From contig CAWIGG010000002.1 of NCBI GenBank assembly GCA_963835575.1, forward strand, positions 512,001 through 576,000: DNA of 64,000 nt. Direction: 5' to 3'. Below are positions 1 to 64,000 of this stretch, piece by piece. The position numbers and the translations under genes were made by a program. Under the pieces are notes generated by a model. It saw only the letters and a list, made by a program, of their open reading frames with translations, did not search any database and was not told the DNA's origin. Source of the stretch: an uncultured Spirochaetota bacterium (GTDB lineage Bacteria; Spirochaetota; Brevinematia; Brevinematales; JAOACQ01). Position 1 is the first letter of the stretch. Each line of letters begins with the position of its first letter.

Positions 1-407
1 GAGTTACCGGGAACGCACGTTCCATCAGTCCTCTTTACCAGCCTATTGTCCGTATGACGAATACTTATATAGACAGGGGCGAATCCGGTTTTGAGGAACT
101 GCTTTCGTCTGTCGATGACGGTATTTACGCCATAGACTATCTGGGCGGCATGACCAATCTCGAAATGTTCACATTTTCATCCGCCTATGCCTACAGGATA
201 AAAAATGGCAAAATCGGGGAGCTTGTCAGGGATGTTGTTCTTTCGGGGAATGTGTTTAAAACGCTTCATAATATAACAAAAATCGGAAACGATCTGACTT
301 TTCATGGAGGATTGGGCGGCTGCGGGAAAGGCGGTCAGAGCGGCCTTCCCGTATCGACAGGAAGTCCCCATATTATTATAAAAGATGTTCTTATTGGAGG
401 GGTATAA
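1..407 (+). CDS. tldD: TldD/PmbA family metalloprotease, C-terminal part (runs off the window start)
   Basis: Frame open from base 3: VTGNARSISPLYQPIVRMTNTYI...YRIKNGKI...GGCGKGGQSGLPVSTGSPH, typical TldD C-terminal motifs. Confidence 0.85.
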   Translation, partial: VTGNARSISPLYQPIVRMTNTYIDRGESGFEELLSSVDDGIYAIDYLGGMTNLEMFTFSSAYAYRIKNGKIGELVRDVVLSGNVFKTLHNITKIGNDLTFHGGLGGCGKGGQSGLPVSTGSPHIIIKDVLIGGV

Positions 408-520
408 ACCCCAGGTATTTTGCTGAGGAGCATGAATATTCATTCTGTTGATTTATAATGGAAATGAAATTATAATAACTGTTTTAATAACAGGCTCAGT
501 GTCAGCGTTAAGGAGACAGA

Positions 521-1315
521 ATGCTTAAGATAACCGTCACAGGCGCGGCCGGCAGGATGGGCAGAACAATCATCAAAGTTGTCGCTGAAGATAAAGAAGC
601 CCAGATTGTCGGCGCGGTGGAAAAAAGCGATAGCCCGTATCTGGGTAATGACGCAGGGGAATTGAGCGGCATCGGCAGGAAATTAAATGTCCCGGTTCAG
701 GATAATCTTGAAAAGGCTTTATCGCCTGCGGATGTATTGATCGATTTCACATCTCCTTCCGAAACAGGCTTCCATATCAAAACCGCCCTGCGGAAACAAA
801 AGGCGCTGGTTATCGGAACGACCGGTGTAGGTGAAGAAGATAAAAAGCTCCTGCTGGAAGCGGGTAAAAAAATCCCGGTTATCTGGGCGCCTAATTTCAG
901 CGTCGGCGTTAATTTAATCGCGAAGCTGACAAGGATCGCCGCGGAAGTCCTCGGGAAAGGGTTTGACCCGGAAATAGTCGAGGCGCACCACCGAATGAAG
1001 AAAGATTCGCCGAGCGGCACCGCCATAAAGCTTCTTAACGTTCTAAAAGATGTTTATAAAACAGATGATGTTGTTTACGGAAGGGAAGGCCTTATCGGAG
1101 AGCGGCCCGGCTCTCAGATAGGCGTTTTTGCTGTGAGAGGGGGGGATGTTGCCGGAGAACACACTGTTTCCTTTTTCGGGGACGGCGAGAGAGTGGAGAT
1201 AGTCCATAAGGCATCATCACGGGAAACATTCGCGCGCGGGGCTTTACGGGCGGCGAAATATATAGTAAAAAAAGGCCCTGGAATTTATACAATGGAGGAT
1301 GTCCTGGGTTTATAA
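521..1315 (+). CDS. dapB: 4-hydroxy-tetrahydrodipicolinate reductase
   Basis: GAAGRMG, IDFT, VIGTTG, EAHHRMKKDSPSGTA motifs; AAGGAG RBS. Confidence 0.97.
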   Translation: MLKITVTGAAGRMGRTIIKVVAEDKEAQIVGAVEKSDSPYLGNDAGELSGIGRKLNVPVQDNLEKALSPADVLIDFTSPSETGFHIKTALRKQKALVIGTTGVGEEDKKLLLEAGKKIPVIWAPNFSVGVNLIAKLTRIAAEVLGKGFDPEIVEAHHRMKKDSPSGTAIKLLNVLKDVYKTDDVVYGREGLIGERPGSQIGVFAVRGGDVAGEHTVSFFGDGERVEIVHKASSRETFARGALRAAKYIVKKGPGIYTMEDVLGL

Positions 1316-1327
1316 AAGGGAGGCATT

Positions 1328-2839
1328 ATGTCAAATGAAAAGATCTATCCTGATAAATTTTATAAAGATATAGAAGGGCTGACTTTTGACGATGTGCTGA
1401 TCGTCCCCAATCAATCCGAAGTGATCCCGGCGCAGACGGACACATCTTCATTCCTGACCCAAAAGATTAAAATGAAAATTCCCATCATATCGGCTGCAAT
1501 GGATACCGTCACGGATTCGAACATGGCCATCGCCATTGCCCAGATGGGCGGGATCGGGATCATTCACCGCAATTATGACATTGAAAAACATATTGAAGAA
1601 GTCAAAAAGGTAAAGCGTTTTGAAAATATCGTGATCAATAATCCGATTGTTCTGAATCTGCATAAAAAAATCAAAGACGTGAAAGATGTGATGAAGGAAT
1701 ACAGCGTTTCCGGTATTCCGATTGTTAATGATAAAAATGAACTGGTCGGAATAGTGACAAAAAGGGACCTGGGTTTTGTCGACGCGGATAAGAACCCTGA
1801 TAAAAGCGTGAAAGATATCATGACCCCCCGCAATGAACTGGTTACATACGAAGGGACCGTCGATTTAAAAAAGGCAAGCGAGATCATGCGTGAAAACCGG
1901 GTCGAAAAGCTTCCCATCGTCGATAAAAACAATAAAATCACAGGGCTTATCACACTGAAGGACATCACAAAAATCGCCGAATTCCCCGACGCGACAAAGG
2001 ATGAAAAAGGCCGGCTCCGCGTCGGCGCGGCTGTCGGGACTTCAGAGGCCGATTTTGAAAGAGCTAAAAGGCTTCATGACGTCGAAGTCGATGTTATCGT
2101 TGTGGACACCGCCCATGGCCATTCAATAAAGGTCCTGAATATGGTTGAAAAACTTAAGAACGCCTATCCGGACCAGCAGCTGATCGCCGGGAATATCGCG
2201 ACGGCGGAAGCCGCAGAAGCCTTGATTAAAAGAGGCGCCGATGCCGTAAAAGTCGGCATAGGTCCCGGCTCAATCTGCACGACGCGTGTTGTCGCCGGGA
2301 TCGGAATTCCGCAAATCACGGCCATAATGGAAGTTTTTTCCATTGCCCAAAAATATAATGTGTCCATGATCGCTGACGGAGGAATTAAGTTCTCGGGGGA
2401 TATCGCCAAAGCCATCGCGGCGGGGGCTGACACAGTGATGATCGGAAATCTATTGGCCGGAACGACGGAAAGCCCGGGTGAATTTGTCATATATAAAGGA
2501 CGGAGATATAAATCCTACAGAGGGATGGGGTCGCTTGCGGCAATGCAGGAAGGCTCGAAAAACCGCTACTTTCAGGATGATTATGAGCCGGAAAAACTTG
2601 TCCCTGAAGGTATTGAAGGCCGCGTCCCTTATAAGGGAGACCTGAAGGATGTCATCTATCAGTTGATCGGCGGCCTGCGCTCCGCGATGGGTTACTGCGG
2701 CACGGCTGATATATCTGAGTTTAAAGAAAAAACAAGATTCTTGAAGATCACCAATGCTTCGCTCAGGGAGTCGCATCCTCACGATGTGATTATTACAAAA
2801 GAAGCGCCGAATTATATGGTTGATTCTGAAGAATATTGA
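1328..2839 (+). CDS. guaB: IMP dehydrogenase with CBS pair
   Basis: [27 protein letters not shown] catalytic loop, YRGMGS, ESHPHDV. Confidence 0.98.
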
Positions 2840-2859
2840 TTAGACATGGGGGATCATTA

Positions 2860-3789
2860 ATGGAAGAATTTGTATTTCATATAAGCTCTCTGGAATCTGA
2901 AATTAAAAAGGGCAAAAACTATGTTCTGATTGATCCGATTCATGATTCCAAAATGAAAGTTCTTATCGGGACGCAGAAGATACTGACAGAAAAAGATATC
3001 GTAAAAATAAAAGAGTTGTTTGAAAATAATCCGCACACGACCATCCATGTCAGAACAGCCATACCTCATTATATAGAAGAAGATAAAAGGGTAAAATGGG
3101 TTTCATTGATTATTTCTAATTTCGAGGCTAAAGATTATGTAAAAAAACTGACCTATGAAAGAAAAGACTTCATCACCAAGTATCTTAAATCAATTATAAA
3201 AGAGGATGATTACGTTGTCTGGAAGCTGTATCAATTAAAAAATTTCTCGAAAAAATTATTTGATCATTCGTTGAATACATGTTTTATCGCGCTGATTACT
3301 TATTATAATTATAATTTGATGAACCAGTCCGGGATGATAGACGGGAAAATGGTTGAAAATGTCATAAATGCCAGTTTACTGCAAAGTATCGGTCTTTTGA
3401 AAAATGACGCGAAAATGCTGGAAAAGAAAAGGGTTGAAATTGTTCAAAACCGCCTGTCCGAATTTTACCAGCATACAAGTGAAGCATATAAGATTCTTAA
3501 ATCAGAAACCGCCCGGCATGATCTTCCCGAGGAAGTCCTTCAGGCTGTCTTAAACCATGAGGAATTCGCTGACGGGAGCGGTTCGCCCCGGGGGCTGGAT
3601 GGGAACGATATGCCGTTTCTGGCGAAGCTTCTTTCCCTGGCCAATTATTTTGAGCTGCTTCTTTCAGGGGAATGGAGTTTAAAAGACAGGACAAGCCGCG
3701 AACACTGCAGTAAACTCCGGCAGGAAAGAAAAAAATTCGACCCGCAGATTTTTGAAGCGCTGGATTCCAGCTTTAAGACTTTATTTTAG
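2860..3789 (+). CDS. Degenerate HD-GYP domain protein
   Basis: HSLNT, LLQSIG (usually LLHDIGK), NHEEFADGSGSPRGL (usually HHERxDGSGYPxGL), KFDP; ATG 2860 preferred over the ORF-track start 2836. Confidence 0.75.
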   Translation: MEEFVFHISSLESEIKKGKNYVLIDPIHDSKMKVLIGTQKILTEKDIVKIKELFENNPHTTIHVRTAIPHYIEEDKRVKWVSLIISNFEAKDYVKKLTYERKDFITKYLKSIIKEDDYVVWKLYQLKNFSKKLFDHSLNTCFIALITYYNYNLMNQSGMIDGKMVENVINASLLQSIGLLKNDAKMLEKKRVEIVQNRLSEFYQHTSEAYKILKSETARHDLPEEVLQAVLNHEEFADGSGSPRGLDGNDMPFLAKLLSLANYFELLLSGEWSLKDRTSREHCSKLRQERKKFDPQIFEALDSSFKTLF

Positions 3790-3857
3790 GAAGCTCTAAA
3801 AAACTTCAGTTGCCCTATATATATACTGATAAAATTTTATAAGCAGCGGATTTACAT

Positions 3858-5507
3858 ATGACCGGAAAATCCTATTCACCGGAAGAAATCAAGCAGTTTG
3901 CCCGCGCTCATTTTCATATAACCTGTTTCCGGGAACAACAGCTTGAAATAATCAAGTCCCTCTTAAATAAAAAAGATACTATCGTAGTCATGCCTACAGG
4001 CGGAGGAAAATCCATTACGTTTCAAATCCCGGCTTTGATGCGGGAAGGGTTGGCGCTGGTAGTGAGCCCGCTTATATCTCTCATGAAGGACCAGGTCAGG
4101 ATTTTAAAAGAAGAGAAAAATATCATCGGATGCGATTATTTATCATCAAACCGCCCCTATTCTGAAATTAAAGAAGTATACGGCCGTATAGATCAAATCA
4201 AGATTCTTTATGTTACTCCTGAAAGGCTTGAAAATCAGGAATTTATCAAGTTTCTCCGTTCCAAAAATCTGGTCGTTTCCATGATTATTGTTGATGAGGC
4301 TCACTGCATCTCTCTCTGGGGGAACACATTCCGGCCGTCATATCTGAAATTAAAAGCGGTAAAGAATAATTTCCCTGACGCTGTAGTCGGGGCTTTTACG
4401 GCTACGGCTACTCCAGAGATAATAAATGACATTATTTTTTTTCTGGGTTTGAAGGAGCCTGTCCTTTTCCGGAAAAGCATGAGACGGGACAATATTTTCA
4501 TCAGCATTTCTTTTATCCAGGATAAATTTCTGTATCTCTTAAAAAATATTCAGAAAGACCAATTTACCATTATTTACACCACATCAAAATATTTATGTGA
4601 TTCCCTGGTATATCTCCTGGAATCGCACGGCTATTCCGCCGCGGCCTATCACGCGGGCCTGCCTTCTGAGACACGGAATAAGAACCAGAATGATTTTATG
4701 GAAGGAAGAAAAAAGATCATGGTGGCGACATCAGCCTTCGGGATGGGCATCGATAAAAAGGATGTCCGCCATATTATACATTTCCAGGCCCCGCTGGAAC
4801 TGGAAGAGTACCTTCAGGAGATAGGAAGGGCCGGCAGGGACGGTAAAGCCGCCAGGGCGGATCTGCTCGCCGGCCTGGATGATTTCAATGATCTGGCATC
4901 ATTCTTAAATGATCAATACCCTCCATGGGATACCGTTAGAAAATGGCTTAATAAAAATCAGCTGAGCCGGGCGGAAAAGGAAAGACTGGAATCCATTTTT
5001 TCAGCCTTCGGGGATATCGAAGCGGATGAATTGAAAAAGTCTAAAGATCTGTATTTAAAAAAGAAGAAAATAAGAATGAATAAACTGAATGGGGTAACAG
5101 AATTCCTTTCTTCATCTGCCTGCAGAATGGTATTTTTAATGAAATATTTTGGGGAAAAAGCAACTCACAATTGCGGGCATTGCGACTATTGTATTTCAAA
5201 AAAAGATAAAGGCGGACTTAATCAAGATGAATTACGGATAAGCGCCTTACTATTTTCAATTAATAAAAGCATAATCATTAATAACTTGAAGGATATCGGA
5301 AGCGGTGTAAAATCTAATTTTACTGTTTTTCCCGGATTCGGCAAACTTAAGGGCATTTCCATTCAAAATTATAGAGAGATATTATATTCTTTAAAGAACA
5401 AAGGTATAATTGAATTTGATAAAGAAGGGAAAGCAGTTCTTTATAATAAAAAAAATAATCAAATAAGCTTGCCACATCCGTCAAAAAAAATTACAATAAA
5501 GATATAG
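3858..5507 (+). CDS. recQ: RecQ family ATP-dependent DNA helicase (no obvious HRDC domain)
   Basis: MPTGGGKS, VDEAHCISLWG, TATAT, YHAGL, QEIGRAGRDG, Zn motif CRM...CGHCDYC. Confidence 0.93.
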   Translation: MTGKSYSPEEIKQFARAHFHITCFREQQLEIIKSLLNKKDTIVVMPTGGGKSITFQIPALMREGLALVVSPLISLMKDQVRILKEEKNIIGCDYLSSNRPYSEIKEVYGRIDQIKILYVTPERLENQEFIKFLRSKNLVVSMIIVDEAHCISLWGNTFRPSYLKLKAVKNNFPDAVVGAFTATATPEIINDIIFFLGLKEPVLFRKSMRRDNIFISISFIQDKFLYLLKNIQKDQFTIIYTTSKYLCDSLVYLLESHGYSAAAYHAGLPSETRNKNQNDFMEGRKKIMVATSAFGMGIDKKDVRHIIHFQAPLELEEYLQEIGRAGRDGKAARADLLAGLDDFNDLASFLNDQYPPWDTVRKWLNKNQLSRAEKERLESIFSAFGDIEADELKKSKDLYLKKKKIRMNKLNGVTEFLSSSACRMVFLMKYFGEKATHNCGHCDYCISKKDKGGLNQDELRISALLFSINKSIIINNLKDIGSGVKSNFTVFPGFGKLKGISIQNYREILYSLKNKGIIEFDKEGKAVLYNKKNNQISLPHPSKKITIKI

Positions 5508-5650
5508 GGCATTTCCATCCCTCACCAGTTTGTCAGGCTGCACCTGAGGAGCAATCAAACTGGTGAGGGATTGGATATTCCTAAAATCTTATACTTGGAG
5601 AATAAAATGTTCTAAATTACGTAATATTTTGCCGGTTTTTAGAACTGCCC
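5507..5650. mobile_element. 144-bp MITE-like element, family A copy 1, with internal long hairpin
   Basis: Flanked by TATA (5503-5506 and 5651-5654); the right end read on the minus strand, GGGCAGTTCTAAAAACC, matches the IS5 right TIR at 51350-51366 at 15/17; close second copy at 61737. Confidence 0.75.
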
Positions 5651-5709
5651 TATAATTAAAAAGGGGGAGCCCTATTTAAAAATGTAATATTCAGGCTTGA
5701 GGGGGCTGA

Positions 5710-6972
5710 ATGGCCAGAACCAAGCTTCGCGTCTGGATCATGTCGGATGGGGGATACTGGCATGCGACCAGCTTATACAGCCAGTTTTATGAAACTTACC
5801 TGAAAAAAAAGATGGGCATGGAAATTGAATGGCATCTGGTTCCATGGAATAGCGTCTGGCAGGAGTTAATTGAATCTTTTAAAAACAACAGGTCTCCGGA
5901 TGTGTTTCAACTGGGAACCACGTGGCTCAGCTCAATGGCCCATATGGGGTTTTTAGCCCCTGTTCCTTCAGGATTAATAGGTCAAAAAGCCGTAGTAAAA
6001 TGGATGGAAGAAATTGTTCGTTATAACAGCCGTCATATGGCAGTTCCATGGTTTATAGATATTTCCATACTGATGGCAAGACAGGATATACTCCATTCCT
6101 ATCAAATTGATACAACGAAGCCGCTTAAATGGGAGGAATTTTACAATTTATGTTCGGAAATAGGTGAAAGCGCTTTAATTTCCAGACAGAAAAAGAAAGA
6201 AAATCCGGATAATCCTCTCCCGCTTGGAATTTCATTTCATCCGGAAATAACTACCCTTCATAACATCATACCCTGGCTCTGGGCCGGCGGCTGGAATTTC
6301 CCTGATTTTAAAAACCCGCCTTTCCGGATTTTTAACGATGAAAAAGCGAATGTCAGTTTTGATTATTTAAGCGGATTATACGCGGCATGTAAAATGCCGG
6401 GAAATATACTCCTGGCGCCTTCTCATACGCTCCAGCATGATTTCTTTCACAAAGGAGAATTTGTTTTTTTTATCAGCCACTGGTGTCTGGATATAATAAA
6501 AAAATATGGAATATTTCCCGACCAGTTTGAATACAATTGGCCTTTTACTGCCATACCTTTTCCAGCCGGTCCGTATGGCTCAATACCCTGGGGCGGCGGA
6601 TCGGTTCTCTGTGTCTCTTCACAATCGAAACATAAGGAAGAGAGCTGGAATCTCATCGGACATATGGCAAAAGATGACTTTATGAAAAGGAAAACCCAGC
6701 TTTCCGGGTCTTTCCCGGCTCTTGAAGGTCTTTTCTGGGAGGAAATCAGAGGTATAAAGAGCCTCGCTCCTTATTATGATATGATAAAAAATTCATCGAC
6801 ATATCCATCCCATCCCCTCTGGTGTTCAATTGAAATCTTATTAAGCAGCAGCTTGAGCGAGTTATTTACCCTGTTTGCCGGAGACGGCAGGAATATGGAT
6901 AAAGCGTCGGAAATAATAATAAAAGCAGACGATAAAATTAATGAATTGTTTTCATTGGCATGGGGTTTATAG
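5710..6972 (+). CDS. Family 1 (sugar-type) solute-binding protein lacking a signal peptide
   Basis: PDVFQLGTTWLSSMA, AVPWFID, PWGGGSVLCV motifs; N-terminus MARTKLRVWIM has no hydrophobic segment or lipobox. Confidence 0.8.
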   Translation: MARTKLRVWIMSDGGYWHATSLYSQFYETYLKKKMGMEIEWHLVPWNSVWQELIESFKNNRSPDVFQLGTTWLSSMAHMGFLAPVPSGLIGQKAVVKWMEEIVRYNSRHMAVPWFIDISILMARQDILHSYQIDTTKPLKWEEFYNLCSEIGESALISRQKKKENPDNPLPLGISFHPEITTLHNIIPWLWAGGWNFPDFKNPPFRIFNDEKANVSFDYLSGLYAACKMPGNILLAPSHTLQHDFFHKGEFVFFISHWCLDIIKKYGIFPDQFEYNWPFTAIPFPAGPYGSIPWGGGSVLCVSSQSKHKEESWNLIGHMAKDDFMKRKTQLSGSFPALEGLFWEEIRGIKSLAPYYDMIKNSSTYPSHPLWCSIEILLSSSLSELFTLFAGDGRNMDKASEIIIKADDKINELFSLAWGL

Positions 6973-8373
6973 ATGGAAAATAATTCAAAAATTGACCCGA
7001 AAAATATCGGGATAAGATCGGCGGCGATCATTTTTTCATCAAGTAATTATAAAACAGCATTATCATCGGCAATGCAGATCATTTATCAATCGTTTTCCCA
7101 ATGGGTTAATGAACTGCATCTTTATATAATAGATGGAAGACATGAAAATTTAAGAGAAGAGGTTGTTGTCATAGATGGCGAAAACTACGGCGGAAGCGAT
7201 ATTTTTCCTGTCAATCAAATACAGCAGAAGTTTTCTTTAAAAAGCAGATTTATCAAACGTATGAACAACCAGAGAGAAGATGTGTTTATTCCTCTTAAAA
7301 TGAAAAATCAGCTGATCGGTCTGCTGGAATTAAATTTCAAAAATGTCCCGGATTTTTTAAATAGGGATGATCTGATATTGATGGGACAATCCCTTTCGTT
7401 TGGCATACAGTATGTCCTGCTTCATAAGAAAACCCGGAATTATTCCAGGCTCCTTCATGAAGCTGCCCGTCTCAGCCGTGAATTACATTCGCTTATCGGC
7501 ACCGAAAAACTCATTAACCGCTTTGCGGCAATGGCGGTAAAAAAGCTCGGATTTGACAGGGCTACGATTTTTATTTTCGGCGAAAATACGCAGACTGTTG
7601 TCCGTTGTGTTTCCGCCAATTGCGGGAAAAGGCCTTTTATAATTGAAAATATCAAATGCCCGCCGGATTTTAAAAGCGAACCGTTCCAGCTGGATATTAT
7701 CCCCGGCTTCTGGCTGCCGATTAAGATCGGTCCCCGGGTATTGGGCGGGCTTCTGGTTGATAATATATTCACTCTGGAGCCGGTCCCGAATGATATGATA
7801 GAAACGCTTTTCGAGCTGACCGGCCAGGTCGCCCTGGCGATTGAAAACACGGCTTTATTTAGAAATTTAAAGGAAAAAGCGATGAGGGACGATCTTACCG
7901 GGCTTTTCCGTTCCGGATTTTTTTATGAAGAGGTAAAAAAGGGTATAGAGAATTACATGAGTTCAGCCCTTATTTCCCTTGATATTGATTTTTTTAAATC
8001 TATAAATGATACTTTCGGGCATCCCGCCGGCGACGAGGTCCTCAAAGTCACAGCCCAGACATTGAAAAAGCTTCTCCGGGCCGGGGATATAGCCTGCCGG
8101 ATGGGCGGGGATGAATTCATGGTTTTCCTGCCGGGAGTTGATTCAAGGCATGCCTTAAATATTTCACAGAGGATCATTCATTATTTTCTGGACCATAAGA
8201 TCAAGATACAGGGTAATAAAAATTTTAAGATTTCGCTTTCAGCAGGCGTGGCGCTTTATCCTTCCGATGCGGATAATTTTCAGGAACTCCTCAATCAATC
8301 TGACGCCGCTCTGTATTTATCAAAGCAGAAAGGAAGGGGCAGGGTCCACATGGCGCAGGACTTACTCGACTAG
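6973..8373 (+). CDS. GAF-GAF-GGDEF diguanylate cyclase
   Basis: RDDLTGL, DIDFFKSINDTFGHPAGD, RAGD I-site, GGDEF; starts immediately after the upstream stop. Confidence 0.9.
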   Translation: MENNSKIDPKNIGIRSAAIIFSSSNYKTALSSAMQIIYQSFSQWVNELHLYIIDGRHENLREEVVVIDGENYGGSDIFPVNQIQQKFSLKSRFIKRMNNQREDVFIPLKMKNQLIGLLELNFKNVPDFLNRDDLILMGQSLSFGIQYVLLHKKTRNYSRLLHEAARLSRELHSLIGTEKLINRFAAMAVKKLGFDRATIFIFGENTQTVVRCVSANCGKRPFIIENIKCPPDFKSEPFQLDIIPGFWLPIKIGPRVLGGLLVDNIFTLEPVPNDMIETLFELTGQVALAIENTALFRNLKEKAMRDDLTGLFRSGFFYEEVKKGIENYMSSALISLDIDFFKSINDTFGHPAGDEVLKVTAQTLKKLLRAGDIACRMGGDEFMVFLPGVDSRHALNISQRIIHYFLDHKIKIQGNKNFKISLSAGVALYPSDADNFQELLNQSDAALYLSKQKGRGRVHMAQDLLD

Positions 8374-10326
8374 CTTAAGGCCGGTTTTTTCCTCATTCCT
8401 TTTATCGGATGTTTTTTCCTGCAGAACATATTTTTCCAGATATTGCTTCAAAGCCCGCGTTTTATCAGCATTGTCAAGAATATTGCCCTTTATCTGTTCT
8501 ATAGTTTTAATGAGATGGTTCATGGCTTCAATATGTTTTTTCGTGCTTTCCTTATTGTCAATGGACATATTTCTCAAATCGTTTAAAGCGCCGGAAAAGT
8601 CATAGGTGGCGTCCTTCTGCTCTATCATTGAAAGCTTTACTTCTTCCGTGATTTTAACCAGTTCCTGGGTTGATTTCAAGATCTCTTTGGCGCCGTTATT
8701 CTGCTCGGCTATGGCAACACTGAGCTGGCTGATGATCTGAACATTCTGGCCTGAATAAGCGGTGATCATATCAAGGCCCACGCCGGCCTTTTCGGCAAGT
8801 CTGACGGAATCGTCAATCCGTCCGACAATCGTACTTACGACATCTCCGATATCCCTGGCGTTTTTATTTGTATCTTCGGAAAGCCTTCTTATTTCGTCGG
8901 CGACAATGGCAAAACCCTTTCCGGCCTCGCCGGCATGCGCGGCCTCTATCGCGGCGTTCATAGCCAATAAATTTGTCTGTTTAGCGATATTTGATATTAA
9001 TCCCAGAAGTTTCAATATCTGCTGGGAATATTCGGCAACTTCCCGGATTGATTGAACTGAAGCCTTAACAGCCGTGCTCCCCTCAATGGAAACGCTGTTG
9101 AGGTTCTGCGATATGTCTTTTGTTTTGTTCGACATTTCTGTCGTGTTTTCAATGTTCCGCACCATTTCTTCAATGGAGCTCGCGCCTTCTTCAACGGCTG
9201 AAGCCTGCTTGACCATGATATTCATAATACTTTCAATATTGCGGACGACTTCTTCCAATGTGGCGGTCAATTCCTCAATCCCGGAAGTAGAACTTTCCGA
9301 CTGCGTGTCAAGCTTTTGGATTGTTTCCTTAATAATATCCAGATTCGGTTTAATAGAGCGGTCCATTAAATCCTTTGAGGTTTCGGATGTATCTTTTACT
9401 GTATTTGTTATATTCCCGACCTGTATCAGGTCTTCATTCAAACTGCTTATGAGCTCGTTAAAGCTTTTTGCCAGATCGCCCATTTCATCATTTCTGGTTA
9501 GAACTATCCTTTTTGTCAAATCCCCTTTTCCTTCGCTTATTTCCTTGAGCGAACGGATCGTTTCTTTTAAAGGTTTGATAAGGCGGCGTGTGAACAGGAA
9601 AATAAAGGGAAGGATAAGAATGCAGATAACAGCCAGGATTATTGTTATGGTAAAGAATAATCCGGTCATTTCCTTATCGGATTGTTCTTTTTCCTGATTG
9701 ACTTTGGTTTCTAAGTCATCGGTATAAATACCGGAGCCGATGATCCATCCCCATGGTTTGAAAAGCATAACAAAAGAAAGCTTCGGCTGGTCTTTCATGG
9801 CATTGTCGGCGCCTGGTTTCGGCCAGAGATATTCGATAAAGCCGCTCCCGTTTTTTTCACCTGTCTCAACAGCCGCCGCAAAAAGGTTCCTTTTTTCTTT
9901 TCCCATTGTATTGTATTTTGAATCGCTCAAAACCTTGTCGTTTAATTCCGGCATAACCGGATCCATTATCATGACAGGATAGGGTTTTGATGTATCATTA
10001 ATCCATAAATAACCGGCGTCCTCATCATACCTTATCTTTTTTATATCCTGCAGGATTTTCTTTTTTGCTTCTTCATCGTTTGTTTTATGACGGGATTGGT
10101 TTTTTTGAGAATTGTAGGCTTCCTGGATCAAATTATATCCGACAGAAACAATATTTTTCAGGCTGTATTTGCGTTCGGTAAACAATTCCTCTCTATAATT
10201 TTTTAATCTATAATTACTGCTGATAGAAAGCAGGGTCCATAAAGAAATTAAAGAAATAATATAAAACAAAACAAGAATTAAGAGATTGAATGAAGTAATC
10301 TTTGTACCGATTTTTACGCCTTTCAC
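8362..10326 (-). CDS. Methyl-accepting chemotaxis protein (Cache sensor, HAMP)
   Basis: Two TM helices, YLWPKP...KPWGWIIGSGIY Cache motif, IAKQTNLLAMNAAIEAAHAGEAGKGFAIVADEIRRL. Confidence 0.95.
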   Translation of the reverse strand: MKGVKIGTKITSFNLLILVLFYIISLISLWTLLSISSNYRLKNYREELFTERKYSLKNIVSVGYNLIQEAYNSQKNQSRHKTNDEEAKKKILQDIKKIRYDEDAGYLWINDTSKPYPVMIMDPVMPELNDKVLSDSKYNTMGKEKRNLFAAAVETGEKNGSGFIEYLWPKPGADNAMKDQPKLSFVMLFKPWGWIIGSGIYTDDLETKVNQEKEQSDKEMTGLFFTITIILAVICILILPFIFLFTRRLIKPLKETIRSLKEISEGKGDLTKRIVLTRNDEMGDLAKSFNELISSLNEDLIQVGNITNTVKDTSETSKDLMDRSIKPNLDIIKETIQKLDTQSESSTSGIEELTATLEEVVRNIESIMNIMVKQASAVEEGASSIEEMVRNIENTTEMSNKTKDISQNLNSVSIEGSTAVKASVQSIREVAEYSQQILKLLGLISNIAKQTNLLAMNAAIEAAHAGEAGKGFAIVADEIRRLSEDTNKNARDIGDVVSTIVGRIDDSVRLAEKAGVGLDMITAYSGQNVQIISQLSVAIAEQNNGAKEILKSTQELVKITEEVKLSMIEQKDATYDFSGALNDLRNMSIDNKESTKKHIEAMNHLIKTIEQIKGNILDNADKTRALKQYLEKYVLQEKTSDKRNEEKTGLKLVE

Positions 10327-10709
10327 AACTATCCTCCCGCTGTGAATTCCCCATTAAATAAACATCGACAAATCGATTCAAAATATGAAGCGGGCCGATC
10401 AATGGGAATAATTAATGCAGGAATGCGATTTAAAGTCCGCTCCGCTCTCAGGCTTATTTAAGGTTTTTTATAAAAACGGCACTGTTTTCCATACCATCTT
10501 TACGGGATATTCTATCAAGAGTATCTGTTTTTGGCAATAAAATATGTCCAGCAAAAAAGAGTAATACTGACATAAAAAAAGAATCTCAAAATTATTGGAA
10601 TAAATACAATGTAAATATCTGTTAAATAGTAATGAAGCCATTGAAAGGATTGACTGAAAATTTAGATGCTCTTTTATGTGAAAATGTATTAAATCAGTAT
10701 ATAATATAA

Positions 10710-10830
10710 GGGCGGTTCAAATAATGAAAAAATATCTTTTATCATCTTTCACCGGATAGATCGCTTCTCAAGCGGAGCCTGACAAACCGGTGAAGGAAAA
10801 TCCACTAAAATAATAACTATTGGAACATCC
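10710..10830. repeat. MITE-like element, family A diverged copy (hairpin core inverted, 10745-10797)
   Basis: Starts GGGCGGTTCAAATA; minus strand CCTTCACCGGTTTGTCAGGCTCCGCTTGAGAAGCGATCTATCCGGTGAAAGA aligns with the 5519-5570 hairpin. Confidence 0.65.
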
Positions 10831-10917
10831 TATAGTAAAGTTTGAAGAAAAACGTTTCTTTTACTACGGTTATACGGGCGCCGATATATATTACTGTTTT
10901 TTATCCGGGGTAATTCT

Positions 10918-13900
10918 TTGAAAAAAAATACCTGTTCCTGTATTATTACCTTAAGCTTGCTATTCTTACAAACATTTTGTTTTTCTTTAACAAACATGTC
11001 CAGTTCCTCTCAATTCACTGCATTATCGAACAGTTTATCCAATACAATCAGTCCGGGCTTATCCAATGCTGTCAGTCCGGGAACAAATATAATCTTTATG
11101 TTTTATGATCCTTTTCTGCCTCTGGAGGATATTGAATCGCCGGACGATCTCAAGCTTTCCATAGCCCGCTTGTTTTACCCTGTTGATGATTTACTTTTTG
11201 AAAAGCGGGAACCGAAGTTTGCCTTAAAAAGAACACTTTCAAAAGGATTGAAGCTGTTAACTGAGGAAGATCTAAAACTTTATTCTGAACAGGCTTTTAT
11301 CAGGCAAAATCAGCAGGGCGCGCCGAAAAGGCTTGAATTTTCCGAAGAGGAAAAAAAGCATCTCAGCTTTGGTTTTGAGCAATGGGAAACTAAAGTAATT
11401 GTAAGCGGCGGCATAAATCTGCAGACAGGCTACGGCTGGTCTTTAAAAGATGAGAATTTTCCCAATTCACCCTCCGGTATTCCTCTGGGATTTAATATGA
11501 ATCAGAATATGAGGGTTAATATTGTCGGTAAAATAGGAGAAAGGGTCTCTGTCAATATCAATCATAGTTCCGATAATCCGGATAATGAATATGAAATTGC
11601 GTATAAAGCGCTGGATGCGGATGAAGGGATATTAAGGGAGCTGCGGGCCGGAAATATTTCGCTTAATATTCCCCAATCAAGCTATTTTGTGAAATATGAC
11701 GGAACAAGCAAGGACAGTTATGGTTTAAAAGCCGTTTTTAAAGCAGGGGATGTTGATATACAAACAGTCTTAAGCCTCACAAAAAGCCTGAGAGGGTACA
11801 AAAAATTTATCGGGAACAGACAGGAGCAAAGATTTGAGCTCCAGGATGTGAGTTATGTAAAGAGAAAATATTATCTCCTTCCGGATACTCAGATTGACTA
11901 TGGAAGTCTTGAGCTTCTCTCCTCAACAAGTCTGACAAACCTGGCAACCCGCAGGATTGATTCTCATTATTTTATCCGGTTGATTGAAGGGAAAGATTAT
12001 TTTATTAATAATAATACGGGAGAACTGACACTGACCAATACGCTCGACAGGAATACGGACCTGGTTGTCAAATATACGAGAAGCGGCATGATGTTTACGA
12101 CAAACTCATTGAGTATAGTCGGCCAGGATGATAATACCGGGGAAAAGTTCCTGTACCTCTGGAAAGCGGTGATGAATTTTTCGCCTTATATCCATTACGG
12201 CTATTATTCACTGCCTTACAGAAATTTTGACACAACAAGAGGTTTTTCCCTGACCGTCGTCTATACAGCTGATAAGTCGAAATTATCGGACCTTCAATTC
12301 AGTTCATATGATTATCTCATTTCTTCCTTGAATGGGACCATTCAGTTTAAAAACAAACTCCCTTTTCCAGATCTTAATGGATCAATTTATTCAAATGCGA
12401 ATGATCCTTCCTCAATAGATTCTGTTAATACAATGGTTATTGTTTTATTTAATGAAGTCGGCACTTACCAGCTGGATTTCGGAATAATCGGGGGGACAGA
12501 GCGTGTTTATGTAAACGGCAGGCTCCTTTCACCTTCTGAATATACCCTGGTTTATTCTCTGGGGGAACTTGTTTTTAATAATTCCGCCATTATCAATGAA
12601 AATGATACAATAGAAGTTTATTACGAGTACAAACCCTTCTGGGCCGGTTCGCAGAAATTCAGCATTGCCGCCCGTATGGATTATAAACCTTCAAATATTT
12701 TCAATCTGGGCAGCACGCTTGTTTACAATATAGCTCAGCGTGACGTCGGAGCTCCGCATATTGAGGCAACGCCGGAAGGAGTATTTATGTCGGATCTGGA
12801 CGGGACCCTCAATATTGCTCGGGCTTTAAAGCTTCCCGACGATTTTGAGTTTACCCTGAAAGGGGAATATGCGTTATCGGTCGTGGACCCGAATATTGCC
12901 GGTTATGCCATAATTGAGGATTTTGAAAACTCAGGCGAATCATTCGGTTTTTCTAAAACAGAAAACAACTGGATTCTCTGTTCTCCCTGCACAAATATTC
13001 CGGGCATCTATTATACAAACCGGGGACAGCTTCTTTATAAAGACTACAGGGCGTATAATCTGGACGGGAGTTATTCAATGCTTTATTATTCGGCATATTT
13101 ATCCCCGGATAAAATTAAGGACTATTCATTCAAACCGGGGCCTTATATGACGCTGGGCGGACATCTCAATTCCGCGCTCTATCCGGATGTAAACCAGTCA
13201 TCCCTGGTTTTTGATTATGATTTCCGCCAGGGGGGAGATTGGGTCGGCGCCGTACTTCCTATTGCCGGCTCTTCAGGGATTGATTTAAGCCTGTATAATC
13301 AGATTTCCGTCTGGGCTTACCTTCAGAGTGATAGTGCCGGGGATAATAATTATTCTGATGATACAGGAGCCTCAGTTGATTTATATGTTGTCGCGGGGAC
13401 TTTGAACGAGGATAGCGACGGAGACGGGATTTTAGAAGGAGAAGTTGATCGTTCCCAGCCCGGGTATGATTTTCATAATTATCTCAATAAATCAATTGTG
13501 GAAACAAAAGTCGGAAGAGGGAGGCTTGGGGAAGGGGATGGTTATGAACAATCTGAGGATATAAACCGTAACGGCGTCTTGGACACAAACGAGGATGTGG
13601 TTGTTTTTCCCGGTATAGAAGGTTATACGGATATTACAAATGCTTCGGTTAACGGCGGCGGCTGGCAGAAAATAACAATTAATATTCAGTCGCTGTCGCA
13701 GAGCCAGATCGCGGCGCTTGAACATTCCAGCGCGCTGGCCGTTTATATAAAAAAGAAGAACGGATTAAAGGGCAGGGTAATTATTGATACTTTGGAATTT
13801 AAAAAAGTCAACTGGAATGAAAAAAGAATTGACGGATTCAGTGCCGATGATTCAAAAGTGTTTTCGGCTGAAATCCTCTCGGTATTGAACAATCCTTTTT

Positions 13901-16593
13901 ATTCGGCCAACCGTTTTTATAGAGTACAGTCCGGCGACAGCAGTGTTCAGGCGAGGGCTGATATTTTTGAAAAGCTCCATGGCCCGAAAACAATTGCGGA
14001 AGCCAACCAGTATGATGAAAAAGCCATGGCTCTTATTTATCATCTTTCAAATACAGGTTATGATACCAATTCTTCTTCAGGAGGGACTTCGGCAGTACTT
14101 GTCAAAAGAAATTTAGTCGCATATGATATTTCCCAATACCACTATTTGAATTATTATATTTATATACCGGATACGGATGAAAACGGCGATGCTCTAAAAA
14201 TTACCGGCGATACTTATTCAAATGAAAATTTTATTTTTGTTGTGGGCAGTTCTGACAATAGTTATTATAAATGGCGCATACCGCTGAGCTCTATCGCAAA
14301 AAACAAGTGGATACCGGTACAGATAAAGATATCTGAAGGTCTTTTAATGGAGGTGGATGGGAATCAGATCGGAGGTTATGAAAAGCCGGTATCAGTGGGA
14401 TACCCCAATCTGATTGATGTGAATTTTCTGGAAATCGGTGTTGAGCTTTCATCTACTAATGAACCGGTTAACAACGGTATTATATGGGTTAATGAAATGT
14501 ATACTTCATCAGATGTGAATAAAATAGGAACGGCATATTATATAAATCCGGTAATTGAATATAAAAAACCGCTGTTCAGCGTTGGCGATATTGAAATCCT
14601 TGGTCCTCTTTCGCTTAAAGGCACTTATGAAAACAGGGATTTGAATTTTATATCCGCCGAGGGAGCGACAACAGGAAGCTATAATAATAATTTGAGCATT
14701 GCCTATCTTTCAAGTGTTTTGAAAGATGTCAATTATGGAATATCTATGAGCGAGAATAATCAGGGTACCGCGACAAATATTATTCAGATGCCCCTCTACC
14801 TGCAGTGGAACAGCACAAGGCAGACTTATAACCATTCCATCAGCTACGGCGGCAAAAACTTTATGCCCACTATTTCTCATTCTTTTACCGAAAGCTTTGA
14901 TTACTTGCTTTCCAGGAACTTGGTCAATTCGTCTTCAAATGACAGTATTATCGGCTTATTAAATAATCAGTACTCCAGTTCCGCAAAGCTTGATTTGAGT
15001 CAGAATTTAAATATTTTAAGCCTGTTTGTTATCACTCCCAGGGTCGGCTTTGAAGATTCTTATTATTTAATTGATAATTCCAGCTTTACAAATGAAGAAG
15101 ATAAAAGTTATCTGACAAACAGCGGTGCCTATGGGATGAAAGATTTAAAAAAAACCCTTTTGTCGGGCCTGGGTTTATCAATCTGGGTTCTTAATCTTTC
15201 CGGTGAATATACTCATTCAGAGGAAAAATATGATAAAGTCCTGGATAGCGCGGGGTACAGAAAGGATATAGAAGATTTAAAACAGCTTTCAATGTTTGAG
15301 CGCTATTATCAAAGGCTGAGAAGCGCGTCTGAAGGGTTTTATTTTGTTGATGAAAAATTTGATATGCAGAATTCAGATTCTTACTCGATTATATTTTCAG
15401 GAGATAGACCGGTATCATTGTTCAGCTGGTGGCTCAATGATAAAATTGGAAGGAATGCGCAGGAATATAATTATCAGTCTGACGGAAGCCTGTATTCCCG
15501 TCTGGAAATGTATAATCTGCTGAGCGATTTTAAATTATCCATCTATCCAAAATTTATAATAGACACATTTATTTTCAAGATCAGGAGAACCCTTGGAACC
15601 AGCTATACTTCTGCCGTCCAGTCTATTTATTATACAAATATATTAAACTCATTCGGCCGGATTTATTATGACCAGCCTTTTAATTATTCTGATTTATTCT
15701 CAGGTACAGCCGGAAGGACAAACAGCCTTAATCTGGTAAAAGAATATTCCGCGCCGGATTACAACAGCGTGGTCAATTATAATGATTATCTGGAATTTGA
15801 ATTAAATCTTCCTGAAATGAAAAATGTGCTGGACACATTTGTTCCGAAAAGATATTTCCTATCAACTTCGCTATCCACAAGCAGAAATCTCAGTTCTTAT
15901 TCTCAAAGTCATGAGAATCTATTCTTATTATCTTTTCCCATAAAAATTTCTGAATGGGGAATTAATGATCCGGCTAATCAGGCTTTTAGAATAGGGGATA
16001 TTACAATTGATTTGAGTACCAAAAATGATGTCAATTTTAATGATAGATCGGTTATTAATACAGTCGCTGCCGGGATCAGCGAGCCTTTCTTTTTCAGTAC
16101 AAACGCGAATTTATTAATTAAATACAGTCTGGCGTATAGTTCGGAAGATTATTTGCAGAATGCGGAGGAATTTGAAAAGGATTACGGGTTTACCGTGGAT
16201 GCCACCAATTATTCGCCGATGCAGAAGTACAGCCATACTGCCGGAATCGTTTATAACTGGCTTATTCCCAATGTAAAAGAAGTCAATCTTCTATTATTTA
16301 AAATCAAGCTGGCCGGTTATACAGTCAATAATCAGGAGGGATTGACTTATACAGCGGATTCGATTTCTTATCAGGGATACCGTTTCATCCAATTTACTCA
16401 AAAGATTTATGAAATTACTCTGGACCATAATACACAGTTTCAATTTTCCGATTTTGTAAAAGGCGGTATAATATTAAAAGCTGTTTTTAATCAATATGCG
16501 GAAATCACCCCGCTTGATAATTCGATTAAGACTTCATACTTCAAGCCGGGTTTCGGTTTTCTTGCGGCTATTGACGTGAAGATCACATTTTAA
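10918..16593 (+). CDS. Very large outer-membrane protein resembling SprA/Sov (type IX secretion translocon)
   Basis: Signal peptide MKKNTCSCIITLSLLFLQTFCFS; SprA-like blocks in order (QNMRVNIVGKIGERVSVNI, RELRAGNISL, YGLKAVFKAG, ERVYVNGRLL..EYTLVYSLGELVF, IIEDFE, EDINRNGVLD, GIIWVNEM); beta-strand-rich C-terminus ending in VKITF. Confidence 0.75.
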   Translation: MKKNTCSCIITLSLLFLQTFCFSLTNMSSSSQFTALSNSLSNTISPGLSNAVSPGTNIIFMFYDPFLPLEDIESPDDLKLSIARLFYPVDDLLFEKREPKFALKRTLSKGLKLLTEEDLKLYSEQAFIRQNQQGAPKRLEFSEEEKKHLSFGFEQWETKVIVSGGINLQTGYGWSLKDENFPNSPSGIPLGFNMNQNMRVNIVGKIGERVSVNINHSSDNPDNEYEIAYKALDADEGILRELRAGNISLNIPQSSYFVKYDGTSKDSYGLKAVFKAGDVDIQTVLSLTKSLRGYKKFIGNRQEQRFELQDVSYVKRKYYLLPDTQIDYGSLELLSSTSLTNLATRRIDSHYFIRLIEGKDYFINNNTGELTLTNTLDRNTDLVVKYTRSGMMFTTNSLSIVGQDDNTGEKFLYLWKAVMNFSPYIHYGYYSLPYRNFDTTRGFSLTVVYTADKSKLSDLQFSSYDYLISSLNGTIQFKNKLPFPDLNGSIYSNANDPSSIDSVNTMVIVLFNEVGTYQLDFGIIGGTERVYVNGRLLSPSEYTLVYSLGELVFNNSAIINENDTIEVYYEYKPFWAGSQKFSIAARMDYKPSNIFNLGSTLVYNIAQRDVGAPHIEATPEGVFMSDLDGTLNIARALKLPDDFEFTLKGEYALSVVDPNIAGYAIIEDFENSGESFGFSKTENNWILCSPCTNIPGIYYTNRGQLLYKDYRAYNLDGSYSMLYYSAYLSPDKIKDYSFKPGPYMTLGGHLNSALYPDVNQSSLVFDYDFRQGGDWVGAVLPIAGSSGIDLSLYNQISVWAYLQSDSAGDNNYSDDTGASVDLYVVAGTLNEDSDGDGILEGEVDRSQPGYDFHNYLNKSIVETKVGRGRLGEGDGYEQSEDINRNGVLDTNEDVVVFPGIEGYTDITNASVNGGGWQKITINIQSLSQSQIAALEHSSALAVYIKKKNGLKGRVIIDTLEFKKVNWNEKRIDGFSADDSKVFSAEILSVLNNPFYSANRFYRVQSGDSSVQARADIFEKLHGPKTIAEANQYDEKAMALIYHLSNTGYDTNSSSGGTSAVLVKRNLVAYDISQYHYLNYYIYIPDTDENGDALKITGDTYSNENFIFVVGSSDNSYYKWRIPLSSIAKNKWIPVQIKISEGLLMEVDGNQIGGYEKPVSVGYPNLIDVNFLEIGVELSSTNEPVNNGIIWVNEMYTSSDVNKIGTAYYINPVIEYKKPLFSVGDIEILGPLSLKGTYENRDLNFISAEGATTGSYNNNLSIAYLSSVLKDVNYGISMSENNQGTATNIIQMPLYLQWNSTRQTYNHSISYGGKNFMPTISHSFTESFDYLLSRNLVNSSSNDSIIGLLNNQYSSSAKLDLSQNLNILSLFVITPRVGFEDSYYLIDNSSFTNEEDKSYLTNSGAYGMKDLKKTLLSGLGLSIWVLNLSGEYTHSEEKYDKVLDSAGYRKDIEDLKQLSMFERYYQRLRSASEGFYFVDEKFDMQNSDSYSIIFSGDRPVSLFSWWLNDKIGRNAQEYNYQSDGSLYSRLEMYNLLSDFKLSIYPKFIIDTFIFKIRRTLGTSYTSAVQSIYYTNILNSFGRIYYDQPFNYSDLFSGTAGRTNSLNLVKEYSAPDYNSVVNYNDYLEFELNLPEMKNVLDTFVPKRYFLSTSLSTSRNLSSYSQSHENLFLLSFPIKISEWGINDPANQAFRIGDITIDLSTKNDVNFNDRSVINTVAAGISEPFFFSTNANLLIKYSLAYSSEDYLQNAEEFEKDYGFTVDATNYSPMQKYSHTAGIVYNWLIPNVKEVNLLLFKIKLAGYTVNNQEGLTYTADSISYQGYRFIQFTQKIYEITLDHNTQFQFSDFVKGGIILKAVFNQYAEITPLDNSIKTSYFKPGFGFLAAIDVKITF

Positions 16594-16607
16594 ATGATAT
16601 AAACATT

Positions 16608-16925
16608 TATCACGAATAAATCCGCTTATGCACGCAAACTTGTAGTGAGCCTGCCTATAAAAGCGAAGGGGAATAGAAAATATTAGCCCGCTAATGACGC
16701 TAATTAACGAGAATAATAAAAAGCTGAAGTATATTCAGCACCAAGGACACAAAGCAATGCCCCGAGCCTGCCGAGGGGAAAACCAAGTATAAAAAATTCC
16801 TTCTTGGTGTCCTTAATGACCTAGTGGTGAATAAATTCCCGATTTGCGTGATTCGCGTGAAAGTAAACTCATATAGTTCATAATTCTTTGTGTCTGGAGC
16901 CTGTCCTGAGCGGAAGCGAAGGAAG
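16608..16925. repeat. Cluster of nested imperfect palindromes and short REP-like units between convergent genes
   Basis: CACGCAAA/TTTGCGTG, AAGGACAC/GTGTCCTT and ACCAAG/CTTGGT pairs, plus three GAGCCTGYC...GA(A/G)GG units. Confidence 0.6.
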
Positions 16926-16937
16926 TCTTTTTTTATG

Positions 16938-19475
16938 TTATTCGATATTAACACAGATAATACAGACGTCATCCTGGAAGTCATCGCTCCCATGAAACTC
17001 AACAAGTTTGAGATAAGTTTCAGCCACAAATATATTGGCGGGAGTTTTCTGAAATTTAAGGAAAGTCTCCTGGAGAGAAGCGGACTCAAAATCTTCGTCC
17101 ATATTTTTCTGATTGACAGCTTCAGTCAAACCGTCGGTATAAAGGATCAGCTTGCTTCCCGGTTTAAGAGAAATAGTCTGATTCTGGTAACCCTTCTGCA
17201 TTTTCAGCATTAATTCATTGCTGAGAATTGCGAGGGGAAGGCCCCGCCTGTAGGAGGATATCTGTTCAATCTTATTGTCGCGGATAATATAAGGCATATT
17301 ATGGCCTGCATTGGCATAAATGAATTCTTTAGAGTCGAATTTGTAAATCCCGTAAAAAGCAGTGGCAAAATTATCGCCGGTCTGATTAATCAGGGATTCG
17401 TTCAAAAGCTGCAGGAGAAACGCCGGATTATCCTGAAGCAGGCGCGTCTGAAGGATATTACTTTTAACCATTGATGTGACGAAAGCCGCAGGGACCCCAT
17501 GCCCTGAAACATCACTCACAAAGATTCCCACCCAGTTTTTTTCCCTGAATTCCAGGAAATCAAAAAAATCGCCCCCGATTTTTTCCATGGGTTTATAACA
17601 GAAAGCGATGTTGGGTTTGGGGCTTTTTGCAGGGATAAGCTGGGATTGTATCCGGCGCGCAAGGAGTATATCGTTTTCCATCTCCAGATTTCTTTTTTTT
17701 AACTCATACTGCTCTTCTTCCAATTGCGACATCAGCTGGATCCTTATAAAAGTATTGCAGATGGACTGTGTGAGAAATTCATAAATATTTCCGTATTTTA
17801 AATCAAGTTCATAGACAATATACCCGTACTGGTCTTCCAGATAAAAGAGAGGTGTGGCCATATAGGTATGCCGCCTGTGCTGGTCGTAGTACTCCTGCGG
17901 AATAAAATCGAATGGGCTGACGGGATTATTGTTTATTTTAATGAGTCTTGTGTTTGTTTTGATGTCAAAGGCAAGGGATAGATTGACTTTACCAGGAAAT
18001 TGCCATTTTTGATTTCTTTTATGTCTTATAATATTATCATAAATAAAAACATAACAGGATGTGAGCGTCAATTTGGGAAAGTTTAGAGCGATATTATTAA
18101 ATAATTCTTCCTGTGTGAAGGATGTTTGAAAAGTATTAATGACATCGCGGTTTTTCAATTCAAGCCTTTCTCTCTGGATTCTTTCGGTAATCTGAATACT
18201 GAGCTGAATGTCCTGGATAATATTAAAAGCAGATTGAAAAAGTCGGTCGATTTCCTTTTTCTGCTCAGAAATCTTATTTATATAGCAATAGAGGATATTA
18301 AGGATACCAGGCCAGAATGAAATATTAATTCCCTCTTTCTTCTGGATATTGAGTTTTTTATTAAGCTTTTTTAGAAAAACTGTAATATTATCTTCTGTCA
18401 GATTTTTATCTTCGAGAATAAGAAGCAGGTCATCAAGCAGGTCGCTGACAGAAAATGATTTCGGACCGATAAAATCTGTTAAATCTATAATCTTACGGAT
18501 TTCACTATAGAGTTTTACCCTGTCTGCTTCTTCCCCGCAATGAGATGTTTTTTCTTTTTCATCCGTATTGATGGATCTGAAGATCTCGGCAGAGCTGCTG
18601 AAGCATCCGCAGGAAGAACGGATGAGAAGCGAGGTGGGGAGAATGACTTCCGGCGGGACATCTTTCCCGTTGATAATGTCAAGGGCCAGCTCTACAGCCT
18701 TTTTACCCTGCTGATAGATCGGCTGCTTAATGGTGGTGAGCGGCGGTGATACGATTTCGCAGTCCATAATATTATCGAAACCGATAACAGCCGCTTCATC
18801 CGGCACATCGATGCCGCGGCGGGATAATTCATTAACAGCTTCTATGGCCATAGTGTCGTTCGCGGCGATTAAGCCGTCAAAAAAAGCCTTCCGGTAATCC
18901 AGCAGTTCTTTGACGGCATTGCGTCCTGAGATTTCATCAAAATTACCGGGAACAATAAGATTATCGTCGGCTTTTATTCCATATTTACGCATACTTTCAA
19001 TATAAGCTTTTAACCGGATTTGAGCTTCCTCGTTATTTTCCGGTCCGCTGATAAAGGCTATTTTTTTACGATGGTGCACAGAGACTAAATGTTTAACCGC
19101 CTCTTCAATTCCATTGGAATTATCAACAAGAATGCTGGGAATATTCTTGAGAGGAATTGACAGGCTGATGAGCGGAATGTCCTTGAGATTTTCAATGAAA
19201 GTGTAAAAATTCTCCTTTGTGCTGTAATTGCAGAGCGTTCCGGATGCAATGATCAAAGCATCGAGATAATCGGGGCGCATTAAATCATAAATAACGTTAA
19301 GCTGGTATCCGTAGCTGTAAGGATTATACAGAGCCTCTCCGCGGAATATAATAATATCCGCGTCTTTTTCCTGGGCCATGTCCAGCACGCCCTGCCAGAT
19401 AAGTTTGGGGTATTCTTCATGTAAATTTGTGATCTGCAGGCCAATGGTCGGCCTTCTTTTATTCTGCTTGAACAT
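16938..19475 (-). CDS. LacI-type sugar-binding domain fused to SpoIIE/PP2C phosphatase
   Basis: KIAFISGP, AANDTMA, VIGFDN, PPLTTIKQP, RSSCGC; C-terminal IGGDFFDF, DVSGHGVPAA, YTDGLTEA, QDDV; no HTH or TM segment. Confidence 0.9.
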   Translation of the reverse strand: MFKQNKRRPTIGLQITNLHEEYPKLIWQGVLDMAQEKDADIIIFRGEALYNPYSYGYQLNVIYDLMRPDYLDALIIASGTLCNYSTKENFYTFIENLKDIPLISLSIPLKNIPSILVDNSNGIEEAVKHLVSVHHRKKIAFISGPENNEEAQIRLKAYIESMRKYGIKADDNLIVPGNFDEISGRNAVKELLDYRKAFFDGLIAANDTMAIEAVNELSRRGIDVPDEAAVIGFDNIMDCEIVSPPLTTIKQPIYQQGKKAVELALDIINGKDVPPEVILPTSLLIRSSCGCFSSSAEIFRSINTDEKEKTSHCGEEADRVKLYSEIRKIIDLTDFIGPKSFSVSDLLDDLLLILEDKNLTEDNITVFLKKLNKKLNIQKKEGINISFWPGILNILYCYINKISEQKKEIDRLFQSAFNIIQDIQLSIQITERIQRERLELKNRDVINTFQTSFTQEELFNNIALNFPKLTLTSCYVFIYDNIIRHKRNQKWQFPGKVNLSLAFDIKTNTRLIKINNNPVSPFDFIPQEYYDQHRRHTYMATPLFYLEDQYGYIVYELDLKYGNIYEFLTQSICNTFIRIQLMSQLEEEQYELKKRNLEMENDILLARRIQSQLIPAKSPKPNIAFCYKPMEKIGGDFFDFLEFREKNWVGIFVSDVSGHGVPAAFVTSMVKSNILQTRLLQDNPAFLLQLLNESLINQTGDNFATAFYGIYKFDSKEFIYANAGHNMPYIIRDNKIEQISSYRRGLPLAILSNELMLKMQKGYQNQTISLKPGSKLILYTDGLTEAVNQKNMDEDFESASLQETFLKFQKTPANIFVAETYLKLVEFHGSDDFQDDVCIICVNIE

Positions 19476-19497
19476 TTAAATATTTTAACCTCGAATT

Positions 19498-21813
19498 TTA
19501 TGTATCCGCGGGCTTTTTTTTCTCTTTATTATTATAGAGATCTTTATCAGCCAGAGCGAGAAGCGTTTCAATATCTGTTGATTCCCGGCCGTTGAATTCT
19601 GAAATTCCGAAACTCATGTCAAGAAGATAAGGCAAAGGTTCGTTTTCATTAAATTTCTTAATGTTAAGGTTGATTTTATTCTTGATTTTATCCAGATTTT
19701 CAATAGGAGTGTCCGGCGTTATTATCACAAATTCATCACCGCCGATACGCGATATGATATCTGACTTACGGAATGTTGTCTGCAGTATTTTCACGGCGCT
19801 GCGTAAGGCCCGGTCGCCTTCGCTATGCCCGTATTTGTCATTGATCTTTTTCAGACCGTCCATATCGGCGAAAAAGATAAGGAAATTCCTGCCTGCACGG
19901 AGGGCAAGGTTTTTCTGCTGTTCGGCAAATGTAAAAAACCCCCTTCTGTTGTAAAGGCCTGTTAATTCATCGATGATAGAAAGATTCTCAAGCTTTTTAT
20001 TGGTGTCCTCCAGTACAAGAAGGGTTGATTTGAGCTTTTCTTCAACCTCCAGCCGCTCATGATAAAGAATACTGCTCATGATAACACTGCTGATCTGGGA
20101 GGTCAGGGTTTCAAATATTACATTATTTTTCGGTTCAGACTCATAAACAGCGAAACCGAAGTTTTCTTCCCTGAAAACAAGAGGTTCAATTAGAAAATCC
20201 AGCTTGCCTTTGTTAAAGATTTTGTTGATTTTGGAAAAATCCTCAAAAAAAGTTTTCTGGTAAAATTCCTTCTGCATATTTATCAGATCAAGCTTGACGC
20301 CGTTATGATAAGCCGCGGTCAGGTAAAACTTTTTAGAAAGAAGCTCTTTGCATCTTTTCCCTGCCACCGCCTCTTTATAGATAAACATAAAAAAAGTTTT
20401 GATATTAAGCCTGGGAAGCTCCTGCATAACTATGTCTGCAAGCTTCTGCATATCATAAAGAGTGATGATAGTACCGCTGACGATGCGCAGGGTCTCGGAC
20501 TGTTTTTCCTGCTGGATCATCTTTAATTTTGGAATCCTGTAAGCGAAATGGGCAATAAGAAGAAACGCCGAATCCCAGAGAACTGTCGCGGATTCAATAT
20601 CATCCTTTTCTTCAAGAAATTCATGGGTTTTTGTCCTGAATGATGAAACGACGCCGTGCCAGAATAAAATATTATTATCAGACTCAACGGTCTCATTGAG
20701 TATTAAAGACAAGCTGGGACAAAAACTTTTGGCCGGGTTTCTTTCTTCAATATCTTTAATAAATGCATCAAAAAGCATATTCAGTCTGTTTTCAATATAT
20801 TGTTTGTCTAATGATGTGTTGAATTGGTCAATTATAGAGGTAATTATTTCATTTTTGTGCTGTTTAATCCCGGACAAACCGGAAAAATTGAGATTGTTTT
20901 TTAAATGTTTATGAATAAATTTTGTCTGTGAACAGCCGCAGGATTCCCGCACTATCAGTTCTGAATTGAGTGTCTTTTTAATGGGGATAATTTCTCCCCT
21001 GAGCGATTTAATCAATATTTCAACCGAGGCATACCCCAGTTGTTTTATGGGTGATTTTATGGTAGTAAGCGAGGGCGATGAAACCGCCGTTTCTTCAATA
21101 TCGTCATATCCGCCTACAGCTATTTTATCGGGTATGGATATTTCCCTTTTTTTCAACTCTGCCATTGCACCCAGGGCCATATTGTCATTAACGCCGATGA
21201 TTGCATCGATTTCCATTTTTTTTTCATCGAGAAGATATTCGACGGCCCTTTTACCGGATTCCGGCATAAGATCGCCGATTATAACCATTTCAGGATCAAA
21301 TTCAATATTATTTTCTTTTAAAGCATCCAGATAGGCACTAAAACGGTCTTTCATTTCCGGCAGACCCAGCGGTCCGCGTATAAAAGCTATCCTTTTTTTA
21401 TGATGGTAATTAATAAAATGATTGACCAGCTGCTTCATGCCTGAATAATTTTCTTCAACAACGGATGTGATATCTTCCATAGGCCTTCCAATACTGATAG
21501 TGGGAATAGGGGAAAAATGAAGATGGAATGATTTAAATTCATCGATACTGATAAAACTTCCCACACAAGTTATAATGATAAGCCCGTCAAAGTAGTCCGT
21601 TTTAATCAGGTTATAAACGGAATTCCTTCTTTTTTCATAAATGTTTACAGGCGAATGTTCCAGCGTACCGCCGCAGATGGCAATAAAATCGATATCATTT
21701 TTCCTGGCGGCTTCCGATGCTCCCTCCCAGATCAGCGTCTGATATTTACCAATGCTGATTATATTGTCAGTTAGAAATCCTATTTTTAGGCGGGGCTTGT
21801 TTCTCAAAGCCAT
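19498..21813 (-). CDS. LacI-type sugar-binding domain fused to GGDEF diguanylate cyclase
   Basis: RIAFIRGP, VNDNMALG, VGGYDD, RESCGC; DELTGLYNRR, RKSD I-site, GGDEF. Confidence 0.9.
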   Translation of the reverse strand: MALRNKPRLKIGFLTDNIISIGKYQTLIWEGASEAARKNDIDFIAICGGTLEHSPVNIYEKRRNSVYNLIKTDYFDGLIIITCVGSFISIDEFKSFHLHFSPIPTISIGRPMEDITSVVEENYSGMKQLVNHFINYHHKKRIAFIRGPLGLPEMKDRFSAYLDALKENNIEFDPEMVIIGDLMPESGKRAVEYLLDEKKMEIDAIIGVNDNMALGAMAELKKREISIPDKIAVGGYDDIEETAVSSPSLTTIKSPIKQLGYASVEILIKSLRGEIIPIKKTLNSELIVRESCGCSQTKFIHKHLKNNLNFSGLSGIKQHKNEIITSIIDQFNTSLDKQYIENRLNMLFDAFIKDIEERNPAKSFCPSLSLILNETVESDNNILFWHGVVSSFRTKTHEFLEEKDDIESATVLWDSAFLLIAHFAYRIPKLKMIQQEKQSETLRIVSGTIITLYDMQKLADIVMQELPRLNIKTFFMFIYKEAVAGKRCKELLSKKFYLTAAYHNGVKLDLINMQKEFYQKTFFEDFSKINKIFNKGKLDFLIEPLVFREENFGFAVYESEPKNNVIFETLTSQISSVIMSSILYHERLEVEEKLKSTLLVLEDTNKKLENLSIIDELTGLYNRRGFFTFAEQQKNLALRAGRNFLIFFADMDGLKKINDKYGHSEGDRALRSAVKILQTTFRKSDIISRIGGDEFVIITPDTPIENLDKIKNKINLNIKKFNENEPLPYLLDMSFGISEFNGRESTDIETLLALADKDLYNNKEKKKPADT

Positions 21814-22006
21814 ATCAAATATCCTGAAATCATATTTTTGAAAACATTATTTCAATTATTAGTTTAATTGATTTGATAATTTTGTCAAAGGTTTAAATCT
21901 TAAATTAATTTCAGCCTGATATCTGAATAGTGTAAACCTTTTTTTGAGTTTTTGAAAAGAATTTCATATAATATGAAAAAGTTTTAATGATCCGGGGAAA
22001 ATTAAA

Positions 22007-24490
22007 ATGGTTAAAAATAATATCTATCTTATTATCCATGGGCATTTCTACCAGCCGCCGAGGGAAGAGCCGGGCACAGATGAGATAGACCGTCAGCCGT
22101 CCGCTGGGCCTTTTCATGACTGGAATCAAAGGATCAATAAAGAATGCTATGCCGCGAATGCGGCGTCCAGGATCCTGGACAGCTCGGGAAGGATAGAAGA
22201 AATTATTAATAATTATAAGTATATCAGCTTTAACTTCGGGCCGACTTTGATGAAGTGGCTGAAACGGAATGATCCTTTAACATACGGTTTGATTATTGAT
22301 GCTGATAAAGAAAGCAGGACAATTCAGAATAGACATGGGAACGCCATTGCTCAGGTCTATAATCATATTATACTCCCCCTGGCCAATGACAGGGATATTA
22401 TCACGGAAATAGACTGGGGTATCCGTTCGTTTCAAAAGGATTTCGGCAGAGACCCGGAAGGGATCTGGCTTTCAGAAACGGCCATTAATAACCGCGTGGC
22501 AGAGCATTTAATAAGTTTCGGCATTAAATTTGTCATACTTTCCCCCGACCAGGCAGAGGAAACAAAGCAATTCCATGCGCACAATTGGCATTCCGTCACT
22601 CACGGTACAATAGATCCGTCAAAACCATATTTGTTGAATGAACTTAACGGCAGTCTTACAGTCTTTTTCTTAAATCCGGACATTGCACGGAAAATCAGTT
22701 TTGAACATCTTTTAAGAAATGTGGAATATTTAAGGGGTGAAATACTTTCACATAATAAAGCCGAACAGGAAAACATTCTCATCCATACCGCTACTGACGG
22801 CGAATCGTACGGCCATCATGAACCGTTCGGCGATATGTGCCTTGCGCGTCTGATTTATGATAATAAAGCATTGAATGATTTTAAGTTTACAAATTACGGC
22901 CGCTATCTGGAAATGTTCCCGCCGCAGGATTTTGTCCGGCTGAAGGAATTGGGCGAACAAAAGGGATCTTCTTGGAGCTGTCCTCATGGCGTCGGAAGGT
23001 GGTATGAGGACTGCGGCTGTTCGACCGGTGGAAAACCCGGCTGGAACCAGAAATGGAGAACACCCCTCCGCGAAGCATTTGATTTTTTAAGAGATAATCT
23101 ATACGGTGCGGCCGAAGAAAAATTAACTTCCTGCCTGGAAAATTTATGGGAAGCGCGCAATGAATATCACAGGGTTATTTATGCTGATACAGATGAAGAA
23201 AAGAAACAAGCCGCCGCTGTATTTTTAAAAGAACTGACTAAAATGAAACCCGGCAGCCCGGAAGGGATTTTTATTTTGAAAATCATGGAAGCCCTCTATA
23301 ATACGCTTCTTATGTATACCAGCTGCGGCTGGTTTTTTTCAGATATTTCGGGTATTGAGACTGTCCAGAATATGAAATATGCCTTGCAGGTTCTTGATCT
23401 GGCCTGTGATATAATACCTGAAGAAACCAGGGAAAAATTTCTCATTATGCTCGGTATGGCCAGGTCTAATATTCCCGAATTACGGGACGGCAGATGGATT
23501 TTTGAAAACAGAGCCGAAAAAACTTTCTATTATGAAGAACAGGCGGCAATGGAATGTTTGTTAAATGCCGTTTTAACAGGCCGGAAAATAAAGCCTTTGC
23601 AGAAAATGAAAAAGTATTTTTATGAGCTGTATTTTTCTTTTTTTCAGGGAATGATAAAAAAGGGTTTTGAAATTTATAAATCAATAATCGGGATAATCAA
23701 TATCTTTTTATCTGAAGAGAAGAATTATATTATTTATCTTATTAAAAAGGGAAATGAATATCATTTTTTCATCAAGCAAACTGATGATAATTCTCTTATC
23801 GGCTACCTGGACAGAATAATAGAAAAGAAAAACGGCAATGATATTTTAAGATATTTTGCCGATTGGTTCGGGAAAAGCTACACTCTTAAAAATTTTACAC
23901 ATGATGCGAGAGAATATATTCTTAGGAAAATATTTGAAGATGTGATGCTCTGCCTTCATAAAAATAAAGAAAAAGCATTAAACCGGATTGAGGATTATCT
24001 ATCCGCCGTCAGGCTTTATTGTGAACTGGATATAAAAATGCCTGAAAATGATTCGGCGGCTATAGAAGGATATTTTAATGAGATTATTCTGACTGAACTT
24101 GGGAAATTGGAAAGCTTTGATATCGATTCTTATGACTTTTCCTATCTGGTCCGGATAATCCAGACCATTCGGCAGGGTGATATGACAATTGATTATGCTG
24201 ATATACTTCCGTATATCCGCAATTATGTTTTAAAGCGTATGAATGAAGCGATCATAAGGCAAAACACAAGGGAACTTAAACATATAGAAAGAGTCATTGA
24301 TTTTACAAATTTTGCCGGGATTGATTTTGAGAAGTATGAAATTCAGAATTTACTTTATATTGAGTTGTCAAACCTTGCTTCAATGCAGATAAAAATGTCT
24401 GAAAATGTCATTGAACTCCTTCTCCGTATTGCGTCAAAATTTAATATTGCCGTTCATCATTTCGAAGAAAAATTAAGAAGCGGTCGTTAG
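22007..24490 (+). CDS. Glycoside hydrolase family 57 protein with DUF3536-type extension
   Basis: HGHFYQPPRE, FNFGPTL, YNHIILPL, GIWLSETA, ATDGESYGHH, SWSCPHGVGRW, MYTSCGWFF. Confidence 0.88.
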   Translation: MVKNNIYLIIHGHFYQPPREEPGTDEIDRQPSAGPFHDWNQRINKECYAANAASRILDSSGRIEEIINNYKYISFNFGPTLMKWLKRNDPLTYGLIIDADKESRTIQNRHGNAIAQVYNHIILPLANDRDIITEIDWGIRSFQKDFGRDPEGIWLSETAINNRVAEHLISFGIKFVILSPDQAEETKQFHAHNWHSVTHGTIDPSKPYLLNELNGSLTVFFLNPDIARKISFEHLLRNVEYLRGEILSHNKAEQENILIHTATDGESYGHHEPFGDMCLARLIYDNKALNDFKFTNYGRYLEMFPPQDFVRLKELGEQKGSSWSCPHGVGRWYEDCGCSTGGKPGWNQKWRTPLREAFDFLRDNLYGAAEEKLTSCLENLWEARNEYHRVIYADTDEEKKQAAAVFLKELTKMKPGSPEGIFILKIMEALYNTLLMYTSCGWFFSDISGIETVQNMKYALQVLDLACDIIPEETREKFLIMLGMARSNIPELRDGRWIFENRAEKTFYYEEQAAMECLLNAVLTGRKIKPLQKMKKYFYELYFSFFQGMIKKGFEIYKSIIGIINIFLSEEKNYIIYLIKKGNEYHFFIKQTDDNSLIGYLDRIIEKKNGNDILRYFADWFGKSYTLKNFTHDAREYILRKIFEDVMLCLHKNKEKALNRIEDYLSAVRLYCELDIKMPENDSAAIEGYFNEIILTELGKLESFDIDSYDFSYLVRIIQTIRQGDMTIDYADILPYIRNYVLKRMNEAIIRQNTRELKHIERVIDFTNFAGIDFEKYEIQNLLYIELSNLASMQIKMSENVIELLLRIASKFNIAVHHFEEKLRSGR

Positions 24491-24542
24491 CAGGAAGACT
24501 AAAGGATTTGTTCCTTTTTCCTGAAGGTATATAAGACGGGAT

Positions 24543-24613
24543 AGCGGCCAGCGGGAATCGAACCCGCGCCATTAGCTTGGAAGGCTAAGGTACTGCCACT
24601 GTACGATGGCCGC
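24543..24613 (-). tRNA. tRNA-Gly (anticodon TCC), CCA not encoded
   Basis: GCGGCCATCGTACAGTGGCAGTACCTTAGCCTTCCAAGCTAATGGCGCGGGTTCGATTCCCGCTGGCCGCT folds as a cloverleaf. Confidence 0.95.
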
Positions 24614-24622
24614 AGCTTATGA

Positions 24623-25048
24623 TTAGAAAAGAATCTGCTTGTATAATACAAGATGCAGTAAACCGGCAAATACAGTGACTATTCCGGCAATACCTTTATA
24701 TTTTTCAATATATGTGTAATATTTTTTCTTTCCCTCTTCAGGGACATTGAGAATTTCTATTACATTGGGGTAGATGATAGTGCTGTCAATGATCAGAAGC
24801 AAAGCAGGAATCAAAGCTCCAATGACAGGAGGAGCAAATATCGCTGTAAAATCCGGCGCAAATAAATTCCAGATCCCGATAATAATTCCTGCAAAAGCCA
24901 GAAAAAGCCTTGCGGCTCCTTTTTCAATCATTTTATCCACTTTGCTGAAAAAGGCTTTACTCTGCGGAAAAGCCTTAATGACAACCTCGCCAGATAAAAT
25001 AAAACCGTAAAATAACAATATGAGAGAAAATAAAATAACCCCCAGCAT
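24623..25048 (-). CDS. Hypothetical membrane protein (about 4 TM segments)
   Basis: AAGGAGG RBS; four hydrophobic segments. Confidence 0.8.
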   Translation of the reverse strand: MLGVILFSLILLFYGFILSGEVVIKAFPQSKAFFSKVDKMIEKGAARLFLAFAGIIIGIWNLFAPDFTAIFAPPVIGALIPALLLIIDSTIIYPNVIEILNVPEEGKKKYYTYIEKYKGIAGIVTVFAGLLHLVLYKQILF

Positions 25049-25165
25049 CCTTTTCCTCCTTCTCTATGATAAGAAATAAATTATAAAATTTCTTATAAAG
25101 AAAGTCAATAAATTGCCGGGTTTCATAATAATTCCGGGTTGAATCGGAATATTCGTTTTATATTT

Positions 25166-26455
25166 TTAAAAACGGCTGCTTATTGTGACAAAATTTACTT
25201 TTAGTTCGTTATTAAAAGAAAGAGAATCTGAGAACTCGATTTTAGGAATAAAACTGATTTTGCTATTGTAATTAAAATAATAAATGGGGGCTCCGATCAG
25301 ATCGAATAAATATCCCAGTGCAAATAAGCCGATGCTGCCGTAAGTGAGAGCTTTATATGCATCGGGATCGGTAATGATATTTTCTTTTGCGCAGTATTGT
25401 GTGCCCAAAAAAACCGCGGCTGAAAAAAAAGATATGCCGAGGACTGTAAACCCTCCTCCGGCATCCCCGACAATAAAATGCGCCAGCCCGCTGCCTGGGA
25501 GACAGAGGCCGGTAATTCCTCCGATTATTAAGTTCTTTAGAGGTATTATAGTATTTCTTTCTGAAACGGGAGGTTTATGCAGGGTAGAGTCGTTCTTATT
25601 TTCATTTTCTGATTGAGAGCTGTCTGATTCTTTATTCTTACTTTGAGACTCCATATATTTTGTTTTATTTTGCTTTACTCTTTTTATCGTTTGGTCCAGG
25701 GTCTCTTCATCAGAATCTGGAATATTTTGATCGTCAGTATTTGTATTTAAGTTTGTAATATTTTCTGTGCTCAATGAATCATCAGTTTTATTAGTGCTGA
25801 CAGATGAGCCCTGCATATTATTTAATTGATTTGATTCTTTCATATTTTTGACAAAAACTTTTATCTTTTCTAAAAAGTAATGAATGGTAGAATCGATTGA
25901 AAATGAACTCGCGGGATTATTATTAACAGCCGGAGGATTTTCTAATGCGGTTTGATCGACTGCTCTTCCATGTACCATATTATTTATCAGCAAACTGCAG
26001 GTATAAGATAAATCCGATAAAGAAGAAGCTTCTCCTGTATCTCCGTATTCCATTATACCTGACTGGACATGTATCATGCGCATATTGATGTAATATTTTT
26101 TGTCTAAAAGATTCACAGTGCCGAGCATTATTTTTTGAGCGGAAAGAAATTCGCCGATTTTAACTGCGTAATCATTGCCGCTTAGACCGGAAAGCTGGAG
26201 CTTTTTTTCCTCGAGTATTTTTTTCATGTCCTTTCTTTCCAGGATTTTATATTTGCCTGTTTTGAAAATTTCGATACGTATCCTCTCTGTTACAAATTCA
26301 GCAGTTTCAGGATCAACACCTTTCTTCGGCTCAAAATCTATTATGGCTATTGGAATCTGGTCATTAGGCCCGTTTTCAGCGAAGATAAAGCTTTTTACAG
26401 AAATAAGAATAAATACAGAACTAACTAATATGAGTATCTTTTTATAGGAATCCAT
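25166..26455 (-). CDS. Exported protein with CsgG/TolB-N-like domain, low-complexity linker and hydrophobic C-terminal region
   Basis: Signal peptide; IAIIDF...YKILERKDMKKILEEKKLQLSG...VKIGEFLSAQKIMLGTV pattern; GGAGG RBS. Confidence 0.75.
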   Translation of the reverse strand: MDSYKKILILVSSVFILISVKSFIFAENGPNDQIPIAIIDFEPKKGVDPETAEFVTERIRIEIFKTGKYKILERKDMKKILEEKKLQLSGLSGNDYAVKIGEFLSAQKIMLGTVNLLDKKYYINMRMIHVQSGIMEYGDTGEASSLSDLSYTCSLLINNMVHGRAVDQTALENPPAVNNNPASSFSIDSTIHYFLEKIKVFVKNMKESNQLNNMQGSSVSTNKTDDSLSTENITNLNTNTDDQNIPDSDEETLDQTIKRVKQNKTKYMESQSKNKESDSSQSENENKNDSTLHKPPVSERNTIIPLKNLIIGGITGLCLPGSGLAHFIVGDAGGGFTVLGISFFSAAVFLGTQYCAKENIITDPDAYKALTYGSIGLFALGYLFDLIGAPIYYFNYNSKISFIPKIEFSDSLSFNNELKVNFVTISSRF

Positions 26456-26479
26456 TATGCCTCCATTTATAATTGTTAT

Positions 26480-26495
26480 AGCAACATATATGCCA
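26480..26495 (-). promoter_or_regulatory. Sigma-54 (-24/-12) promoter candidate
   Basis: Minus strand TGGCAT-ATATG-TTGCT vs consensus TGGCAC-N5-TTGCW, about 25 nt upstream of the ATG at 26455. Confidence 0.7.
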
Positions 26496-26644
26496 GATAT
26501 TTTATTTAAAATAAAAATAAAATCAGGACTTTATTTATTATAATATATGAAGATATAAAAATCTTTATTTTTATTAAAATATCTGCAGTCAGGTTGATAC
26601 TTTAAGAATAATAATTTTATCAAATTAGATATATCGAAAGTGAT

Positions 26645-27502
26645 TTATCCGGCAGCTTTGAAATGGGCTTTTGCATATTTTAAAAAATCAGCTGACGATA
26701 AATCCTTTTTCATTTTTAAAAACAATCTGGAAGCATCCTTTCCGCAGCCTTTTGGAATTTCTATCCCCAGTTCATTCGACTTTTTTTCTATCCAATCCAG
26801 AAAATGATACCGCGCCATTATTGATGCGGCCGCAACGGCGGTAAACGATTCCCCTTTCTCAACAATAATGGAATCCTGCGAAAGATTATTTCTGAAATTA
26901 TCATTGAGATCTTCAGAACTGGTGAATTTATCAAGTATAACAGTATTAAACGGTTGCTTTTTCATATAATTAACTAAATTGATATACTCTGCCATCATAA
27001 GTTTATTGAGGTTGCCGTGTTTTTCATAGAGTTTATTATATTCCTGCGGTTCAATAACCCTGACGGAATAAATGATTTTATTTTTCAACCGGGTGAAAAG
27101 CTGCCGGATCATGAAGTCTGTAATTTTTTTCGAATCCATAACCCCGTCTTTGATGATTGGATCTTTTTGTTCTTTATTGATAACAGCTCCGGCGAGCACC
27201 AATGGTCCGAAATAGTCGCCCTTTCCGGATTCGTCCAGACCGAGGACTGGATATTTTAAAGAATCGTCTGCCTTCTTAAATAAAGAAGTTATATTAAGAT
27301 TATGAAGAATTGTATTTATGGTATTTTCATTACCCTGAAAAAGAACGCTCCCGTTCTTATAAAAAATAATACTGGCATTATTTCCTTTGGCTCTCCAGAA
27401 GGCGTGCTCATTTTCATGAAAATCAAAATTCTCTTTTTGCAGAATCACTGCGAGGTCCTTCTGGCAGCTTGTGTCAAGAACAATCTTTTTTGAGATTAAC
27501 AT
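26645..27502 (-). CDS. rnhC: Ribonuclease HIII
   Basis: N-terminal TBP-like domain (FYKNGSVLFQG), GLDESGKGDYFGPLV, DSKK, AVAAASIMAR. Confidence 0.9.
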   Translation of the reverse strand: MLISKKIVLDTSCQKDLAVILQKENFDFHENEHAFWRAKGNNASIIFYKNGSVLFQGNENTINTILHNLNITSLFKKADDSLKYPVLGLDESGKGDYFGPLVLAGAVINKEQKDPIIKDGVMDSKKITDFMIRQLFTRLKNKIIYSVRVIEPQEYNKLYEKHGNLNKLMMAEYINLVNYMKKQPFNTVILDKFTSSEDLNDNFRNNLSQDSIIVEKGESFTAVAAASIMARYHFLDWIEKKSNELGIEIPKGCGKDASRLFLKMKKDLSSADFLKYAKAHFKAAG

Positions 27503-27607
27503 ACTTTAATCCTTAATAGTTAATACTACCTGATGTATAATGCTTATCAAATCTAATATAAAAATAACGGCGTATTATTTTAAGGTATAAATACTTCAAA
27601 AGCAAAT

Positions 27608-27635
27608 TTGACATTTGGCGTTTATCAATTAAAAT
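27608..27635 (+). promoter_or_regulatory. Sigma-70 promoter candidate for the ComFB gene cluster
   Basis: TTGACA-N16-TAAAAT. Confidence 0.6.
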
Positions 27636-27799
27636 ATACCGATACCCTGATGCTTCCGGAAAAATTGGAAATTAATACAGGGCAGTGCACTGAACCAAAT
27701 AGATGACCTTATCAATAGGATTGCGTTGAGCATTTCGGCGATCATGTTTTTTGTAAATGAATATAATTTGTATTGGTTCATTGTACAGGCGAGCGTAAT

Positions 27800-28462
27800 A
27801 TGGTTGATTTAAAAAATATATTGGAAGACATTGTTTTTGATTTAATTGATAATCTGGATGAAGCGAAAAAAGGCGAAATCAATAAAAGTAAGAGAAAAGA
27901 AATAGCGGCTTATGTCCTTAACAGAATTAAACCGATGTATATTACAAGCAACAAAGGCTTTAATAATGTAATAGTAAAATATCAGAAAGACCCTCAATTT
28001 GTTGCGGATATTATTCTGCAGATTTCAGAGGCTTTGAAAATCATAAAAAAGTCATCCATACAAAATTATATACCGGAGAGCCTGGAAAGAGATAAATTAT
28101 ACTATATTTTTCCTAAAATATATGGTAAGATAATCTCTTTAAAAGGGCTTTTGCCTGTAGATAAAGCGCAAGTATCTCTTTTAGTTGATAATAAATTAGC
28201 TTCGACATTATATGAACTCTGGAAAAACCCAGCTGAGATTATGCCTCGGGATGAAGGTATATTTTCCTTTGCGCCCAGACCGGTAATTGCTGTGCCGCCA
28301 TTTGAAAAAAAGAATTTTGTTATGACGGTTTGTATTGAGAAAAACAGAAAAAAATACGATAAAATATTCTCATACGAAACAGAGCCTTCTTTAACGGCTG
28401 AAGACAGCAGCGATTTCTACGAGAATGTACTTCAGCTGGAAGATATTTATGTGCCTTTTTAA
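27800..28462 (+). CDS. ComFB family protein with C-terminal extension (putative cyclic-dinucleotide receptor)
   Basis: LKNILEDIV...EIAAYVLNRIKPMY matches the ComFB pattern; Zn-binding cysteines absent; ATG 27800 preferred. Confidence 0.75.
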   Translation: MVDLKNILEDIVFDLIDNLDEAKKGEINKSKRKEIAAYVLNRIKPMYITSNKGFNNVIVKYQKDPQFVADIILQISEALKIIKKSSIQNYIPESLERDKLYYIFPKIYGKIISLKGLLPVDKAQVSLLVDNKLASTLYELWKNPAEIMPRDEGIFSFAPRPVIAVPPFEKKNFVMTVCIEKNRKKYDKIFSYETEPSLTAEDSSDFYENVLQLEDIYVPF

Positions 28463-28508
28463 ATTCTGTTGATAGAGTTTTTGAATTTTTAAGAAAATGG
28501 AGGAAGAG

Positions 28509-28658
28509 ATGGATCAGGGTTCAAAGAATGGATTATTAAAGGATTTTTTCAAAAATCCTGCCGCAGTGATTATATTAGTAATAATTATATTATTTTTAAT
28601 TGTGGTTTTAATTCCGCAGAGCTTTTGGGTAAATTTATCCATGAAATATTTTAAGTAG
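28509..28658 (+). CDS. 49-aa single-pass membrane protein (absent from the ORF track)
   Basis: GGAGG RBS 5 nt before ATG; MDQGSKNGLLKDFFKNPAAVIILVIIILFLIVVLIPQSFWVNLSMKYFK; stop 7 nt before the next gene. Confidence 0.75.
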   Translation: MDQGSKNGLLKDFFKNPAAVIILVIIILFLIVVLIPQSFWVNLSMKYFK

Positions 28659-28665
28659 GTGAATT

Positions 28666-29577
28666 ATGGCTGAAGATATTACTTTTTACTCTAAAAATGA
28701 TATCGAATGCCCCGTCTGCAATACAACATTTAAAAGGGAAGAGCTTCTTACAGGAAGGGGGAGATTAAGCGCGGGAGATCTGACAAACGAGTTGAGAAGA
28801 ACATATATCCCCACTCAGAAATTCGGAGCGGTAAATCCTCTGCTTTATCCCATGACTGTCTGTCCGACATGCCTTTATGCCGTTGATGATTTTGATTTTC
28901 TGAGCATACCTTCAAAAGCGGTACAGAATATAAAAAATTTTAAGGATGTCAGAGCGAGCTATCTCGTTAAGATCTTCGGCAGAATGCCGTCATTCCGGGA
29001 AAACCGGGATCTCGTCAGCGGTATATCAAGCTATATTTTATCAATCAGCTGTTATCCTTTCTTTGATAAGAAAAAGTTCTCACCATCTATTAAGATCGGT
29101 ATTTATTCTCTCAGAACAGCCTGGCTCTTTGAAGATTTATTTAAAGAAACAAAAGATAATAAATATCAGGATTTATCCCAGATGTTTCATTTAAAAGCGC
29201 TGGAGTTTTATGATTACGCCATAGCAAATCAATCCAAAGCGGCCGAACCGATGGAAAACATCAGATCGCTCGGACCTGATACGGATAAAAATTTTGGATA
29301 TGACGGCGTGCTTTATGTGAACGCCATCCTGAAATTCAAAAATTCTCATCTGATAGAAGACCCCTATCAAAAGCTGAAAGTATATGATGATGTCAAAAGG
29401 ATTCTCAGCAAGGTCTTTGGTATAGGCAAGAAAGCGAAGGACAAACCGGAAGTGCTGCTTAATTTCGCAAAAGAAATCTATGAAAAAATAGGGGAAGAAA
29501 CCGAGATGCTCCAGAATTCTCTTCAAAATATTGAAACAGACGGTGATAATACCGGGCAGAACAACGGTACGGCTTAG
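28666..29577 (+). CDS. DUF2225 domain protein
   Basis: CPVC and VCPTCLYA Zn motifs, NPLLY, LRTAWLF, GPDTDKNFGYDG. Confidence 0.8.
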   Translation: MAEDITFYSKNDIECPVCNTTFKREELLTGRGRLSAGDLTNELRRTYIPTQKFGAVNPLLYPMTVCPTCLYAVDDFDFLSIPSKAVQNIKNFKDVRASYLVKIFGRMPSFRENRDLVSGISSYILSISCYPFFDKKKFSPSIKIGIYSLRTAWLFEDLFKETKDNKYQDLSQMFHLKALEFYDYAIANQSKAAEPMENIRSLGPDTDKNFGYDGVLYVNAILKFKNSHLIEDPYQKLKVYDDVKRILSKVFGIGKKAKDKPEVLLNFAKEIYEKIGEETEMLQNSLQNIETDGDNTGQNNGTA

Positions 29578-29613
29578 GGTAATATAATTGCTGAAAAAGA
29601 CCAAGGGGTTTTA

Positions 29614-31551
29614 ATGAAAAGCTGCTATGGCGGTATAATTTCAAGATTAATATTAATAACGGTTTGTTTTGTCGCTTTCCAGCGAAGTATTATATTTCCG
29701 GAAGAAACAGGCATTAATGCCAAGTTTTATCTGGATGCGGGAATTAATTTATACAAGCAGGAGAAGTATTTTGATGCTATCGATTCATTCCGGAATGCGC
29801 TTGAAATCAACCCGTATTACGGTGATGCTTATAAATATATGGCTGAAGTCTATTTTGTTCTGGGCGAATATCAGGTAAGCCTTGAAAATTCCCTGAATGC
29901 CTTAAAATATGCGAACAATGACCCGGATGCGATGCTTTTAGTGGCTAATTCTTACCGGGAATTGGGTCAGTATGATCAGTCCGTCCGTTATTATAATACG
30001 ATTATCAGTAAATTTCCCTCCTATGTCGAGGTTTACCGGAATCTGGCTGAACTCTATATGAAAATGAATAAACTGCCGCTGGCTTTATCTACACTGAATA
30101 AAGCTGACAGGATCAATAAAAATTACTGGAAAAATTATATTTCTTTCGGAAACTATTATCTAAAAAATAATGATCCCGCTAAAGCCGAGGATTATTTCCA
30201 TAAGGCTTTTATAATTAATCCCTCGGAAAGAATTGTTTATGTAACTCTGGCTGATTTCTACAGGTCGGAAGGAAATTACGATGAAGCCATTGCACTTTTG
30301 GAAAGCGGTGAAAAGCTTTTTAATAATTTTTATTCAGGCATCCTTTTATTGGCGGATTGTTATTTAAGCAAAGCTGTCCTGTCAGGCAGAGGCTATGACA
30401 AAGCGATTGAAAAATATGTCTGGATAAAAGACAACAATCTGCAGAAAGATATACATTTCAAGAGCAGTCTGTATTATAAAATCGGTTTTGCCTATGAAAC
30501 TATTGATGTTAATAAAGCTGTTGAGAATTACAGAGAGGCTTTGAAAATTGATCCAGGCAATGAATTTGTCAGAAACGCCTTTGAGTATTTTGTTATGAGT
30601 TGTTTTAAGGTCGACTCTCCTGTTAGAAAAGAATTGGCGTTATTTCATTTGAATGCGTCTGAAGAATATTATAAAAAAGGGGAGAATAAAACGTACTTTT
30701 TTCATCTCAAAAGGTCAATAACTCTTTATCCATTACTGATAGAACCCAGAAGGAAATTGGTCAGCTATTTTGAATCAAGAAAAGATACTTTTAATGCTTA
30801 TCAGGAGTTGAAATCGCTGTCAAAAGTCGATCCCAGTATTAAAGTCAGGGATAAAATAGAAAATTATGAGTGGATGATCAAGAATAATAAAATTAAACTG
30901 GAACCCCAGAATTATTATAATTACAATGGGCTTTTTCTTGTCCAGGCTGATTATCTTAATTTTCCGAAGGTTTATGCTGATATTCTGCTTTATAATTCTC
31001 AGTACTATAATAAATTCAAGTTATCAACCATGGATTACCGAAAAGAACAAGGCATTAATGCCGTATTAGAGTATTTGCGGGCAAATAATTACAGCTTTTT
31101 TGTCATCGGCGCAATGGACAAATCTCTTTCTTATATGCAGTTCATGTTGTATGATAAAAACGGCAAATTAATAGATGCTTTAACCGAAAGTTATAAAATG
31201 GAAGAAATGAACACTTCAGTCAATCGTTTTTTAGAATGGATGGATAATGTATTTCCTTCCATCTGGACTATCGGAGATGAAACCTCTCCGGAAGTTTATT
31301 ACCTGTCAGCAGGCGGAATGAATGGAATGAAAAATAGTGAGACGTTTGTTGCTTTTGATGTGGCCGAGGATGGATTTAAACCGCTGTCTTTTTTAAAAAT
31401 AAAAAATTTAGAGGATTATTATTCTTTAATCAGTATTGTGTCGAATTATAAAGAGAGAAATTATGAGCCTTTAAAAGATAAATTCGTAATCAGGAACGAG
31501 TATTTCTCTCCAAAATACTTGACAAATTTAAAAAGGATTTTAGGATATTAG
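29614..31551 (+). CDS. Exported tetratricopeptide repeat protein
   Basis: N-terminal hydrophobic segment; multiple TPR motifs such as AIDSFRNALEINP and AVENYREALKIDP. Confidence 0.88.
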   Translation: MKSCYGGIISRLILITVCFVAFQRSIIFPEETGINAKFYLDAGINLYKQEKYFDAIDSFRNALEINPYYGDAYKYMAEVYFVLGEYQVSLENSLNALKYANNDPDAMLLVANSYRELGQYDQSVRYYNTIISKFPSYVEVYRNLAELYMKMNKLPLALSTLNKADRINKNYWKNYISFGNYYLKNNDPAKAEDYFHKAFIINPSERIVYVTLADFYRSEGNYDEAIALLESGEKLFNNFYSGILLLADCYLSKAVLSGRGYDKAIEKYVWIKDNNLQKDIHFKSSLYYKIGFAYETIDVNKAVENYREALKIDPGNEFVRNAFEYFVMSCFKVDSPVRKELALFHLNASEEYYKKGENKTYFFHLKRSITLYPLLIEPRRKLVSYFESRKDTFNAYQELKSLSKVDPSIKVRDKIENYEWMIKNNKIKLEPQNYYNYNGLFLVQADYLNFPKVYADILLYNSQYYNKFKLSTMDYRKEQGINAVLEYLRANNYSFFVIGAMDKSLSYMQFMLYDKNGKLIDALTESYKMEEMNTSVNRFLEWMDNVFPSIWTIGDETSPEVYYLSAGGMNGMKNSETFVAFDVAEDGFKPLSFLKIKNLEDYYSLISIVSNYKERNYEPLKDKFVIRNEYFSPKYLTNLKRILGY

Positions 31552-31575
31552 AATGACCGCTGTGAGGAGGGCGTA

Positions 31576-33660
31576 ATGGGCTGGAATGTGAGTTTTTGGA
31601 TTGAAGCCATCATAGCAATTTTCTTCGGGCTCCTGATGCTTATCAATAGTTTCAGATATAAAGAAAGAATGTTCCGGCTGATGTTTTTCCTTTTCTTTAT
31701 TCTGATGGTCAAATCATTTGTCTATATTTCTCTCCGATTAACTGATGTATCATGGACTCTGGTTCAAACAACATCCGGTGTAAAGAAAGTCCTGGAAGAA
31801 AGCATGGTTCCGCTTTATAACTTGAAGTATATCATATTCCAGGCGCTCGAATTTATTTATCTTATGATGTTTTATTACATTATAATGTCCAACCGTAAAA
31901 AAGCTGAGGAAAAGAGCAGCAGAGGGACATTTATTTTTACCGGGCTGCTTATTTTAATATCAATATTATTTACTTCGGCAGTTATTTATCTTTCTGTCCA
32001 ATATGGAGATAGAGAGAATTTTAAAACTAATTTTGAAGCTCTTGAATTAATCAAATCGACTTTCGGAACGTGGATATTTACAATTGCAAAATTAATTGTC
32101 ATTATCATAATATGGAGGACTGTAAATCTTGTATCCGGTTATATAGCCAGCCAGGTTAAGATTATTAATATATATAGAAGACTCATATATATATATCTGA
32201 CTATTGAATTTATATTTAATCTTTTCTCGCCAATAAATTACTATGCTCAGCCCGGTTGGTTTGCTTTACAGATTATTGCCATTCTTTTGATTTGTGTTTT
32301 TGCTTTCGGCGTTCATACAGGTTTTATTAAGTCGGTTCAGGATAGAGTGGAAAGCCTGATTAAAGAAAAGGATAGTCTTATTGTTCTGATGAAAGAGATC
32401 AGCCTTGTTGTGGGCGGCGGTGAATTTGAGATTGAAACAGTCATCAGAGCTATTGTTGATAATTCCGTCAAAGGGACCATTGCACGCGGCGGTGTCATGT
32501 TCCTTAAAGATAAAATCACAAACCGGCTTGTTGTTAAATATATAAAAGGTCTATATCCTCCGACAAAACCTTTAAAGAATATCCAGAATTTAACACTGAC
32601 GGAAAATATAATCATTGAAAAGCTGAGAGCGGAAAAGCTCGCCATTGGAGAAGGTTTAATCGGACAGGTCGCTGAAAACGGGAAATCCATTTATATTCCC
32701 GATGTCTCAAAAGATGAGCGTTTTGTACAGACTGTAAGCGACCATCTTATGGTCAGTTCTTTCCTGGCTGTTCCCCTGAAAACAAGGGATGATGTATTCG
32801 GTGTGCTGTCTGTTGTTGACGATTCAAAGATGTTTTTAGAAAACGACTTAAGTCTTCTGGAAACACTGGGCGAACAGGCCGCTATCACAATTACGCAGGT
32901 CCAGATGTACCAGGAAGTATTAGAGAAAAAACAGGCGGAAAAAGAACTTGGCGTTGCAGGAGAAATTCAGGCTTCGCTTATTCCGCATTCTTTTCCTCAG
33001 TCTGATAAGTTTGATATATTCGGTTTTTCCATTCCCGCAAAAGGTGTGGGCGGAGACTATTATGATTATATCGATTTTGGAAATAACAAGGTTGTTTTAA
33101 CGATGTTTGATGTTTCCGGAAAGGGGGTTCCAGCCGCGCTGATCATGGTTATGATCCGCAGTATTTTAAGAACCGTTGCTACTCTTAATGAAGACACAAA
33201 GGATGTCATCGCGCGGCTGAATAATACAATTGCCGCGGAAATAGTTGAAGACCGTTATGCAACCGGTTTTTACTTGCTTTTTGATGCGGAAAAAGGTATA
33301 ATGAGTTATACGAATGCGGGGCATGGTCCATTGATTCTCTATAGATCAGCTTCGGATGATTTTGAGTTTCTGGATACTGAAGGAATGCCGATCGGAATTA
33401 TGTCGGGAGTAGAATACGGTCAGAATTATACAATTCTGGAAAAAGGTGATATTGCTATTCTCTATACGGATGGAATCAGCGAGGCAATGAACTTGGCCCA
33501 TGAGGAATTCGGGCTGGAAAGGTTTAAGGAAGTGATCAGGAATTATAAAAAAGAAGGGGCGAAAGAAATCTGTAATAGAGTTCTGGAAGCAGTAACCAGT
33601 TTCGGCGGGACTGCGCCTCAGCATGATGATGAGACTTTACTTGTTTTGAAGAGTAAATGA
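31576..33660 (+). CDS. Multi-TM GAF-SpoIIE (RsbU-like) PP2C phosphatase
   Basis: About 7 TM helices, GAF (GEGLIGQVAE), VGGDYYD, DVSGKGVPAAL, YTDGISEA, QHDD. Confidence 0.92.
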   Translation: MGWNVSFWIEAIIAIFFGLLMLINSFRYKERMFRLMFFLFFILMVKSFVYISLRLTDVSWTLVQTTSGVKKVLEESMVPLYNLKYIIFQALEFIYLMMFYYIIMSNRKKAEEKSSRGTFIFTGLLILISILFTSAVIYLSVQYGDRENFKTNFEALELIKSTFGTWIFTIAKLIVIIIIWRTVNLVSGYIASQVKIINIYRRLIYIYLTIEFIFNLFSPINYYAQPGWFALQIIAILLICVFAFGVHTGFIKSVQDRVESLIKEKDSLIVLMKEISLVVGGGEFEIETVIRAIVDNSVKGTIARGGVMFLKDKITNRLVVKYIKGLYPPTKPLKNIQNLTLTENIIIEKLRAEKLAIGEGLIGQVAENGKSIYIPDVSKDERFVQTVSDHLMVSSFLAVPLKTRDDVFGVLSVVDDSKMFLENDLSLLETLGEQAAITITQVQMYQEVLEKKQAEKELGVAGEIQASLIPHSFPQSDKFDIFGFSIPAKGVGGDYYDYIDFGNNKVVLTMFDVSGKGVPAALIMVMIRSILRTVATLNEDTKDVIARLNNTIAAEIVEDRYATGFYLLFDAEKGIMSYTNAGHGPLILYRSASDDFEFLDTEGMPIGIMSGVEYGQNYTILEKGDIAILYTDGISEAMNLAHEEFGLERFKEVIRNYKKEGAKEICNRVLEAVTSFGGTAPQHDDETLLVLKSK

Positions 33661-33693
33661 CGGCTCTGATTTTGAATTTTTCAGGAGGAAGAT

Positions 33694-34029
33694 ATGGAGA
33701 TAAACAGAAGAGAGGTTGGCGATATCGTTATTTTTGATATTAACGGGGAAATTGATCTTTATAATGCTCCGGAAATTAAGGAAAAAATTAAAGACGAACT
33801 GAATAAGAACAAAGTCAATGTCATTATTAATCTGGATAGAGTCAGCTATATTGATAGTTCCGGAATAGGAGTTTTAATTTCCAGCCTTTCTAATTTAAAG
33901 AAGATAGGCGGAGCTTTAAAACTGATAAATGTTTATGCTTCCGTCCGAAAAGTATTTGAGCTCACAAAGCTCACAAGCTTCTTTGATATTTACGATAATG
34001 AAAGTGACGCTTTGGCTGCTTTTAAATAG
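33694..34029 (+). CDS. STAS domain anti-sigma factor antagonist (RsbV/SpoIIAA-like)
   Basis: GEIDLYNAP, VSYIDSSGIG with the conserved phospho-Ser. Confidence 0.95.
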   Translation: MEINRREVGDIVIFDINGEIDLYNAPEIKEKIKDELNKNKVNVIINLDRVSYIDSSGIGVLISSLSNLKKIGGALKLINVYASVRKVFELTKLTSFFDIYDNESDALAAFK

Positions 34030-34074
34030 AGATGCAAAATCGATAATTTAAATTGAGTGATATAATAAGCAAGA

Positions 34075-34122
34075 AGGCATAAGCGTTACTCTGAAAGAAA
34101 GAGTTTCGTTTATGCCTCTTTT
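34075..34122 (+). promoter_or_regulatory. Long hairpin plus U-tract ahead of trpB2 (terminator or attenuator)
   Basis: AGGCATAAGCG...CGTTTATGCCT stem with inner ACTCT/AGAGT, then CTTTT; lies just after TGATATAAT (extended -10, 34058-34066). Confidence 0.5.
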
Positions 34123-34150
34123 GTTAGAGCCCCAATATAGGAGGAAAAAT

Positions 34151-35512
34151 ATGGAAATCCAAAAGATTGATTTGCTGCAAAAAGACATACCTACTTCATG
34201 GTATAATATTCAAGCCGATTTACCCGTTCCCCTTGAACCACCACTTGGTCCGGATAAAAAGCCTGTGACTCCAGATCAATTAAAGGCTATTTTTCCAATG
34301 GCCCTGATTGAACAGGAAGTTTCCCGGGAAAGATGGATAAAAATACCTGAAGAAGTACTGGACGTTTACTGCCGGTACCGGCCTTCCCCTATGTTCAGAG
34401 CTATTCATCTTGAAAAAGCTTTGGGAACTCCCGCTGAGATTTATTATAAGTATGAGGGAATATCTCCGGCCGGATCGCATAAGCCCAATACATCCATAGC
34501 ACAGGCTTTTTATAATAAAAAAGAGGGTGTGAAGCGTTTGACTACCGAAACAGGCGCGGGGCAGTGGGGAAGCGCGCTGGCCCTTGCCGGAAGCCTGTTC
34601 GGACTGGAAGTCAGGATTTATATGGTTAAAGCCAGCTATAATATGAAACCGGCAAGAAAGCAGGTTATGGCAGTCTGGGGAGCGGAATGTATCGCGAGCC
34701 CGAGTAATGAAACGGCATTCGGCAGAAAGCTGCTCGCTGAAAATCCTGAAAATCCTGGAAGCCTTGGAATTGCGATCAGTGAAGCTGTGGAAGAAGCCGC
34801 TTCCAGAAAGGACACGAATTATGCTCTCGGAAGCGTATTAAATCATGTGCTTCTCCATCAGACAATCATCGGCCTTGAAGCGCAGAAACAGATGGAATAT
34901 ATAAAAAGGTATCCGGATGTTGTGATCGGCTGCATCGGCGGCGGAAGCAATTTCGCAGGTGTTTCATTCCCGTTCATTAGGGATAAAATTCAGAAGAATA
35001 AAAAGACAAAAATTGTCGCGGCAGAACCTAAGGCCTGTCCTTCAGTTACCAAAGGCGTGTATGATTATGATTTCGGCGATACAGCCGGAATGACGCCTAT
35101 AATGAAGATGTTTACGCTGGGCCATGGATTTATGCCGCCGTCAATACATGCCGGAGGGCTCCGTTATCATGGTATGGCGCCGCTGGTCAGCGCTGTTGTA
35201 AAGCAGGGATTCGCTGAAGCCAGGGCTTATCATCAAAATGAAGTTTTTGAGGCCGGGCTGCTATTCGCGAGAACTGAAGGAATTGTTCCGGCGCCTGAAA
35301 CATGCCATGCCATCAAAGCGGCAATTGAAGAAGCGGTTATAGCAAAGGAAGAAGGCAAGAAAAAAGTCATTCTCTTCAATTTCAGCGGTCATGGCTTCTT
35401 TGATCTCTCTTCATACCAGATGTACCTTGACGGGAAACTGGAGGATTATGAATATCCGGAAGAAGAAGTCAAGAAGGCATTAAAAGATTTGCCTTTTTAC
35501 TGTAAGGAATAA
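34151..35512 (+). CDS. trpB2: TrpB2-type tryptophan synthase beta-like PLP enzyme
   Basis: GSHKPNT (PLP lysine), [43 protein letters not shown] supports ATG 34151. Confidence 0.93.
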
Positions 35513-35518
35513 AATGAG

Positions 35519-35553
35519 AAGAGAAGGGGCTTTTTACCCCTTCTCTTTTTTTT
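35519..35553 (+). terminator. Intrinsic terminator after trpB2
   Basis: AAGAGAAGGGG-loop-CCCCTTCTCTT followed by a T run. Confidence 0.8.
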
Positions 35554-35575
35554 AAAAAAGCTGCGGAGGGGGAGA

Positions 35576-37831
35576 ATGAATAATTTAAGTAATAAGACCG
35601 TTGCTATTATCGGGGCCGGCTTGCTTCAGATCCCGGTGATAAAGGCGGCTAAATCTTTAGGGCTCACAACAGTTGTTGTTGATAAAAATCCTGAGGCGCC
35701 GGGTGTTAAAGAAGCGGACTTACTCATTAATTCCAGCACCCTCGACGCGGAAATGACCTCTATTCTCCTTGAAAAATTCAATAAAGAACAAAGAAAGATT
35801 GACGGGGTTTTAACAGTCGGTACAGACGCCTCTTACACAGTTGCGGTCTGCGCCAAAAAACTAGGCCTGGTTGGAATAGAGCCTGAGGCGGCGCTTAAAG
35901 CTACAGATAAATATCTCATGCGGATGGCTCTGCGGCAGGCAAAGGTGGTTATCCCGGATTTTGAGCTGGTTGATACCTATCAGAAAGCCGTTGAATCAAT
36001 AGAGAGGCTGGGCATAGATTGCGTCATCAAGCCTCAAAAAAACATGGGCGCCAGAGGCGTCCGGCGCATCAATAATATCGATGACCTGAAGGATGGATTT
36101 GAGGAAGCCGTCCGTTATTCCAACACCGGCAAGGTGATTATTGAACAGTATATTGACGCTTCTGAGCTGAGCATAGACGCTCTGGTTTATCAGGATAAGA
36201 TCGCGATCACCGGCATCGCGGACAGGATTATTGAATATGATCCCTATTTTGTCGAGACGGGGCATATTATGCCTTCCCGTCTGGGAGAAGACTTGATCAA
36301 TTTTGCCGTTGAATCATTTAAAAAGGGCATCAAGGCTTTGGGAATTACGGTAGGAGCGGCCAAGGGCGATATTAAAATATCAAACAGCGGCTGTTATATT
36401 GGGGAAATCGCCGCCAGGCTCTCCGGCGGATTTATGTCGGCCTATACTTATCCCTATTCATCGGGAATCGATTTAATGAAAAATATTGTTCTCATATCGC
36501 TGGGACTGCCGCCTGATGATTTGAAACCGGCAAAAAACTGGGTTTCCATAGAGAGGGCCATCATTCCGGCTCCGGGAATCATCAAAGAGATCAATGGTAT
36601 TGAAAAGGCTCAAAAGATAAAGCATGTCGAAAATGTTTTCTTTGACGGAAAAATTGGAGATAAGGTTCAGCCTCCTCATAATAATCTGGACAAATGCGGG
36701 CATATCATAGTCGCCGCGCCGACTTTTAAAGAAGCGCTTCTTGCATCGCATAAAGCCGTCAGTATGATTGAAGTCAGGACGGCTGAAGACGACGATCAAT
36801 TGATTCCGGATAATATAATAAATGAAAGAGCCAGGGCCAGGTTTAACGGACGCTGTTTTGTCTGCCCTGACTGTGACGGAATAAAATGCAGAGGAATGAT
36901 GCCGGGGGTCGGCGGCGCGGGAACGGGAAACGCTTTTATCAATGCCGTCAAACGCATGAGAAGGATTGAGATAGTCCCGAACTATATCAATGACGCCAAA
37001 ATAATTGACACACAAACGGAATTATTCGGCAGAAAGCTGGCATTTCCGATACTGCCGGCTCCTATTACCGGCGCTATTACAAATATGGGCGGGGCTATCG
37101 GCGAACTGGAGCTGGCCAGGGCTGTTGTAAAAGGGGCGAATCAGGCCGGCGTGATCGGCGTTCTGGGAGACGGTGCCACGCCTATAAAGTATAAAATCAG
37201 CATCCGTGTTATACTGGAAAATTTCGGTTTGGCCATTCCTGTATTCAAACCGCGCTTTGATAATAAACTCATTATCGAGAGAATCCAGGCGGCGGAAAGC
37301 GCGGGCGCTCTGGCCGTCGGTATGGATATAGATGCGGCATCTTTTATGACCATGGAACAGAAAAGCCAGAACACGAGCACGAAGAATTTAACAGAACTGA
37401 GGGAATTGCTCTCCTGCACTGAATTGCCGTTTATTCTTAAAGGCATATTATCCCCGAAGGATGCTGAACTTGCGTTAAAGGCCGGATTCAAGGGAATTGT
37501 CGTTTCAAATCATGGCGGAAGGGTTAATGATAATCTGATATCGCCGGTTGATGCTTTGAAGGATATTAAAAAGGCCGTGGGAGACGATGCCGTGATTATA
37601 ATGGACGGCGGCGTGAGGAGCGGCGGCGATGTCCTGAAAAGTATTGCCCTTGGCGCTGATCTGGTCATGATAGGAAGGCCGGTAATGATCGCGGCTGTAG
37701 GAGGCGGGATACAGGGAGTCAGGCAGTATTTTAATAAAATTGCAAATGAACTGCGGAAAATTATGGCTTTTGTCGGTGTTAGAAATATAAAAGAATTAAA
37801 GAATAATGAGAATATGCTGAAGTATGTATAA
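35576..37831 (+). CDS. ATP-grasp ligase fused to Fe-S/FMN-dependent alpha-hydroxy-acid dehydrogenase
   Basis: N half: ATDKYLMR, VIKP..NMGARGV, EQYI, EIAARLSG; C half: CFVCPDCDGIKC, APIT, ILKGI, VSNHGGR, DGGVRSGGD, GRP. Confidence 0.88.
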   Translation: MNNLSNKTVAIIGAGLLQIPVIKAAKSLGLTTVVVDKNPEAPGVKEADLLINSSTLDAEMTSILLEKFNKEQRKIDGVLTVGTDASYTVAVCAKKLGLVGIEPEAALKATDKYLMRMALRQAKVVIPDFELVDTYQKAVESIERLGIDCVIKPQKNMGARGVRRINNIDDLKDGFEEAVRYSNTGKVIIEQYIDASELSIDALVYQDKIAITGIADRIIEYDPYFVETGHIMPSRLGEDLINFAVESFKKGIKALGITVGAAKGDIKISNSGCYIGEIAARLSGGFMSAYTYPYSSGIDLMKNIVLISLGLPPDDLKPAKNWVSIERAIIPAPGIIKEINGIEKAQKIKHVENVFFDGKIGDKVQPPHNNLDKCGHIIVAAPTFKEALLASHKAVSMIEVRTAEDDDQLIPDNIINERARARFNGRCFVCPDCDGIKCRGMMPGVGGAGTGNAFINAVKRMRRIEIVPNYINDAKIIDTQTELFGRKLAFPILPAPITGAITNMGGAIGELELARAVVKGANQAGVIGVLGDGATPIKYKISIRVILENFGLAIPVFKPRFDNKLIIERIQAAESAGALAVGMDIDAASFMTMEQKSQNTSTKNLTELRELLSCTELPFILKGILSPKDAELALKAGFKGIVVSNHGGRVNDNLISPVDALKDIKKAVGDDAVIIMDGGVRSGGDVLKSIALGADLVMIGRPVMIAAVGGGIQGVRQYFNKIANELRKIMAFVGVRNIKELKNNENMLKYV

Positions 37832-38786
37832 ATATATCTATGGTCCTGTGCCGTCGCGGAGGCTTGGAATTTCTCTGGGAGTCGATCTTGTTCCGCTTAA
37901 GGTCTGCAATTTTAATTGCATATATTGCGAATGCGGTAAAAGTACGCGGCTCACTATTGAAAGAAAAGAATATTACCCGGTTCAGGATATTATAAAAGAG
38001 ATCAGGGATTTTCTTTCTAAAAACCCTTCCCCGGATTATATTTCATTTTCCGGTTCTGGAGAACCGACCCTTCATTCCGCTTTAGGATTGATTTTAAGGA
38101 CGCTGAAAAATGAATTTCCTTATTTAAGACTTGCTGTGTTGACAAATGGAAGCCTTCTTTTTCTGGAGGAAGTGCGTCAGGATCTTTTTGCCGCCGACGT
38201 GGTCCTGCCTTCGCTGGATGCCGCTACAGAAGAGGCTTTCATCAGGATTGACAGACCTCATCCCGATGTGAAAGTAAGCGCCGTCATAGAAGGTCTGATA
38301 AAATTCAGCCGTGAATTTAAAAAAATAAAGAGCGGCAATGAACTCTGGCTTGAGGTCTTTATTATTGACGGGATTAATTCCGATGATTATAATATACGGA
38401 AGTTAAAAGAGGCGGTTTTAAAAATAAAACCGGATAAAATCCAGCTTAATACTCTGGACAGACCGGGGACCGAAGCATGGGTTAAGCCCGCTCCTCATGA
38501 AGTTCTGGAAAGGGTTAAGAAGAAGCTGAATCTGGCGAATGTTGAGATTATATCTAAATATAAGTATAGATCGGATTTAAAGGCTTACAGTAAGGATATT
38601 GAGGGAATAATACTGCAGACTCTGATAAGAAGACCGTCTACAGTGGAGGATTTAACGGAAATATTGGGGGAGCCTGTTACCGAAGTCAGGAAATATGTAG
38701 ACATTTTATTGTATGAGAAAAAAATAAAAGCAGAAATAATTAGCGATTTAAAGCACAGAGGGATATTTTATAAGGTATTGAATTAA
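37824..38786 (+). CDS. Radical SAM protein
   Basis: YGPVPSRRLGISLG, CNFNCIYC, SGSGEPTL; overlaps the upstream stop. Confidence 0.92.
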   Translation: MYKYIYGPVPSRRLGISLGVDLVPLKVCNFNCIYCECGKSTRLTIERKEYYPVQDIIKEIRDFLSKNPSPDYISFSGSGEPTLHSALGLILRTLKNEFPYLRLAVLTNGSLLFLEEVRQDLFAADVVLPSLDAATEEAFIRIDRPHPDVKVSAVIEGLIKFSREFKKIKSGNELWLEVFIIDGINSDDYNIRKLKEAVLKIKPDKIQLNTLDRPGTEAWVKPAPHEVLERVKKKLNLANVEIISKYKYRSDLKAYSKDIEGIILQTLIRRPSTVEDLTEILGEPVTEVRKYVDILLYEKKIKAEIISDLKHRGIFYKVLN

Positions 38787-38831
38787 TACTTAATTTAAGG
38801 TTAATAAATGTTATTTGAAAGGGAGTATCTA

Positions 38832-39794
38832 ATGCCGCTGAAACTTCGATTCCAATTAATCAAAAAGATTGTATTGATATCCGGTTTGTTATTTTTATTC
38901 CAGATTGAGTCTTTTTCAAAGGAATATGTTAAAGTTTATTATTTAAAGGCAAATGATCATGAATATGTGTTTTACGCGGATAATGAAAATTATTGCCCTT
39001 ATCAGCTGCAGGTCAGCTTGAAAAATCCCGAGCTGCTCTGGATCAGCACAAATATGCCTTTTTATACAAAAATAAACGCGCAGGAGAAGGGTGTATATCT
39101 ATTCAGCATTATTACATGGAGGAATCCTTCCAATTATATCAATTATTTTATTAAAACTGCCATCGGTGATCCGGATGCTGTTCCGGATACGAATTATGTT
39201 TATTACCTGCCGTACGAAGAAGGGGCCTTTTATAAGGTCAATCAGGGTTATAAGGAAAGGTTTTCCCATCATGGATGGATCAGATATTCTCTGGATTTCG
39301 GTTTATGTACAGGAACAAAAGTCTGCGCGGCAAGGGAAGGGATTGTTGTTGATGTCAAAGACGATTCCGATAAAGGCGGCATGAGGTCTTTCTACAGTAA
39401 TTATGCTAATTTTATTACGGTTTATCATAAAGACGGGAGTTTTTCTCAATATGTCCACCTTAAGAAAAACGGAAGCCTGGTCAAGGTTGGAGATATTGTT
39501 AAAAAGGGTCAGGTTATAGGTTATAGCGGAAATACAGGCCGCTCAAAGGGTCCGCATCTTCATTTTATGGTTTTTAGAGCGACAGAGATGGGCAGGGATA
39601 CTATTCCTACTTATTTTTTAGGGCCCAATAACGCAGCGATCAGTCTGTACAGAAAAAGGTTTTATTATTCCTACCGGTTTGACCAGAGTAATACCGCGTC
39701 TAGTGGCTTATTGACAAACCAAACATTGAAAGTCACGATTTCTGTCAATACGAATAAAAAAGATACCTCCGATATCAACCAGGGAGGATTATGA
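38832..39794 (+). CDS. M23 family metallopeptidase, exported
   Basis: H...YSLDF, YVHL, VKKGQVIGYSGNTGRSKGPHLHF. Confidence 0.9.
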   Translation: MPLKLRFQLIKKIVLISGLLFLFQIESFSKEYVKVYYLKANDHEYVFYADNENYCPYQLQVSLKNPELLWISTNMPFYTKINAQEKGVYLFSIITWRNPSNYINYFIKTAIGDPDAVPDTNYVYYLPYEEGAFYKVNQGYKERFSHHGWIRYSLDFGLCTGTKVCAAREGIVVDVKDDSDKGGMRSFYSNYANFITVYHKDGSFSQYVHLKKNGSLVKVGDIVKKGQVIGYSGNTGRSKGPHLHFMVFRATEMGRDTIPTYFLGPNNAAISLYRKRFYYSYRFDQSNTASSGLLTNQTLKVTISVNTNKKDTSDINQGGL

Positions 39795-39821
39795 TATCTG
39801 TCTTACTATAATAATCAAATA

Positions 39822-39862
39822 CAATAAAAAACCGTCCTGTAGTACAGGACGGTTTTTTATTG
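39822..39862. terminator. Bidirectional-type intrinsic terminator
   Basis: Perfect inverted repeat CAATAAAAAACCGTCCTGTA-G-TACAGGACGGTTTTTTATTG. Confidence 0.85.
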
Positions 39863-39971
39863 AAACGGTTTATCATTTTAGAATTAAATTCCTATTGATG
39901 TTTTTCTTTTTATAATATAAAATAGCTGAAATGGAGGTAAGCATGAAAATACCCCCTTTTTTGCTGTTTAA

Positions 39972-40108
39972 AGACTTTTGCACGGTTTCCGCAAACCATT
40001 AACGGATAATTAAATAGAAACCGTGCAAAAGTCCGGTTTAAAGCGGCAATTTATTGCCTAAAGTTTTATCAGGCAGCGAATTATCTTAAGTTTACTGTGC
40101 AAAGGTCT
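39972..40108. mobile_element. 137-bp MITE-like element, family B
   Basis: Ends AGACTTTTGCAC / GTGCAAAGGTCT, flanked by TAA on both sides; internal perfect 17-bp IR GACTTTTGCACGGTTTC / GAAACCGTGCAAAAGTC. Confidence 0.65.
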
Positions 40109-40122
40109 TAAACCAGATTAAG

Positions 40123-41046
40123 TTGAGGAAAAGCTTTAAAGGAGCGGCGACAATTGATTTTTTTGAAGTGATTGATCAGATGGCAAAAGAAATAAGCGGA
40201 AAGATCACAGAGCTTCTTCCGGAAATAAACGTTAAGAGCGAAGTGGAGATTAAGAAACAGAGGGAAACCGTTTTTGAAACGGAAAAAATTAAAGTTAAAA
40301 GAATGTTCTACACCCGCCTCGGTTTTTCAAGCGAGTTCGGACAAAAAACATTTGAAAGTTATTATTACAGCCCGCCAAATACAAATACATCAACCGGCAG
40401 TATCCCCTTTTCACAGATTAATTTTGGTCTTTCACTCAGGTATTGGGATTTAAGGCTGGATTTTATGATGACCATAGTAGGAATGCCTTCTTATAACTGG
40501 AATGAAAAAGCCTTTCAGTTCAATAATAATTTACCCAATTATTTTAACATCTCACTTATATATTATCTTCCATGGTTCGGCAAGAGTTTGGCTTTAGGCG
40601 TGGGTTTTATCAGAGGAGACCATATTAGCGGTATTAACAGTAATAATTCGCAGATTGAATATAATCAGCCGGACGTCAATGGCGATTTGACCTGCCTGAC
40701 ATTAAATATATTATACAGCCCGTTCGATTTCCTGGAAATAGGTCTTTTGATTGGATTTAACGGCGAAGTAACCGGGAGCAGTACTTATTATGAAACCGGT
40801 ATTGCTGCAAATGTTAACCGGGATATTTCCTTCAGGTATTTATTTCCTCCAATAGAATTATCAGTCTTTTTCTTTTTCAACTCATCAATAGGGATAGAAT
40901 CAAGATTTTTTTATGCGCCGTCTAAATATCATGAAGAAAAGCATAATAGTGCAGATGGCTCTCTGATGGGATTCGATGATACTGTTGATCAATATATGAT
41001 CTTCTATGCCGGTATGGTTTACAAAGTTGATCTTCTGAATCTGTAA
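40123..41046 (+). pseudogene. Probably 5'-truncated outer-membrane/exported protein
   Basis: No RBS at TTG 40123; begins mid-domain; orphan GGAGG plus ATG MKIPPFLLF at 39943 on the far side of the MITE; beta-strand-rich C-terminus. Confidence 0.55.
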
Positions 41047-41131
41047 CCAAAGTCTTATCACAACTTGACGAAACACAATTTTATCATTATTCTTTATGCA
41101 TCTTTATCTTTTATCTGCAGGAGGATTTTTG

Positions 41132-43084
41132 ATGAAAAAGGATGTCGAAAAATATTCATTCCAGGCTGAATCAAAACAGCTTCTGAATCTCATGGTCCAT
41201 TCCATTTACACAAATAAGGAAATATTTTTAAGAGAGCTGATCTCAAACGCGTCCGATGCTATTGACAGGCTCCGCTTTGAATCCATTACAAAGCCTGAAC
41301 TTCTGAAAGCCGGCGCGCAATTTGAAATCCGTATAGAAGCGGACAAAAAAGCCGGGACCCTTACTGTCAGGGATAATGGGATCGGTATGAGTCATAAGGA
41401 GTTGATAGATCATATCGGCACCATCGCGAGGTCCGGTACACAGGAATTCATAAATAAATTAAAGGAAAGCAAAACCGATTCGTCAGTCAATGATATGATC
41501 GGTCAATTCGGCGTCGGTTTTTATTCGGCTTTTATGGCCGCTGATAAAGTCACCATTGAAACAAAAAAAGCGGGAGAGGAAGATTCATACCTGTGGGAAT
41601 CGGCGGGGGACGGTGAATATACTATCATTCCCGCGGAAAAAGAAAGCCATGGCACCGCAATAATCCTTCATTTAAAACCGGCCGATCCTGAAAACGGCCT
41701 TGAAGATTTTACGGATTATTATGTTGTCTCAAGCATTGTCAAGAAATATTCGGATTTTATTAATTATCCCATAATTATGAAAGAAGAAAGAGAGGAAATT
41801 GAAAAGGACGCGGAAGGCAAGCCGAAGAAAGACGGTAAAAAAGTCAATGTGGCAGAAGACAGGACGCTCAATTCCATGAAGCCGATCTGGACGAGGCCTC
41901 CCTCAGATGTGAAAGAAGAAGAATATAAGGAATTTTACAAGCATATCTCTCATGACTGGAATGAACCTCTGAAGACCATTTTTTACAGAGCCGAAGGAAC
42001 GCTTGAGTTTTACTCGCTTCTTTTTATTCCTTCCCGGGCGCCTTTTGATTTTTATTATCAGGGCTATAAAAGCGGCCTTCAGCTTTATGTAAAAAAAGTC
42101 CTGATCATGGAAGCGTTTGAGGATCTTCTTCCGAAATACCTCCGTTTTATGAAAGGCGTTGTGGAATCCTCCGACCTGCCGCTTAATATTTCACGTGAAT
42201 TACTGCAGCAGGACAGGAATGTCAGCCAGATGAAAAAGAGCCTGACTAAAAAAGTACTGGACAGCCTCCTGGAGATGTTTAATCAGGAAAAGGATATGTA
42301 TAAGAGCTTCTGGAAGGAGTTCGGCAACGCATTGAAGGAAGGCATTATTTCGGATTTTGAGAACCGGGAGAAAATAATCCCGTTATTGCTCTTTGAATCC
42401 ACCAATGATGCTGTTCTGCTGACAAATCTGGATGATTATATCGGGAGGATGAAAGAAGGGCAGAATGAGATTTATTATCTTACCGGCGAATCCAGGAATA
42501 TTGTTGAAAACTCTCCTCACCTCGAAGCATTAAAAGAAAAAGGTTATGAGGTTTTATTCCTGCTCAATCCCGTGGATGAGATTATGACCCAATACCTGAC
42601 GGAATACAAAGGCAAAAAAATAAAGTCGGCCGGTAAAGGGGAATTGGACCTGGGAAGCAAGGAAGAGAAGGAAAAAAGCGATAAGGAATTAAAAGATAAA
42701 CAGGGCGAATTCGGCGATCTCCTTAAATATCTGGGACAGAAACTGGATAAATATATTAAAGAGGTCAGGCTTTCCAACCGTCTTGTCACCGCACCGGCCT
42801 GCATTATCGGCGAGGAATATGACATCAGCCCTTATCTTGAGAAGATAATTAAAAAGGAATCGGAGCCTGGGGCTTCCATAAAAAAGAGGATTCTGGAGCT
42901 TAACCCCCAGCATTCGATCCTTTCAAAAATGAAAGCGCGTTTTATTAAAGATCAAAATGATCCCATTTTAGCCGATTATGCCGAGCTTCTTCTCGGCTAC
43001 GCGCTGCTTGCGGAAGGGGCGGATCTGCCCGATCCGGTAAGATTTAATCATCTTGTGGTTGATTTAATGGAGAGGAGCCTGTAA
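41132..43084 (+). CDS. htpG: Hsp90 chaperone HtpG
   Basis: IYTNKEIFLRELISNASDA, DNGIGM, IGQFGVGFYSAF, DLPLNISRE; GGAGG RBS supports ATG 41132. Confidence 0.98.
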   Translation: MKKDVEKYSFQAESKQLLNLMVHSIYTNKEIFLRELISNASDAIDRLRFESITKPELLKAGAQFEIRIEADKKAGTLTVRDNGIGMSHKELIDHIGTIARSGTQEFINKLKESKTDSSVNDMIGQFGVGFYSAFMAADKVTIETKKAGEEDSYLWESAGDGEYTIIPAEKESHGTAIILHLKPADPENGLEDFTDYYVVSSIVKKYSDFINYPIIMKEEREEIEKDAEGKPKKDGKKVNVAEDRTLNSMKPIWTRPPSDVKEEEYKEFYKHISHDWNEPLKTIFYRAEGTLEFYSLLFIPSRAPFDFYYQGYKSGLQLYVKKVLIMEAFEDLLPKYLRFMKGVVESSDLPLNISRELLQQDRNVSQMKKSLTKKVLDSLLEMFNQEKDMYKSFWKEFGNALKEGIISDFENREKIIPLLLFESTNDAVLLTNLDDYIGRMKEGQNEIYYLTGESRNIVENSPHLEALKEKGYEVLFLLNPVDEIMTQYLTEYKGKKIKSAGKGELDLGSKEEKEKSDKELKDKQGEFGDLLKYLGQKLDKYIKEVRLSNRLVTAPACIIGEEYDISPYLEKIIKKESEPGASIKKRILELNPQHSILSKMKARFIKDQNDPILADYAELLLGYALLAEGADLPDPVRFNHLVVDLMERSL

Positions 43085-43104
43085 TATAAATATCAGAAGA
43101 TATT

Positions 43105-44382
43105 ATGAGATTAAAAGAGATATTATTTACCCATAAAAAAAATGAAGTCCATAAAAAGCCCCGCTTCAGCGCCCTTGATATTTTAAAATATGTCGGGCCC
43201 GGGCTTCTTGTGACAGTGGGTTTTATCGATCCGGGCAATTGGGCCTGCAACATCTCGGCGGGTTCAGAGTACGGCTATTCGCTCCTCTGGATTATTTCGC
43301 TTTCCACTTTAATGCTCATTATTCTCCAGCATAATATCGCCCACCTCGGTATTGTTACCGGCAAATGCCTGTCTGAAGCGGCGAGCCAATATTTTCCCAG
43401 GGGGATTTCAATCCCTTTGCTTTCAACGGCAATGATAGCCTCTATTTCCACGTCGCTCGCTGAAATCCTCGGGGCTTCGATCGGGCTTTCCATGCTGACG
43501 AATATTCCTTATTTAATTTTGGCGCTGCTGGTTTCCGCGCTTATTCTGGTTATGCTGTTCACTAATTCTTATCGAAAGATCGAAAGATGGATAATCGGTT
43601 TTGTGTCCCTCATCGGGATTTCTTTTATTTATGAACTGACCCTGGTCAAAATAAACTGGCTTGATGCCGCTGTCAGTATGGTAAAGCCTGATTTTCCATC
43701 AGGAGCAATGTTGATTATTATGAGTGTTATGGGAGCGGTTGTCATGCCGCATAATTTATTCCTTCATTCGGAAATAATCCAGAGCCGGCAATGGAACCTC
43801 AAAAACGAGAAAATAATAAATAGACAGCTGAAATACGAATATTTCGATACAATCTTTTCCATGCTTGTCGGATGGGCAATCAACAGCGCGATGATACTTT
43901 TAGCCGCGGTATTTTTCCAGAAGCACATCGCTATCCAGGAATTGGGGCAGGCTTTTGAAATATTGAAGCCTCTTTTGGGTTCAAATTCCGCGTTAATATT
44001 TGCTCTGGCGCTCTTTTTTTCAGGGGTCGCTTCATGCATCACTTCCGGAATGGCAGGCGGGGTAATTTATGCCGGTATATTCGGCGAATCTTATGATATC
44101 AAGGATAAGCATACCTGGACCGGCGTGCTGATATCCATACTGGGAGCTTTTTTAATTCTCTTTTTTATAGATAATCCTCTTAAAGGTCTCATTATCTCTC
44201 AAATGATTTTGAGCATTCAATTGCCTTTTACGATTTTTCTTCAAATATACCTGACATCATCTAAGAAAGTCATGGGAAAATACGTCAATTCTCTTTTTAC
44301 AAAAATCATTTTATTTGCCATCGGAGCTGTTGTGGTATATTTGAATATCAGGCTGTTTATCAGTTTTATATTATCTAAATAA
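43105..44382 (+). CDS. mntH: Nramp family divalent metal transporter
   Basis: GFIDPGNW, GAVVMPHNLFLHS, about 11 TM helices. Confidence 0.9.
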   Translation: MRLKEILFTHKKNEVHKKPRFSALDILKYVGPGLLVTVGFIDPGNWACNISAGSEYGYSLLWIISLSTLMLIILQHNIAHLGIVTGKCLSEAASQYFPRGISIPLLSTAMIASISTSLAEILGASIGLSMLTNIPYLILALLVSALILVMLFTNSYRKIERWIIGFVSLIGISFIYELTLVKINWLDAAVSMVKPDFPSGAMLIIMSVMGAVVMPHNLFLHSEIIQSRQWNLKNEKIINRQLKYEYFDTIFSMLVGWAINSAMILLAAVFFQKHIAIQELGQAFEILKPLLGSNSALIFALALFFSGVASCITSGMAGGVIYAGIFGESYDIKDKHTWTGVLISILGAFLILFFIDNPLKGLIISQMILSIQLPFTIFLQIYLTSSKKVMGKYVNSLFTKIILFAIGAVVVYLNIRLFISFILSK

Positions 44383-44385
44383 AAA

Positions 44386-44458
44386 GCGGTTCCAATCCCT
44401 CACCATTCTGTTAGCATTGCTGGATAGGCCAGACAAAATGGTGAGGGATGAAATCGCC
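44386..44458. repeat. Family A hairpin unit, diverged copy
   Basis: GCGGTTCCAATCCCTCACCATTCTGT...ACAAAATGGTGAGGGATGAAATCGC; shares ATCCCTCACCA / TGGTGAGGGAT arms with the copy at 5507 (one mismatch in the 61737 copy). Confidence 0.7.
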
Positions 44459-44574
44459 GATATTGTCCCGAATCATGCGGCCGCTAAGTTCGCTTTGCGA
44501 ACTCCACAGCTTGCCCTGAGTGATAACGAATGGGCGGCAGCGCCATTAACTTTAACAAAAAGTTTTTTATTATT

Positions 44575-44612
44575 AAGGCAATTCCAAAAACTTAAAGTTT
44601 TTGGAATTGCTT
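44575..44612. terminator. Palindrome made of two IS5-TIR-like halves; likely terminator of the acyl-CoA synthetase gene
   Basis: AAGGCAATTCCAAAAACT-TAA-AGTTTTTGGAATTGCTT. Confidence 0.55.
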
Positions 44613-44621
44613 AATTCCTTT

Positions 44622-46298
44622 CTAAGGTTCATAATGCTTGCCTTTTTCTTTTTCCCTTATCTCAACCCGGCGGATCTTTCCGCTGATGGTTTTCGGGAGT
44701 TCAGTGACAAATTCAATAATGCGCGGGTATTTATACGGGGCCGTCACTTTTTTAACATGCTCCTGCAGTTCTGTTTTCAAAACATCGCTGGCAGTATAAC
44801 CCTTCGCAAGGACTACGGTAGCTTTCACAACCTGCCCTCTGTCGGGGTCGGGTTCGCCGGTTATGGCGCATTCCAGAACGGCCGGGTGCTCAAGAAGGGC
44901 GCTTTCCACTTCAAAGGGCCCGATGCGGTAGCCTGAACTCTTGATAAGATCGTCAGCCCGGCCGACAAACCAGTAAAAACCGTCTTCGTCGCGCCAGGCC
45001 ATATCGCCCGTATAATAATAGTTATCATGCCAGGATTTTTTAGTCAGCGCCGCGTCCCGGTAATAGCCTTCAAAAATTCCCCAAGGTTTATGCTGGTCGG
45101 TTCGGAGAGCGATCTGGCCTTCCTCGCCGGTCTCGCATGGCTTTCCCTCGTCGTTAAAAAGCACCACTTCATATCCGGGGGAGGGTTTGCCCATTGAGCC
45201 GGGTTTGGGTTCCATACCGGTAAAGTTAGCGATTGAGACAACCAGTTCGGTCTGTCCGTATCCTTCCATCAGCTTCAGGCCGGTCGCTTTCAAAAATTGC
45301 GTATAAACTTCGGGATTCAGCGGTTCTCCGGCGACCGTGCAGTATTTCAGCTTGGAAAAGTTGTATTTAGACAGGTCTTCTTTAATGAGGTAGCGGAATA
45401 TTGTCGGCGGCGAGCAAAATGATGTCACTCCGTATTTTTCAACGACATCAAGCAGGTCTTTCGGCTTGAATTTCGAGCCGTAATCATAGACAAAAACAGC
45501 GCAGCCGCAGATCCATTGGCCGTAAATTTTACCCCAGGCGGATTTTGCCCAGCCTGTATCAGAAACTGTCAGATGAAGTCCGTCGTTTGCCACATTCTGC
45601 CAGTACTGCGCCGTTATAATATGGCCGAGGGGATATGTAAAATTATGGGCCACCATTTTCGGCATTCCGGTTGTGCCCGAAGTAAAATAGAGAAGAAGCA
45701 TATCGGTATTTTTTGACGCTTCCGAGCCTGCCGGCCGTTTAAAATCCGGGGATGCTTTTTCTATTTCGCTGTCGAAATCATACCACCCCTTTCTTTTCTC
45801 ACCCTCGATAACGACTTTCAATTTAAGGGTGGGGGATTTTTCCTGCGATTCATCTATATGGTCCAGAACATCCTTATCACCGACGGATACAATCATTTTA
45901 ATATCAGCCGCGTTATTACGGTATATGATATCTTTTGTTGTCAGAAGATGCGTCGCCGGGATTGCGACAGCGCCGATTTTATGAAGCGCAAGTATTGAAA
46001 ACCAGAATTGATAACGGCGCTTGAGAACCAGCATAACAGGATCGCCTTTCTTAATTCCGAGGGATTTGAAAAAAGATGCAGTTTTATCGCTTATTTCTTT
46101 AAGCTGGCTGAAAGTATAAGTTGCTTCCCGGCCGTTATCGTCACACCAGACCAGCGCTTTTTTATCAGGATCGGTCTTTGCCCATTCATCAACGATATCA
46201 AAAGCAAAATTAAAATTCTCCGGTATTTTGATCTTAAAATTAGAGTAAAAATCCTCATAATCTTTAAATTTAATTTGATTCACAAATTTATTTAACAT
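44622..46298 (-). CDS. Acyl/acetyl-CoA synthetase (AMP-binding, ACSM-like)
   Basis: [54 protein letters not shown]. Confidence 0.93.
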
Positions 46299-46311
46299 AT
46301 TCACCTTCCTA

Positions 46312-46764
46312 TTATATAACCATAGCCAGGAATCTGGCCGGTTTATTTTTTAATGCGAGCATGGCATGCTTATGACCGGAGTCAAAATATAGACTGTCGC
46401 CTTCCTCCAGCGTCACTTCATGAGAATCAATAAATACCTTAAGAGTCCCTTCCAGTACATAATTAAACTCCTGTCCGGCGTGCGAATAAAAATGGGAAGG
46501 CTTTTCGGTATTAACAGGCTCAACAGTAACAAGGAACACCTCAGCCTTTTTGCCGATAAAATTATAGCTGAGGTCCTGGTATTTATATTCTTTCCGGCGG
46601 TCAATGGAGAATCCTTTGCCCTTATGAACGACACTGAATATTTTAAGCTTGGGTTCTTCACCGGTTATGAGTGCTGTCATATCCACATTAAATTTACCGG
46701 CTATCTGAAAAAGAAAGCCGAGCGGTATATCTGAATTTCCGCTCTCATACTTTTCATAATCATC
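46312..46764 (-). pseudogene. XRE-cupin transcriptional regulator, 3' fragment (IS-interrupted)
   Basis: DDYEKYESGNSDIPLGFLFQIAGKFNVDMTALITGEEP...HAGQEFNYVLEG...GDSLYFDS; joins in frame to 48440-48545 when the IS and one CATC are removed. Confidence 0.9.
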
Positions 46765-48439
46765 TTGCCTGTCGGTTATTTCATTTTCGGAGTCAAACCA
46801 GCCCCTTACAATAAGCGGGCAAATAAAAATTTTGTCAGCTTAGCTGATTTTAATAATAAATTTCGAATAATCGATACTCAGACTATACAAAATCCTCTCT
46901 ATTTTCTCAAATATTGGGCATATTTCATAAAATTATGCGCAAGGGATACCCAGCATAGCTCCAAATTCACTTTCCGTTGACCTCTGTAAACTGTCTGAAC
47001 ATAACCCTTCTGTGTTTTGATGTTTGAAAATACGTGTTCTTTACCTATCCTGCGGTTGTATATCTTTTGCCCTTCTTCGCTGTAAAGTTTTGTTAAATAA
47101 GCATCAATCTTAGACCGATTATTCAATTCAAACTCACTGAAAATTACTGTCTTTTGCTGTGTTTTCGGTTTGATGTTTTTATAACACTCACTGAAAAATG
47201 GACATCTTTCACAGCCCTTCCGTGAATACAAAAATGTATATCTTTGGTTATTTCGATCTAAATACCCATTTTCCTTACGGCCGCCCCGGCATCCCAGGAT
47301 ATATTCGTCATCAATCTTTTCCAGTTTAAAGTCTCTTCGCTTCTGTGATTTATCACTGAAATCCCGCTCTTTCGTATCCACATAAAGGTCTTTTCCTTCC
47401 TCCACCATCCGGATTGTCTCTTCCATGTCCTGAAAACCCGAATCAAAAAGGTATTTGCTAGCCTTATCAACTTTTAATTCCGCTTTTTTCTGTTCCACCC
47501 TCTTTACCATTTCTTCCGTATGCTGTTTTTCCGGTGTTGTGATTGCTTCAAAATCTATAATCACATCATTATTACTGACCATCATCGCCGAATTATATCC
47601 CTGTATAAACACACTATGCGGATTTCCAGACATCAGCTTGCTTTCGGGATCAGTCAGGTTGGTGAATTCTTCGTCTGTCTTTTCCCCTCTCTCTACCTGT
47701 TTTTTGTATTCATCGATTTGGTTCAAAACACTATCGTAAATCTTTTTCCGCCTTGATACCCGCTTCTTCTCCGCTTCGTAATAAGGCTGCTCCAGCTTGC
47801 CTTCCCGGTAAGATTCTTCCAGTTCCAGGTCTTGTTTCACAATCTTTTCCGCCATCTTCTGGTAAGTGTCCATCAGCTTCCGGGTATGTTTCTTTCCCAC
47901 ATTCTTATTCTTACTCGCGTAGGCCTTGATCTTTGTGCCGTCACCCACTACCATGTCCCAATCTATAGACCCCATTTCGTTGAGTATATATAAAAGCTGG
48001 CTGAACAACTCCTCGATCTTTTCCTGAAAAAGTACCTTGAACTCGCAAATTACCGAATGGTCAATTTTCAGCCGGTTTGAAACATACATAAACCCAATGT
48101 GTTTTTTCAGCAAATCTTCTATCTTTCGGCTGATACGATTTCCCGTAATGTAACCGTAGAGTACCGCACAGATCACATCCCGAGGATTTTTAATCTCTCT
48201 GCCTCTATGGTCGTTCTTATAGTAAGCCGCGAAATCCTCCAGTTTAATACGGTTTTTGATGAATTCTTTTAGTATAAATTCTCTGGAATTCTCATCAAAC
48301 TGCTCGCCTATATTGATCGCGAGGAACTCACCCTGCTCCAGGCTGTTCTTTTCAAATCTTGCCATCTTTTTCTCCCGTTTTATTTTAACGGGAACCCTGC
48401 CGTATGTCCATGAAGCATGTTATAAAAACCGACAGGCAA
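46765..48439 (-). mobile_element. IS1182-family insertion sequence, 1675 bp
   Basis: Perfect 13-bp TIR TTGCCTGTCGGTT / AACCGACAGGCAA; 4-bp TSD CATC at 46761-46764 and 48440-48443. Confidence 0.9.
46899..48365 (-). CDS. IS1182-family DDE transposase
   Basis: SRKIE, DGTKIKAYAS, NLTDPES, QGYN, FDSGF, YNRRIGKEHVFSNIK. Confidence 0.9.
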   Translation of the reverse strand: MARFEKNSLEQGEFLAINIGEQFDENSREFILKEFIKNRIKLEDFAAYYKNDHRGREIKNPRDVICAVLYGYITGNRISRKIEDLLKKHIGFMYVSNRLKIDHSVICEFKVLFQEKIEELFSQLLYILNEMGSIDWDMVVGDGTKIKAYASKNKNVGKKHTRKLMDTYQKMAEKIVKQDLELEESYREGKLEQPYYEAEKKRVSRRKKIYDSVLNQIDEYKKQVERGEKTDEEFTNLTDPESKLMSGNPHSVFIQGYNSAMMVSNNDVIIDFEAITTPEKQHTEEMVKRVEQKKAELKVDKASKYLFDSGFQDMEETIRMVEEGKDLYVDTKERDFSDKSQKRRDFKLEKIDDEYILGCRGGRKENGYLDRNNQRYTFLYSRKGCERCPFFSECYKNIKPKTQQKTVIFSEFELNNRSKIDAYLTKLYSEEGQKIYNRRIGKEHVFSNIKTQKGYVQTVYRGQRKVNLELCWVSLAHNFMKYAQYLRK

Positions 48440-48545
48440 CATCAATGGAGACATGGAATTCTTTAACCAGCGTTTCAATAGAAATTCCATTGATATCGCG
48501 CAGTTCTTTAATGCGCTCCGCAATGTTTTTCATATCCGGGGTCAT
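48440..48545 (-). pseudogene. XRE-cupin transcriptional regulator, 5' fragment
   Basis: AAGGAGG RBS; MTPDMKNIAERIKELRDINGISIETLVKEFHVSID (start of the HTH). Confidence 0.9.
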
Positions 48546-48833
48546 AAAAACCTCCTTAATAATATAAAGTAATTATAATATTTAAGCCTTAAAGATATCG
48601 TTTTCATTTGATTATTGGATGTCTTTATAATTATGAACTTGTTTATTAAAATAATAAATAATCAAAAACAAGGCATAAATTATATAATTATTCCATTAAA
48701 AGTCAATAGGAAGATATCAGCTTTTTTATAATATTTTAATAATTTTGCCTGTTTTACCGGGATGACAAAACCTTATATAAAGAATAATTGATAAATTATG
48801 GATTTTTCTTTAAAATCTTTAAGCCTTATTTTT

Positions 48834-48908
48834 CGGGCTGTAGCGCAGTTTGGCTAGCGCGCTTGGTTCGGGACCAAGAAGCCGAGGGTTCAAATCCCTC
48901 CAGCCCGA
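48834..48908 (+). tRNA. tRNA-Pro (anticodon CGG), CCA not encoded
   Basis: CGGGCTGTAGCGCAGTTTGGCTAGCGCGCTTGGTTCGGGACCAAGAAGCCGAGGGTTCAAATCCCTCCAGCCCGA cloverleaf. Confidence 0.95.
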
Positions 48909-49088
48909 ATTTTTTTATCATTTTAAATATCTTTCCTATCAAAAAATAAAAATGATCTAAACTGAGTGAAGTATTTATAGTGTATATACTTGCAGATTCG
49001 TACCCTCTATGGGGAATGAATTTGCTATTTAATAAGCTTTTGCTGAAAGAATCGCTTAATTCGGGTATAAAAAAATCTCTTAAAACTC

Positions 49089-49115
49089 TAATCGAAATCT
49101 ACTTTCTACCGAAAA
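49089..49115 (+). promoter_or_regulatory. Sigma-28-like promoter candidate of flaB
   Basis: TAAT-N15-ACCGAAAA vs consensus TAAA-N15-GCCGATAA. Confidence 0.45.
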
Positions 49116-49126
49116 AATAAATAGGC

Positions 49127-49146
49127 CGAGAACAAGGATGTTCTCG
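49127..49146 (+). promoter_or_regulatory. CsrA-binding hairpin in the flaB leader
   Basis: Perfect 8-bp stem CGAGAACA-AGGA-TGTTCTCG with GGA in the loop; second GGA overlaps the RBS (CAAGGAGG). Confidence 0.8.
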
Positions 49147-49167
49147 AGTATTATCAAGGAGGATGGT

Positions 49168-50040
49168 ATGATTATCAACCACAACATCAGTGCCATTTTT
49201 ACCCAAAGACAGCTCTTTATTAACAACAGGGACAGCGACAAGGGCATTGAAAGGCTTTCTTCAGGTATGCGCATCAACAAAGCAGGCGACGACGCTTCCG
49301 GTCTTGCTGTATCGGAAAAAATGCGGAGTCAGATCCAGGGTTTAAAAAGAGCCCAGATGAACGTGATGGACGGGGTCTCTTTTCTTCAGACTGCCGAAGG
49401 TTATCTGGAGGAAACCCACACAATCCTGCAGCGTTTGAGAGAATTGGCGGTTCAGGCTTCCAACGGAATTTACAGCACGGAAGACAGAATGCAGATCCAG
49501 GTGGAAGTTTCCGAGCTTATCGCCGAAATTGACAGGATCGCTTCTCATGCTCAGTTCAACGGTATGAACCTGCTGACCGGAAGGTTTGCACGTCCTACAG
49601 GTGAAAACACTGTTATGGCCAGTATCTGGCTGCATGTCGGCGCGAATATGGACCAGAGGATCAGATTGTACATTGGTACAATGGGTTCTCAGGGCCTTGG
49701 CTTAAAATCTCCTGTTGGTAACGCTGCAACAGCATCTTTTGTCAGCTTGAGCACACCGGACAAGGCGAATATGACAATCGGTCTGGTTGACCTTGCTCTG
49801 ACCAAAGTATCCAAGCAGAGAGCGGATATGGGCGCTTACCAGAACAGACTTGAAAAGGCTTCTGTCGGTTTATTGGTCGGTTATCAAAACATGCAGTCCG
49901 CTGAATCCAGAATCAGAGACTCGGATATGGCAGAAGAGATGTCCTTCTTTGTCCGGTCGCAAATTCTGTCTCAGGCCGCTACTGCTATGCTTTCTCAGGC
50001 AAATCAGAAACCGCAGATGATGCTCCAATTATTGAGATAA
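49168..50040 (+). CDS. flaB: Flagellar filament core protein FlaB (spirochaete type)
   Basis: [49 protein letters not shown]; 290 aa without large variable domains. Confidence 0.96.
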
Positions 50041-50050
50041 TCAAAAAAAA

Positions 50051-50078
50051 TAAAAGCGGCGCTTATGCGCCGCTTTTA
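50051..50078 (+). terminator. Intrinsic terminator of flaB
   Basis: TAAAAGCGGCGC-TTAT-GCGCCGCTTTTA. Confidence 0.85.
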
Positions 50079-50083
50079 CTTAT

Positions 50084-51366
50084 GGGCGGTTTGAAAAACC
50101 CACGTATCATATACAAATAGTATATAAAAACATATAATCATAGTCAAAAAAAACAGAGGTAAGGCTATGACAAAAATTAAGCGGAAAGACCGTAACTTGT
50201 TTGAATATCAGGAGCGGATGGAAAAGCTAAGCAGCGTAAAAACACCGCTGGATAAGCTTAACAGGGTTGTAGACTTTGAGATGTTCCGGCCGCTGTTAAC
50301 AGAGATTTTGGCGCCGAAAGAGCAGAAGGCGCCGGGTGGAGCGCCACATTATGACTATGTTTTCATGTTCAAGATACTGATATTCCAGAGGTATTACAAT
50401 CTTTCCGATGAGCAAGCGGAATTTCAGATCAATGACAGGTTATCCGTTCAGCGATATCTTGGGATAACACTTTCGGACAAAGTTCCGGACTACAGTAAAA
50501 TCTGGGAATTCAAGGAAAAACTGATGAAAGCGAAAGCAATAGAGAAACTTTTTAAAATATTCGATGAGAATCTTGAGAATAAAGGTGTGATAGGGAAAGC
50601 GGGCGTTATGGTAGACGCAAGTTTTGTGGATGTTCCCCGGCAGAGGAACAGCCGCGAAGAAAACAAGAAAATAAAAGAAGGCGAGGTTCCGGAAGATTGG
50701 AAAGATAATACGCATAAGCTTTCCCATAAAGACACGGATGCGCGCTGGATGACCAAGAATAAAGAGAGGCATTACGGATACAAAAACCATACAAAGGTTG
50801 ATGTGAAGTCAAAACTTATTCGTTCTTATGCACGACAGATGCGAGCGTTCACGATTCACAGGTAGTTGAACCTCTATTGAATGAGAAAGACAAAGGGAAG
50901 CCGTTTTACGCGGACAGCGCATATGTTGGCCCAACGGTAGCAGGAATATTAGAAAAATTTGAGATGAAAAACCGGATTCACGAAAAAGGATACAGAAATA
51001 AGCCATTGACGGAGAAGCAGAAAGAAAAAAATAGAAGAAAGAGCCGCATCCGAGTTCGTGTTGAGCATGTTTTTGGTTTTGTTGAAAATAGTATGAACGG
51101 CAGTACAATACGATCGATAGGAAAAGAAAGGGCAGAGAGCCAAATCGGGCTGATGAATCTGGTTTATAATTTAGCACGGTATGTTGTGGTAAAAGGTCGA
51201 ATTGCGTCTTGTGCGGCTTAAAATGCAGAAGATATGGATAATATTGCCCGTGTTTGCCTGAATTTTGGTAATAGAAACAGTTTTTAACCTGTTGGCAGAA
51301 ATATTTTGAAAATATTTTCTATTATCAGGAAAGTGTTGATAAATTAGACGGTTTTTAAAACCGCCC
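50084..51366 (+). mobile_element. IS5-family insertion sequence, 1283 bp
   Basis: 17-bp TIR GGGCGGTTTGAAAAACC / GGTTTTTAAAACCGCCC (1 mismatch); 4-bp TSD TTAT at 50080-50083 and 51367-51370. Confidence 0.9.
50167..51221 (+). pseudogene. IS5-family transposase with a 1-nt frameshift near 50832
   Basis: YNLSDEQAEFQINDRLS, VDASF, KDTDARW, YGYKNH; continues in the other frame as TTDASVHDSQ...YADSAY...RIRVRVEHVFG. Confidence 0.85.
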
Positions 51367-51384
51367 TTATTATAAATATTAAAT

Positions 51385-52678
51385 TCATGGATTAACTTTT
51401 TCTTTAGATTCATCGTTATATTTGAGTAAGTAAAGGCTGAAACCAAGAAGAATAAAAAATGAAAATGGCGTCGGCGGAAGCCAGAAACCGCCGTCAATAA
51501 AAGAAGCCGCCAGATACGAAAATATTCCGATGTTATAAATGGAAAATTTCAATTTTTTTATAAAAGTAATCATATAAAAAATAAAAAATAAAGCAAATAA
51601 AATCCCTGAATTGATAAATATATGGGCGATTGTTATTTCATAACCGCTGGTATTAATGGGATTTTGGAAAAAAGATCCGAATAAAAATTTAAACAAGCTT
51701 TTTTCAGACCATAGATAGTTCAAATAATTTGAAATAAAAACTATTCTTTCATTGTTTATAAGGTTTCGATTCAGTAATCTTTCATTGAGTAAGCCTTTAA
51801 AAAAAGGCACAATATTAATAAAAATGATGAAGCATAATATCACGATAATCGGCGCTGCAATATATAGAATTAATTTTCTAACTTTTTTTGCATCTTTAGA
51901 TACATAAATGTCACGAAGGTTCAAACAATAAAGCAGGAAAAGAGAGAAAAACATACCGATAATAACAGTGCCCGAAGCGGTTAATAAACAAATAATGGAA
52001 TAAAGGATGAGCGATAAATAATACAGAAGTTTCCCCAAAAGTTTTCTATTAATCCTTAAAAAATAAAACGCGAACCATGAAGATCATGATATAATTCACG
52101 CCGAACAAATTGCCGTTCTGATATGTTGAGAAAAGTTTGAAATAATTAAGATTTGGGTTGAAATTGTATTTGCCCAATATTCTTAAATCTTGAGCGGAAT
52201 GAATATTGATGCCATCTGCAAAATTAAATGTAATACCTGGTATGATTGTATTATATTCGCCGAATATTTTCTGGATATAACTATAAATGGTGAGAATAAA
52301 AAAAGAAGCCAGCATAATATTTTTAAAAACCTTTAAATCCAGCGGGTAGTACTTTGCAGTGAAAATAAGAAAAATCCCGGATAAAGAAAGAAAATACGGC
52401 AAATAATTTTCTGTAAAATTACCAATGGTTATTTCTTTAATAAAGATAAAACTGAAGCAGAAAAGCAGGGAAAAAATACCGAAATAAATAAGAGTGAATT
52501 TTTCCTCTTTCTCTTTATAATTTCGAACTGTTTTATAAAATGTCAGAGGAAGAAATATTAATACAGTAAGAATTAATGAAATATATAAAGGGAAAGAACC
52601 TATCTTTGTGCCGGCTTTTGGAAGAACAAAATTCAAAAAGAGTAAAAGAATTGTTAATATTTTTATAAAATGGGCCAT
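51385..52678 (-). pseudogene. Polytopic membrane protein, O-antigen polymerase/ligase-like, frameshifted near 52080
   Basis: Hydrophobic ORFs 52049-52678 and 51385-52038 join as ...NYIMI-SWFAFYFLRINRKLLGK if one base is removed; STYQNGNLFG motif; very AT-rich. Confidence 0.6.
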
Positions 52679-52818
52679 ACTTTTTTACCTTTATCAAGTA
52701 GAAACAGCATATTTTAACATTAATGAGTTAAATAATCAAAGAATCAAAAGACCTTCTTGCATTTAGGATTTTGAATTTGATTAATTATCATTATTTGATT
52801 CATCTTATAGGATTTATT

Positions 52819-52852
52819 GGCAGTCCCAAAAACCTTAGTCCTTGGAACTGCC
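52819..52852. terminator. TIR-like palindrome just downstream of ahcY
   Basis: GGCAGTCCCAAAAACC...TTGGAACTGCC, 5 nt beyond the ahcY stop. Confidence 0.5.
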
Positions 52853-52857
52853 ATTAA

Positions 52858-54258
52858 TTAATAACGGTAATGTTCGGGTTTATAAGGACCTTCAGTACTT
52901 ACGCCGATATAATCCGCCTGCAATTTTGATAATTTTGTCAATTTAACGCCGATTTTTTCGAGATGCAGGCGTGCGACTTCCTCGTCCAGCTGTTTTGAAA
53001 GGCGGTAAACCCCGACTTTATTATTATCTTTATTTTTCCAGAGATCAATCTGTGCCAGTGTCTGATTTGTAAATGAATTCGACATCACAAAAGAGGGGTG
53101 GCCTTTTGCGCAGCCGAGGTTTACAAGCCTGCCTTCGGCCAGAAGATAGATGCAGTGACCGTCGGGAAAGATGTATTTATCTACTTGCGGTTTGATATTC
53201 ACTGTTTTTATTCCTTTATAAGCATTCAATTCCGCTACCTGTATTTCATTATCAAAATGACCGATATTGCAGACGATGGCCTGGTCCTTCATTTTTTTCA
53301 TATGTTCAATAGTTATGATATCCCGGTTCCCGGTTGCGGTGACATAAATATCGCCGATACCGAGGGTGTCTTCCACGGTTTTTACTTCATAACCTTCCAT
53401 GGCAGCCTGAAGAGCGCAGATCGGGTCTATTTCTGTGACGATGACCCTCGCGCCGAATCCCCTGAGCGATTTGGCAGAGCCTTTGCCTACGTCGCCATAA
53501 CCGCATACAACAGCCACTTTACCGGCGATCATTACATCCGTTGCTCTTTTTATGCCGTCAGATAAAGATTCACGGCAGCCGTAAAGATTATCGAATTTCG
53601 ATTTTGTGACAGAATCGTTGACATTTATCGCCGGAACCAGAAGTTCTCCCTTTTCCATCATCTGGTACAGCCTATGAACTCCTGTTGTTGTTTCTTCTGA
53701 AACGCCCTTCCAGTCCTTAACGGCATTCTGCCAGAATGAGGGTTCTTCCTTCTGTATATTTCTAAGAAGTTCAATAATAATAGCTTCTTCCTTATTTTCC
53801 GGCTTTTTGTTGAGTATAGAAGGGTCATTTTCAGCAGAATAACCTTTGTGGATCAGGAGCGTTGCGTCCCCGCCGTCGTCTACAACAAGCTGAGGGCCTT
53901 TTCCACCCGGAAACGTTAAAGCCTGTTTTGTGCACCACCAATATTCCTCAAGTGTTTCACCCTTCCAGGCAAATACTGATACGCCGGCTTTTGCAACAGC
54001 AGCAGCGGCCTGGTCCTGAGTGGAAAAAATGTTGCAGCTGGCCCATCGGACCTGCGCGCCCAGATTGACAAGTGTTTCAATCAGCACGGCTGTTTGAACT
54101 GTCATATGGAGCGAACCGCTGATGCGGACACCCTGCAGCGGTTTTTCTTTTGAGTATTTTTCACGCACAGATATAAGTCCCGGCATTTCCTTTTCTGCCA
54201 CTTCAATTTCTTTGCGGCCCCAGTCAGCGAGTGAAATATCTTTAACCTTATAGTCCAT
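52858..54258 (-). CDS. ahcY: S-adenosyl-L-homocysteine hydrolase
   Basis: [63 protein letters not shown]. Confidence 0.98.
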
Positions 54259-54279
54259 ATTGATGCCTCCTTTATTTTA

Positions 54280-55188
54280 TTATACTTTCATTGCAACAAA
54301 AACATTCAGTTTTAAATCCTGATTCAAAGGAAACTGCTCAAAACCGGTCAATTTAAAACCGGATTTCTCAAACCATGTTTGTATTTCCTCTTTTTTAAAA
54401 CCCAGCCACCTGTCGCCGTATTTTGTCCGCATCATTTCATTTTCATGTTTATCAAGCTCGGTTATGATAAATATCCCTTTTTTATATAAAACCCTGTTTA
54501 CCTCAAAGAATGATGTTTCAGGCTCGGCCAGATGATGCAGTGCCATATTCAGAACTGCAGTATTTGTCTCATTGTCTTTTAATGGAAGATGTTCCATTTC
54601 TCCGATGCGTATATCCACCCTGGAATTATTATTTAAAAAACGCCTCCGTGCTTCCTCCAGCATACGGGGAGAATTATCAACTCCGATAATTTTTTCAGCT
54701 TTATCCAGTAAATGTATAATAAGATCACCAGTTCCACAGCCCAGATCAACGGCAACAATGCATTTTTCTATTTTGCTTAATATGATTGTGGAGGTATCTA
54801 AACTGCCGAATATATTGCGCTTTAATAAATCCCAATCCTCAGCAACGCTGTTAAAGAAACCTTTTGTCTCTTCTTTATATTTATTCAACAAACCCTTTGC
54901 TGAAATAATATCATTAATAAATACAGATTCATCTTCCAGATTGTTTTTAATTGCGTCAATTATTTCGCCGCTTTTTAGAACCGCTGAATAATAGACCCAG
55001 AGGCCGTCCCTCCGGAAAATAACAAGCCCGCTTTCGTAGAGAATTTTAAGATGACGGGAAACACGGGATTGACCCATATTAAGAATAATCATAATATCGT
55101 TGACATTAAGTTCATGAAAGAGCAGAAGATTAAAAATCCTCAGTCTTGTTTCATCAGATAATGCTTTTAATATTTTTAATATTTCCAT
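54280..55188 (-). CDS. sahR: ArsR-family HTH fused to SAM-binding methyltransferase domain (SahR-like regulator)
   Basis: KALSDETRLRI, QSRVSRHLKIL, DLGCGTG; directly upstream of ahcY. Confidence 0.85.
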   Translation of the reverse strand: MEILKILKALSDETRLRIFNLLLFHELNVNDIMIILNMGQSRVSRHLKILYESGLVIFRRDGLWVYYSAVLKSGEIIDAIKNNLEDESVFINDIISAKGLLNKYKEETKGFFNSVAEDWDLLKRNIFGSLDTSTIILSKIEKCIVAVDLGCGTGDLIIHLLDKAEKIIGVDNSPRMLEEARRRFLNNNSRVDIRIGEMEHLPLKDNETNTAVLNMALHHLAEPETSFFEVNRVLYKKGIFIITELDKHENEMMRTKYGDRWLGFKKEEIQTWFEKSGFKLTGFEQFPLNQDLKLNVFVAMKV

Positions 55189-55198
55189 AATATATCAC

Positions 55199-55248
55199 TA
55201 TATCAACATATCCTGATATATTATATAGTCAAAATTTTAACTTGTCAA
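55199..55248 (-). promoter_or_regulatory. Consensus sigma-70 promoter with overlapping palindromic operator (probable SahR site)
   Basis: Minus strand TTGACA-N17-TATAAT (55248-55220); palindrome TATATCA-N8-TGATATA at 55199-55220. Confidence 0.8.
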
Positions 55249-55303
55249 ATCTGTCATAAAATATTATTTCTCTATGATATCCGGGATCTGGCTGTGATAA
55301 AAC

Positions 55304-56608
55304 TTATCTATATACTTCAACTTGGTCAAAATAGAGACTGTAATCACCGAGCCTTCCGCCTTCTTCAATGCCGACGCTGCAGAGCCTTATCTCTCTGATT
55401 GGAAAATCCATAATTCTATTATAAACAGCGCCGTAAGGGCTATAGAGGCGGGTCCTTCTCATCTTTTCAAAAGGAATAGTAATCCTTTTCCAGCCGTCCC
55501 AGCCTCCACTAACACGATAAAAAAAGACTTCGCCGCCCGCATCGATAACATACAAAACATAATTTTTATATTTTAAATTACCGGCAACCCACATACTAAG
55601 TGCCTTGTATCCTTCCCAGGAACCCTGCTTTGGTGTAAGTTTAAGGCCGGCTCCTCCAGAATTACCTTCAACACTTATGGTTACAGAAAGTGCCTTTTTC
55701 CCTTCTTTAATATTTAGATTAGGAAGATTATTAATTATTGAATATGTTACTGAATCTACTGTCCAGCTATAAGAAAATACAACGACTTTTTGTGAAGGGT
55801 TGTCCTCAAAACCGGTAATTAAAATGCTATTTGTCATAAAACCGATATTTGTTGTTTCACCAGCCTTTAATTGGCATGTATTATTTAATACTGTAACATC
55901 GTCGCTTAATCGATGGAGCCTGATTTTATATTCTGTGTCGGAAAGGATTTTTGTGTTCAAAGAAAAACTGCTGTTCGACGGTTTAGCGACCAACCTGTCA
56001 TTAATATAGAGTTCGTATTCCTCCGGGGCGATTTTGAAATTGCCGAAATTGAGAAAAGCGATTCTCTTATCTTCCTTCAGAATTGCTTTTACTATTTTTG
56101 AAGATATATCATCTATTGAATCAAATATTTCTTCATCGGTTGGGATTTTATAATCGTTTGATATGACGCTTTTTGTGATTTTACTCCATATAAAAAGATG
56201 AACAGTGGCTTCAGGGCTGGATAAACTTCCTTCCAGCATATAACTCCCATAAACAATGAAATCCGCGTTATATCTCTCTGCAATATCAGAAGGATTAAGA
56301 TTATTTATTTCTTGAAGCTCTGATTTATCCGGAACCTCAAGAGTGGGAAGAATGGATAGAAAGCTGTAAAAAGCGTTGAAAAGTATTGTTTTTAGAAGAT
56401 CGGGTTTTTTAAACTTTGTTTTCGAAGAGATATATTCAAAAGGAAAAATAACCGCTTTATATTTTTTTATTTCCACGATTTTTGTTTCTTCTTCTTCAAT
56501 TGCAAAATACTTGTTTTCATCTTTTACAGCGCTGCCGCCGGAACAGGAAAAGATCATTAAAATGCAGAATAAAGATGATAATACAATAATAGTATTTTTA
56601 AAAAACAT
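55304..56608 (-). CDS. Lipoprotein with TolB-N/CsgG-like domain and C-terminal carbohydrate-binding-like (CBM11/CIA30-type) domain
   Basis: Lipobox MIFSC; VIFPFE...ADFIVYGSY; ITGFED, WEGYKALSMWV, WDGWKRITIPF, YFDQV. Confidence 0.7.
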   Translation of the reverse strand: MFFKNTIIVLSSLFCILMIFSCSGGSAVKDENKYFAIEEEETKIVEIKKYKAVIFPFEYISSKTKFKKPDLLKTILFNAFYSFLSILPTLEVPDKSELQEINNLNPSDIAERYNADFIVYGSYMLEGSLSSPEATVHLFIWSKITKSVISNDYKIPTDEEIFDSIDDISSKIVKAILKEDKRIAFLNFGNFKIAPEEYELYINDRLVAKPSNSSFSLNTKILSDTEYKIRLHRLSDDVTVLNNTCQLKAGETTNIGFMTNSILITGFEDNPSQKVVVFSYSWTVDSVTYSIINNLPNLNIKEGKKALSVTISVEGNSGGAGLKLTPKQGSWEGYKALSMWVAGNLKYKNYVLYVIDAGGEVFFYRVSGGWDGWKRITIPFEKMRRTRLYSPYGAVYNRIMDFPIREIRLCSVGIEEGGRLGDYSLYFDQVEVYR

Positions 56609-56761
56609 AAAAACATCCTCCATTTGCAGTTTAGTACAATATTATAATAATTATCGTCAATATATATCTCATTTAAAAAGTATTAAAATAGATTTGTAAT
56701 ATTGATTTTATAATAAATGTTGTTTAAAATATTTAAAATTTTGATTGATAGGACGGTATTT

Positions 56762-57568
56762 ATGGGAAGAATCTTCACAACATTTTCATTGATGTTTATC
56801 ATGATTTTCATCAGTATTCCGCAATTAATATCTCAGGAAACAAATTCTGATAATTCCTTTTATTTCATACAGATAACTGATACACACCTGGGAGAAAATC
56901 AGAACGATCAAAATTTTGAAAAGATTATTTCAAAAATAAACAACCTGCCGATGAAAATTGAATTGATCGTTCATACGGGTGATATTATATCTGAACAAAT
57001 TATGGATAATGTCACGAAAAAAAAGATTGCCGGTGAACTGAAGAAATTAAAATTTCCTGTTTATTTTGTGCCGGGCAATCATGATATTAACGATAATAAC
57101 AGAGAGGCGTCATTAACAGCTTATACAAATATTTTCAGTTCATTGAATTATACGGTTGATTGCAGAGGCGTCGTTTTCATTTTCCTCTATTCGGAGCCGA
57201 TCCGGCTTTCTTTTAAAATAGCCGGTTATAAGCCGATGGAATGGCTTTCCAATACTCTCATGAAAAATAAGGATAAACCGGCAATTATATGCTTTCATGC
57301 CCCGATGACAGAGGATTTTTATAATAATTCCGGCCACAAAGGCTGGACGGGAAATTCGAAAGAAGAATGGGAAAATTTAATTGGAAATTACGGTAATATT
57401 AAAGCTATTTTGAACGGCCATTTTCACAGGGATGAGCTTCACTGGACCGTTGGAATACCAGTATATGTTTGTGAGTCCGTTGCAAACTATTGGAACAGGC
57501 AGCCGGCTTTCAGAATCTATCACTACATTAACGGTCGGTTGGATTATACAACACAATATCTGGAATAG
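56762..57568 (+). CDS. Exported calcineurin-like metallophosphoesterase
   Basis: ITDTH, TGDI, PGNHD, FHAP, GHFH. Confidence 0.9.
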   Translation: MGRIFTTFSLMFIMIFISIPQLISQETNSDNSFYFIQITDTHLGENQNDQNFEKIISKINNLPMKIELIVHTGDIISEQIMDNVTKKKIAGELKKLKFPVYFVPGNHDINDNNREASLTAYTNIFSSLNYTVDCRGVVFIFLYSEPIRLSFKIAGYKPMEWLSNTLMKNKDKPAIICFHAPMTEDFYNNSGHKGWTGNSKEEWENLIGNYGNIKAILNGHFHRDELHWTVGIPVYVCESVANYWNRQPAFRIYHYINGRLDYTTQYLE

Positions 57569-57814
57569 AAACAGGAGTTTCCGTAATATATCAACTTTAA
57601 TAAAATTATAATATAGAATTATTTATTCCATTATATCTATTCTTTATTTCGATGTAAAAGGGTTTGAAAAGAAGAGTGACTTTTTATCAGCCGGGTTTAA
57701 AAAAACCGCTCGATCCCGGGTTTAAATAAATATCTCATGTTTGTCATATTATGATGGTATTGTTATAATTACTGCTAAATTTAATTAAATGCATATTTAA
57801 CAGGAGCTTATATT

Positions 57815-58477
57815 ATGAGGGTAATATTATTAGCATGCTGGATGATGCTTTGTATGCTTGATGCTTTTACTCAAACGCTCTCTTATCAGACTGTAAAAGA
57901 TAATGATAATAGCAATATATCTTATCATGATGTTGTCATAAATGAAGCGGACGGTAATTATTCTGTAACAACATATTTCCCGAATGAATCCTGGGAATTT
58001 ATCCTGAGCCCTGTTTTTTCAACGATTGAGTGGAAATATTCAAATCCCGATATGGGAGTGGATGTTAAGGCTGTGAAAACATCTAATATTATTTCTATAA
58101 AGGGCATCAATAAAAATGAGAAGTATGCAAAGCAGGTCAAACTAGGTACTGATCCCTGGCTTCAGCAATGGGATCTTGGGCTGAAAAGTTTTGTTATTTC
58201 TGCGGATAAGAGAATTGTATTCTATTCATTTAATCCAATGGATGTTTCGATTTTTGGAAGATTTGAAGCGAATAAATTGGGTATGGAAAAGATCACTGTA
58301 AACGGCGCTGTTTTTGAAGCTCAGCATGTTCGGATTAATCTGGAAGGTTTGTTTTCCGTGTTCTGGCATGGGGACTATTATTTCAGGCCGGACAACGGCC
58401 GTTTTATTCTCTATCTGGGGAAAACAGGGCCTGCTGATTCCTCGGCAAGGGTAGAGCTGATTGGCGAAAAGGAATAG
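57815..58477 (+). CDS. Hypothetical exported protein
   Basis: AGGAG RBS, signal-peptide-like N-terminus, 220-aa ORF. Confidence 0.75.
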   Translation: MRVILLACWMMLCMLDAFTQTLSYQTVKDNDNSNISYHDVVINEADGNYSVTTYFPNESWEFILSPVFSTIEWKYSNPDMGVDVKAVKTSNIISIKGINKNEKYAKQVKLGTDPWLQQWDLGLKSFVISADKRIVFYSFNPMDVSIFGRFEANKLGMEKITVNGAVFEAQHVRINLEGLFSVFWHGDYYFRPDNGRFILYLGKTGPADSSARVELIGEKE

Positions 58478-58519
58478 AGAAAACACTTTATAATTTTATT
58501 TTGCAGAAGAGGTTCTTTA

Positions 58520-58928
58520 TTAAGCTGCCGTTTTCAAAGCAAAACCAAAAAATATTCCGATAATGATCATCCCGGCCAATCCTGTAAATAGATCATACAA
58601 AAGAGTGCTGAGCGGAATATTGTACATGATCCAGCTTGAAGCGGCAGACATTACAATGCTGAAAAACCGGCATAGTTAAGAAAAGATCTGTCCTTTTAAT
58701 AAACCGTTGCCGCCGGGCAGGCTTTTATAGAGGATGAGGAATATTCCCGCCATAATAAAACTGTAAATCAGGCCAATCACTATTCCGGCCGGGACATTGA
58801 CAGATGTTCTGGCGATCGGTTTATAAGCCCTCATAGAGTTTAACGGCAATCGGATTTGCTTGAATGACGCTGTCGAGAATTCCGAAAACAAGCCCGGCAA
58901 TGATGCTTTTAATGATATAATTTATCAT
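58520..58928 (-). pseudogene. Small membrane protein gene with at least two frame disruptions
   Basis: MINYIIKSIIAGLVFGILDSVIQANPIAVKLYE / AYKPIARTSVNVPAGIVIGLIY...GLLKG / SIVMSAASSWIMYNIPLSTLLY...GFALKTAA read as three separate segments. Confidence 0.65.
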
Positions 58929-58989
58929 TTTTTTGCATCCTTGTTTTTTACACAATTATAACAATCTGTGTATGACTGATTTTTAAAGC

Positions 58990-59925
58990 CTATTTTATTT
59001 TCAGATAAGCCGGACCGTATGGATTATAGATAAATTTAAGCGCCGAGGGAATAATTTTCACATCAAATCGGGAGAAATAGATCATTTCTCCGTCAATATG
59101 CGAAGGGACTTCTTCCTCAAATTCAAGACAAATTTCTTTGGCCTGAAAATACTCGACCACCTTATCATAAATATGCATTCCCTTCTTAACGGCCAGCATT
59201 TCTTTTAGTCTGATTGGGATAGGGATTTCCTGTATCAGGCAGATATCAAAGAATCCGTCATTGGCAACGGCTTTTGGAGTGAGAAAATAACCCGCTCCCA
59301 GTCTTCTGCCGTTGCCGATGGTTGTCAGGAAACAATGGCCGTCCCGCCATTTATCGCCGGTTTTAAAACGCATTTTTTTCGCTTTATAAAAGAAAAGGTT
59401 CTTAAGGATATGCCATGTATAGTTATATTTTAAAAATGAAAACGGGCTTTTTTTTGTGTCATGAATTTTATGGTTTTCCCAGGCCACCTGGGCATCGAAA
59501 CCGACACCCATGCCGTTGATAAAATACTTTTCATTACACTTCCCGGCATCGAGAGATATAGTGTTCATCTCAAAAAATATTCTCCAGTCATCATCGGTAA
59601 AACGCTCTGAAAAACCAAGAACGGGAATAAAGTCGTTGCCTGTTCCGGTCGGGATTGTCCCGATGGTAATATCTTTTTTATTCACCAGGCTCTGTATAGC
59701 TTCATTATAAGTACCGTCGCCCCCCACAAGGATGATGTTTTTCAATCCTTTTTTTGCATACTCAGCCGCTATTTCGGTTGCATGTCCTGTTCCAAGAGTA
59801 TAACGGATTTCAGCGTCTATACCATGGATTTTAATCATTTTTTCGACAGTCTGAGCGTAAGTGCGTCCGAAGCCATGGCCTGAATTCGGGTTGATGATAA
59901 ATCCAAATTCTTTCTTTCTCGGCAT
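58990..59925 (-). CDS. Diacylglycerol kinase family (YegS/DgkB-like) lipid kinase
   Basis: IINPNSG, VGGDGT, IPTGTGNDF, GVGFDA, HIDGE. Confidence 0.92.
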   Translation of the reverse strand: MPRKKEFGFIINPNSGHGFGRTYAQTVEKMIKIHGIDAEIRYTLGTGHATEIAAEYAKKGLKNIILVGGDGTYNEAIQSLVNKKDITIGTIPTGTGNDFIPVLGFSERFTDDDWRIFFEMNTISLDAGKCNEKYFINGMGVGFDAQVAWENHKIHDTKKSPFSFLKYNYTWHILKNLFFYKAKKMRFKTGDKWRDGHCFLTTIGNGRRLGAGYFLTPKAVANDGFFDICLIQEIPIPIRLKEMLAVKKGMHIYDKVVEYFQAKEICLEFEEEVPSHIDGEMIYFSRFDVKIIPSALKFIYNPYGPAYLKIK

Positions 59926-60705
59926 TCAAACCTCCTTTTCATGCTTTATCAATGTATTCCATTTTGAATAATAGGGTGCATCTTTACATCGGCAGCCGTT
60001 TTCAATTATCGCTTTAATTTGAGATATGATTTCCTGATCGCTTTTATGGATCAATGACTTATTTTTGATCGGAGGGTGGATGATCACTTCGAGCTTTTCA
60101 TCAGGGTCCAGGAACAGGCGGCGGGTTTTCGGCTTAAGCTCAAAAAGGCCGTTCAGCGTGACCGGGAGAACATCCAGCCGGCTGTTTTTCAAGATGGTGA
60201 GAAAACCCCTCTTGAAATCCTGTACACTTCCATCAATAGTCCTTGTTCCCTCCGGGAAAATTCCGATTGTCTTGCCCAGTTTAGCGATACGGACAGCAGT
60301 TTCAATGGATTGCCTTGATTTTTTTATACTTTTTGTAAAAATCGGTAAATAGCCCCACTTTTTTAAAAAAGTCCCGAAAAGCGGTATTTTAATGAGATAT
60401 TCTTTTCCGATCCAATAAATTTCGGGCATAAAAGCCATTACGGCCATAATATCGAATAAACTTGTATGATTTGCCAGAAGAAGGTATGGCTTGCCTTTTT
60501 CTATATTTTCCATACCTTTGATGATGAGCCTTTTGCCGGCGCATAAAAAAATGAGGCGGCACCAGAACCGTGCAATTTTCCGCACCGCATGTCTTAAGCC
60601 GGTATAAGCGAAAAGGAGAGCTGGAGGTAAAAGCAGAACTGTGGAAAGAAAGCCGAAAATATAAAAAGAAAATGTGGACAGGATAATTTTTATATTTTTT
60701 ATCAT
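59926..60705 (-). CDS. plsC: 1-acyl-sn-glycerol-3-phosphate acyltransferase
   Basis: ANHTSLFD (HX4D), IFPEGTR, FKRG. Confidence 0.88.
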   Translation of the reverse strand: MIKNIKIILSTFSFYIFGFLSTVLLLPPALLFAYTGLRHAVRKIARFWCRLIFLCAGKRLIIKGMENIEKGKPYLLLANHTSLFDIMAVMAFMPEIYWIGKEYLIKIPLFGTFLKKWGYLPIFTKSIKKSRQSIETAVRIAKLGKTIGIFPEGTRTIDGSVQDFKRGFLTILKNSRLDVLPVTLNGLFELKPKTRRLFLDPDEKLEVIIHPPIKNKSLIHKSDQEIISQIKAIIENGCRCKDAPYYSKWNTLIKHEKEV

Positions 60706-60715
60706 CCACTCCCCT

Positions 60716-61630
60716 TTATCCGATTTCTACGATTGTCGCCCCTCTTCCCCCTAGATACGGCGGCGCGTCGTAGAAATCCTTAATCCCCCGGCTTTTTGAT
60801 AATATGCTTCTGACGATTTCCCTCTGTACACCTCTGCCTTTTCCATGAATAATACGGATCGATGTATATCCTTTTTCCCGAGCGAATTTTAAATAATCCG
60901 TCACAAGCGGGCGGATTTCCTCCGGTGAAAAAGTATGAAGATCAAGCTCTTCGGTTAATTCTACATTAACAATTTGATTTAGTCCATTTATTTCAATAAT
61001 ATCCGAAGGATTGTTTAAGATATATTCCGGCTTTTGAGACAGGTCTTTTTCATCAAAAAAGCCCCATGAGCAGAAGGCGAAATCAATCCCGCAGTTTGCG
61101 GCAAAATCTCCGTCAACAGGGCTGTCCCCGATCATCAGAACATCGCCCGGATCGAGATTTTTTCCTTCATGTTTATAGTAAGCGATAATTTTATCAAAGG
61201 ATTCGCGGTGAGGTTTGATGTTTTTTACATCTTGCTCTGTGATAATGCAGTCAAAATAATTCTCAATTTCAGCCGCCTGCAGTGAAAGCAGAGTGCCTTT
61301 CTGTCCTTTGTTAGTGGCAATAGCAAGAAGGAGCTTATTCTTCAGACTGTTGAGCAGATCTCTGATGCCGTTAAAAAGCTTCTGGTATTTTGATATATAT
61401 TCAAAATAGTATTGACGGTAAATTTGAAGGATCTTTTCTTCATTGTCCTGAATGCCGAATTTCTGCAGAGTTGAATTCAGAGATTCAAGGCCGATGAATT
61501 TTTCACTAATCTCATAATCATGCGGGTCTTTACCGAAATAAATCAGAGTATCATTTATGGATTTAAATATGGCTTCCCGACTGTCAAGAAGAGTCCCGTC
61601 CAGGTCGAAGATATTAAGCAGATATCTCAT
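60716..61630 (-). CDS. HAD phosphatase (phosphoglycolate phosphatase-like) fused to an Smr domain
   Basis: FDLDGTLLDS, ATNK, KPH, MIGDSPVD; C-terminal LDLHTF...IRIIHGKGRGVQR...GGRGAT. Confidence 0.88.
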   Translation of the reverse strand: MRYLLNIFDLDGTLLDSREAIFKSINDTLIYFGKDPHDYEISEKFIGLESLNSTLQKFGIQDNEEKILQIYRQYYFEYISKYQKLFNGIRDLLNSLKNKLLLAIATNKGQKGTLLSLQAAEIENYFDCIITEQDVKNIKPHRESFDKIIAYYKHEGKNLDPGDVLMIGDSPVDGDFAANCGIDFAFCSWGFFDEKDLSQKPEYILNNPSDIIEINGLNQIVNVELTEELDLHTFSPEEIRPLVTDYLKFAREKGYTSIRIIHGKGRGVQREIVRSILSKSRGIKDFYDAPPYLGGRGATIVEIG

Positions 61631-61736
61631 TTTTCCCCGCTTGGATTGATTTTTAAAAAAGATTAAAACTTTTCTTAACTTCTGATATTCTATATAATAT
61701 ATGATTGATTGTAAAGCTATTTTAAAAATTTAATAA

Positions 61737-61879
61737 AGGCATTTCCATCCCTCACTAGTTTGTCAGGCTGAACTTGAGTGGCAATCAAACTGGTGAGGGA
61801 TGGAAATGTATAAAATCTTAAACTGGAAGAATAAGATGTTCTAAATTCCTTAATATTTTGTCGGTTTATTAAATTTCAA
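61737..61879. mobile_element. MITE-like element, family A copy 2 (right end decayed)
   Basis: Roughly 85 percent identical by hand alignment to 5507-5638; same hairpin. Confidence 0.75.
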
Positions 61880-61894
61880 ATAAAGGAGTGTTTT

Positions 61895-62575
61895 ATGTAT
61901 TTAGGAACAATTGTAAATACCGCTGCTGTAATGGTTGGAAGTCTTATCGGCATTTTATTCCGTAAAAGACTGCCGGCAACTCTCACAGATATTATATTTC
62001 AAGCTTTGGGCCTCTGTACGCTGGCCATCGGTGTGACGATGATACTGAAAGTAAATAATATACTCATAGTGATATTCAGCCTCATTATCGGCGGAATAAT
62101 CGGCGAAGTATTCAAAATGCAGGAAGGGGTTGACAGGCTTGGAGAGTATTTTAAGAATAAGCTTCAGTCAGGCAATAAAAAGTTTTCAGAAGGATTAATC
62201 GGAGCGTTTCTGATTTTCTGCATCGGCTCAATGACAATTATGGGCTCAATTCAGGAAGGGCTTAAAAATGACCACACGCTTCTTTTTACAAAATCCATTC
62301 TGGACGGTTTCACGGCCATAGCGCTCGGAGCGGCTTACGGAAGCGGTGTGTTCTTTTCTTCCATTCTTTTGCTGGCTTATCAGGCGCTGTTGACTTTTCT
62401 GGCAAAATATCTTGGAAATTACTTTTCCGGGTATGTTATAAATCAGCTGATTGCCACGGGAGGATTGCTTGTATTAAGCATCGGGCTCAGTCTGCTTAAT
62501 ATTAAAAAGATAAAAACGACCAATCTCCTTCCCGCCCTTGTCATAGTTGTCATTTTAGCTATATATATAAAATAA
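61895..62575 (+). CDS. DUF554 family membrane protein
   Basis: GTIVNTAAV, FCIGSMTIMGSIQEG, KSILDGF, NLLPAL. Confidence 0.9.
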   Translation: MYLGTIVNTAAVMVGSLIGILFRKRLPATLTDIIFQALGLCTLAIGVTMILKVNNILIVIFSLIIGGIIGEVFKMQEGVDRLGEYFKNKLQSGNKKFSEGLIGAFLIFCIGSMTIMGSIQEGLKNDHTLLFTKSILDGFTAIALGAAYGSGVFFSSILLLAYQALLTFLAKYLGNYFSGYVINQLIATGGLLVLSIGLSLLNIKKIKTTNLLPALVIVVILAIYIK

Positions 62576-62591
62576 TAGAGGAGCGGTATAA

Positions 62592-63242
62592 TTGAAAAAA
62601 AGCCGTCTTGAAATAATTGAAATCTATAATCAGATCAAGGATCAGGTCAAGCATAGACTTGACGGGTTTTCCAGGCTGAGAGCATCGGGAACTGAAAAGG
62701 ATATATTTGAGGAGCTTGTTTTCTGCCTGATGACGCCGCAAACGAAAGCCAGACAGGCGGATAAGGCGGTCAGGCTTTTAAAAGAAGAAGTTCTTCTGTT
62801 TGAAGGAACAAAAGAAAAGTTAGCCGGCAAACTCAATATTGTCCGCTTCCGGAATAATAAAGCGCAGTATATCTGTTACGCGAGAACCCTGCTGTGCCCC
62901 GATGGTAAACCCGGCCTCAAGCGATTGCTGGATTCCATCCCGGATAAAGAGGAGAGGAGAGACTGGCTTGTTAAAAATATAAAAGGCTTCGGATATAAAG
63001 AAGCCAGCCATTTTCTCAGGAACACAGGCTATGGTCCTGATTTTGCCATACTTGACAGGCATGTCATCAGGAACCTGGCTGCTCTCGGTGTGCTGAAAAA
63101 AGGGGAAGCGGGCAACAGTACAAATAAAAAATATCTGGAAATTGAGAAAAAAATGATTCGTTTTTCAAAAGATATCGGGGTCCCGATGGATTATCTGGAT
63201 TTTGTTTTTCTTTACAAAGGAATGGGCGATATTTTTAAATGA
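62592..63242 (+). CDS. ogg: 8-oxoguanine N-glycosylase/AP lyase (Ogg2, archaeal/Thermotoga type)
   Basis: FEELVFCLMTP, RFRNNKA, HhH motif KGFGYKEASHFLRN, AILDRH. Confidence 0.88.
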   Translation: MKKSRLEIIEIYNQIKDQVKHRLDGFSRLRASGTEKDIFEELVFCLMTPQTKARQADKAVRLLKEEVLLFEGTKEKLAGKLNIVRFRNNKAQYICYARTLLCPDGKPGLKRLLDSIPDKEERRDWLVKNIKGFGYKEASHFLRNTGYGPDFAILDRHVIRNLAALGVLKKGEAGNSTNKKYLEIEKKMIRFSKDIGVPMDYLDFVFLYKGMGDIFK

Positions 63243-63249
63243 ACCGGTG

Positions 63250-63834
63250 TTAAAGCTCGTCAAGTAAAGCGCGGCGGTTGGATTGTATAATGGATTCATT
63301 TGTGATCTTTACGGTGCTCTGGCTGAGCTCTGTGTTAACCTGCTGCATCACGGCATAGTCAAAGACTTTTACCGTTGACGGATATTCCAGGCGGAGTTTG
63401 ATTTGATTTCCCGTATGAATATCTGAATTCGTGCCGTTTTCCCAGAGAACGAGTTTAGAGGTCCTTAACAGCGGCGGACCGTATTTATCCTGCAGTTTTT
63501 CTGATAATGATAAAAAATCGAAATAGCCGGGATTGAACTGGAGCGTGATGCCGTATGCCGAATCGTTATAAAACTGAATATAAAGATTGTCAATAAAAGG
63601 ATAGTAATTGGCCTTTATGATAAAAGGAACGGCATCGTTGATCTTTCCGAAAAAACGGGATTCATCAATCTTTAGAAAAGAGTTCTCGGAAAGGACATTT
63701 GTTACATCCGTTTGAGTCATTCCGAGCTTCAAACCTAAAAAAACAAACTCTTTTCTCAGGGAATAGACATTAGTTGTAAAATATAAGAAGATCAGACTGA
63801 TGATTATTAAAGAGAATATATTTTTATTGCGCAT
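63250..63834 (-). CDS. Hypothetical exported protein
   Basis: Signal-peptide-like start at ATG 63834; FLGLKLGMT...LQDKYG pattern. Confidence 0.75.
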   Translation of the reverse strand: MRNKNIFSLIIISLIFLYFTTNVYSLRKEFVFLGLKLGMTQTDVTNVLSENSFLKIDESRFFGKINDAVPFIIKANYYPFIDNLYIQFYNDSAYGITLQFNPGYFDFLSLSEKLQDKYGPPLLRTSKLVLWENGTNSDIHTGNQIKLRLEYPSTVKVFDYAVMQQVNTELSQSTVKITNESIIQSNRRALLDEL

Positions 63835-63844
63835 AATTATCGGT

Positions 63845-64000
63845 TTATGAAAACGTTTCAAGATCTTTCTTTAAGACATCTATTTTCTTCATCATCATCT
63901 TGATCTCTTTATTCTCTTTTTCAATCGTTTCGACAATCACTTTTCTCTGTTCCAGATTCGCAAGATTTTTTATTGTTTTATCAAGGTAAGCGATTTTTTC
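63845..64000 (-). CDS. C-terminal end of a coiled-coil protein (runs off the window end)
   Basis: Open frame EKIAYLDKTIKNLANLEQRKVIVETIEKENKEIKMMMKKIDVLKKDLETFS-stop. Confidence 0.6.
   Translation of the reverse strand, partial: EKIAYLDKTIKNLANLEQRKVIVETIEKENKEIKMMMKKIDVLKKDLETFS

Follow-up and report, generated by a model that had tools for sequence, protein, structure and literature searches.

SprA, also called Sov, is the roughly 2400-aa, 36-strand barrel of the T9SS (type 9 secretion system); it has been characterized in Bacteroidota and is powered by the GldLM/PorLM motor. For the F. johnsoniae system, passages of PMC10994853 report that the loading of cargo onto PorV inside SprA needs no energy, that release from the pore requires energy from the motor together with SprE and SkpA, and that the N-terminal periplasmic part of SprA binds SkpA. 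Excerpts of PMC12618676 distinguish type A cargo, for all of which one PorV is common, from type B cargo, whose cognate PorP/SprF shuttles are encoded directly downstream and are probably not recycled. The T9SS is described as confined to the FCB group or to Bacteroidetes in passages of PMC12398890, PMC11205867 and PMC4793230, and its origin has been inferred to lie within the gliding machinery (PMC12635249, in part); the accessible portions of PMC13755416 and PMC9581022 add nothing on distribution. In excerpts of PMC11705866, a one-sentence BLAST observation records that Ignavibacterium and Melioribacter have SprA, PorV and Plug but lack the other T9SS proteins.

The window analysed here, a 64,000-nucleotide stretch of a contig from an uncultured Spirochaetota bacterium, contains an 1891-aa ORF that begins with TTG. 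The database gene call, P0156, is 1865 aa long and starts 26 codons further downstream; several close relatives of the protein retain a signal-like N-terminus at the same place as the longer ORF. The first-pass annotation, made from the sequence alone, had read this ORF as a SprA-like translocon with a Sec signal peptide, and by inspection its N-terminus is indeed signal-like. The motifs on which that reading relied are all present in the order given, at residues 197, 239, 268, 355, 528, 542, 665, 701, 832, 880, 1188 and 1887. Calcium-loop-like acidic motifs are among these features and are conserved across 101 homologues. The terminal Phe, proposed to belong to a β-signal, corresponds to an aromatic or hydrophobic last residue in the family: Phe in 21/24 and Ile in 3/24 rows of the pore alignment A5.

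Homology to SprA was assessed at several levels. The protein matches the SprA model TIGR04189 with E of 4.8e-25 and 87.1 bits, below the cut-off of 200 bits, the best stretch being residues 134–321; this match is not due to chance. It matches no Pfam family, SprA_N included, and nothing in a single-sequence PDB search, and this explains its annotation as a hypothetical protein; in ESM Atlas clusters near the protein, SprA_N is found on 12–75% of members. A search with residues 155–1201 retrieved 836 representative proteins at E ≤0.001, and a profile built from 101 of the homologous sequences (A1, positions 40–1443) aligned with residues 3–1891 of F. johnsoniae SprA (PDB 6H3I) with E of 2.7e-67. 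Owing to a 1200-aa folding limit, the protein was folded with AlphaFold as two halves, each with a 40-row alignment. For the N-half model (mf7d2ae7a32bb, residues 140–1211; pLDDT 85.1, pTM 0.55), SprA provided the top four Foldseek matches (E 5e-43 to 1e-27; next 4e-10), and the VIA structural alignment on SprA 133–1525 gave Z of 16.2 and rmsd of 5.7 over 601 residues, with the first non-SprA structure at Z of 12.5. For the C-half model (m28aec4e8bd41, residues 1180–1891; mean pLDDT 88.2, pTM 0.77), SprA again provided the top four Foldseek matches, though only narrowly (4.5e-7 to 1.5e-5; next 3.3e-5). In VIA, SprA ranked 22nd for this half among generic barrels (Z 13.4, rmsd 11.0; top match MtrB, Z 15.8), and its alignment was the longest, with 554 residues over SprA 1516–2401. 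The two half-model alignments thus tile SprA end to end. Together, the TIGR04189 match, the profile comparison with 6H3I, the Foldseek searches and the structural alignments confirm that the 1891-aa protein is a full-length SprA/Sov homologue.

Long strands picked by hand from the DSSP assignments of the two half-models, which do not make a closed barrel model, number 11 + 25 = 36, and the barrel strand count appears to be the same as in SprA. Large insertions follow strands 7 and 11. The turns after even strands are shorter (median 5 versus 13.5), and the final Phe lies on the periplasmic side of the models. Within the second insertion, carbohydrate-binding-module-like β-sandwich folds are predicted, with a CBM11 profile match at E of 0.0016 and a VIA alignment to a CBM11 structure at Z of 12.5 and rmsd of 2.9 over 153 aligned residues. 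The first-pass annotation had described the protein as about 500 aa shorter than SprA with a diverged C-terminal half; the shortening stands, at about 510 aa, whereas the loss is not concentrated C-terminally but shared between the halves (about 340 residues in the N-half and about 200 in the C-half). The parts of the gene are listed in Table 1.

Table 1. Features of the SprA-like gene, with positions in the window and the basis of each assignment
Feature	Position	Strand	Basis
SprA/Sov-like outer-membrane translocon gene, 1891 aa	10918..16593	+	TIGR04189, profile, Foldseek, VIA
Probable Sec signal peptide, residues 1-23	10918..10986	+	Inspection; similar N-termini in relatives
N-terminal periplasmic segment, residues 24-157, poorly conserved	10987..11388	+	Weak alignment to SprA N-terminus
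Predicted barrel strands 1-7, residues 158-288	11389..11781	+	DSSP of N-half model
First extracellular cap insertion, residues 289-579	11782..12654	+	N-half model; aligns with SprA cap
Predicted barrel strands 8-11, residues 580-657	12655..12888	+	N-half model
Second, large extracellular cap insertion, residues 658-1205	12889..14532	+	Profile and structural alignment
Conserved acidic loop motifs, calcium-loop-like, residues 832-889	13411..13584	+	101-homologue consensus
Predicted barrel strands 12-36, residues 1206-1889	14533..16584	+	C-half model, SprA 1516-2401 alignment
C-terminal β-signal ending in Phe	16573..16590	+	Sequence and relatives

The gene is solitary, between an MCP gene and a SpoIIE gene on the opposite strand. 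As the first-pass annotation had noted, neither porV nor gld/porKLMN occurs among the 46 ORFs of the window scanned with Pfam. At the six nearest homologue loci, the neighbours are unrelated to those found here; the absence of partner genes from the window therefore means little, and the window neighbours were ruled out as pore partners. In 4/12 loci read, the pore is adjoined by the genes for a FecR-domain protein and a 451-aa protein that matches no Pfam family. This pair was rejected as a dedicated partner because the 451-aa gene is also present in 5/5 pore-less genomes tested.

Elsewhere in the host genome, both PorV-family barrels and candidate cargo with a C-terminal sorting domain (CTD) were found. 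A CTD profile based on 28 neighbour CTDs taken from other genomes (best reversed control, E 0.007) identified five proteins with a terminal CTD, of 416, 2574, 2600, 275 and 651 aa (E 3e-14 to 8e-8), four of which are also matched by TIGR04183, three with at least 23 bits and as tails. The gene for the 416-aa protein (C2:630880-632130) overlaps the start of that for a 518-aa PorV-family protein (carrier 1), which has TPR and CBM48 domains after its barrel and scores 99.6 bits against PorV_fam (NF033709; cut-off 90); a second host barrel scores 31.4 bits. The cut-off of the strict PorV equivalog (NF033710) is missed in the host genome, at 32 of 250 bits. The 2574- and 2600-aa proteins are tandem paralogues, 27% identical, and are followed by a single carrier gene for both, encoding a weaker 420-aa PorV-family protein (carrier 2) that fits PorV_fam and the PorP family to a similar degree (E 2e-8 and 4e-8). 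The gene for the 651-aa protein, which has a lamin-tail domain, is followed by one for a 274-aa protein that matches no profile, and the 275-aa CTD protein gene is an orphan.

When the barrel of carrier 1 was modelled with the CTD of its neighbour, the predicted binding scored 0.90, against 0.00 for the best of three controls, with the runs agreeing in at least 95% of contacts and a partner pLDDT of 89; the score mark is reached by 51/78 solved pairs and 2/108 mismatched pairs, and, because PorV–CTD complexes have already been solved (8GL6, 8GL8), this pass indicates likeness rather than proof and may reflect memory. The host also encodes 1355- and 893-aa proteins in which a PorV-like barrel is fused with CTD-like Ig domains. 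The 1355-aa barrel–Ig–OmpA protein was rejected as cargo: it carries its repeats internally, and pore-less sister genomes retain a protein of the same size. Neither the 3175-aa subtilase nor the 3602-aa Rhs protein has a CTD, and both were set aside.

The distribution of these components was profiled in 301 sampled Spirochaetota genomes, whose members are not independent, so that the distribution and linkage counts below are patterns and not statistics. The pore profile A5 matches 119 of the 301 genomes and 78/123 genera, with two large families nearly devoid of it (f15, 0/54; f20, 1/37), and TIGR04183 matches 115. Both are present in 82 genomes, the pore only in 37, the CTD only in 33 and neither in 149; where at least two CTD matches occur, the pore is present in 45/47. 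With profile A8, which represents the divergent pore class, 45/81 genomes of family f22 have a pore, including all 13 that were retested of the 17 f22 genomes scored as CTD only, and the 119 pore-positive genomes are thus a floor. In genus g71, profile A8 detected no pore in nine genomes, one of which is complete at 1.1 Mb. By contrast with the pore, PorV_fam is a poor marker alone, matching 224/301 genomes (77 over the cut-off). In the host's own class, the pore is present in 21 relatives and missing in 13, including all four of the same genus. Pore-positive and pore-negative genomes of this class differ in CTD matches (20/22 versus 0/13), in matches to the giant cargo's C-terminal 900 aa (18/21 versus 0/13) and in carrier 1 matches (7/21 versus 0/13); in one pore-less genome, the match is confined to the Ig stretch of the giant cargo, with E of 2e-6. 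The predicted main conserved cargo of the class is the tandem pair of ~2,570–2,600-aa putative surface proteins.

Gene order was examined around 40 top PorV-family matches, 20 taken one per family and 20 being paralogues from four expanded genomes. Among the 38 with an upstream ORF, 25 lie behind a same-strand gene that ends in a CTD (24 called by TIGR04183 at E ≤0.05, one by the CTD region of PorU), compared with 3/29 complete downstream ORFs; in the one-per-family subset the count is 11/19. The flanking DNA of 13/40 carriers holds no CTD neighbour, and the PorV-family genes that do not follow a CTD gene are mostly longer carriers beside housekeeping genes. First-look CTD and PorV candidates expand together, with 66/63 in G004, 83/90 in G056, 53/66 in G033 and 66/52 in a fourth genome. 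At the level of single genes, CTD cargo and PorV-family carriers form pairs, and loss of the pore is accompanied by loss of both.

These observations suggest that the pore, carriers and CTD proteins of spirochaetes very probably form an exporter. The first-pass proposal that the protein is the pore of an uncharacterised, simplified secretion system is supported to that extent, although secretion itself is something that we infer. Our preferred reading, to which we assign a probability of roughly 0.55, is a stripped type 9-like exporter in which release is motor-free and cargo is kept on a single-use carrier. Cargo and carrier, made from one operon, would pass the inner membrane by Sec; the carrier barrel would dock at the lateral opening of the pore, and the cargo CTD would bind the carrier loops inside it. 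The carrier–cargo pair could then exit without a dedicated motor, either dissociating or being displaced when the next carrier arrives, and exit would be made one-way as the long, repetitive cargo folds outside the cell. The CTD would remain uncut, leaving the cargo on its carrier as a single-use surface anchor. Counting against the scheme are the pore-positive genomes with no TIGR04183 match, the CTD-positive genomes with no A5 match, the carriers lacking a CTD neighbour, the one carrier gene that serves the giant pair, the 651- and 275-aa cargo without a recognised carrier, and the occurrence of PorV-like barrels and CTD-like Ig domains outside secretion.

The last two steps of this scheme relate to searches for the remaining T9SS components. 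The first-pass annotation had noted the absence of motor genes from the window, and GldLMN were likewise not detected in the host genome or in the sampled pore-positive spirochaetes. In the host, GldL and GldN had no match at E ≤1, the best GldM match had E of 0.095, and GldK gave only partial FGE-domain matches lacking the Arg-Gly-Cys-Phe motif. GldM, GldL and GldN exceeded their cut-offs in 0/57 pore-positive spirochaetes, chosen from the 119 to span families (55 of high quality), and in 7/7 Bacteroidota controls; weak matches below cut-off numbered one, three and none, respectively, and the ten single-contig genomes among the 57 are likewise without GldLMN. Neither GldK nor the PorU sortase exceeded its cut-off in any of 38 pore-positive spirochaetes, compared with 7/7 controls for each. 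FGE-domain proteins were ruled out as GldK by these counts and by the missing motif, and short sub-cut-off PorU matches in 7 of the 38 genomes were in six cases only to PorU's own CTD region. DUF6089, which we take to be the PorG family, was found in 0/22 pore-positive spirochaetes and 7/7 controls. The searches covered GldK/L/M/N, PorU and DUF6089 and used profiles based on Bacteroidota, which can miss very distant motors. If no sortase acts, the CTD would not be cut and cargo would stay on its carrier; a carrier that serves as a single-use anchor for its cargo would also explain why carrier genes multiply with cargo genes.

Motor-free release departs from the only studied case, F. johnsoniae, in which release needs energy, SprE and SkpA (passages of PMC10994853). 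The same pore, carriers and cargo might instead be served by an unrecognised motor, either GldLM beyond the reach of profiles or a borrowed ExbBD-, TolQR- or MotAB-type motor pulling on periplasmic C-terminal arms of the carriers. Such motors can hide from profiles, since excerpts of PMC11705866 describe GldLM as structurally similar to MotAB without sequence similarity; the TPR and CBM48 domains of carrier 1, and the many carriers of 390–610 aa, could supply arms. Yet many cargo-linked carriers are bare 304–340-aa barrels with no arm to pull, and no motor-like gene is conserved beside the pore in the 18 loci read. The four MotA/ExbB-family matches in the host genome are met by 3, 5, 5 and 6 in four pore-less sister genomes, so that match counts, which are all that were compared, give no signal of a paralogue lost together with the pore. 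The host's GldK-like matches, being FGE-domain proteins without the Arg-Gly-Cys-Phe motif, also offer this explanation nothing. We consider a hidden motor rather unlikely, albeit the most serious competitor of motor-free release.

A role other than export was also weighed: the barrel could act in uptake, as an envelope scaffold or in the assembly of barrel-tethered Ig proteins, with the CTD and PorV-like genes being unrelated envelope parts. Structural roles of these modules are seen in the barrel–Ig–OmpA fusions and in Lsa66-like proteins, the cap contains carbohydrate-binding-like folds, and a 1138-aa Treponema form of the pore lacks much of the cap. Moreover, four families (f36, f29, f41 and f48) have a pore and a conserved carrier with few or no CTD matches. 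However, the C-terminal position of the CTD, its pairing with carriers, their co-expansion, their co-loss with the pore and the predicted interface fit export only, which makes a non-export role quite improbable.

The host is a Brevinematia spirochaete outside the FCB group, as the labels of close relatives, a flagellin gene within the window and tree placement indicate; the first-pass annotation had surmised a spirochaete. The closest relatives of the protein (45–56% identity) are labelled Brevinematales, Brevinematia or Spirochaetota in five of six cases, the sixth lying on a 3.2-kb Omnitrophota contig, and one homologue is labelled Elusimicrobiota. In an unrooted, quick-mode tree (81 rows, 513 columns), from which no donor or direction of transfer is claimed, the 12 own-class rows form one side of a branch with support of 98 and the 14 Bacteroidota rows one side of another with support of 100; spirochaete rows fall into several groups, none within Bacteroidota. 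An ordinary sprA from an FCB organism, misbinned or recently transferred and with the rest of its T9SS missing from an incomplete assembly, would accord with a genome (4.39 Mb) that is 94% complete and with the misbinning in this record family that the Omnitrophota contig attests, but it is made highly implausible by the 2.05-Mb contig carrying the window, contamination of 0.93%, gene GC of 0.393 versus 0.394 for the window, the labels of the other five relatives, the separate own-class branch and the ten single-contig spirochaete genomes that also lack GldLMN.

Compared with the F. johnsoniae T9SS (6H3I, 6H3J, 8GL6, 8GL8), the spirochaete system shares colinear full-length SprA homology, a predicted 36 strands, two cap insertions, PorV-family carriers, C-terminal type A-like CTDs and a predicted carrier–CTD interface. 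It differs in a shorter pore that falls below the TIGR04189 cut-off without an SprA_N match, in the lack of detected GldK/L/M/N, PorU or DUF6089 proteins, in a host outside the FCB group and in having several carriers, each tied to cargo, in place of a single PorV that is shared and recycled. With the type B CTD/PorP/SprF system, as presented in excerpts of PMC12618676, it has in common a carrier gene directly downstream of the cargo gene and a stoichiometric, probably non-recycled anchoring carrier, whereas its tags match the type A model TIGR04183, its carriers match PorV_fam and no gliding track or PorG link is evident. By gene content, the spirochaete system has tags that are type A-like, carriers of the PorV family and a type B-like gene pairing, without a detected motor or sortase. 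It is T9SS-core-like and not a canonical T9SS, given that no motor, ring or sortase was detected and that its host lies outside the FCB group.

Our literature search, the scope of which was set outside subscription papers and supplementary survey tables, found no description of SprA homologues in spirochaetes. The novelty suggested by the first-pass annotation holds in this respect and not for the motor-less combination as such, which had been printed for Ignavibacterium and Melioribacter. Those organisms likewise have SprA and PorV without motor proteins; they are FCB hosts with a reported Plug, and no cargo pairing, co-loss or mechanism is described in the available portions of PMC11705866. 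Spirochaete PorV/FadL-like barrels (UPF0164; Brachyspira BP951000_RS08455; five T. pallidum proteins) belong to the barrel superfamily of the carriers. The accessible passages of a Brachyspira preprint and of a T. pallidum modelling paper discuss such barrels as FadL-like transporters and mention no SprA homologue, whereas here some barrels are linked both to CTD cargo and to an SprA-like pore, suggesting a possible role for some of these proteins. The system would also offer a candidate export route for very large spirochaete surface proteins, and a phylum-wide version without motor or sortase would call the published statements on the T9SS into question.

A simpler and possibly older form of the type 9 export machine is suggested as well. 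One tentative reading is that a self-sufficient pore–carrier–CTD module, motor-free and with one disposable carrier per cargo, is ancient in Spirochaetota and other non-FCB phyla, and that the Bacteroidota T9SS arose later by its coupling to the gliding motor; the published proposal runs the other way, with the T9SS evolving within gliding machinery. As part of that reading, oral Treponema may have kept a shrunken pore of the same system, a possibility that flags an unannotated large outer-membrane protein in these organisms. The 1138-aa form has members labelled Treponema putidum, T. pedis and Treponema sp. OMZ 792. It matches A5 over 345 N-terminal columns (98.3%, E 1.5e-14) and aligns over its full length with a class of 1570–1660-aa proteins (E 1.5e-56), relative to which it has one large deletion within the second cap.

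The pore, matches to the type A-like C-terminal sorting domain (CTD), carrier 1 (the 518-aa PorV-family barrel of the host genome) and the giant cargo are all missing from four of the four genomes congeneric with the host (G123, G130, G169 and G189; 94–96% complete). The whole system has been lost recently in these genomes, a loss that offers material for comparative genomics. A 3.2-kb contig titled Omnitrophota (L005) encodes a 50%-identical pore homologue that falls, by identity, with Brevinematia sequences; the contig is likely to be misbinned.

In four divergent lineages, a gene pair encoding a 451-aa protein and a FecR-domain protein lies directly 3′ of the sprA-like gene, and pore-less genomes also retain this pair. 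The pair is conserved; the FecR-domain protein resembles its unannotated partner in the C-terminal part, and both end in a beta-signal-like tail. The pore-less sister genomes keep a 1,377–1,386-aa version of a barrel–Ig fusion. In the two fusions of the host genome, an N-terminal PorV-like barrel is joined to internally placed, CTD-like Ig repeats, and the longer one has an OmpA domain at its C-terminus and gives a match to Lsa66 of Leptospira (E = 2.6e-119). These fusions are probably tethers from the outer membrane to peptidoglycan.

Within family f22, in which the pore is reduced, a match to the reduced pore is seen in a 1,967-aa protein (P0207) that also contains IMS domains, and many frames are 1,950–2,110 aa long. 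P0207 and these frames suggest a gene fusion or read-through. In this family, the end of a dinB-like gene and the reduced sprA-like gene overlap.

In the six-gene cluster of the host genome, the CTD is present in gene 5 only, and gene 6 is that of the carrier, which bears TPR and CBM48 domains; the remaining proteins may be co-exported or may assemble on the cargo. For the 2,574- and 2,600-aa paralogues, the CTD is the only known domain. Their tandem arrangement is kept across the class and is duplicated in two complete genomes, and they are candidates for a surface layer or adhesin. A conserved class of PorV-family barrels adjoins housekeeping genes (RNase PH, murB, mnmA), not cargo, and may serve as a shared carrier or as the equivalent of a plug.

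Features discussed, with positions in the window, in contigs C2 and C4 of the host genome (G000) or in individual loci (L-codes)
Feature	Position	Strand	Details
451-aa and FecR-domain protein pair	G000 C4:538460-541797 (= L077:10461-13798)		also L065, L066, L069, L070
1355-aa barrel–Ig fusion	G000 C4:766958-771025 (= L021:6959-11026)		
893-aa barrel–Ig fusion	G000 C4:133869-136550		
Six-gene cluster, exported-looking proteins	G000 C2:625607-633683 (= L017:3608-11684)		DUF11, FN3, F5/8 domains
Tandem 2574- and 2600-aa paralogues	G000 C2:692590-708106		L018, L019
PorV-family barrels, 390-610 aa	L162, L165-L169, L175, L176		C-terminal extensions
3175-aa subtilase; 3602-aa Rhs protein	G000 C4:1015891-1025418; C4:1029039-1039847		L022, L023; subtilase with many Ig repeats
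f22 loci with reduced sprA-like gene	L068:5685-9101; L067:3781-8490		
Two adjacent sensors	window 16938-21813	-	LacI-type sugar-binding domain + SpoIIE; LacI-type sugar-binding domain + GGDEF
429-aa protein	window 25166-26455	-	weak CsgG/LpoB-like domain, E 4e-7
DDE transposase gene	window 46899-48365	-	
Flagellin gene	window 49138-50040		between the two DDE transposase genes
DDE transposase gene	window 50167-51221	+	split in two ORFs
439-aa protein	window 55304-56623	-	CBM11-like domain, E 1.3e-6

The CTD was found in neither the subtilase nor the Rhs protein of the host genome, the latter of which ends in an M23 peptidase domain. In the window, SpoIIE and GGDEF are the output domains of the adjacent LacI-type sensors.
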